Source: a virus
Lineage: Duplodnaviria > Caudoviricetes
IMG/VR virus record: IMGVR_UViG_3300008255_000376
Location: 1-29,083 of that record
Length of the DNA stretch: 29,083 bases
Reading direction: 5' to 3' (one strand)
The notes beneath the pieces were generated by a model. The model was not told the origin of the DNA. It did no database searches and was given only the letters and a program-made list of their open reading frames with translations. Of this stretch, positions 1 to 29,083 are shown piece after piece. How positions within the stretch are numbered: the first letter of the stretch is position 1; each line of letters starts with the position of its first letter. A program made the position numbers and the translations under genes.

Positions 1-2
1 AT

Positions 3-350
3 CAGTTTCTTCACATAAAACTTGCTAAACTTTCAAATGGCTTTCAAAAATGGACTAAAACAATTAAAGTAAAATGTAAAAATTGTGGTATAGAGAAAGA
101 TATATTGAAATCAGCGCGGCAAATAAAAAGGTTTTTCTGTTCTAAAAAATGTAGAGAAGAATATAATTTAAAAATAAGAAAATCCAAATGTGAAACTTGT
201 GGAAAGGATTTTTATTGTCATTATACAATAATTTCTCATCATAAAAAACCACGATTTTGTAGTAAAAAGTGTCAAGGAAAATGGCTTGGAAATAATTATG
301 GATTTAAAAGAAACAAAAAGAATATCAGTTATAGCATATTAAATAATTGA
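3..350 (+). CDS. 5'-truncated HNH-endonuclease-like protein with C-terminal Zn-binding CxxC/FCSxxC repeats
   Basis: The frame of the 105..350 ORF is open back to base 3 (QFLHIK...KCKNCG...FCSKKC...CETCG...FCSKKC). Such repeats commonly accompany phage HNH nucleases; the catalytic part would lie upstream of the window. Confidence 0.5.
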   Translation, partial: QFLHIKLAKLSNGFQKWTKTIKVKCKNCGIEKDILKSARQIKRFFCSKKCREEYNLKIRKSKCETCGKDFYCHYTIISHHKKPRFCSKKCQGKWLGNNYGFKRNKKNISYSILNN

Positions 351-375
351 CAATTAACACAGGGTAAGATATAAT
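347..375 (+). promoter_or_regulatory. Consensus sigma70-type promoter
   Basis: TTGACA (347-352), 17-nt spacer, TATAAT (370-375). Confidence 0.8.
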
Positions 376-378
376 ACT

Positions 379-666
379 CCCAAGACAAACAAAAATCGGG
401 GCTTAAAAATAAAACACCATCAAGAATAAAAACAGGCAATAAAAAACACTTTAAAAGATTAAAACGGCATTGATTAACATTAAAACGAGCTAAACAAAAA
501 TCGGGCTAAAACATAAAAGACAAAAGATAAAAGGATAAAAGTTATAAGAAATAACGAATTATAATAACAAGTTATAAGAACAAGTTATAAGAATAATAAC
601 AAGTTATAATAAATCACATACAAATACCAACCAAGACAAACAGAAAACGGCATAATCGGGTATAAT
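379..666. repeat. A-rich non-coding tract with short direct repeats
   Basis: AAGTTATAA(G/T) at 539, 569, 582 and 601; AAACAAAAATCGGG twice; CCAAGACAAAC twice; AAAACGGCAT twice. No ORF of 60 aa or more. Confidence 0.7.
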
Positions 667-839
667 CTTAATTATACGCACAAGATAGCTTAATTTATTC
701 GGTATATTGTTCGGTAAATGACTATTATGCGAAGAATATAGAAGCAAATGAGAGGGTGCCACCCCTCCGACTGAACTTTTTTTAAGATTATATATCCCCC
801 ACTCAGAATTTTGGGAAAACGGGAAATGAGAACAAATTA

Positions 840-1118
840 ATGAAATTTAAAGCTAAATTAAGACAAATAAGAAATAGTCAAGGTGTGTATATTCCCTTAA
901 AAGTAATTACAGATTACACTTTAGGAGAAGAAATTGAGTTGGAAATAATCGCTTCAAAGGCAAAAGTAATTACACCAAAGAAGGAAGTAATTACAAATCC
1001 AGAAAAAGTAATTACTTCTGTTATAACAAATCCCACTTCAAACAAAAAATGGCAATGGTGTAAAAAACATAGCGTATCAATTTTTACTTGCGGATGTAAA
1101 CAATGCCTAAGGTTTTAA
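840..1118 (+). CDS. AbrB/SpoVT-like DNA-binding protein with VIT repeats, in the position usually taken by the terminase small subunit
   Basis: N-terminal KLRQIRNSQGVYIP...LGEEIELEI resembles the AbrB/MazE swapped-hairpin fold; C-terminal CxxH/CxC; overlaps the terL start. Confidence 0.55.
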   Translation: MKFKAKLRQIRNSQGVYIPLKVITDYTLGEEIELEIIASKAKVITPKKEVITNPEKVITSVITNPTSNKKWQWCKKHSVSIFTCGCKQCLRF

Positions 1119-2548
1119 CAGAAAAAAAGATAAAAGCACAACTAAGAGATATTATAGAAGGTAAAGATAAAGATGCTGTTATTAAAGGAATTAAGCTCTT
1201 TAGAGAAATAAAAGCTGAAGAGACGGCTAAAAAGATGAGTCAGAGGTCAAAAGTGATCAACAGGGTGGTGGATGATGAAAAATTGCAGGAAATGATTGGC
1301 TGGAGTCCAAAACACCCAAAAAGGCACGAACCGCAGATTAAGATATTGGAGTGCAAAGCTGACGAAATCGTGATGGACGCTGGAAGGCAAGGCGGGAAAT
1401 CGGTTTTATGTGCTTACGAGATAATGAGGGAATTATTGAAGGACAATGTGAGCATTTGTCTGATTGCCCCGACTTACGACTTGACTGACAGGGTAAGGCA
1501 TTATTTAAAAGTCTGGATAGCCAAAAACTTTCAAGGGGAGATGAAAGTGATTGACCGACCATTTCCCAAAATAAAAACCAAGTGGGGTTCTTATCTTGAT
1601 TGTAAATCAACCGAACAGCCAGACCAGATTTTGGGAACAGGATACGATTTGATAATTGTGGACGAGTGTGCCCGAATTCTCGAAAACATTTACCATACTT
1701 ATATTGTTCCAGCTTCAGGAACGAAAATAGGACGATACTTTTTCATTTCTACGCCCAGAGGAAGAAACTGGTTTTGGAGAAAATGGCGGGAGGCGAAGGA
1801 GAAGAACGGAGCTTTTAAATGGACTTCGCTGGAAAACCCCTATTTTGAAAAAGAAAAATGGGAATTGGAAAAGAAACGCCTGCCAGAAATGGTTTTTCAA
1901 CAGGAATACGAAGCTTTGTTTTTGGAGGAAGCTTTGGTCTTTCGGGGGCTTGATAGGTGTTTAAAAACAGATTTAAAATTTGAGGACTATAATCCGAAAC
2001 ATTTATATCTGGCAGGGGTTGATATGGGGAAATATGAAACATTTACTGCAATAGCGGTAATGGATTTGATGACTAATCGTCTGGTTTATTATGACCAGTG
2101 GAAAGAACCTGACTGGGAACTGATTAAAAAACGGTTGACCTCTGTTATAGAGAAATTCGGCAATTGTTCGTCATTGATAGATGCTACATCGATTACTGTC
2201 GGAGATGCTTATGTCGACCAACTTGTTAACGAAGGATTTGATGCCAGAGGATACAAACTTTCTGGGATTTCCAAAAGACAATTACTTGAAAATCTAATTG
2301 TCAAAATTCAAAATCAGGCTATTTCAATCCCAATTTTGCCAGAAACAGAATCATTGATAGAACAATTAAGGTCGTTTGGCTTTTCTATTTCGCCAACAGG
2401 ACACATCATTTATCAAGCACCTACGGGAATGCCAGATGACGGAGTTATTGCTCTGGCTTTGGCTTGCTGGGAGCTCGAAGATAATTCTTTGCCAGAATTA
2501 AAAGAAAAACAAACAGAAGTTTTAAAATTTCCTTTACAAACATTTTAA
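1103..2548 (+). CDS. terL: Terminase large subunit
   Basis: Walker A AGRQGGKS, Walker B LIIVDE, coupling motif ISTPRG, RNase H-like nuclease motifs GVDMG and PDDGVIALALA. Confidence 0.95.
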   Translation: MPKVLTEKKIKAQLRDIIEGKDKDAVIKGIKLFREIKAEETAKKMSQRSKVINRVVDDEKLQEMIGWSPKHPKRHEPQIKILECKADEIVMDAGRQGGKSVLCAYEIMRELLKDNVSICLIAPTYDLTDRVRHYLKVWIAKNFQGEMKVIDRPFPKIKTKWGSYLDCKSTEQPDQILGTGYDLIIVDECARILENIYHTYIVPASGTKIGRYFFISTPRGRNWFWRKWREAKEKNGAFKWTSLENPYFEKEKWELEKKRLPEMVFQQEYEALFLEEALVFRGLDRCLKTDLKFEDYNPKHLYLAGVDMGKYETFTAIAVMDLMTNRLVYYDQWKEPDWELIKKRLTSVIEKFGNCSSLIDATSITVGDAYVDQLVNEGFDARGYKLSGISKRQLLENLIVKIQNQAISIPILPETESLIEQLRSFGFSISPTGHIIYQAPTGMPDDGVIALALACWELEDNSLPELKEKQTEVLKFPLQTF

Positions 2549-4407
2549 TGTTAACCTACTATCCAACGGAAAAAGAAAAAGAAATCATTAGCATTATGCG
2601 TTCCGAAAAATCTGAATGGGAAACAGGGCAGGTTTGGGTTTCAGACAGGGTAAAATATCAAATGCTTGGCAGAGATGGAATTATTCAAAAAGCCAGAAAA
2701 AATTATCTTGGAAAATTTGATGTGGAGTTTGACGAAGTGACTGGAAAAAAGAAATACTTTCCTCCCCTAACAGAGGATATGGTAGAAACGATTGTCAAGA
2801 ATATTGATTTGGATTCTGTTGATATTCAAATCCGAGCCACTAATCCGAATGGATTTTCCTCAGCCCTGATTTTGAGATATTTAATCGGTTATTTTATGAG
2901 GAAAAATTATTTTGGCGAAGTTTTGAATGAGTTATTAAGGCAATTCTGTATTGACGGGACAATTGTTTTGAAAACTATTAAAAATTATGATTCTTTTCTA
3001 AAAAAACAAGTTATTAAAACGCCAATTCCAGATATAACTAATTTCTTAATTGACCCCTCGGAAAACAATATTCAAGAAGCAGGAGCAGTTATAGAAAGAA
3101 ATGTTTTAAAACTATCGGAAGCTAAAAAATATCCTTGGGATAATTTGGAATATTTAACAGGTTCAACCAGTATTGAAAGATTATATGGGCTTCAAAGAGT
3201 GACTTCGACTGAAGTTCCTTACATAGAAATTTTTGAAAGACACGGAGATTTGCCGATTGGCAAAAATGGAGAATGGATACCAGCAATAGCTATTGTTTCT
3301 AATTTAGATACTAATCCTGTTCCCCATAAAATAACTCCTAATTCTTCGGGGATTAAGCCCTATGAGGAATGCCGATTTAGAAAGATATTCGGCAGATGGC
3401 ACGGTAGAGGCGTTGGGGAGGTTTTATTAAGCACCCAAAGTTATCTTGCTGAAACTGTTAATTTGAGAATGAATCAAGCCAGAATCGCCCAATTGGGGCT
3501 ATGGAAAGTCAGGAAAGGTTCTGGCATTTCCCAGCAATTGCTGAGTTCTCTGGTTTCAGGAGGAGCAATTCCTGTTACCAGAATGGACGATATTAATGAA
3601 TTAAGAACTTCAGATATTAAGCCCTCATCTTATAAAGACGCCCAAGACGCTTATACTTGGGCACAAAGAACAACTGGGGCTTGGGAGGTTTCAAGAGGAG
3701 AAATGTTGCCAGCTTCCTTACCTGCTACTACTGCTGTTTTACAGGAAAGAGCAACAAGGAGCGGATATAATTTGCTTCAGGAAAATTTGGGTATTTTTTT
3801 ATCAAAAGTTTTTGAAAGACATATTATTCCTTTGATTTTGGAAACGATTAAAGATAAAGAAGTAATTTCTATTATCGGTTCGCCTGAAGAATTGAAAGAG
3901 ATAGACGAGAACTTTATAAACCAAGAAATGAATAGGCATATTTTGAATTCAATGACAAAAACAGATGAAAAAGGAAATTTTATTGGAGAAATTCCTAAAC
4001 CTGCATTTATTGAACATTTGCGGGGAATGTATAGAGATAATTTGAAACAATTTCAAAAAACAAGATATTTTTCAATTAATAAAAGAATGTTGACTAATTG
4101 GCAGTATGAAGTGGAAGTGTTTGTAACAGGAGAAGCGTTTAATAAAGCGGTTATGGTTAAGCAATTGACTGATTTGGTTATGGTTTATTCAAGGATACCA
4201 GGAATTAATATTGATACTACAGCAGTAATAAAAGAAATCTTTGACCTGATGGGACTTGGAGGTAGTCGTTTTTTACGCTCAAAAGAAGAAGAAACGATGA
4301 GACCGCCAAGATTAGAAGTTCCAAGACCAGCAATGCCTCGTCCAGAAACTGAAATGGTTGGTGAAGCTGCGACTTTGGAAAGAATGGGACGAGGAGGAAT
4401 TAGATAA
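2548..4407 (+). CDS. Portal protein (P22-like size and position)
   Basis: 619 aa directly after terL with a TAATG stop/start overlap; WHGRGVGEVL and ATTAVLQE segments are typical of podoviral portals. Confidence 0.85.
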   Translation: MLTYYPTEKEKEIISIMRSEKSEWETGQVWVSDRVKYQMLGRDGIIQKARKNYLGKFDVEFDEVTGKKKYFPPLTEDMVETIVKNIDLDSVDIQIRATNPNGFSSALILRYLIGYFMRKNYFGEVLNELLRQFCIDGTIVLKTIKNYDSFLKKQVIKTPIPDITNFLIDPSENNIQEAGAVIERNVLKLSEAKKYPWDNLEYLTGSTSIERLYGLQRVTSTEVPYIEIFERHGDLPIGKNGEWIPAIAIVSNLDTNPVPHKITPNSSGIKPYEECRFRKIFGRWHGRGVGEVLLSTQSYLAETVNLRMNQARIAQLGLWKVRKGSGISQQLLSSLVSGGAIPVTRMDDINELRTSDIKPSSYKDAQDAYTWAQRTTGAWEVSRGEMLPASLPATTAVLQERATRSGYNLLQENLGIFLSKVFERHIIPLILETIKDKEVISIIGSPEELKEIDENFINQEMNRHILNSMTKTDEKGNFIGEIPKPAFIEHLRGMYRDNLKQFQKTRYFSINKRMLTNWQYEVEVFVTGEAFNKAVMVKQLTDLVMVYSRIPGINIDTTAVIKEIFDLMGLGGSRFLRSKEEETMRPPRLEVPRPAMPRPETEMVGEAATLERMGRGGIR

Positions 4408-4487
4408 AGGTCGAATAAAAATATTGATAATCCTATATTTTCTCCCTCCTGGAAGATACAGTAAGCGAGGAAAATAGGATAAATAAA

Positions 4488-4703
4488 ATGGCAAAACTTT
4501 GGATTAAAGGAAGTATAAAACATCCAGGAGCTCTGCGGGCTCAATTAGGAGTAAAAGGTAAAATCCCAAGAGAAAGATTGACTGGTATTGTTTCCAGATT
4601 AAGAGCAAAAGCCAAGAAAGGTAAATTAGCGGCTAATGAATTAACATTGCTTCGCCGTTCTTTATTAGCTTTAAGATTAAGAGGATTTGCGAAAAGAACT
4701 TAA
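4488..4703 (+). CDS. Small basic virion-module protein
   Basis: K/R-rich 71 aa with WIKGSIKHPGALRAQLGV, a motif I recall from small phage morphogenesis-region proteins. Confidence 0.7.
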   Translation: MAKLWIKGSIKHPGALRAQLGVKGKIPRERLTGIVSRLRAKAKKGKLAANELTLLRRSLLALRLRGFAKRT

Positions 4704-4704
4704 G

Positions 4705-4869
4705 ATGCCTTATCCTGGAATCAACAAAGAAAATTGGTCTCGGCTTGATAGATGCGTTACGAAAGTAATAGCGGGTTCAGATTTTAGAAAAAGATATGCT
4801 TCAAGAATTAAAAAAGTAGGAACGAAATCTCTGGCTATTGCGATTTGTAGAAAGGCGTTAAAAGTATGA
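4705..4869 (+). CDS. Small basic protein (RLDRCV...AIAIC type)
   Basis: ATG at 4705 follows the previous stop; ends in an ATGA overlap with the next gene. Confidence 0.65.
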   Translation: MPYPGINKENWSRLDRCVTKVIAGSDFRKRYASRIKKVGTKSLAIAICRKALKV

Positions 4870-5150
4870 AAAAGCCCTTGAAAGCAAACATCAAAGAATG
4901 GGTTAAAGATTCTACTACCCAATGGTTCTTGGATAGATTGGCTTTTTACTTAAACGAAATTGATACAGTTCGTAATATCACTTTGGAAAATATAGATGAA
5001 ACCCTCGCCAGAAAAATGGCGATAGAAATAATTGAAAATGCTTTATCTGATATTTGGCAGGAAGGGGAATTAGAAAAATATCAGAAAAAATTAGCTGACG
5101 AAGAAGATTCAATTATTAAAAGATTAAAAGAAATTAAACAAGATTTTTAA
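4866..5150 (+). CDS. Hypothetical helical protein between portal and scaffold
   Basis: 94-aa ORF with an ATGA overlap, in the morphogenesis operon. Confidence 0.7.
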   Translation: MKKPLKANIKEWVKDSTTQWFLDRLAFYLNEIDTVRNITLENIDETLARKMAIEIIENALSDIWQEGELEKYQKKLADEEDSIIKRLKEIKQDF

Positions 5151-5199
5151 AGGTCGGGTTTATCCACCTTACGGATAAAAAAACTCTTTAACAACTTAT

Positions 5200-5874
5200 A
5201 TGGAAAAAGAAAACAAACTTTCTTCTTCCAACTCTGGAGATTTGGAGCTTGAATCTTCGGAAGGCGAAGAAAATGTTTCTGAAGCTGAAGACTTAGAAAC
5301 TTCAGAGAAGGAAGAAGAATATTACAAAAAGTTAACTGGGAGAGAAGACATTAAAGGCAAAGAGGATTTTGAGAAACACTACAAAGAATTAAGTAGTTTT
5401 GTGGGACAGAATCCAAAAGAATTGAAAGAGAAAGCAGAAGCCTTTGACCAAATGATAGAAGATGCCAATAAAATTGTGGATGAAGCGGAAGAGACAGGAG
5501 AGATACCTCCTCTGGAGAAAGAAATGCCAGAATTGGCAGAAGTTTCTTCTCTAAGAGATGAGTTCGACGATATGAAATTTCTCAAGAAAAACCCCCAAGC
5601 CGAAACTTTTATAGATGTAATAAAAGCAGTGGCTAAAGAAAAGGGGATTTCAAGAGAAGAAGCATATCAGGATAATCTTAAAGATTTGATAACTACTAAG
5701 TTGGAGGCGGATAAAACCAAAGAAGAAGAAAAGAGTAGCGTAGTTGAAAGTAAAACACGGGTAGCTCCAGGGATGACAGCAGGAGTTAACAAGTTAATTG
5801 AGGAAGTTCAAAAAACAGACTCAATAGACGCTAAACAAAAGCTGGTTGAAAAAATCCTTGAGCTATCTAAATAA
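5200..5874 (+). CDS. Capsid scaffolding protein
   Basis: Very acidic N-terminus, helical, located immediately upstream of the major capsid gene. Confidence 0.75.
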   Translation: MEKENKLSSSNSGDLELESSEGEENVSEAEDLETSEKEEEYYKKLTGREDIKGKEDFEKHYKELSSFVGQNPKELKEKAEAFDQMIEDANKIVDEAEETGEIPPLEKEMPELAEVSSLRDEFDDMKFLKKNPQAETFIDVIKAVAKEKGISREEAYQDNLKDLITTKLEADKTKEEEKSSVVESKTRVAPGMTAGVNKLIEEVQKTDSIDAKQKLVEKILELSK

Positions 5875-5878
5875 ATAA

Positions 5879-5962
5879 GTGCCAACAGGTGAATTAACTA
5901 CTTATACTGGAAAGGATGTTATTAAGAAAGATGTCCTTTCTCTTGTAGAAATCTTGACCGCT
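5879..5962 (+). CDS. Major capsid protein, exon 1 (28 codons, MPTGELTTYTGKDVIKKDVLSLVEILTA)
   Basis: GTG start 4 nt after the scaffold stop; ends in the U of GCT, which forms the P1 U-G splice-site pair; joins exon 2 in frame. Confidence 0.85.
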
Positions 5963-6564
5963 ATTGACAAAAATGTTTTCCTTGGCGGTCTAAAATCGCT
6001 TCTGATAAAGGGAACCACGGGAACCCTTACCAAGCAGCAAGTATGAACAAAAATAGGATGAAGATGTTGGCTTATGTGGCAGGTATAATAGACGGAGAAG
6101 GGCACATCGGGATAGCGAAACAAAATCATCCTAATTGTCAAACGAGAAAAAGATTAGTTGATTATAGTTTGAGAATAGCCGTAAAAATGTGCGATGGTGA
6201 TATAATAGATTATCTTTATGGAAACTTCGGAGGGCATACGGGAAGAAGGTTAGCGGAAGAACGAAAGTCAGAACAGTATTATTGGGTAATAAATTGCAAG
6301 AAAGCAGCCGAATTATTAAAACAATTATTACCCTTCTTGATAGGAAAAAAGCAACAAGCAGAATTGGCAATGAGATTTCAATTTAGAGCAGAAAGAAAAC
6401 AAGGTAAAAAAAGAAATATAGAATTTGATGAATGGGCATACCAAGAGATGAAAAGCCTACATAAAACACATAAGCCATCAAAAACATACACTCATACTTG
6501 CGGGCAGGTGCAGAGACTAAGCGAAGCGACCCCGAAAGGGGATGCGATAGTCCAAACATAAAAG
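5963..6564 (+). mobile_element. Group I self-splicing intron (602 nt) with homing endonuclease
   Basis: P1 GACCGCT 5956-62 / GGCGGTC 5984-90; P10 TTTTCCTT 5976-83 / AAGGAAAA 6565-72; P3 TCGCTTC 5996-6002 / GAAGCGA 6523-29; P4 AAGGG 6008-12 / CCCTT 6024-28; P6a GCAAGTATGA 6037-46 / TCATACTTGC 6492-6501; P7 GACTA 6515-19 / TAGTC 6548-52; P8 CCCC-GAAA-GGGG 6530-41; terminal G at 6564. Confidence 0.93.
6043..6561 (+). CDS. Intron-encoded single-motif LAGLIDADG homing endonuclease
   Basis: LAYVAGIIDGEGHI motif followed by typical FGG, YYW and LLPFLIGKKQQAEL segments; lies within the intron. Confidence 0.92.
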   Translation: MNKNRMKMLAYVAGIIDGEGHIGIAKQNHPNCQTRKRLVDYSLRIAVKMCDGDIIDYLYGNFGGHTGRRLAEERKSEQYYWVINCKKAAELLKQLLPFLIGKKQQAELAMRFQFRAERKQGKKRNIEFDEWAYQEMKSLHKTHKPSKTYTHTCGQVQRLSEATPKGDAIVQT

Positions 6565-7398
6565 AAGGAAAATTGGTTTCTGAATAATCTTGGGAAAAGT
6601 GCTGCTATTTCTACTGTTCATCAGACAATGACAGACACGCTACGCACTGCGGCAAGTGCCGCTGTAACAGAAGAAGCTGATTATACTAATCTTGAAAGAA
6701 GTGCTCCTTCATTAGTTCCTAATATTATTGAAATTATTGCTATTCCTTTTAGAGTAACCAGAACAGCATCGCAGGTTCAGTATTATCACGGACAAAATGA
6801 GTTAGCGAGACAGACAACGAAAGGTCTTATGGATTGGGGTAATGCTGTTGAATTTGATTTAGTTAGGTCAACACTTACTTCTGGAGCATCAGGAACAGCT
6901 CCAAAGATGGATGGAATAATTAGGGGTATTTCAAAATCCACTAATTATACCCTTGAGACATCTGGGACTGCGTTTTCTGCTTCAATCTTGAAAGGTTTGA
7001 TGAAAGCTAACTGGGATAACAGCAATGGAGATGTGGCGACTGATGTGTTTGTCGGGTCATTTCTGTCTGATGCGATGGATGATTTTACAAACAAATCCAA
7101 TGTGGTTGTCACTGGACTGAATGTCAGAGAATTGGTTACAGCAGTTGATGTCTTCGAGACAGGGCTTGGAAAAGTTAGAAAACACTCTCACCGATATGTC
7201 CAACAGTCAGGCGATGCTAATGCCAGAATTCTTGGTGTTAGACCAGAAAAGTTGAGACTTGCTTATTTGCAAAGACCGTTTATCGACACTGATTTAGCGA
7301 GGTCTGGTGATTATGATGCGAGAGCAGTAATCGGAAAATTGACATTGGAAATCATTAACAAAGATAGCAACTGGTTTGCAGACGGATATTTGAAGTAA
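6565..7398 (+). CDS. Major capsid protein, exon 2 (spliced product ~305 aa; resembles SU10/DUF5309-like HK97-fold capsids)
   Basis: The frame of the 6628 ORF is open back to 6562 (KENWFLNNLGKSAAISTVHQTMTD...); position after the scaffold; APKMDGI and IGKLTLEIINKDS segments fit this capsid type. Confidence 0.85.
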   Translation, partial: KENWFLNNLGKSAAISTVHQTMTDTLRTAASAAVTEEADYTNLERSAPSLVPNIIEIIAIPFRVTRTASQVQYYHGQNELARQTTKGLMDWGNAVEFDLVRSTLTSGASGTAPKMDGIIRGISKSTNYTLETSGTAFSASILKGLMKANWDNSNGDVATDVFVGSFLSDAMDDFTNKSNVVVTGLNVRELVTAVDVFETGLGKVRKHSHRYVQQSGDANARILGVRPEKLRLAYLQRPFIDTDLARSGDYDARAVIGKLTLEIINKDSNWFADGYLK

Positions 7399-7425
7399 TC
7401 TGAAACAAAATAATTGAATTCCTTG

Positions 7426-7487
7426 TGTTCACTTGGTCGGGCATTACAGGCTCTCTGAAAATGCCTGACCGAGAGAGCCAGTGAGCA
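7426..7487 (+). promoter_or_regulatory. Structured intergenic RNA element after the capsid gene
   Basis: TTGGTCGGGCATT/AATGCCTGACCGA stem, competing GGCTCTCT/AGAGAGCC pairing, outer TGTTCACT/AGTGAGCA stem. Confidence 0.6.
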
Positions 7488-7489
7488 AA

Positions 7490-7795
7490 ATGGATTTAAC
7501 AAAATTACAAAGAAAACAATTGATAGAAGAAATTGTTAGAGAGTTCATTAAAAAATTTCCAGTTGATTATATGGCTATTTGCCAATCAGTAAAAATTCAG
7601 AGAAAACTGAAAAAAGATAAATGGGGTTTAACAGATAAGGATAGTGAATATATGAGATGGACTTTAAGAATTCCTGCCAGATTATTTAGGATTTTGGATA
7701 AGAAATTAATTCAGCCGAGATTTCTTGAAGAGCAATGGGAAATTGACTGGTTTAAAAAAACATTTAAAGAATTTAGGGTTTCAGAAAGAGTTTAA
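7490..7795 (+). CDS. Hypothetical protein
   Basis: ATG at 7490 (in-frame GTG at 7481); about 101 aa; basic. Confidence 0.7.
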   Translation: MDLTKLQRKQLIEEIVREFIKKFPVDYMAICQSVKIQRKLKKDKWGLTDKDSEYMRWTLRIPARLFRILDKKLIQPRFLEEQWEIDWFKKTFKEFRVSERV

Positions 7796-7799
7796 CAAT

Positions 7800-10091
7800 A
7801 TGATTAGTCTTTGCCTTATTGTAAAAGCGGACAATAAAGAAGCAAAATTATTGGATAATTGTTTGAAATCTATTTACAAATGGGTTGATGAGATTTGTAT
7901 TACAACAGAACAAAATAAAGAAATTGAGAAAGTAGCAAAAAAATATAATGCCAAAATATCTTATTTTGAATGGATAAATGATTTTGCTCAAGCCAGAAAT
8001 TTTAATTTTAGTCAAGTAAAGGGAGATTGGATTTTGTGGGCAGATAGTGATGATATAATTGAAGGTGGGCAATATCTTGGAAAAGTTTTGGAAAGAATGA
8101 AAGAAGAAGGAGCAGATATTGGAGTATTGGATTATTTATATGATTTTGATAAATGGGGGAATGTAGTAGTTCAACACAAAAAAGCCCGCATTATTAAAAA
8201 TGATGGTTGTGTCAAATGGGTAGGAAAATTACACGAGGATTTAATGCCCCAAAGAGAAGTTAAATCTTATTTCATAGAGAATATAAAAATAATCCATAAA
8301 TCACCGCTAGAAAGAAAAGAAGAAGCAAAAGAAAGAAATCTTGAAATAGCACTTTTACAATTAAAAGAAGTTCCAGATGACCCAAAATGTATTTGGGATG
8401 TGGCTAATGCTTATTCATCTTTAGGAAAACATAAAGAGGCAATTCAGTATTATTTAAAATTTATTCCTGAAACAGGTTCGGAAGAGGAGAAATTCCTTGC
8501 CTGGCATAGAATGGCAGGGGCAATGAGAGATTTGGGATTATTTAATGAAGCGATTGAATCAGAATGGGAAGCAATGAAATTAAGACCTTGGTATCCAGAT
8601 GCTTATTTGGGATTAGGAGAAATTTATTACAAAATGGGAAAACCAAAATACGCCAAAGAATTTTTGGTAACAGGAATGGCAAAACCAGTTCCTGAAGATA
8701 CGGCAATTGTCTGGAATCCCAGAGATTACGATTATAACCCTTTGAGGATTTTATCAAGAGTTTATTTTGAATTGAATCGCCCAGAAGATGCCAAAAAATG
8801 TTTGGAACAATGCTTGAGACTCTATCCTAAAAATCAGGATATTAAAAATACAATTCAGGTTTTAGATAAGGAAATCAAGAAATTACAAGAGATAGATATA
8901 ATTTATGAGAAAGTCCAAAAAGCCAAAACATTGGAAGAGATTAAAAAACTTATTGATTCAGCCCCTTTTGAATTGAAATGTCATCCTAAACTGGTTTATT
9001 TAAAAAATGTCCATTTTATTAAAGATAAATCTTCGGGAAGAGATTTGGTGATTTATTGCTATCAGACAGATGAGCCATTTGACCCAGATATTATTTTGAA
9101 AAAAGGAAGAGGCGGGTCAGAAGAAGCGGTTTATCATATTTCAAAAAGATTAGCGAATTTGGGCTGGAATGTAACGGTATATTGTAATTGTGGTTATAAA
9201 GAAAGAAAATTTGGTAAAGTTTTATGGAAACCTTGGTGGTCTTTCAACCCCAGAGATAAACAGGATATTTTAGTGGTTTGGAGACATCCAGGCATATTTG
9301 AGATAGAAGGAATTAATGCCAAGAAAAAATATGTCTGGATTCACGATATTTTAACACCGCAGGAATTTACATTAAGAAGATTAGAACAAATAAATAAGAT
9401 TATTGCTCTTTCTAAATGGCAAAGAGATTTATTTCTCAATATCCCAGATGAGAAGTTTATGATTTCGTCTAACGGGATTGAGCCGAAAATGTTTGAAAAG
9501 AAAGTTAAAAGAAATCCTTATAGATTAATTTATACCAGTTCTTACGACAGAGGGCTTGAAACTTTATTAAGATTATTTCCGCTTATTAAAAAAGAAATTC
9601 CTAAAGCTGAATTACATATATTTTACGGCTGGGAATTATGGGATAAGGTTCATTCAGAAAATCCAGAAATGCTGGCGAAAAAAGAAACAATTTTGAAGTT
9701 ATTAAACCAACCAGGAGTTTATGAACACGGCAGGATTTCTCAAGAACGAATAATCGAAGAATATCAAAAATCAAGCATACTGGCTTATCCTACTGAATTT
9801 GGAGAAATATCTTTTATTAGCGGAATGAAAGCCCAAGTAGCAGGATGTATTCCAATTACTACTACTGCTGGTTGTTTAGATGAGACAATACAATTTGGAT
9901 TAAAAGTGGATAGTAAAAATATTTATTCCAATATAGATGCTCAAAAAGAATGGGTTGAAGGAGTGATAAATGTTCTTAAAAATCCGCCTTCAGAAAAAGA
10001 AAGAGAGGAAATGAAAAATTGGGCAAGACAAAAATTTAATTGGAATAATGTTAGTCAACAATGGAACAAAGAATTCCTATCATCAAATTAG
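7800..10091 (+). CDS. GT2-TPR-GT4 multidomain glycosyltransferase
   Basis: N-terminal ISLCLIVK...DFAQARNF...WILWADSDD...WVGKLHE (GT-A fold, SunS/flagellin-GT-like); central TPR helices; C-terminal GGSEEAV...YTSSYDRGL...YPTEFGEIS (GT-B fold). Likely start is ATG 7800. Confidence 0.9.
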   Translation: MISLCLIVKADNKEAKLLDNCLKSIYKWVDEICITTEQNKEIEKVAKKYNAKISYFEWINDFAQARNFNFSQVKGDWILWADSDDIIEGGQYLGKVLERMKEEGADIGVLDYLYDFDKWGNVVVQHKKARIIKNDGCVKWVGKLHEDLMPQREVKSYFIENIKIIHKSPLERKEEAKERNLEIALLQLKEVPDDPKCIWDVANAYSSLGKHKEAIQYYLKFIPETGSEEEKFLAWHRMAGAMRDLGLFNEAIESEWEAMKLRPWYPDAYLGLGEIYYKMGKPKYAKEFLVTGMAKPVPEDTAIVWNPRDYDYNPLRILSRVYFELNRPEDAKKCLEQCLRLYPKNQDIKNTIQVLDKEIKKLQEIDIIYEKVQKAKTLEEIKKLIDSAPFELKCHPKLVYLKNVHFIKDKSSGRDLVIYCYQTDEPFDPDIILKKGRGGSEEAVYHISKRLANLGWNVTVYCNCGYKERKFGKVLWKPWWSFNPRDKQDILVVWRHPGIFEIEGINAKKKYVWIHDILTPQEFTLRRLEQINKIIALSKWQRDLFLNIPDEKFMISSNGIEPKMFEKKVKRNPYRLIYTSSYDRGLETLLRLFPLIKKEIPKAELHIFYGWELWDKVHSENPEMLAKKETILKLLNQPGVYEHGRISQERIIEEYQKSSILAYPTEFGEISFISGMKAQVAGCIPITTTAGCLDETIQFGLKVDSKNIYSNIDAQKEWVEGVINVLKNPPSEKEREEMKNWARQKFNWNNVSQQWNKEFLSSN

Positions 10092-10648
10092 CCAGATTTA
10101 CTTGGATTAGAAATCAATGTTCAAATTCTGACAAAATAATAGATATTGGAAGTAATAAGGGATATACTTTTACAGATTTTTATAGGAAAAATATAGTTTC
10201 AGTTGATATTGATTTATATGATATAGAGAATTTTGTTAAAGCCGATGCCCATAATTTACCTTTTAAAGATAAAGAATTTGATATAGCAGTTTTGGGAGAG
10301 ATTTTAGAACATGTTGAAGACCCAATTCAAGTTTTAAAAGAGGCAAAAAGGGTGGCTAACAAAATTGTGATTACTGTTCCTAATGAATATGAATGGACAG
10401 AAGAATTAAATCCTTTTATGCCAGCCGAAGAAGCAGCAAGAAGACAAGGATTAACTTTAGAAGAAATGGTAAAAAAAGATAATCCCGCCAAAGAACATTA
10501 TTCAGCTGATGGATATAAACACATATTTCACAATCGTTATTATACTTATGAAATGTTAGAAAATCATTTAAAAGAAGCTGGAATAAAAAATTATAAAATA
10601 TCAAAATTGATTCACGATAAATTTGTCTTTTGGGTAGTAATATGTTAA
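10061..10648 (+). CDS. Class I SAM-dependent methyltransferase (Methyltransf_11-like)
   Basis: IIDIGSNKG, ADAHNLPFKDKEFD, EILEHVEDP, LKEAKRV. Confidence 0.88.
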   Translation: MEQRIPIIKLARFTWIRNQCSNSDKIIDIGSNKGYTFTDFYRKNIVSVDIDLYDIENFVKADAHNLPFKDKEFDIAVLGEILEHVEDPIQVLKEAKRVANKIVITVPNEYEWTEELNPFMPAEEAARRQGLTLEEMVKKDNPAKEHYSADGYKHIFHNRYYTYEMLENHLKEAGIKNYKISKLIHDKFVFWVVIC

Positions 10649-11595
10649 TCAAGTTAGCATTTGTCTGGGACTGGGCAAATACTATTCCCCAATTAACAAA
10701 TTGGAAAGATGGATTGGCTGCTGCTTTAAAAATTTTATCAAATGAATGGGAAATCAAGGTTTATAGTATAGGACAGGATATGGTTTTTCCTGCTCCTTAT
10801 ATGCCGATTATTTTGAAATCCTCACCAGAATTATTAGCAAAAGAAATCCTTGATTTTAAGCCTGATGCAATATTGTTCTTTGCTGATTTTACCAGACCAA
10901 CTATCCCTCATTTAGCTGGGAAAGGAATACCAATGGCTTTATGTTTAGCTGGCGGAACCTTTAGAAATTATGTTGATGCTTTTGATTTGATTTTTGTAGA
11001 ATCAGAGGTCTATAAAAATCAGCTTGAAAGCGAAGGAAAAAATGTTATCAAAGCATTTGGGACGAATACAGAACTTTTTAAACCGATAAAACAACCGAAA
11101 ATCTGGGATGCTATTTTTCCTGCTACTTTTGCTCGTTGGAAAAGACATTATCTATTCGCTGGGGCAACAGGAAATACAGGGTTAGCAGTTGGTTGGATAT
11201 ATCAAGGTCACGAAACAGAATGTTGGCAGGTTTGCCAAGAAAAAGGAACAATGGTTTTGCCCTATGTAGATGCTGAAACTTTGAATTATCTTTATAATGC
11301 TTCCAGAACTTGCGTGATAACTTCTGATAAAACTGGTGGAAGTCAAAGAACGGTCTTGGAAACAATGGCAACTAACATACCAGTAATTGTTATGGCAGAT
11401 AGTGATAAAACTACAGAATATGTAAAAGAATGCGGAATAGGAGAAATAGTAGAACCAAGTGTAGAAGCAATCCAAAAAGCAGTAGAAAAATGGAAAAACA
11501 AACAAGTCAATACGAGAGAGTGGGTGATAAAGAATTATTCAGCAGAAATTTACGCCAAAAAGTTGAAGGAAGGAATCTTGAGTATATGCCCTTAA
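10642..11595 (+). CDS. GT4-family (GT-B) glycosyltransferase
   Basis: GTNTELFKP, WKRH, LNYLYNASRTCVITS...GSQRTVLETMATNIPVIV. Likely start is ATG 10642. Confidence 0.85.
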   Translation: MLIKLAFVWDWANTIPQLTNWKDGLAAALKILSNEWEIKVYSIGQDMVFPAPYMPIILKSSPELLAKEILDFKPDAILFFADFTRPTIPHLAGKGIPMALCLAGGTFRNYVDAFDLIFVESEVYKNQLESEGKNVIKAFGTNTELFKPIKQPKIWDAIFPATFARWKRHYLFAGATGNTGLAVGWIYQGHETECWQVCQEKGTMVLPYVDAETLNYLYNASRTCVITSDKTGGSQRTVLETMATNIPVIVMADSDKTTEYVKECGIGEIVEPSVEAIQKAVEKWKNKQVNTREWVIKNYSAEIYAKKLKEGILSICP

Positions 11596-12227
11596 TTTCA
11601 ATTCTTACGCCAACGATTCGTCCAAAAGGATTAGAAATTGTCCAGAAATGTCTTGCTGAACAAACTTATCAAGGCTTTGAATGGTTAGTAGAAGTAGGGA
11701 TACCCGAAAAAGGAAATGATTTATGTAAAGCCATTAACCGAATGTTAAAAAGAGCAAAGGGAAAATGGATAGTAATGCTACAAGATTATATCAAGATTTT
11801 GCCTGATGGATTAGAAAGATTTTTAAAAGTAGCAGATGAAAAAAAGTTTATTACTGGCTCAATGGGGATTACCGAAGATTGGAAAGATATTAAATGGGAC
11901 TGGCGGGCTTTTAGAAAGTTTGAGCCAATTCAATATCACGAATGCGAGGCAGATTGGATGATAGCACCTAAGAAAGCATTTTTTGAGCTTGGCGGATATG
12001 ATGAGGAATACGATAATTACTGGGGAATGGAAAATGTTAATATAGCTTTTCGGGCAGAAAAATTAGGATATACTTTTTGGGTTTTGTCTGACAATAAAGC
12101 TATTCAATGGGCTCACGATAAATTTATAAAACATCCTTTTCGTGCTCGTTGGAACCCCCTATTTCATCAAGATAAAATAAGACAAATTGATATGGGCGAA
12201 AGTCCAATCAAATTAAATTATCTATGA
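11586..12227 (+). CDS. GT2-family (GT-A) glycosyltransferase
   Basis: ISILTPTIRP...QTYQGFEWLV...AKGKWIVMLQD...GGYDEEY...WGMENVNIAFR. Likely start is ATG 11586. Confidence 0.85.
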   Translation: MPLISILTPTIRPKGLEIVQKCLAEQTYQGFEWLVEVGIPEKGNDLCKAINRMLKRAKGKWIVMLQDYIKILPDGLERFLKVADEKKFITGSMGITEDWKDIKWDWRAFRKFEPIQYHECEADWMIAPKKAFFELGGYDEEYDNYWGMENVNIAFRAEKLGYTFWVLSDNKAIQWAHDKFIKHPFRARWNPLFHQDKIRQIDMGESPIKLNYL

Positions 12228-12970
12228 CAATTACTACTCTTCAAGATTATATTGACGACATTGCTAATACCGATAGCGATTCTTATTCAGCTACTAACAA
12301 AAAAGCGGCACTTACTCGTTGGGCTCATATTCTTACAGAAGAAGTTATAGATGCCCAAGATGATTGGGATTTTCAGGGAGAAATAGCCACTGCCGATTTG
12401 GCGGCTAACCAAAGGGAATATTCATTTCCTTCTGATATTCTTAAAATTAAAAGAATTGATTTGATGTTAGATGGTTCAAATTGGACTCGGACTTATTGGA
12501 TAGATGAATCAGAAATTCAAAGTTCTATTGCTTCCGAGTCAGATATTGCAGAAAACTTTGATAATTCTGAACCCTATATTGCCTTAATGGATGATAGTTT
12601 CTTTATTTTTTCTGGAACGATTACTGCTGTAACTGCTGGAATTAAGATTTGGTATTCAGAAGAAATAGTCGGTAAAGATACCACTGGAGCTGATGTTACT
12701 TCTTTTACTGCTGATACTGATACTCCTAATATAAGAGCTTTCGCCCAAATGGGTTTAGTTTATGGTTCGGTTTTGGACTGGGCAGAAACAAGAGACCCAG
12801 CTTTGGCTAATAGAATGAACATTCGGCTTTTTGGATATAGCGGAGGAAGACCTGCTGATTCTGCTTCAACTGGGGGGATAATGGGAAGAATAAGAAACTT
12901 TTATTCTCGGAGAATAGCTGATAAAAAAATACTAATTTCATCATTATCGAGCATTGAAAACTATGAGTAG
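12224..12970 (+). CDS. Putative head-tail adaptor/connector protein
   Basis: Acidic 248 aa with QREYSFPSDILKIKRI, a segment typical of adaptor proteins; first gene after the head module. Confidence 0.6.
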   Translation: MTITTLQDYIDDIANTDSDSYSATNKKAALTRWAHILTEEVIDAQDDWDFQGEIATADLAANQREYSFPSDILKIKRIDLMLDGSNWTRTYWIDESEIQSSIASESDIAENFDNSEPYIALMDDSFFIFSGTITAVTAGIKIWYSEEIVGKDTTGADVTSFTADTDTPNIRAFAQMGLVYGSVLDWAETRDPALANRMNIRLFGYSGGRPADSASTGGIMGRIRNFYSRRIADKKILISSLSSIENYE

Positions 12971-13166
12971 TACTTCTTGGACAAAAAGAAGCAAACCTTC
13001 AACCACTTTCACCGATAGAACCAAACCTTCAATAATTTATCTTTGGGGAGCAGATTATTATCCTTGGTTAGCAACTAATTATCCTTGGTTAAAAGAGAAT
13101 ACAAATCCCGAATATACGGATAGGTCAGTGATTTCAACTGGCTGGACTGAAAGAACCAAACCTTAA
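12963..13166 (+). CDS. Small Ser/Thr-rich repeat protein
   Basis: Four (W/F/Y)TxR(S/T) repeats, three followed by KP, plus two YPWL repeats. Confidence 0.7.
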   Translation: MSSTSWTKRSKPSTTFTDRTKPSIIYLWGADYYPWLATNYPWLKENTNPEYTDRSVISTGWTERTKP

Positions 13167-13184
13167 TAATTTTATTCTAATTTT

Positions 13185-14333
13185 ATGAGCACAATTACAG
13201 ATTTAGGAGCAACAGACCCAGGAGATACAAGCAGAGGTGTAATTAACACCAACTTTTCTAATTTAAACACAGACAAAGCTGAAAAAGCTGATATTCAGAA
13301 AGATAGCTATAATTATGCAGCAGATACAGGAGTGGCTGATGCTTATGTTGTGACTTTAACTCCTGTTCCAGCCGTTTATGCCACAGGAATGAGAGTTGTT
13401 TTTAAGGCGGCAAACACTAACACTGGGGCTTCTACTTTAAATGTTAATTCTTTGGGGCTGAAAACTATTAAGAAATTAGTTACTCAAGATTTGGCGGCAG
13501 GAGATATAACTCAAAATGCTATTGTTTCGGTTGTTTATGACGGAACTTATTTTCAAATAGAAGGAATAGTTCCTGGAGTTGTTTATACTTCAGGAGACCA
13601 GACAATTGCTGGGGTTAAGACTTTTAGTTCTATTCCTGTTTTACCCGCTTCTAATCCGACTGCGAATAATGAAGCAGTAAGAAAATTATATGTTGAAGAA
13701 AAGGTTGGTTTGGGCTCGTTATATTTTCCGAGTTACTTAAAAATAGATGCTGATTTGGGTTGGACTATTAGTGCGGATATAATAATTTATTATGCGAATG
13801 GAATTTATATAAATAAAAGCAATGCCCCAAGAGCTCCACAAGCAGTAAGTTCGTCGTTAACGGGAAAGACCGATAGCCACGGAGCATTAAATTGGAATAG
13901 TGGAATTGATTTAACGGTTGCTTTTATGGGAATATGTTCCATATCTGTTGGGGGAGGAAACTATATTCGTAGTTTTTTCGGGCTTTCTACAACCACAGAC
14001 CACGCAGATATTTTGGGAGACATAACGAATGTGACACGAAGAGTCGGTTTCGCCCATAACGGGGGGAAAATATATGCCATATGTGCTAATGGAACGAATG
14101 TATCAGCAGTTGAAATTGTCGGAACGGATAGTCAATTAAAAAGAAAATACTCCATTGAATTTACGACATCTGCGGTAAAGTTTTATATTGACGGAGAATT
14201 ACTAACGACAATCACGACTTATATTCCAAACGATGCCAATGTTATTTATTTTAACTTCAGTGAATTTTCTAGTGCGGTAGGGGCAAGAGAAATTACTTTG
14301 TCTGATGTTGTTATGTTTGAAACAATAATTTAA
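13185..14333 (+). CDS. Tail fiber/spike-like virion protein
   Basis: YAADTG..DAY...FKAANTNTGASTLNVN and GDQTIAGVKTFSS fiber-type motifs; C-terminal beta-rich, lectin-like region. Confidence 0.7.
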   Translation: MSTITDLGATDPGDTSRGVINTNFSNLNTDKAEKADIQKDSYNYAADTGVADAYVVTLTPVPAVYATGMRVVFKAANTNTGASTLNVNSLGLKTIKKLVTQDLAAGDITQNAIVSVVYDGTYFQIEGIVPGVVYTSGDQTIAGVKTFSSIPVLPASNPTANNEAVRKLYVEEKVGLGSLYFPSYLKIDADLGWTISADIIIYYANGIYINKSNAPRAPQAVSSSLTGKTDSHGALNWNSGIDLTVAFMGICSISVGGGNYIRSFFGLSTTTDHADILGDITNVTRRVGFAHNGGKIYAICANGTNVSAVEIVGTDSQLKRKYSIEFTTSAVKFYIDGELLTTITTYIPNDANVIYFNFSEFSSAVGAREITLSDVVMFETII

Positions 14334-14335
14334 CA

Positions 14336-15769
14336 ATGAAGGAACCAATAATCCAAATTCAAGATTTTAAAGGAGGAATGACTTTGAATGATAAAATGGG
14401 ACGAGAAGATGCTTTTCATATCGGTAAAAGTTTAGATTTTTTTTCAAGAATAGGATTTCTGACAGTAGGACACGCTTGGAAAAATATAACTTATGCTGCT
14501 TCGGAAAGCTTACCAACAGAATTTAATTGTATGATATATGCCAAAAAAGATGGGAAGAAATACTTTGGCGGGAATGATGGAAAGATTTATCGGGAAGCAA
14601 CTGATGGAACATTAGAAGTTGTCAGGACTATCACAGGAGCAGTGATTAAAGGTTTGGCGGAATATAAAGATTATCTTTATTACGCCACAGACACGGCTCT
14701 CGGAAAATGGGACTTTGACGCTACTTGGAACGACTCTTGGCAAACATTAAATTCGGTTGATTGGCATCATATGATTATTCAGGCGGCTAAATTGTATATT
14801 GGTAATGGACAATATGTGGCAACTTATGATGGAACTAACTGGGCGGCACAGGGATTGGATTTAGATACTGGTTGGGTAGTTAGATGTTTAGCACCATTTG
14901 GATTAACCAATATCGTCATTGGGGCTAATTTTGGAAGTGTTAAGTGTGATGTTTTGATATGGGATAGAACAGCCGTTTCTTGGAACGATACTATACCAAT
15001 TCCAGAAAATATAATTCAGGCAATGGTCTATAATTCAGGTTATTTATGGATTTGGGCGGGAAGTTCTTGCAATATCTATGTTTGTGCCGAAGGTTCAAGG
15101 CAGGCGATAAAAGTATGGTCATTTACCAGAGAAGACCCATTAGAAGATTTTAATGTTTATCCCTATGCGGTGGCAGTTAGAAAAGGAACGGTTTATTGCG
15201 GATTGAGTGATGTAGATGACGCTTCGGTAGATAGAAATCCATCAGGCATTTATAGTTTTCCCTTAGAGCCGAGTAAGTTTGCTTTGAATATCCCGATTAA
15301 AAAAACTGGGTATGATGAGAGATATAAAAGCATAGCCAATATGGGAACTACCAATACTTTGTATATTGGGTTCAGGGATTATATTTCTGCTGGGTCTGAA
15401 TACAATAACTTAAAAAGAGAAGAAACAATAGATGAAGCATCGCCTTATTCTGATACGGCAGAATATGAAAGTTTCTATTTCAGAGCCCCTAAAAATAAAA
15501 AACTGATGACAGAACAACTTGGGATTACAATGGATACTTTGCCAGCAGGTTGTAATCTGACACTTTCTTACAAAAAAGACGCCCAGACTTCTTATACGGT
15601 TCTTTTCAGCGATTTTTCAACTGCCAATAGCATTGAGAAAAAGGTCGATAAAAGAATTGAAGCCCAAAGAATAAAATTAAAATTAGAATTAAGAGGAAGT
15701 TTGACTACTACAGCAAGACCTTATATTGATTCTTTATTCGCCACTGGCGAACTTATTAATAGAATTTAA
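14336..15769 (+). CDS. Putative tail nozzle/hub (beta-propeller; P22 gp10/T7 gp12 position)
   Basis: N-terminal IQDFKGG, beta-rich propeller-like repeats, C-terminal RIKLKLEL. Confidence 0.6.
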   Translation: MKEPIIQIQDFKGGMTLNDKMGREDAFHIGKSLDFFSRIGFLTVGHAWKNITYAASESLPTEFNCMIYAKKDGKKYFGGNDGKIYREATDGTLEVVRTITGAVIKGLAEYKDYLYYATDTALGKWDFDATWNDSWQTLNSVDWHHMIIQAAKLYIGNGQYVATYDGTNWAAQGLDLDTGWVVRCLAPFGLTNIVIGANFGSVKCDVLIWDRTAVSWNDTIPIPENIIQAMVYNSGYLWIWAGSSCNIYVCAEGSRQAIKVWSFTREDPLEDFNVYPYAVAVRKGTVYCGLSDVDDASVDRNPSGIYSFPLEPSKFALNIPIKKTGYDERYKSIANMGTTNTLYIGFRDYISAGSEYNNLKREETIDEASPYSDTAEYESFYFRAPKNKKLMTEQLGITMDTLPAGCNLTLSYKKDAQTSYTVLFSDFSTANSIEKKVDKRIEAQRIKLKLELRGSLTTTARPYIDSLFATGELINRI

Positions 15770-15770
15770 T

Positions 15771-16076
15771 ATGCCAGAACTAACATTAGAACAATTAAAT
15801 CAGCAGATAATAGAAATCCAACAAGTCCAACAAAAAATTCAAGATGATATTCAACAATTAACCAAAGCCAAAACAGATGAAACTTTTATATCAAAGAAAG
15901 AGAAATTTTCCAATTTGGTTGATGATTTAAATATTATTGAAGTAGTAAGTTCAGTTCCTACTCATATTCCAGTTCATCCTCTTAAAAAAATAGTTTTGTA
16001 TATTAGTGGTGCTACTTATCGTCTTTATATTTATGATTCAGCGAATCAAACTTGGCGGTATTGTTCACTCACATAA
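15771..16076 (+). CDS. Small coiled-coil virion protein
   Basis: ATG at 15771 after the previous stop; Q-rich heptads followed by a short beta segment. Confidence 0.65.
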   Translation: MPELTLEQLNQQIIEIQQVQQKIQDDIQQLTKAKTDETFISKKEKFSNLVDDLNIIEVVSSVPTHIPVHPLKKIVLYISGATYRLYIYDSANQTWRYCSLT

Positions 16077-16085
16077 CATAAAATT

Positions 16086-17459
16086 ATGGCACAATACACA
16101 CCAGAACAAGTAAAAGCAATTAATATTCAACGAGAACAGAGATATGCGGCAGGATTAAGCCCATATACTGGTGCTTTGGTTAATCCAGAAATGGCGGCTT
16201 TTCATGCAGGAGGAGGTGTGATAGGAACGCCCCAAATTCCTACCACAGAAATTGACATATCTAAACTTTCAGCAAAAACTCCTGAAGCTTTTAATCAGGC
16301 GGTTTTAGGTATTCTGAATAAAGCAGGGGCAATAACATTTGAAAGTGAAACACAAAGAAAGCAATGGGAAGAAATACAAAAATCAGTTTCTGAACAGCAA
16401 AAAGGTTGGTTTCAAAAACAATTAGAGATGATATCAGCAAGACCAAAATTAGATATGGAGGTAAAACAAAAAGCCCTTCAAGAACAATATGGAATTCCAG
16501 AATATTATAAAGAAATTCAAAAATTAACTCCTGAGATTATCGGATTACAAAATAGATTAGTTACATTACAACAAAGAGAAAGTGCGGGAATGATGGCACT
16601 TGAACAACAGCCGATTGGTTTACCCGCTATTGTCGGGGAACAAGTAACTTTCCAAAAGAATATCGCAGTTGAAAGGGCGGGGTTATCGGCTGAATTAGGA
16701 GCAAAAGCCGCTATCGCTGAAATGTATAGAGGGAACATAACTTTAGCCCGAAGCCTGATTTCAGATACAACTCAGGCTTTGATTTATGATTACAACCAAA
16801 AAATCGCTGACTGGGATTTGACTTATGACTTATATGGGGATTATTTCAAGACATTAGATAACACAACCCAAAAAGCATTGGACAGGTCTTATACAGAATT
16901 AACAAAACAAAGAGATAAAGCTGAAGCAGATATTAAACAAAATTTGACTTGGTATATTGATGCTGTTAGCAAAAAAGCTCCATTATCTTGGACTATGCAG
17001 CAGATTAAGACATTGCCTCCAATAGAAGCGGGAAGGCAGTATGCGAAGGCGATGGCACAAGTGCCAGAAAAAGGAGTAATCGTCCCAGGGGAAGAGCCTG
17101 CTCCTAATATGAGAAGTATGGTTCAAAGATATTTAACAGCTCCGCCAGAAGAGCAAGAAAGATATATTCCTTCTGCTCCTTACCAACAAGCTGATTTTTG
17201 GACTGAAGTTGATTGGTTAATGTCTCAACAACCAGAAATCGGGAGACCCCAAATAGAAGCTGAATTTTTTGGAGATAAACAAGGAGGAATGCCTCTCGAA
17301 AGTGCGATAACTTTATATGGAAAAGATTTAGGAGAGAATTGGATTAGGGAACAATATAAAACAGAAATTACTCCAAAAGGGAAACCTTGGTGGCAAAAAG
17401 CTGTTGAATGGACGACTTTACCGTTCACTTATCCTTATCAACAATTATTTAAGAAATAA
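16086..17459 (+). CDS. Putative internal virion/ejection protein
   Basis: Q/A-rich helical 457 aa downstream of the nozzle; assignment from position only. Confidence 0.5.
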   Translation: MAQYTPEQVKAINIQREQRYAAGLSPYTGALVNPEMAAFHAGGGVIGTPQIPTTEIDISKLSAKTPEAFNQAVLGILNKAGAITFESETQRKQWEEIQKSVSEQQKGWFQKQLEMISARPKLDMEVKQKALQEQYGIPEYYKEIQKLTPEIIGLQNRLVTLQQRESAGMMALEQQPIGLPAIVGEQVTFQKNIAVERAGLSAELGAKAAIAEMYRGNITLARSLISDTTQALIYDYNQKIADWDLTYDLYGDYFKTLDNTTQKALDRSYTELTKQRDKAEADIKQNLTWYIDAVSKKAPLSWTMQQIKTLPPIEAGRQYAKAMAQVPEKGVIVPGEEPAPNMRSMVQRYLTAPPEEQERYIPSAPYQQADFWTEVDWLMSQQPEIGRPQIEAEFFGDKQGGMPLESAITLYGKDLGENWIREQYKTEITPKGKPWWQKAVEWTTLPFTYPYQQLFKK

Positions 17460-17461
17460 TT

Positions 17462-20400
17462 ATGGGAAGATGGTTAAATCAACAACAAGCAGTAGTTCCA
17501 AAGACCAGATGGCAGGCACTTCAGCAAACCTTATCACCTAAAAACAAGTTTATGACAGGGGCTTGGTATCAGAAAGTTTTTGACCCTCTTTTGGCAGGGC
17601 AATATGCTATTGCTGGATTAGGCAGAGAAGCATTAGGGATGTCAGATGCAGGAGCAATCGAAGGAATTAAAAACAGAGCAACTTGGGTAGATATTGTTCA
17701 AGAGAAATTTCCTTATGAGCCATCAGAAAATTGGAAAAAGAATTTTTGGCAAGAATTAAAAAGAGTAACTCCTGGAGTTTTGGGTGATGTTTTTTTAGAC
17801 CCATTATGGTTATTACCGCCAGTAAAAATAGCAAAAATGTTAGGTATTACTAAAGTAGCCAAAGTAGTAAGTAAAACAAGACCAATGGCTTGGATTGGAG
17901 AAAAAGTTGGTCAGGCATTAGTAACTCGTTATGGGCAACCAGGAGATTATGTTTATTTAGCCCAAAAAACTGTCAGAAATATAGCAATGCGAGAAGAAAG
18001 AGCCTTAGCTATTGGAAGACCAATTTTAGGATTAACTAATGCCGAACAACAAAGAGTGGCTCAATTAATTAAAGGAGGAATTTCAGTAAGCGAAATTGAA
18101 AGACCATTAAGAGGAGTAACTGAACCTGCTGTTAGAGAATATCAAAGATTGGGCAAAAGAGCAATTGAATTAGGATTATTAGATGAAGAAACTTTTTATG
18201 ATAACTTTGGGAGATATATGCCTCGTCTTTATAGAACCAAAGAAATGCCAGAAGGAACAATTAGATTTTTCGGAGATAGGAAACCTATCCGAGTTAATTT
18301 AGATAGATTTAGAAAAAAACAAGATATTCCTGAAGATATTAGAATGGCGATGGGTGAAATTAAAGAAGCTGGTTATCCAACCTCTAAAGGATTAGCTCAA
18401 TTAGGACAAGCAGTTGAAAGGACAAGATTCTTTAAAGAGGTGGCTCAAAAATATGCTAAAGCTGAACCATTTAAGAATTGGATGCAATTACCAACTACTA
18501 AAGCATTAGGAGAATTAGGAGGGCTTGACCCAGTTATTCTTAAAGAGAGAGATAAAATGTTCCAACAATTAGCCGAATTAAGGCAAGTCATTAAATCTCC
18601 CTTAAGAGAATTAAAACAAGTTAAAAAAATAGATAGGCAAACTCAAACTTTAATTGATAGGGTTGGAAGAGAAATGGAACAAACTGAAAAACTTTTTGGT
18701 GAAGAGTTTGCTAAATTCTTTAGGGTAGAAGAACCAATTATAAAGGTTATTAAACCAGTTAAGAGAATAACAACTCTTCCCGACCCCTTGATTGGAATAG
18801 CACAAGATATTAGAAAATATAAAACATTTGAGGCATTACAAAAATCAAAAGATTTTATTAAATTAGAAAGGGTTGAAGTAAGTGGTTTATTAGAAAGAAA
18901 TGGATTTCCCACAATAGAAAGTTTTTGGAAAGCTGTAAAAGAACCTTATTTGTTTAAACCAGAAAAAGTTGTTCAAGCTAAAATAGGAGAAAATATCAAT
19001 AAGTTAATTAAAATTACCAAAAGAGAAGAAAGGCTTACTTTACAAAAAGATATTTTAGAAAATATAAATAAAGCCAGTTTTGAAGATAGAATCAAATTTC
19101 TACAAAATACTATACAAGATATTGTTGGACAAAGAACTTTAATTCGACAACAGATTGCCAAATTAAGACCTGCTTTAAGCGGAAAATATGTTTCACCAGT
19201 TATTTATCAAGATATTCAACAAATGATAAGAGTGGCAAGTAAAGGAGAAAGAACTTATCGGACTGGAATTGGATTATGGAAATGGGCAAAAGTTATTGCC
19301 AATCCTGCTACCCATTTGAGAAATATGTATTCAAATGTGATTTTAGCTGATTTAGGAGGATTATCACCATTAAGAATAGACATTTGGGCTGAAGCGTTAA
19401 GTGATTTGGCTCATAGAGGAAAATACTATAAAGAACTTAAGAAAAATAGTAATATCCTTTATGAAACTTTTTATGGAAGAGAAATTGGTGATATGTTAAC
19501 TGCATTGGAAAAAGCCGAAGGAACGAATATGTTTATGAAAATGAGGAATGCGATGAAGTTTATTACCCAGAAAACTGGCAATGTTTATCAGGCAGAAGAA
19601 CAATGGTCAAAAATGGCACTTTATATTTTTTATCGGAAAAAAGGATGGGAACCGCTAAAAGCAGCAAAAGAAGCTGAAAAATGGTTATTTAATTATCGGG
19701 AAGTTCCTTATTTTATTGATGTTTTAAGAGGTTCAAGAATAGGCGGTGGATTGGGAGCTTTGGCTTCTGGAGCATATCCTTTTATAACTTTTTCTTATAA
19801 AGCTGTCCCAAGAATTATTGAAAAAGCCTGGAAAAATACTCCCCAATTAACAAAATGGATGAAAATGTATCGAGGGATAGAACAATTTGCTGATGAAGAA
19901 ACTTTGGAAAAACAAAAAGAATTATTGCCAGATTATATGCGAGAAGGGATGTATTTAAGATTACCTTTTCAAGATGAAGCAGGTAGAGAGCAATATTTAG
20001 ATTTGAACTTTATTTTACCCTGGGGAGATATTGGAGAAGTAGGAAGAACTCTTACTCCTAATCATCCTTTTTGGGCAACACTTTATTCTTTATTTTTAAA
20101 TAAACATCCTTTAGGTTGGGATATTGTGAAGCCTGGTTCAACCAAACAAGAAGCAAGAGAATCTATTACTGATTATATTTATAAGGCAATGATGCCTTCT
20201 TTAGCTCCTGAAATTCCAGGAGTAACAAGAGGAGGATATTCTTATGATAGATTGGTTTCAGCTTTTAAGGGAGAATTGGATTATATGGAAAAAGCCAGAA
20301 GCGTTAAAGCAGCAATTTGGTCTTCTATTTTTGGAATAAAAACTATTCCAGTTGATGTAATGGAGGCTAAACAAAGAAAAGAAAGCGAAACCGATAGAAA

Positions 20401-20620
20401 AATTAGAAATATACAAAGTAGAATTAGAAATCTTTATCGTTTAGAAAAAAGAAAAATTATCAATCACGATGAATTTTTAAAAAAAGAAAAAGAATATCAA
20501 AAGAAAATAAAAGAGCTTGGTGGAAAAATATACACACCAAGCGATAGATGGTTAAAAGATAATATCCAAAAATCTAAACAACCAACTGGAAGATGGATGA
20601 GGCAACAGGAGAGATATTAA
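17462..20620 (+). CDS. Large putative DNA ejection/internal virion protein
   Basis: 1052 aa, helical; ANPATHLRN, WLFNY and YPFITFSYK segments are typical of large phage ejection/polyvalent proteins. Confidence 0.6.
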   Translation: MGRWLNQQQAVVPKTRWQALQQTLSPKNKFMTGAWYQKVFDPLLAGQYAIAGLGREALGMSDAGAIEGIKNRATWVDIVQEKFPYEPSENWKKNFWQELKRVTPGVLGDVFLDPLWLLPPVKIAKMLGITKVAKVVSKTRPMAWIGEKVGQALVTRYGQPGDYVYLAQKTVRNIAMREERALAIGRPILGLTNAEQQRVAQLIKGGISVSEIERPLRGVTEPAVREYQRLGKRAIELGLLDEETFYDNFGRYMPRLYRTKEMPEGTIRFFGDRKPIRVNLDRFRKKQDIPEDIRMAMGEIKEAGYPTSKGLAQLGQAVERTRFFKEVAQKYAKAEPFKNWMQLPTTKALGELGGLDPVILKERDKMFQQLAELRQVIKSPLRELKQVKKIDRQTQTLIDRVGREMEQTEKLFGEEFAKFFRVEEPIIKVIKPVKRITTLPDPLIGIAQDIRKYKTFEALQKSKDFIKLERVEVSGLLERNGFPTIESFWKAVKEPYLFKPEKVVQAKIGENINKLIKITKREERLTLQKDILENINKASFEDRIKFLQNTIQDIVGQRTLIRQQIAKLRPALSGKYVSPVIYQDIQQMIRVASKGERTYRTGIGLWKWAKVIANPATHLRNMYSNVILADLGGLSPLRIDIWAEALSDLAHRGKYYKELKKNSNILYETFYGREIGDMLTALEKAEGTNMFMKMRNAMKFITQKTGNVYQAEEQWSKMALYIFYRKKGWEPLKAAKEAEKWLFNYREVPYFIDVLRGSRIGGGLGALASGAYPFITFSYKAVPRIIEKAWKNTPQLTKWMKMYRGIEQFADEETLEKQKELLPDYMREGMYLRLPFQDEAGREQYLDLNFILPWGDIGEVGRTLTPNHPFWATLYSLFLNKHPLGWDIVKPGSTKQEARESITDYIYKAMMPSLAPEIPGVTRGGYSYDRLVSAFKGELDYMEKARSVKAAIWSSIFGIKTIPVDVMEAKQRKESETDRKIRNIQSRIRNLYRLEKRKIINHDEFLKKEKEYQKKIKELGGKIYTPSDRWLKDNIQKSKQPTGRWMRQQERY

Positions 20621-20745
20621 GGATACATTTCCCAACGAGATGGAGTTCCTGGAATAATGTCAAAAAATTTAGTTAGTATAAAATAAATTCCTATCCAGAA
20701 AAAGAAAGTAATAATTAATTTTAACCAAAAAGGAATATCTTTCAT
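20617..20745 (-). CDS. 42-aa single-TM membrane peptide (MKDIPFWLKLIITFFFWIGIYFILTKFFDIIPGTPSRWEMYP)
   Basis: Fills the 20620-20784 gap on the minus strand; stop overlaps the stop of the 1052-aa gene; TTGACA upstream at 20782-20777. Confidence 0.65.
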   Translation of the reverse strand: MKDIPFWLKLIITFFFWIGIYFILTKFFDIIPGTPSRWEMYP

Positions 20746-20783
20746 GTCTTTACTAATACCATAAATTACAACATATTGTCAAG

Positions 20784-22967
20784 ATGGATAAAAAATCTTT
20801 CAATAAATTACAAAAATTCCTTAATCTTTTTCTGAAAAAAGCTGAAGAAGAAGCAGAAAAAGAAGGAACTGATATTAGTTCAGATGAATTTGCTGAATTT
20901 CTTTTGAGATTGAAAGGGACGATTTTAGAAAGAATGGGATTAACTTTGGAGCAATACGAGGAATTAAAATCTTCTTTTGAAGAAAAGAGACCTGTTAGTT
21001 TTAAAGAATTAAAAGATATTCCAGAAATACCGACAACAGAAATTATTAAACAAATTGCTTCAGATGTTCTTTCTCAATTTAAGCCAGAAATTCCCGCACC
21101 GCAAATTATCCATAAAACAGTTAAAGAAGTTATAAAAGAAAAACCGCAAATAATCAAAGAAACAATAAAAGAAATAGATGATACTCAATTAAAAGAAATT
21201 AAAAGAGATATTTGGAAGATTCAGAGTGAATTGAATAAGCCCTTACGACCTATAAGCCACGACAAACTGATAGATGTTAGTTCTGACCAGCATCATTTAG
21301 AAAAGCATATTTTAGAAAGCCATAACGAGAGTGAGTTAATGGGACAGTTAGAACAATTAGTTTCAGGAGATTATGCCGATGAGCTACACAAACATAAATT
21401 TCCAATAACTGTTCAGGCTTTATTGGCGAGGACGAGTAAGTCTGCTGATGTTGCCGCCATCTGGGGTCAAATCACAGGCACCCTTTCTGACCAGACCGAC
21501 TTACAAGCGGCTTTAGATGGAAAATCCGATATAGGACACACCCATACCCACTCTGCCTTATTGGGTTTAGACTATGCTTCAGCAGGTCATACAGGATTTG
21601 AACCGACAATCACCGCAGGCACAACCGCCCAATACTGGCGAGGAGATAAAACTTGGCAAACCTTAAACACAAGCGTTGTGCCCGAAGGCACCAACCTCTA
21701 CTGGACGCAAACCAGATTTGATACTGCTTTTGGCGGTAAAACCACCACCGATTTAGCCGAAGGAAATAATCTCTACTTTACCGATGAGAGGGTAGATGAC
21801 CGAGTGACTGCTTTACTGGTAGAAGGCGAGGGAATTGATTTGGTTTATGATGATGTTGCCAACACCTTAACAATCGCAGGCGAGGACGCCACCGCCACCA
21901 ACAAAGGAATTGCCAGTTTTAACGCCAATGATTTCGCAGTAGCCGCAGGGGCGGTTTCTTTGGATATTTCAATGGGGTCTTCGGATACAGACGCTACGGC
22001 TGGTTCAGTGTTATTTGCTTCTACTGATGGGGTAATTCAGCAGGATAACGCTAATTTCTTTTGGGATGACACAGGTAATTATTTGCAAATCGGTGGTGCT
22101 CCATTGACAGTTTCAACAGGAACAAAGTTAATCTTAAAGAATGACGCCTTTGCTACTGACAATGTTGTTCTGCATATGCAGTCAGGAGCAGCTGGAATTT
22201 CTCAAATTCAGATGGGCGATAGCCTTGGTTCAGCAGAAGCAACAGTTTCTTATAATGCGGATATCCAAGACCTAACCATTACTGCCGAGGATAGGTTTAT
22301 AGTCAACGCAGGCGAAAATATACAGATGGAAACGATAGGAGTAGATGACTTTCATAAATATACGGTCAACACAACCTCAACCACAGGAAGTTATAATGCT
22401 TGGGTTATGACAAGAAAAACTACGGGAGATATGGGAGCGACATTCGGGGTCGGGATTGCTTTTAACCTTACCGATTCAGGGATTACAGACAGCACTGTCG
22501 CAGCCATTCGGGGAAGAAGGGAAAATGCTGACAATACAGGAGACCTTGTTTTTTACCCCTTCAATGCTGGTAGTGCCAAACAGGTAATGACTGTTTCGGG
22601 GCAGTATCAGTCGGTGGCGATTAGTCAAGATGTAGGCGACCCCTCTTTAGCCAGATTTTCTGTAAAAAGTAATGTAACCGATTTCAACAAGCCAGTCGGA
22701 TATTTCTTACAGGAGAATCTTACTTCAACGGGTTCAGTGGTTTACATTAAGCAAGACGACCAAGACCAACCATTTGTAGAATATGTTGGAACAGAGGGAA
22801 CTGATGCCACAGTTAATATCAACACCACAGTAGGAAGCGGTGGAGTGGTCGGACCCGAAAGAGTTGACCCTCAAACAGGCGGGTGGCTATATCAAAAAAT
22901 GGTAAAAGTAAATGTCAACGGGACAGAACTTTGGATGCCGACTTACCTATTTGTAGCTCCGTTATAA
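20784..22967 (+). CDS. Tail fiber-like protein with charged N-terminal domain
   Basis: WGQITGTLSDQTDLQAALDGK and EGxNLY(W/F)T repeats; G/T/A-rich beta C-terminus. Confidence 0.7.
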   Translation: MDKKSFNKLQKFLNLFLKKAEEEAEKEGTDISSDEFAEFLLRLKGTILERMGLTLEQYEELKSSFEEKRPVSFKELKDIPEIPTTEIIKQIASDVLSQFKPEIPAPQIIHKTVKEVIKEKPQIIKETIKEIDDTQLKEIKRDIWKIQSELNKPLRPISHDKLIDVSSDQHHLEKHILESHNESELMGQLEQLVSGDYADELHKHKFPITVQALLARTSKSADVAAIWGQITGTLSDQTDLQAALDGKSDIGHTHTHSALLGLDYASAGHTGFEPTITAGTTAQYWRGDKTWQTLNTSVVPEGTNLYWTQTRFDTAFGGKTTTDLAEGNNLYFTDERVDDRVTALLVEGEGIDLVYDDVANTLTIAGEDATATNKGIASFNANDFAVAAGAVSLDISMGSSDTDATAGSVLFASTDGVIQQDNANFFWDDTGNYLQIGGAPLTVSTGTKLILKNDAFATDNVVLHMQSGAAGISQIQMGDSLGSAEATVSYNADIQDLTITAEDRFIVNAGENIQMETIGVDDFHKYTVNTTSTTGSYNAWVMTRKTTGDMGATFGVGIAFNLTDSGITDSTVAAIRGRRENADNTGDLVFYPFNAGSAKQVMTVSGQYQSVAISQDVGDPSLARFSVKSNVTDFNKPVGYFLQENLTSTGSVVYIKQDDQDQPFVEYVGTEGTDATVNINTTVGSGGVVGPERVDPQTGGWLYQKMVKVNVNGTELWMPTYLFVAPL

Positions 22968-23015
22968 GATATAGAAAAATAGCATAAATTAGAGCACATT
23001 TCAAAGGAGGTAAAT

Positions 23016-23234
23016 ATGGAAAGAGAAATAGGGATACAGTGCGAGATATGTTTCAATCACCGACTTCAATTCCGCTTTGTCAAAAGGCACAACAAAAACA
23101 AAAGAATCACCCTTCACTTCTACTGTGATACCTGTAATAAGAAGTTGATGGTAGAGTGGGGAGAGGTTCTTCATAAGTTCCTGACGAACGACCCAGTTCC
23201 TATCAAGGCAGTTCGCGGAAGCGGAGAAGAGTGA
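23016..23234 (+). CDS. Small CxxC...CxxC zinc-ribbon protein
   Basis: Strong SD AAGGAGGT at 23004-11; CEIC and CDTC motifs. Confidence 0.65.
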   Translation: MEREIGIQCEICFNHRLQFRFVKRHNKNKRITLHFYCDTCNKKLMVEWGEVLHKFLTNDPVPIKAVRGSGEE

Positions 23235-23258
23235 TGCTTCCCCCCTACCCTCCTGAAG

Positions 23259-23300
23259 GGAGAGCCGAGAAGATGACTCTCGCTCGGCTCTCCACATTTT
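23259..23300 (+). terminator. GC-rich hairpin, possible intrinsic terminator
   Basis: GGAGAGCCGAG (23259-69) / CTCGGCTCTCC (23283-93) followed by ACATTTT. Confidence 0.5.
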
Positions 23301-23303
23301 AAT

Positions 23304-23615
23304 ATGGAAAACATAAATTACACACAGCGAAATCGTAAAGGAGAAAATAGTCCGAATTGGAAAGGTGGGATTACTTTAGATAAAAATGAATGGATGAGAA
23401 ATTGGCGAAAGAAAAATCCTGAAAAGGAAAAACAATATAAACTTAAACACTATTCAAATTATGGAAGTTATTGGCACATAGACCATATCAAACCGAAAAG
23501 TTTATTTAAATATATATCACCAGAAGACCCCGAATTTCAAGAGTGTTGGGATTTAAACAATCTTCAACCATTAGAAAAAATATCTAATCTAAAAAAGGGA
23601 AGCAATTATGTTTGA
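23304..23615 (+). CDS. Short NUMOD-like/HNH endonuclease, possibly internally deleted
   Basis: GENSPNWKGG motif and WHIDHIKP...NLQPL...NLKKG HNH core in only 103 aa. Confidence 0.7.
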   Translation: MENINYTQRNRKGENSPNWKGGITLDKNEWMRNWRKKNPEKEKQYKLKHYSNYGSYWHIDHIKPKSLFKYISPEDPEFQECWDLNNLQPLEKISNLKKGSNYV

Positions 23616-23844
23616 TTCACCAGAGAATTTGACCCAACTCGGAGCAATCGCAATAATCTGTATCTTCTTAATAAAAGAAGTTTTCGTTTACTTAAAAACA
23701 AGAAACGGGGACGGAGCATTAAATCAAATTAACCAAAAATTAGATAATCACATAGTAAGCATAAATAAAGAAATGGTTGAAATAAAAGAAGATATACGAG
23801 AAGTTAAAAAAGACATTTTAGAAATAAAAATTAAGATAAAATAA
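23608..23844 (+). CDS. Holin-like protein (one TM plus coiled coil)
   Basis: LGAIAIICIFLI hydrophobic segment followed by heptad repeats; precedes the peptidase. Confidence 0.55.
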   Translation: MFDSPENLTQLGAIAIICIFLIKEVFVYLKTRNGDGALNQINQKLDNHIVSINKEMVEIKEDIREVKKDILEIKIKIK

Positions 23845-23845
23845 T

Positions 23846-24739
23846 ATGTTCAAAAAACAAACACAATTCAGCACAGGTTTAGTTCCAAGTCCAGTTGACA
23901 ACAGAGATGTTTTATTGTCTTCCGTCCAACCACAGATAGCGAGATCTCCGAAAGACTGCCCAGAACCATTTGATTTAACTATTCTTAATCAAGGCGGCAA
24001 TCCCTATTGTGTCGGATATGCTTGTGCCGCCTTGAAGCAGTATTTAGAAGCCAAAGAACGAAATAGCATAGTTTTTGATGGCGAGTGGATTTACAAAAAA
24101 TGTAAGGAAATTGATGGGATACCGAATATAGCAGGGACTTATTTTAGGGCGGGTCTTAAAGTTCTTCAAAAGTTCGGGGCTAAACCCTTAAATGGAAAAG
24201 AAGAAGATGCCGAAAAATACAAAATCGGTTCTTATGCTTTGGTGGATGACCAGAGTTTTGAGGGACTTAAAAAATCCGCATTTGTCTATGGGGCGATAAT
24301 AAGCGGATTTATAGGTTCTAACGCTGGTTGGCAAACTGCTTATCCACGACCAGCCAGAGCAGGTGAAACGACTTGGGGACACGCAACTTTACTGAAAGCG
24401 TATTTGGAAAATTACCTTAAAGGTCAAAACTCTTGGGGAATATGGGGCGAGAATGGGAACTTTTATGTGCCAAAAACATATTTACCTTTTGAAAGTTGGG
24501 TTGTTTTTACGGATAAGCCAACTCAAGAAGGACAGGAAGGTTGGGTGGCTTCGGAGTTTTTACGAAATCTCGGTATAGAGAAAGGACAATTAGTTAAACC
24601 CACAACCGCATTACGACTGCGAACCGAACCAATGGGGACTATTTTATTAACCTTGACACCCAGCACCAAACTTGAAATACTTAAAGTAGGAGAAAAGGTT
24701 TCGGGTTATTTATGGTGTAAAGTTAAACTTATTGAATAA
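23846..24739 (+). CDS. Papain-like (C1) cysteine peptidase with C-terminal SH3b-like domain; putative lysin
   Basis: NQGGNPYCVGY (oxyanion Gln, catalytic Cys), WGHA (His), QNSWG (Asn); C-terminal LRLRTEP...GYLWCKV. Confidence 0.8.
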   Translation: MFKKQTQFSTGLVPSPVDNRDVLLSSVQPQIARSPKDCPEPFDLTILNQGGNPYCVGYACAALKQYLEAKERNSIVFDGEWIYKKCKEIDGIPNIAGTYFRAGLKVLQKFGAKPLNGKEEDAEKYKIGSYALVDDQSFEGLKKSAFVYGAIISGFIGSNAGWQTAYPRPARAGETTWGHATLLKAYLENYLKGQNSWGIWGENGNFYVPKTYLPFESWVVFTDKPTQEGQEGWVASEFLRNLGIEKGQLVKPTTALRLRTEPMGTILLTLTPSTKLEILKVGEKVSGYLWCKVKLIE

Positions 24740-24742
24740 GAT

Positions 24743-25186
24743 ATGTCATTGACCAAAAAACAAAGACGCAAATTAAAAAAGAAAATGAGAAGAGAAAAAC
24801 GGTTAAGATTGAAATTGGCAAAAACATCAGTAATACACTCAACTTGTTGGGAATATAATCAAGGATTAAGGCAATTCCCTTGTTGTGTGGCTTGTCCTGC
24901 CTGTAATTGTCATAAAAAAGAAGAAGAAATACCAAAACCTATTGAAGAAATACAACCAGAACCTCTTGAAACTCCAGCAAAGTTTCCAGAGGCAAAGGTC
25001 GAAGAAATTAAAATAAAAGAGAATAATATGAATTTTTTTAAAGGATATTTAACTTATACCCTTGCCTTAATTGCTATTTTGTGGGGAATTATTGGCTGGA
25101 TTTTTGAGTGGATTGCCCCCGAAATTGCTTTGAATACTATTTGGATAGGTTTGGCTGCGTTCGGAATTAGGCGGGCATTAAAATAA
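24743..25186 (+). CDS. Basic/Cys-rich N-terminus fused to a two-TM holin-like C-terminus (possible internal start at 25028)
   Basis: CCVACPACNC cluster; MNFFKGYLTY...AAFGIRRALK contains two hydrophobic helices. Confidence 0.6.
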   Translation: MSLTKKQRRKLKKKMRREKRLRLKLAKTSVIHSTCWEYNQGLRQFPCCVACPACNCHKKEEEIPKPIEEIQPEPLETPAKFPEAKVEEIKIKENNMNFFKGYLTYTLALIAILWGIIGWIFEWIAPEIALNTIWIGLAAFGIRRALK

Positions 25187-25187
25187 A

Positions 25188-25669
25188 ATGTTAAATTTCT
25201 CAAGGGTTCGTTCAGGTTAGGGATAGGAGTTCTTTGTATCCTTGTCTACCTTCTATCGCCTTCCTGGGCTCAAACCCCCACATTTCCCACAGGGAACGAA
25301 CTTTTATTGATTTCAGGAAATTCTCTAATCGCTGTTTCTAACCCCAACTTTCTCCTTAAAACTTCAACGCTGGCGAGTTTTTATAGCAAAAACGATATAA
25401 TAGACCTTATGGGAAACAATACCCTGATTTTATGCTTAATAGAAAAAGAAAGCGGTTGGAATAATCAAGCAATCGGAAAGGAAAATGAAATTGGTATTTT
25501 ACAATTCAAAAAACAAACCTTTTATACTTTTAGCCGAAGGTATGATTTAGATTTGGATATTTATGACCCTGCTGACCAGATTTTCTTGGCGGAAAAAATG
25601 ATTAACGACGGGTTTATTTACCATTGGACAACTTCAAAACAATGCTGGAAAAACTATCAAAATTATTAG
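25188..25669 (+). CDS. Lytic transglycosylase (SLT-like), start uncertain
   Basis: CLIEKESGWNNQAIG...GILQF motif; the frame is open from 25187 and encodes a signal peptide but has no in-frame ATG before it. Confidence 0.75.
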
Positions 25670-25752
25670 ACATCGGACTTATTGTTCTTTCAATCGCAGA
25701 CATTCTGGCATTTGCTATGTTTTTGGGGTTGATGATAAGTATTTATGTCTAA
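25642..25752 (+). CDS. 36-aa hydrophobic membrane peptide
   Basis: MLEKLSKLLDIGLIVLSIADILAFAMFLGLMISIYV; overlaps both neighbouring genes. Confidence 0.5.
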   Translation: MLEKLSKLLDIGLIVLSIADILAFAMFLGLMISIYV

Positions 25753-25909
25753 ACCAAAACAATTAAACCAATTACAAATAGCATTTCTTCAGCCCCATAA
25801 TCTTAAAAGGTTGAGAAGTCTTTTTACGATAAAGGGATTAGCCAAAAGATATGGGATTAGCGAACAAATAATTCGGAAGCGGTTAAAAGAAATAAATGAG
25901 GAAACCTAA
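25745..25909 (+). CDS. Small HTH DNA-binding protein (54 aa)
   Basis: TIKGLAKRYGISEQIIRKRL helix-turn-helix pattern. Confidence 0.6.
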   Translation: MSKPKQLNQLQIAFLQPHNLKRLRSLFTIKGLAKRYGISEQIIRKRLKEINEET

Positions 25910-26051
25910 ATTCTGTATAAAATGTGGGAGACGAATAAGAAAGGTCGGGTCTTCCTACTGCGAAATTTGTCTTTTAGAAGTTTATTTATCTCGTAAAAAA
26001 ATGGGTAAAACAAAAAAGAAAAAAAAGAAAAAAGGCAAAAAGAAAAAATAA
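25896..26051 (+). CDS. 51-aa zinc-ribbon protein with poly-Lys tail
   Basis: CIKCG...YCEIC followed by MGKTKKKKKKKGKKKK. Confidence 0.55.
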   Translation: MRKPKFCIKCGRRIRKVGSSYCEICLLEVYLSRKKMGKTKKKKKKKGKKKK

Positions 26052-26065
26052 CCTAACATAAAACT

Positions 26066-26188
26066 ATGATTAACTTTAAATTACAAGAAACTGAAACACC
26101 AGTTGAAGATGCTCCTGTTGAGGAAACCCCCGAAGAAACACCTGTTGAAGAAACACCTGTTAAGGAAACGCCAGAAGGAACTGAATAA
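26066..26188 (+). CDS. 40-aa acidic ETP-repeat peptide
   Basis: MINFKLQETETPVEDAPVEETPEETPVEETPVKETPEGTE; A-rich leader like the other genes. Confidence 0.55.
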   Translation: MINFKLQETETPVEDAPVEETPEETPVEETPVKETPEGTE

Positions 26189-26193
26189 CAATT

Positions 26194-26334
26194 AACCCTG
26201 CGAACGCTATCCTACCGTTTGTTTTGGGCTTTGCTTTAGCAGAGTTTAGGGTTTGAATACTCTCTCTGAATAACTTTTTTATTTAAGCCCAAAAAAACAA
26301 TGAGGCAAGGAAGGGTTGGCAGGGTTTTTGTTTT
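26194..26334 (+). other. Long imperfect hairpin ending in a T-tract (terminator-like element or ncRNA)
   Basis: AACCCTGC/GCAGGGTT, TTTTGGGCTT/AAGCCCAAAA and CAGAG/CTCTG nested stems, then TTTGTTTT. Confidence 0.55.
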
Positions 26335-26385
26335 CCACAGGTTATTCACAAAGGGACTTGACAAGGGTTTATGGTTTGATAGAAT
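26331..26385 (+). promoter_or_regulatory. Tandem DnaA boxes followed by a sigma70-type promoter
   Basis: TTTTCCACA 26331-39 and TTATTCACA 26342-50 both match TTWTNCACA; TTGACA 26358-63, 16-nt spacer, TGnTAGAAT ending at 26385. Confidence 0.65.
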
Positions 26386-26485
26386 TATTTAATGAAGCAA
26401 TAGTGTTCGGTTTTGGTCTAACCATGGCTAAACATAATCGCCCCGCCTAATTCTTAACCGAACACGGCGGGGTTTCGTTTTACAA

Positions 26486-26765
26486 CACATATCCTAAGCA
26501 TATCCCATTTGAGGCTCTGTTTACGACCTAACAACCTCTATGAGTTAAAAGATGAATTGAATACCATCGCAACTTCTTTTGGAGAAGTGCCATTGTCCCT
26601 CTTTCATCTTACTCATCTATCGTTATCATTTCCTTCGGGAAGTGTGGGGAGCGTGAAGAAATCTCTGATGAAGTTGCCTGCTGGGGCGTTGAACTAAATG
26701 GGCAGAGTAAAAGTTCTTCACGAGCAAAAGGGCAGAAAGAAATCCAGCATTGCCGAAAATATGTG
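26486..26765 (+). ncRNA. Candidate structured non-coding RNA (~280 nt), family not recognised
   Basis: Closing stem CACATAT/ATATGTG, several internal stems, a cUUCGg tetraloop, and pseudoknot and kissing-loop complementarities (see findings). Confidence 0.55.
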
Positions 26766-26836
26766 AAAATAGTTTTCTTTCTTTCTATCTAAAAGATAGA
26801 AGAGGTCGTTTAGGGCAGAAAGAGAACGGCATTGTT

Positions 26837-27046
26837 ATGTTAGAGAAATCAAAAAAAGAAAGAAACCGAATAAGGCAAGAATTTCTTTTAACTTTCTTTG
26901 ATAAAAATTCAGGATATTCTGAGAAAGAAATTAATGGTTTTTGGTTAATAAAACAATGGAACGGAAATCAGAAGATATGGCAAGTGGCAATTTATACAAA
27001 AGAAAGTTTTAGGAAATATAATTATCTGAGAAATAAAAATAGGTAA
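26837..27046 (+). CDS. Hypothetical protein (69 aa)
   Basis: ATG 26837 is more plausible than the TTG at 26750, which lies inside the structured RNA. Confidence 0.55.
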   Translation: MLEKSKKERNRIRQEFLLTFFDKNSGYSEKEINGFWLIKQWNGNQKIWQVAIYTKESFRKYNYLRNKNR

Positions 27047-27126
27047 ATCTTGAAGTCGTCAAAACTATTCGGTAAAGTGGAAAGGTCGCATAAAAAGTTA
27101 ATTTAAAATTTAAAGTGAATAAAAAG

Positions 27127-27185
27127 TTATCCACTTTTGTTCGTAAAATCGGGCTATTGACAGATACTTTGGAATAATATAAGAT
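27127..27185 (+). promoter_or_regulatory. DnaA-box-like site and sigma70-type promoter for the small early genes
   Basis: TTATCCACT 27127-35 (one mismatch); TTGACA 27157-62, 17-nt spacer, TAAGAT 27180-85. Confidence 0.6.
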
Positions 27186-27203
27186 TATTATAGACAAACA
27201 ATT

Positions 27204-27353
27204 ATGAGATTTATTAAACAGCCAGAAAAAGATTACGCCAAAGGAAGACGGGCAATAAAAAGAATAGAAGATATGAGAAAAGATATTGACACTATCAGGG
27301 AGGCTTCGTGGCGGTTAAAAAATAAAATTAAAGGTCGTAAAAAAAAGAAATAA
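27204..27353 (+). CDS. 49-aa basic hypothetical protein
   Basis: ATG 18 nt after the -10 element; stop 5 nt before the next start. Confidence 0.55.
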   Translation: MRFIKQPEKDYAKGRRAIKRIEDMRKDIDTIREASWRLKNKIKGRKKKK

Positions 27354-27358
27354 AACCT

Positions 27359-27586
27359 ATGTCAGAATTATTCAAACAAATAGATACCCAGCGACTTGTA
27401 ATTCAGAAAATAATGAAAGATGCGTATGATGCGGGCTATAAAAAAAGAGATGATGAAATAAAAGAAGCCCAAAGAAAGACAGTGGAATTAGAGGGGAAAT
27501 TGGAAGACGAATATAAATCTTATTGTCCAAAGTGCGGAGAACCAGTTTTGGGCGATGAAGACGGGCTTTGCGGTCGTTGTGTATAA
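27359..27586 (+). CDS. Hypothetical protein with C-terminal zinc ribbon
   Basis: CPKCG...LCGRC. Confidence 0.7.
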   Translation: MSELFKQIDTQRLVIQKIMKDAYDAGYKKRDDEIKEAQRKTVELEGKLEDEYKSYCPKCGEPVLGDEDGLCGRCV

Positions 27587-27588
27587 AT

Positions 27589-27951
27589 ATGAAGAAAAAA
27601 AACGAACAAAGAATAGTTGAGGTGGCGAGGAGCTTCAGCAGAAAATTGAACCTCGGGAATTACGAAACTTTAGATGTATTCACTTCGGCTAAAATGGAAA
27701 CTAATGATTTAGAAATGGTTGAGATTTCGGAAAAACTAATAAACTTTTGTGAAGATGAAACGATGAAATTTATCAATAACTACAAACTTGAACATTCACC
27801 CATTAAAGAACTAACCCCCCGAGAAAAAAGAGAGGCGACCCAAAGCAAGACCGAAGAAATAAACGCTGAATTGGGGGCAGAAATAGACAAAGAAAACGAA
27901 GAGATTAAAGAAGCTCAAGGTATCGCAGATTTACCGATTATAGAAATATAA
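27589..27951 (+). CDS. Hypothetical protein
   Basis: Likely ATG at 27589; SRKLNLGNYETLD motif that I recall from conserved phage hypothetical proteins. Confidence 0.7.
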   Translation: MKKKNEQRIVEVARSFSRKLNLGNYETLDVFTSAKMETNDLEMVEISEKLINFCEDETMKFINNYKLEHSPIKELTPREKREATQSKTEEINAELGAEIDKENEEIKEAQGIADLPIIEI

Positions 27952-27956
27952 AAATT

Positions 27957-28274
27957 ATGACTGAAAACCCTCCTACAATTTGCCCATTTTGCCAAGCCCC
28001 TGTCCGAGAAAAAAAAGGGATAAGCCGAAAAACAGGGAAGCCCTATGCTTTTTATGGTTGTAGTCGGTATCCCGAATGTGATTTTATCTGGCGGGAACAA
28101 AAGAAAGGAACAAGGGAAAAACCCTTACGCGAACACGACCAGGGGGTAGAAATCTTATCTGACTTAAAAGTAATCAATCAAAACATAATGAACATAGCCG
28201 AGGGAATAAATAAATTAGCCAAAAAGCAAAAAGCATTTTTTAAGATATTTTGCGATAAACAAAATGGAGATTAA
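27957..28274 (+). CDS. Protein with topoisomerase-type C4 zinc finger
   Basis: CPFC...FYGCSRYPECDF. Confidence 0.75.
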   Translation: MTENPPTICPFCQAPVREKKGISRKTGKPYAFYGCSRYPECDFIWREQKKGTREKPLREHDQGVEILSDLKVINQNIMNIAEGINKLAKKQKAFFKIFCDKQNGD

Positions 28275-28596
28275 CAAAAAACTATCAGAAATAGAGGAGA
28301 ACCTTAAACTCTTATTAGAGGAACAGCCCAGATTAAGAAAAGTAGAAAACAAAAGAGAACTTTGGTGGGAATACTTTAAAAGATTTGACGGTTTAACTTT
28401 CGGTATTACAAAAGAAATGTTTTTATATCGGCTTACAAATATAGAATATCTGGGTAGAGCATTAAGAAAATTACAGGCAAAAGTTAAAAAAGTTGATGAT
28501 TTGAGCCGCTACGAAAAAGAGAACGAGTTTCTTAAAGGATTAAAACCCAAAGATAAAAAAGAGTTTAAAGAAGTATTCGGGGATGAGGAAAAATGA
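28264..28596 (+). CDS. Hypothetical protein
   Basis: 110-aa ORF overlapping the previous gene. Confidence 0.65.
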   Translation: MEINKKLSEIEENLKLLLEEQPRLRKVENKRELWWEYFKRFDGLTFGITKEMFLYRLTNIEYLGRALRKLQAKVKKVDDLSRYEKENEFLKGLKPKDKKEFKEVFGDEEK

Positions 28597-28732
28597 TAAA
28601 AACTATGTAAAATGTCCTAAATGTAAGGTTTGGCGAAACTTAAAAGATACTCCCAACGGATGCCCTGTGTGCTTTTTAGAAAAATATAAAATCAAAAATC
28701 AGAAATTTCGGGGGAAACCCAAATATGCCTAA
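28583..28732 (+). CDS. 49-aa zinc-ribbon protein
   Basis: MRKNDKNYVKCPKCKVW...GCPVCF; overlaps both neighbours. Confidence 0.55.
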   Translation: MRKNDKNYVKCPKCKVWRNLKDTPNGCPVCFLEKYKIKNQKFRGKPKYA

Positions 28733-28907
28733 ATCTATGGAAAACAAAAAACCAGAAAACAGCGACAACATTTTTAAAACAGAGAAATACGAGGTTGTTC
28801 TTCCCCTGAATACTAACAGCGATAAGATTTTTGATACTGTCAATTTTGAAATAAAGATTTGGCGGGATGAAGATATTAAGTTCGTGTTTGTTAAGAAGAA
28901 GAAATAA
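28725..28907 (+). CDS. Hypothetical protein
   Basis: 60-aa ORF continuing the overlapping + strand array. Confidence 0.5.
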   Translation: MPKSMENKKPENSDNIFKTEKYEVVLPLNTNSDKIFDTVNFEIKIWRDEDIKFVFVKKKK

Positions 28908-28956
28908 AAAAGGAATTATGAAGAAATTTAAACGAACCGCATCCAATAAAATAATT

Positions 28957-29083
28957 ATGAAAAAAGAAAAAATGGCAAAAACAAAATTTCAAATAAAAAA
29001 TAGATATACGGGCGAGATAATTGTAGAAATGGAAGCAGAAACTTTAAGAGAGGTTATAGAAAAAAATAAAGCAAACCTTTGGG
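28957..29083 (+). CDS. 3'-truncated probable pentapeptide-repeat protein
   Basis: FQIKNRYTGEII...KANLW(G) resembles the usual N-terminus of phage pentapeptide-repeat proteins; runs off the window. Confidence 0.5.
   Translation, partial: MKKEKMAKTKFQIKNRYTGEIIVEMEAETLREVIEKNKANLW

What the first reader, a model, noticed from the sequence alone, without database searches (positions are those of the whole stretch)
5879..6561. Homing endonuclease translation coupled to unspliced capsid mRNA and overlapping the ribozyme core
Seen: capsid exon 1 stays open 27 codons into the intron and stops at TGA 6044-46, overlapping the endonuclease ATG 6043-45 (ATGA). That ATG is buried in the 10-bp P6a stem. 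The endonuclease ORF reads through P7, P3 and P8 and stops 3 nt before the terminal G, in the same frame as exon 2. Inference: ribosomes on unspliced RNA unfold the intron and reinitiate on the endonuclease, while folded RNA hides the start. This would be a splice-versus-translate switch, and a feedback loop if the protein is a maturase.
Basis: partly seen in the sequence, partly recalled or inferred. Interest (0 to 1): 0.7.

Follow-up and report, generated by a model that had tools for sequence, protein, structure and literature searches.

The report
Capsid intron with coupled homing endonuclease
The capsid gene of a groundwater phage is split by an unusually small intron of the self-splicing (group I) type, whose DNA-cutting enzyme starts where ribosomes entering the unspliced message would stop, so the enzyme is likely made only from messages that have not spliced: a modest twist on a well-known selfish element, with no evidence for the proposed feedback loop.

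Summary
A 602-nt group I intron (5963-6564) splits an SU10-type capsid gene; all 56 related capsid loci are uninterrupted at this site. The exon-1 frame runs 27 codons into the intron and stops on the endonuclease ATG (ATGA), which lies in a 10-bp helix.

The ORF running through the core is the family norm (27 of 27 introns) and is published for T4 ('core creep'). The stop near the terminal G and the shared frame with exon 2 appear not to be conserved.

Coupling is plausible but only modestly supported. The exon-frame stop lies within 11 nt of the endonuclease start at 4 of 16 insertion sites (1.2 expected, P=0.025; without this window 3 of 15, P=0.08). One related intron repeats the ATGA overlap and a 10-bp helix with different sequence. 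Ten sites with their own promoter or SD are never coupled. Nothing supports a maturase.

This scan noted P9-less phage introns before, on other DNA. Verdict: new variant of a known kind.

The parts
5879..5962 (+). Capsid exon 1 (28 codons, GTG start, no SD)
   Evidence: aligns with the N-termini of intron-less capsid relatives
5963..6564 (+). Group I intron, 602 nt; about 157 nt without the 445-nt L6 insertion; no P2, minimal P5, no P9
   Evidence: not matched by Rfam
5956..5990 (+). P1 (5956-62 with 5984-90), U5962-G5984 wobble at the 5' splice site; guide 5975-83 forms a 9-bp P10 with exon 2 6565-73
5963..6046 (+). Exon-1 frame read-through, 27 codons plus TGA 6044-46, giving a 55-aa product on unspliced RNA
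   Evidence: the peptide has no homologue but itself
5996..6035 (+). 5' half of the core: P3 5' strand 5996-6002, P4 6008-12/6024-28, 2-bp P5, P6 6030-31, short stem 6034-35
   Evidence: 7-bp P3 with compensatory changes in L016a, L196, L197b and L278a
6037..6046 (+). 5' strand of the 10-bp distal P6 helix holding the endonuclease ATG (6043-45) and the exon-frame stop
6043..6561 (+). Single-motif LAGLIDADG homing endonuclease ORF, 172 aa, I-CreI-like; the last 23 codons or so are dictated by ribozyme structure
   Evidence: Pfam LAGLIDADG_1 E 7.9e-5, above cut-off; family profile matches I-CreI, I-MsoI and I-CvuI chains
6492..6501 (+). 3' strand of the 10-bp helix
6504..6553 (+). 3' half of the core: P6 strands, J6/7, P7 6513-19/6548-53 with guanosine site, P3' 6523-29, P8 hairpin from 6530, J8/7
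6554..6564 (+). 11-nt unstructured tail from P7' to the terminal G, in place of P9
6565..7398 (+). Capsid exon 2 (277 codons), SU10 major capsid family
   Evidence: Pfam PF17236 E 6.9e-43

Best explanation
This is a compact group I intron in a phage major capsid gene, predicted to self-splice and to spread by homing, and its LAGLIDADG endonuclease is likely made by ribosomes that run from capsid exon 1 into unspliced RNA, stop at the ATGA overlap and would restart there. Shown from sequence: the splice boundaries, the helices, the overlap and the endonuclease family. Inferred: each transcript is partitioned kinetically. Most fold and splice between ribosome passages and give capsid mRNA. A minority are entered by a ribosome that melts P1-P6, terminates at 6044-46 and sometimes reinitiates; the endonuclease ribosome then passes through P7-P3-P8 and delays splicing of that molecule further. 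Once the intron is folded or excised, the ATG is paired and has no upstream ribosome supply, so expression would be low and tied to late capsid transcription. The endonuclease would cut intron-less capsid alleles of co-occurring relatives. This is a promoter-free, self-limiting expression route, not a signal-responsive switch, and no maturase loop is needed.
For: Geometry. Recurrence: at 4 of 16 insertion sites the exon-frame stop lies within 11 nt of the endonuclease ATG, against 1.24 expected (P=0.025). L278b, at a different site in a different capsid gene, also reads 27 codons to an ATGA overlap with the ATG in a 10-bp helix of different sequence. Three diverged orthologues (L016a, L196, L197b) keep the exon frame open for 24-29 codons, stopping at +11, -4 and +11. 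None of 10 sites with a promoter-like or SD-like signal is coupled (Fisher P=0.008, or 0.063 if L156 is counted as having an SD; post hoc). No promoter-like site feeds the ORF from inside this intron. P0002 and P0003 keep the start equivalent to 6043 and lack the two internal Met codons. An intron-less relative (81% capsid identity, 19 of 24 bases of the site) occurs in the same groundwater runs. Stop-start overlap as a low-output route is described for T4 mobE (PMC2988022, passage).
Against: Without the discovery case the excess is 3 of 15 sites (P=0.077); with a 21-nt window it is P=0.08 with the window and 0.19 without. Sites A, B, C and G share a homologous 5' half, so they are not independent, and most stop codons of that half fall in one frame. 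L278a has the same compact architecture, no promoter or SD, and is not coupled (stop at -57). Lack of an SD is uninformative because 11 of 12 other phage starts also score weaker than -4 kcal/mol. Met 6064 lies outside the helix, has a weak SD (-4.0), and P0004 is called from that position. Ribosome entry into the core is reported to impair splicing, and most group I introns stop ribosomes right after the 5' splice site (PMC3073962, passage), a cost in a highly expressed capsid gene. The target site shows no palindrome above shuffled controls, which is unexpected for a homodimeric enzyme.
Confidence: 0.55

Rival explanations
1. The overlap is a by-product. The endonuclease inserted at the tip of P6, ATG followed by A always creates a TGA, and the exon phase happens to be one of the open frames. 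The enzyme is initiated independently, either SD-free at 6043 on nascent RNA before the helix forms or at Met 6064.
For: Single-case chance is 6-18%. Two of three frames are nearly stop-free across the conserved core. Non-exon frames also reach the ATG region (L278a +11; frames fused with the ORF in L196, L197b and L278b). The ATG is only partly paired until base 6501 is made. The phage initiates most genes without an SD. 12 of 16 sites are not coupled.
Against: Where exactly one frame ends near the ATG, it is the exon frame at 4 of 5 sites. Coupled layouts and promoter/SD signals are mutually exclusive in this sample. Stops right after the 5' splice site are said to be the rule, so a retained open frame needs a reason.
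Confidence: 0.3
2. One reading: a selected splice-versus-translate switch in which the endonuclease also acts as a maturase for this P2- and P9-less ribozyme, so that unspliced RNA makes the protein that promotes its own splicing.
For: The ribozyme lacks P2 and P9 and has a minimal P5, so it might need a protein; the same was suggested for another P9-less intron (PMC3873408, passage). The geometry would give the right sign of feedback. LAGLIDADG proteins can be maturases (PMC11270868, passage).
Against: No direct evidence. The other coupled introns (L016a, L196, L197b, L278b, L156) have a P9 hairpin, so coupling does not track loss of P9. Characterised group I maturases are mostly two-motif proteins (recalled), and this is a one-motif I-CreI type. 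A 9-bp P10 can define the 3' splice site by itself (PMC11417360, passage on P9.0/P10 redundancy).
Confidence: 0.12
3. The intron is a damaged ribozyme (P9 lost) that splices poorly, and the phage is defective or decaying.
For: P9 has been called essential. This is the only P9-less core among 59.
Against: All core helices, P1 and P10 are intact and both ORFs are whole. Copies differing at 0 and 1 of 750 bases occur on two further viral contigs and near-identical pieces in several runs. A 78%-identical homologue appears to share the short tail. The capsid is essential, so the intron must be removed.
Confidence: 0.03

Closest known systems
T4 td intron with I-TevI (Edgell et al. 2010 PMC2988022; Edgell et al. 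2011 PMC3073962; passages read)
   Same: Phage group I intron with the endonuclease ORF in the P6 loop; the ORF 3' end overlaps P6a and P7 ('core creep'); the initiation region is sequestered by RNA structure; translation into the core conflicts with splicing.
   Different: I-TevI is a GIY-YIG enzyme (recalled) expressed from its own late promoter with a local RBS hairpin. Here there is no internal promoter, the start codon lies in a long-range ribozyme helix, the exon frame is not stopped at the splice site, and the ORF crosses the whole core.
T4 nrdA/mobE stop-start overlap (PMC2988022, passage)
   Same: Endonuclease start overlapping an upstream stop codon, proposed to give low expression by translational coupling.
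   Different: mobE is free-standing, not inside an intron, so coupling does not compete with splicing.
Capsid-gene group I introns of mycobacteriophage LittleE (PMC3706429) and Delta crAss-like phages (PMC7886860); passages read
   Same: Group I-type intron in a major capsid gene; the LittleE intron encodes an I-CreI-related protein and its splicing was shown.
   Different: The LittleE ORF is on the opposite strand, so it cannot be coupled; different capsid family.
Organellar intron ORFs translated as fusions with the upstream exon (PMC3073962, passage)
   Same: The intron protein is made from unspliced RNA using upstream-exon ribosomes, allowing cross-talk between translation and splicing.
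   Different: Those are in-frame fusions needing proteolysis; here the frames differ and reinitiation is required.
Single-motif LAGLIDADG endonucleases I-CreI, I-MsoI, I-CvuI and I-ShaI of CPR rRNA introns (PMC11270868, passages)
   Same: One LAGLIDADG motif, about 170-180 aa, encoded in a compact intron of 600-700 nt.
   Different: Those sit in rRNA genes, where exon translation does not exist. No palindromic target was found here, and the position matching I-CreI Gln47 (numbering recalled) is Met.

Membership tests
Group I intron | [quoted passage not shown] | tested here: met
   U5962-G5984 in a 7-bp helix
Group I intron | Terminal G, and P10 with the 3' exon | tested here: met
   G6564; 9-bp P10; blind search ranks these sites first
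Group I intron | Core P3-P4-P6-P7-P8 with guanosine site | tested here: met
   compensatory P3 strands in four relatives
Group I intron | Removal restores the host gene seen in intron-less alleles | tested here: met
   56 of 56 other capsid loci are continuous at this site (54 by pattern, 2 by eye); 602-base difference in contigs
Group I intron | P9 hairpin between P7 and the terminal G (near-universal element) | tested here: not met
   11 unpaired bases only. 57 of 59 cores have the hairpin within 36 nt; the other exception, L011, has a P9 with a large ORF loop. P2 is also absent. I treat P9 as a peripheral element, so the intron is filed as a reduced variant.
Group I intron | Match to an Rfam group I model | tested here: not met
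   No hit at gathering score or at E<=5; the 445-nt insertion and the missing helices would defeat the model
Group I intron | Guanosine-dependent self-splicing | not testable with these tools
   No RNA holder listed; needs an in vitro assay
LAGLIDADG homing endonuclease | LAGLIDADG helix with acidic catalytic residue and I-CreI-like domain | tested here: met
   Pfam PF00961 above cut-off; motif acidic residues and K102 invariant in 20 homologues; PDB sequence matches
LAGLIDADG homing endonuclease | Pseudo-palindromic target at the insertion site | tested here: not met
   Best 6 of 9, no better than shuffles
LAGLIDADG homing endonuclease | Cleaves the intron-less allele | not testable with these tools
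   Candidate targets exist
Translationally coupled gene pair | Stop overlapping or within a few codons of the downstream start | tested here: met
   ATGA at 6043-46
Translationally coupled gene pair | Overlap conserved beyond chance | tested here: inconclusive
   4 of 16 sites, P=0.025; 3 of 15 without the window, P=0.077; no DNA of a diverged same-site orthologue could be fetched
Translationally coupled gene pair | Downstream expression depends on upstream translation | not testable with these tools
   Needs reporters or ribosome profiling
Group I intron maturase | Protein binds the intron RNA and promotes its splicing | not testable with these tools
   No supporting sign found; coupling does not track P9 loss

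The most novel reading that the evidence does not exclude
A lineage of compact phage group I introns has abandoned the usual stop codon after the 5' splice site and uses the ribozyme itself as an attenuator: ribosome entry versus folding sets the ratio of capsid to homing endonuclease. In this member a ribozyme of about 157 nt without P2 and P9 splices alone or with its own endonuclease as maturase, closing a negative feedback loop.
Probability: 0.2. Interest if true: 0.7.

Novelty: new variant of a known kind. Interest (0 to 1): 0.42.

Why it matters
Bacterial intron endonucleases are described as having their own promoters and RBS hairpins, with ribosomes kept out of the core. If termination-reinitiation from the host exon feeds this enzyme, it is a second, promoter-free solution, and it makes the splicing-versus-translation conflict testable in one small construct. 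Separately, a natural group I ribozyme of about 157 nt without P2 and P9 is smaller than the roughly 200-nt Azoarcus intron usually cited as smallest (recalled, not checked here), and would be useful for minimal-ribozyme studies and RNA circularisation if it self-splices. Most other features (capsid-gene intron, ORF through the core, LAGLIDADG) are already known.

Tried and rejected
Rfam gave no group I hit. The whole-intron fold is not more stable than shuffles (z -1.0), so the structure rests on helix-level and comparative evidence.

No RNA holder was listed among 24 runs; this says nothing about expression. The AlphaFold job never returned (ticket polled through), so there is no fold comparison.

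DNA of a diverged same-site orthologue could not be obtained: viral scans with the endonuclease, P0003 and a 5'-half pattern found only copies of this phage or nothing. The exon-1 read-through peptide has no homologue.

An internal sigma-70 promoter was rejected: a perfect -35 hexamer at 5964 is 21 nt from the nearest -10-like hexamer (sequence), and the scan found 6 sites against 6.4 by chance. A special meaning of 'same frame as exon 2, stop 3 nt before the terminal G' was rejected: P0002 appears to run past the terminal G in another frame, and stop positions vary widely in relatives. Absence of an SD was rejected as evidence. A palindromic target was not found.

Rows left out before the 27-intron count: three false core calls (L027, L209 and a wrong site in L038, whose true intron resembles L026), introns with antisense ORFs, ORF-less introns and introns with the ORF outside the P5-P6 region (L011, L123, L150). 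The exon phase of L170a was wrong and corrected; its class did not change.

Nine literature searches showed no listing that describes exon-coupled reinitiation of an intron endonuclease in a phage or a P9-less phage intron. The library is open-access only, I read passages of eight papers, and I read no supplements.

Full report
Context. The window is a 29-kb linear virus record. Pfam finds a terminase large subunit, weak SU10-type portal and adaptor matches, and an SU10 major capsid domain in 6565-7395 (E 6.9e-43). Cultured phages match the capsid only at 25-28% identity. The runs that hold the stretch are groundwater or aquifer DNA. The host is unknown.

The observation. Exon 1 is 5879-5962. 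Its frame continues 27 codons and ends at TGA 6044-46, overlapping ATG 6043-45. The ATG lies in a 10-bp helix, 6037-46 with 6492-6501. The 172-codon ORF crosses P7, P3', P8 and P7' and stops at 6559-61; the terminal G is 6564; exon 2 is in the ORF's frame.

The intron is real at the DNA level. P1 has the U-G pair and P10 has 9 pairs. A blind search over splice-site pairs ranks the same boundaries first, 36 against 20. All 56 other capsid loci fetched are continuous at this site. Contigs of an intron-less relative in 3 of 4 runs differ from the window by exactly 602 bases across the site. That relative, about 81% identical in the capsid (L096-L098), occurs in the same samples and is a candidate homing target, with 19 of 24 bases of the site shared. 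Rfam does not detect the intron. Splicing itself is not shown: no RNA holder was listed.

The protein. It is a single-motif LAGLIDADG protein (Pfam E 7.9e-5, above cut-off). A profile of 20 homologues matches I-CreI, I-MsoI and I-CvuI chains. The motif's acidic residues and K102 are invariant; the position matching I-CreI Gln47 (numbering recalled) is Met in the five closest sequences. The site is not palindromic beyond chance, so activity on it is inferred, not shown.

Overlap with the core is ordinary. I assembled 27 introns, the window included, with a sense-strand LAGLIDADG ORF upstream of P7. Splice sites came from the blind search for 13 and were set by hand for 14. In 27 of 27 the ORF reaches P7, and in 20 of 27 it reaches the end of P7' or beyond. 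This is the published 'core creep', described for T4 td/I-TevI, also a P6 insertion (PMC3073962 and PMC2988022, passages). The closest homologue, P0002 (78% identical), continues with residues that match an alternative frame of the window's exon 2. I infer that it sits at the same site and reads past the terminal G, so the 3' stop and the shared frame are not conserved.

Is the 5' overlap selected? For this intron alone, shuffling gives the exact overlap in 5.8% of trials and a stop within 11 nt in 18%. The 27 introns occupy 16 insertion sites, grouped by eye. The exon-frame stop is within 11 nt of the ORF start at 4 sites: the window (+1); L016a, L196 and L197b (+11, -4, +11); L278b (+1); and L156 (+10, where the ATG seems to lie in the P5 region and a strong SD-like sequence lies further downstream, so it is ambiguous). 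Expected is 1.24 (P=0.025). Without the window it is 3 of 15 (P=0.077), without L156 as well P=0.29, and with a 21-nt window P=0.08. L278b is the best parallel: another capsid gene, another site, 27 codons, ATGA, and a 10-bp helix of different sequence around the ATG.

The other sites mostly use another route. Ten sites have a promoter-like or SD-like signal in the intron and none is coupled (Fisher P=0.008, or 0.063 counting L156 as having an SD; thresholds chosen after seeing the data and confounded with length). At least six further introns carry the LAGLIDADG ORF on the opposite strand, as the LittleE capsid intron does (PMC3706429, passage). Coupling is therefore one option within the family, not a requirement.

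Evidence against reading too much into it. The coupled introns A, B and C share a homologous 5' half, and most of its stop codons fall in one frame, so reaching the ATG is easy. L278a has the same compact layout, no own signal, and is not coupled. The phage starts most genes without an SD (11 of 12 other starts weaker than -4 kcal/mol), so the missing SD proves nothing; on the other hand 17 of 28 adjacent ORF pairs have stop and start within 14 nt (using the nearest ATG, which inflates the count), so coupling is the phage's habit. The helix is long-range: the ATG is only partly paired until base 6501 is made and fully paired afterwards. Met 6064 lies outside the helix with a weak SD and is the called start of P0004, although P0002 and P0003 keep the 6043 start and lack both internal Met codons.

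Mechanism. Most group I introns are said to stop ribosomes right after the 5' splice site, exon translation helps folding, and ribosome entry into the core impairs splicing (PMC3073962, passage; the primary nrdB and td papers seen only as titles in a reference list). Here a ribosome that crosses the splice site must melt the whole 5' half and terminates on the ATG. The most likely outcome, inferred, is a kinetic partition: most transcripts splice and give capsid; a minority yield a 55-aa dead-end peptide and, by reinitiation, a little endonuclease at the late stage. I put this at 0.55, an incidental overlap with independent initiation at 0.3, a selected switch with maturase feedback at 0.12, and a crippled intron at 0.03.

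The ribozyme has no P2, a 2-bp P5 and no P9: 11 unpaired bases join P7' to the terminal G, and the intron without its 445-nt loop is about 157 nt. Of 59 distinct cores found in the fetched loci, 57 have a hairpin within 36 nt of P7'; L011 has a P9 that holds an ORF; only this one has none. P0002 probably shares the short tail (inferred from protein). One paper calls a P9-less intron very unusual and suggests outside factors (PMC3873408, passage); another notes that P9.0 and P10 are redundant for the second step (PMC11417360, passage), which fits the strong P10 here. This is the only indirect argument for a maturase, and it is weak because the other coupled introns keep P9. Six earlier notes of this scan report P9-less phage introns in other genomes; I did not check them, but they lower the uniqueness of this trait.

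Comparison and verdict. It works like a T4-type mobile intron and passes the group I core tests, failing only the peripheral P9 test and Rfam. Capsid-gene introns are known (PMC3706429; PMC7886860, passage). Nine open-access searches listed no paper on exon-coupled reinitiation of a phage intron endonuclease or on a P9-less phage intron; subscription papers and supplements were not seen. New variant of a known kind; interest 0.42.

Noticed in passing
window 6554-6564 and 5991-5995: The intron lacks P9 and P2 and has a 2-bp P5; ribozyme about 157 nt without the ORF loop; the only P9-less core of 59 examined.
   Followed up: yes
L011 1930-3000, L123 1640-2450, L129 2200-2460, L149 1490-2500, L150 1900-2500 (approximate): Five related SU10-type capsid genes carry intron-like insertions at other positions, with or without ORFs (L011: LAGLIDADG in the P9 loop behind a consensus promoter). 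This capsid family is an intron hotspot.
   Followed up: partly
L152-L193 (many), L029, L036, L063, L088, L245, L259: A large set of capsid-gene group I introns in another phage group has a long ORF-like insertion read on the opposite strand (LAGLIDADG confirmed in the last six), often with the sense frame also open into exon 2.
   Followed up: partly
L053, L016, L197, L278, L170, L171: Several loci carry two to four group I introns in tandem; in L278 two endonuclease introns are separated by a micro-exon of about 20 nt.
   Followed up: partly
L015, L195, L074, L026, L068, L066, L170, L215, L294: Consensus sigma-70 promoters are built into the P6 region of these introns just upstream of the endonuclease, some apparently giving near-leaderless messages.
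   Followed up: partly
window 5964-5996: A perfect -35 hexamer in the P1 loop lies 21 nt from a -10-like hexamer; too long a spacer for an ordinary promoter, possibly a relic or chance.
   Followed up: partly
window 23304-23615: A 103-aa ORF with an HNH-like C-terminal motif by eye; no Pfam match at E 0.01; possibly a truncated free-standing nuclease upstream of the lysis-like genes.
   Followed up: no
window 7725-12227: A block of glycosyltransferase, TPR and methyltransferase-like genes sits directly after the capsid gene, inside the structural operon (only 7725-10088 was scanned with Pfam).
   Followed up: no
window gene starts (e.g. 2548, 5200, 12224, 13185, 14336): Most gene starts lack a Shine-Dalgarno sequence and have A/T-rich leaders, hinting at a host that initiates without SD pairing.
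   Followed up: partly
runs X4, X7-X10 on window 5500-7400: An intron-less relative co-occurs with this phage, at higher contig depth in some runs; a natural target population for homing.
   Followed up: partly

Follow-up and report, generated by a model that had tools for sequence, protein, structure and literature searches.

A pseudoknotted candidate leader RNA ahead of a conserved small gene in a groundwater phage

Between positions 26190 and 26836 of the IMG/VR phage record IMGVR_UViG_3300008255_000376 there is a gap of 650 nt in which no open reading frame (ORF) has a match to any family. Inside this gap, at 26486-26765, lies a domain that a first-pass annotation had proposed to be an undescribed structured RNA, built from several helices, a pseudoknot and a pair of kissing loops. 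What kind of element is this domain, and what might it do for the phage? Judged from the comparison of related loci, it appears to be conserved, non-coding and structured on the + strand, and the chances are about even that it acts in cis, as a leader RNA that regulates the 69-aa gene downstream.

The window analysed here is the whole record, 29,083 nt, whose completeness is estimated at ~73%. All of its sizeable ORFs are carried by the + strand. They include structural genes (a T4-type large terminase, Terminase_6N / phrog_2, and an SU10-like portal, capsid and adaptor) together with tail proteins, a lysin of the peptidase type and a protein that has an SLT domain. From 26837 onwards, small genes follow in a run. 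Near-identical DNA is present in 24 groundwater/aquifer metagenome runs, and the same strain is found in runs X5, X7 and X9, with 26453 C>T as the sole difference. A blastn search of deposited phages returned no match. Single-protein scans of viral contigs gave 0 loci for the endolysin, 0 loci for the 69-aa protein and, for the SLT protein, one locus only (L002), which is unrelated. The region around the domain is GC-richer than its flanks, as had been noted in the first-pass annotation: GC is 0.40-0.425 across 26100-26800 and 0.26-0.33 in the flanks.

The first of the small genes begins with the ATG at 26837. Its 69-aa product has 7 homologues with 57-70% identity, and it is therefore a real gene. 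The protein belongs to no Pfam or PHROG family and has no usable match in the ESM Atlas. Its predicted fold is a helix, three strands and a helix (pLDDT 89). A RelE-like identity was considered and dropped, because the best fold match in the PDB (E 0.46) is not significant. Thus, the structure gives no clue to the function of the protein.

Every string that the first-pass annotation had listed is present where it had been placed. The features of the domain and its surroundings are collected in Table 1.

Table 1. Sequence features from the promoter-like site to the end of the 69-aa gene, in window coordinates.
Feature	Position	Strand	Remark
Sigma-70-type promoter-like site, TTGACA-16-TAGAAT preceded by TG	26358..26385	+	11/12 matches
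Leader helix GTGTTCGGTT / AACCGAACAC, 10 bp	26403-12 / 26456-65	+	inverted repeat, 100% complementary
Terminator-like hairpin CCCCGCC / GGCGGGG, 18-nt loop, then TTTCGTTTT	26441..26481	+	read from sequence
P1, closing stem CACATAT / ATATGTG	26486-92 / 26759-65	+	pair probability 0.96
Conserved block CATATCCCA, overlapping pseudoknot 5' strand CCCATTT (26504-10)	26499..26510	+	by eye
Pseudoknot CCCATTT / AAATGGG	26504-10 / 26696-702	+	
Variable central arm, GAGG/CCTC hairpin and long ATGAGT...ACTCAT hairpin	26511..26618	+	
Central-arm helix ATGAGT..AAGATGAA / TTCATCTTACTCAT	26540-56 / 26603-16	+	
Central-arm inner helix ACTTCT / AGAAGT	26572 / 26583	+	
Conserved ATCGTT, then P3, then GGGGA	26619..26650	+	
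P3, hairpin CATTTCC-TTCG-GGAAGTG	26627-44	+	
P4 CGTGAAGAA / TTCTTCACG, enclosing P5	26652-60 / 26714-22	+	
P5 CTCTG / CAGAG	26663-67 / 26703-07	+	
Conserved core TGATGAAGTT-N10-GCGTTGAACTAA inside P5	26665-97	+	
P6, small hairpin, loop TGCTGG at 26679-84	26676-87	+	
Direct repeat copy 1 AGGGCAGAAAGA, following the P4 3' strand in the domain's 3' tail	26729..26740	+	
CCAGCA, complementary to the P6 loop TGCTGG ('kissing loop')	26744-49	+	
Pyrimidine tract TTTTCTTTCTTTCT, then hairpin CTATC-TAAAA-GATAG (purine-rich 3' arm)	26773..26802	+	
Direct repeat copy 2 AGGGCAGAAAGA, ending 13 nt before the start codon	26812..26823	+	
Conserved 69-aa gene	26837..27046	+	7 homologues

Evidence for a structured RNA is provided mainly by related loci. 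A search with an alignment of the homologues of the 69-aa protein led to 2 viral and 31 metagenome loci. One of them, L005, is a 34-kb contig of this very phage, which leaves 32 other loci. The region upstream of the gene is sequence-related in two of these 32, L018 and L034 (nhmmer over 33 loci, E 3e-8 and 0.03). A covariance model of 26619-26724, run on 28 sources, retrieved the same two loci, with 27.8 and 22.4 bits, and no members beyond them. Scans with a pattern of the conserved core gave chance matches only (119 loci in one scan, 0 loci among viral contigs and 4 among genome contigs), so the comparative evidence comes from three sequences. These are the window, L018 and L034, two of which lie on contigs of 1.2-1.4 kb. 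The span inside the closing stem is ~280 nt here and 345-390 nt in the two relatives.

The protein of L003 has 51% identity to that of the window, and its leader DNA is without detectable likeness; at the equivalent place it nevertheless has a 15-bp closing stem around ~270 nt, with a folding z-score of -4.65. L006 has nested long-range helices with a z-score of only -1.06, and L009 has a closing stem in the minimum-energy fold only. In L007, L027, L012, L014 and others, the gene comes directly after a terminator or after another gene. Since some relatives do without the domain, it is not obligatory for the 69-aa gene. Where it does occur, its place is fixed: all of the sequence-related copies, and the analogue in L003, stand at an equivalent position before the same gene. 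The first-pass annotation had suggested a ribozyme, a protein sponge or a replication RNA; no evidence for any of these was found, and the fixed place, which follows the leader terminator and immediately precedes a single conserved gene, suggests a cis-acting leader instead.

The stretch upstream of the domain has an order that is common to the window, L018 and L034, and also to L003: a sigma-70-type promoter, a leader of 90-150 nt, a terminator-like hairpin, the domain and the 69-aa gene. That the domain lies downstream of a promoter had been claimed before, and a promoter-like site is indeed found at 26358-85. Equivalent sites are present upstream in L018, L034 and L003, and the promoter 30-mer is found again on other contigs from the same samples. 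Between promoter and domain, a terminator-like hairpin followed by a T-run (26441-26481) had been overlooked in the first-pass annotation. It was also left unflagged by the terminator scan, because its loop of 18 nt exceeds the 3-8 nt that the scan allows. In L018 the scan flags a + strand terminator at the equivalent place. In L034 it flags a hairpin on the - strand only, with T-runs on both sides, and in L003 a hairpin at the equivalent place goes unflagged.

A second helix of the leader, the leader helix of Table 1, crosses the stem of the terminator-like hairpin, with 0 spacer between the 3' strands of the two. The same crossing order is seen by eye in L003 and L007. Because the two helices cross, they are probably mutually exclusive, as an antiterminator and a terminator would be; the leader helix at 26403-26465 may thus be the antiterminator, a role that is read from the order of the helices along the sequence. 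The sole recognisable promoter lies across the terminator-like hairpin from the domain, and this counts against the leader explanation.

Within the domain, several short blocks are shared by the three loci: CATAWCCCA, ATCGTT, GGGGA and the core TGATGAARTT-N10-GCNTTNAACTAA. The block at 26499-26510, for instance, has the counterparts CATAACCCA in L018 and GATAACCCA in L034 (by eye). The closing stem, P1, is found in all three loci with different letters. When each sequence is folded separately, its pair probability is 0.96 in the window, 0.95 in L018 and 0.98 in L034. The strands of the relatives are unrelated in sequence to those of the window: P1 consists of 10+5 bp in L018 (TACAATACTT/AAGTATTGTA, then GGTTT/AAACC) and of 9+5 bp in L034 (TCACAAGTA/TGCTTGTGA, then GTCAA/TTGAT). 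In a shuffle test of this stem, the segment after the terminator was matched with the segment before the A-rich stretch and the 5' segment was shuffled. The longest Watson-Crick match was 7, 9 and 7 bp, and it was equalled in 167, 8 and 252 of 5000 shuffles. In this test and in the other tests that shuffled a segment, the segments were picked after the helices had been seen, and several of the helices in L018 and L034 were first spotted by eye.

A tetraloop hairpin, P3, follows directly after ATCGTT in all three loci, with differing stems and with the loops TTCG, TTCG and GAAA. The hairpin CATTTCC-TTCG-GGAAGTG, which the first-pass annotation had listed, thus has counterparts at the same landmark: CTTC-TTCG-GAAG in L018 and GCC-GAAA-GGC in L034. 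The central arm falls in a stretch that varies freely in length and content; the homologues form other hairpins there, with 134, 229 and 150 nt between the landmarks of the three loci.

Helices P4, P5 and P6 can be assessed in an alignment that takes no account of structure. In a MAFFT alignment of this kind, 82% of the cells in the three helices are paired, compared with 37-57% when the 3' partner is slid, and 8 pairs are changed on both sides, compared with 2-5 for the slid partner; none of 500 shuffles does as well. In an alignment fitted to the model, 96% of the cells are paired, with 7 double changes versus 0-3 when slid. P5 is paired in all three loci and contains two compensatory pairs (CTCTG/CAGAG, CCCTG/CAGGG and CCTTG/CAAGG). 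Hence the helices of CGTGAAGAA and of CTCTG, both proposed before, are kept in the two homologues with compensatory changes. The predicted pair probabilities of P4 and P5 in these homologues are low (0.47 and 0.03 in L018, 0.11 and 0.40 in L034).

The pseudoknot recurs in a similar way. Its 3' strand is the short stretch flanked by AACTAA and the 3' half of P5, and in each of the three loci part of the 5' region is complementary to this stretch: CCCATTT/AAATGGG in the window, CTCCTT/AAGGAG and CTCTTG/CAAGAG in the relatives. The pairings of 7, 6 and 6 bp are equalled in 47, 74 and 120 of 5000 shuffles. The 5' strands lie close together across the loci, at positions that are not strictly equivalent. 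The crossing pairing suggested by the first-pass annotation is thus one whose type recurs in both L018 and L034, with other letters. The kissing loops fared differently. The match of 6 bp in the window (224 of 5000 shuffles) shrinks to 4 bp in L018 (2665 of 5000) and to 5 bp in L034 (782 of 5000), which is chance level in the homologues.

Folding energies give a more divided picture. The first-pass annotation had named folding no better than shuffled controls as a possible refutation, and the 280-nt region of the window, taken alone, indeed does not stand out (z -1.24, with 27 of 200 shuffles as good, and -1.67 in the strand comparison; its - strand has z -1.55 in the first run and -1.24 in the strand comparison). 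Within the window only the 106-nt core at 26619-26724 is distinct, with z -2.52. The whole regions of the two relatives fold better, with z -2.89 in L018 and -3.17 in L034. Their 110-nt cores on their own do not fold better than shuffled controls (z +1.08 and +0.94). Support for the helices comes from the two homologous loci, and not from the sequence of the window alone. In all four regions compared, the z-score of the + strand is lower than that of the - strand (+/- values of -1.67/-1.24, -3.28/-1.92, -3.37/-0.05 and -4.75/-3.79), and the G-U pairs and the UUCG and GAAA loops are consistent with the + strand only. As would be expected of an mRNA leader, the domain lies between the promoter-like site and the gene at 26837, on the same strand as both, and has a conserved secondary structure with compensatory changes in three sequences.

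Could the domain be a known RNA? The covariance models of Rfam 15 gave 0 matches at the gathering threshold in the whole window. A permissive scan of 26150-27250 returned only weak, unrelated rows, the best with 16.7 bits against a threshold of 37.8, and a scan of the homologous loci only a miRNA hairpin below threshold. ARAGORN found 0 tRNA or tmRNA genes in the window. The absence of a known family and of tRNA or tmRNA, both asserted from the letters alone in the first-pass annotation, is in agreement with these searches. Of its broader proposal of an undescribed structured RNA, the missing Rfam family, the several helices and the pseudoknot have held, and the kissing loops have not.

A number of more specific identities were tried and rejected. 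A hammerhead ribozyme is suggested by CTGATGA, a motif that the window shares with L018. Its counterpart in L034 is TTGATGA, however, and the GTTGAAC of the window is replaced by TTTAAC in L018, so that the CUGAUGA ... GAAA core is not invariant, and no hammerhead model of Rfam matches. For a retron or a diversity-generating RNA, a reverse transcriptase would be looked for; a match to one is found in 0 of 29 ORFs of the window (with ~27% of the genome missing), the window holds no second copy of the region, and the record of L003 is without RVT_1. A miniature inverted-repeat element should leave dispersed copies with conserved ends, but the window shows no second copy, and the terminal strands differ across the three syntenic copies. 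CCTAAG at 26493-98 resembles half of the GAAA-tetraloop receptor; no TATGG partner was found by eye, and the homologues lack CCTAAG. Finally, an extended -10 promoter would be possible at TGTGAAAAT (26761-69) in the window and in L018, but it is not flagged by the scan and L034 is without it.

The domain is also, as far as its sequence can tell, non-coding. It contains an ORF of 62 codons at 26509-26697, and coding-type conservation of this ORF would have spoken against an RNA. Such conservation is absent: the product has no homologue among 5.8 billion proteins, the likeness to L018 is confined to the last 13 codons, and the parts of the frame upstream of these are unrelated in the relatives. 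The corresponding frames are open for 79, 42 and 53 codons in the three loci. Two observations lean the other way. A frame of 9 codons from ATG to TAA has an identical length in all three loci, with the products MKLPAGALN in the window, MKFGLPAFN in L018 and MKLRPSALN in L034. The distance from ATCGTT to the TAA is 75, 81 and 78 nt, a multiple of three in each case, which may be a hint of coding. The gene starts of this phage are A/T-rich and without a Shine-Dalgarno site, so the lack of such a site before the short frame argues neither way.

A possible link between the domain and the gene is provided by a direct repeat. The perfect 12-nt repeat AGGGCAGAAAGA has only two perfect copies in the window, spaced by 83 nt, one in the tail of the domain and one shortly before the start codon. 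L018 has a perfect repeat of 13 nt that is unrelated in sequence, at the two equivalent places and with a spacing of 82 nt; in L034 only an imperfect pair is seen (by eye). Either copy is a possible partner for the pyrimidine tract that separates them, with a duplex energy of -8.6 kcal/mol in the window and of -10.4 and -13.1 kcal/mol in L034. In other loci, it is the 3' strand of P1 that could pair in this way. In L018 it would pair with the repeat only weakly (-5.4 kcal/mol). In L003 its possible partners are the P1 5' strand (-15.4 kcal/mol) and, alternatively, a near-copy of that strand 42 nt before the gene (-7.4 kcal/mol). The pairing partner of the repeat thus differs between loci; this, the imperfect repeat of L034 and the weak duplex of L018 weigh against the leader explanation. 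Pyrimidine/purine hairpins like that of the window also occur in L018 and L034 (by eye).

These alternative pairings suggest a switch that controls the start region. Read-through of the leader terminator would produce the domain, which would then be the 5' untranslated region in the mRNA of the gene. By its exact repeat of the sequence before the start, the tail would connect the domain to the start region, and the tract between the copies, or the 3' strand of P1 in L018 and L003, would pair with one copy or the other. In this way, the folding state of the domain would set the sequence before the start codon free or keep it masked.

Other explanations must be weighed against this cis-acting leader. 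One is that the domain is a stand-alone RNA that acts in trans, such as a ribozyme, a scaffold or a protein-binding RNA, and is either cut from the mRNA of the gene or transcribed apart from it. The domain does resemble autonomous RNAs in its size of 280-390 nt, in the stem that joins its ends, and in having a pseudoknot and unpaired blocks that are conserved, and in L007 and L027 the gene follows directly after the terminator, without the domain (by eye). However, the scan found neither a promoter of its own nor a terminator after the domain, no ribozyme family reaches even a weak score, and the repeat between tail and start favours action in cis. The sequence-related copies and the L003 analogue, moreover, all stand at one place before the same gene. 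An independent RNA is thus considered unlikely. It is very improbable that the core is instead a translated short ORF, either as an upstream ORF of 9 codons or as the C-terminus of a small protein, with helices of secondary importance. The 9-codon frame does keep its length in all three loci, third-position changes preserve its K and A, ATCGTT is in phase with the stop codon in all three frames (open for 79, 42 and 53 codons), and genes of this phage have no Shine-Dalgarno sites in any case. Yet the frames are unrelated before the last 13 codons, and the 62-aa product is without a homologue in the set of 5.8 billion proteins. The ATG of the short frame directly adjoins a helix and has GC-rich surroundings, whereas the real starts are A/T-rich, and translation would leave the compensatory changes in P4 and P5, which flank this ATG, unexplained.

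The region might also work at the level of DNA: as a set of operators or iterons, as an origin, or as a miniature mobile element whose terminal inverted repeats are what looks like a closing stem. Perfect direct repeats 82-83 bp apart, with a short palindrome between the copies, would fit such an element, as would the DnaA-box-like AAGTTATCCAC motifs that adjoin early promoters in this phage group and the absence of the domain from some relatives. But the window holds no further copies, and the G-U pairs, the stable tetraloops and the lower z-scores are specific to the + strand. In addition, the inverted repeats change their sequence between homologues and yet stay complementary, which is expected of pairing in RNA and not of protein sites or transposon ends; a DNA-level element is accordingly judged to be improbable. 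A similarly low probability is given to the idea that the helices reflect complementarity arising by chance, in an intergenic spacer that is diverging and keeps a few conserved motifs of a promoter or regulator. This idea is favoured by the small number of sequences (three), by the choice of helices after the fact, by the non-significant z-score of the window itself and by the instability of the homologue cores on their own. On the other side, P1 reaches a probability of at least 0.95 independently in three sequences, the z-scores of L018 and L034 are about -3, and the structure-blind count of covariation is above every control.

If the fold and the cis role of the leader hold, the domain would be an undescribed and unusually large leader RNA over the first early gene. 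The arrangement would then consist of a promoter-proximal attenuator, followed by a folded domain in which part of the start region has a decoy copy. The catalogue of phage RNAs would gain a family, and the domain would offer a testable example of how early expression is timed in uncultivated groundwater phages that seemingly lack Shine-Dalgarno sites. A bolder and rather doubtful extension is that the domain represents a new class of large, pseudoknotted riboregulators in phages of groundwater bacteria. Members of this class would be 280-390 nt long and closed by a long stem, would sense a signal from host or phage and would time the translation of the first early gene, with the decoy copy competing for a shared pairing partner. 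Were this true, L003 and perhaps L006 and L009 would make the class broad and fast-evolving.

Several known systems resemble parts of this arrangement. The pRNA of phi29 (RF00044) has its 5' and 3' ends in a closing helix, has two complementary loops and is encoded near early genes. The domain is similar in that a closing helix joins its ends, in that the window has mutually complementary loops, and in its position near early genes. It differs in having no Rfam match and in the loss of the loop complementarity in the homologues, where 4 bp remain in L018 and 5 bp in L034. A phi29-type pRNA was rejected on this ground, and because the record encodes a Terminase_6N / phrog_2 terminase with an SU10-like portal and capsid and not a motor of the phi29 type. 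Large terminases of the T4 type are not known to need a pRNA.

GOLLD and ROOL are free-standing RNA genes of phages and prophages, several hundred nucleotides long, with many helices and pseudoknots, and often located near tRNAs. The domain, too, is several hundred nucleotides long, has many helices with a pseudoknot and occurs in a phage. In contrast to them, it has no Rfam match, lies in the leader of a protein gene and has no tRNA nearby.

The part of the leader upstream of the domain can be compared with the PR' - 6S RNA - tR' unit of lambda, in which a strong promoter is followed by a terminator ~100-200 nt further on and then by a block of genes, under antitermination by Q. The likeness is limited to this upstream part, where a promoter and then a terminator stand ahead of genes. 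No Q-like protein has been identified here, and lambda has nothing that corresponds to the structured domain.

Closer in general kind are mRNA leaders that control translation, often autogenously, such as the pseudoknot in the leader of T4 gene 32 and the leaders of ribosomal protein genes. With translational riboswitches and autoregulatory leaders, the domain shares a folded 5' leader, a pseudoknot and a possible choice of pairing at the start region. A decoy copy, in which the sequence before the start is repeated exactly within the tail of the domain, is not a known feature of riboswitches or autoregulatory leaders.

A large set of candidates for cis-regulatory structured RNAs upstream of phage genes, 10,006 in number, has been described by Fremin, Bhatt and Kyrpides in 2023 (PMC10690425). 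In the searchable part of its supplement, which covers the catalogue only partly, the present motif was not found. The motifs of that set are alike in being structured intergenic elements of phages that stand consistently before one gene family and show covariation. Compared with a typical leader hairpin of this kind, the domain is much larger and is closed by a long-range stem. With three sequences and one architectural analogue, it is a good candidate for an RNA class of a known general kind.

The leader upstream of the 69-aa gene (26837-27046) contains two helices, between 26403 and 26481, that cross each other. One is a 10-bp helix (26403-12/26456-65) and the other is a terminator-like hairpin followed by a T-run (26441-26481). 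The crossing helices possibly represent an antiterminator and terminator arrangement. By eye, the same crossing order can be seen in two loci on other contigs that carry homologues of the 69-aa gene, L003 (about 3545-3605) and the leader of L007. In L007 and in another such locus, L027, the ATG of the homologue directly follows the T-run.

A further homologue, with 65% identity, is found in L014 on a contig of 574,464 nt, where another ORF stops 3 nt 5' of it. This contig could belong to a huge phage, or to a cellular genome with a prophage.

A stretch of about 30 nt covering the sigma-70-type promoter-like site (window 26355-26387) has matches in other contigs in three of the four groundwater or aquifer metagenome runs compared (X5, X7, and X12). 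In X7 and in X12 there is a contig in which this stretch is followed by diverging sequence; the contigs of X5 itself break off there. These matches suggest a repeated early-promoter cassette in the window phage or in related phages.

Promoters are also the usual neighbours of a DnaA-box-like motif, (A)AAGTTATCCAC, which typically lies 0-60 nt 5' of a TTGACA promoter. Across 100 kb of the related loci there are 12 copies of it, against 0.8 expected. By inspection, GTTATTCAC, one mismatch away from this motif, adjoins the -35 element of the 26358 promoter.

Upstream of 28 gene starts in the window, the sequence is A/T-rich and Shine-Dalgarno-like sequence is almost absent, a hint that initiation in the host is SD-independent. 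Among the other ORFs, a small zinc-ribbon-like one (25896-26051) ends in a lysine run (KKKKKKKGKKKK). Glycosyltransferase, TPR, and methyltransferase ORFs are clustered at 7725-12227 within the structural module, with capsid genes on one side and adaptor genes on the other.

Features of the promoter-associated motif and the capsid region
Feature	Window position	Context
DnaA-box-like motif (A)AAGTTATCCAC	27124-27134	also in L003, L019, L023, L026, L034, and other loci
LAGLIDADG/HNH-type endonuclease ORF	6043-6561	directly 5' of capsid ORF 6628-7398
ORF	5200-5874	upstream of endonuclease and capsid ORFs

Within 5200-7398, the SU10-type major capsid gene looks interrupted. In the capsid ORF, the SU10_MCP match is confined to profile positions 46-284. 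An Rfam search of the window gave no intron match; the apparent break may reflect an intron or a homing-endonuclease insertion.
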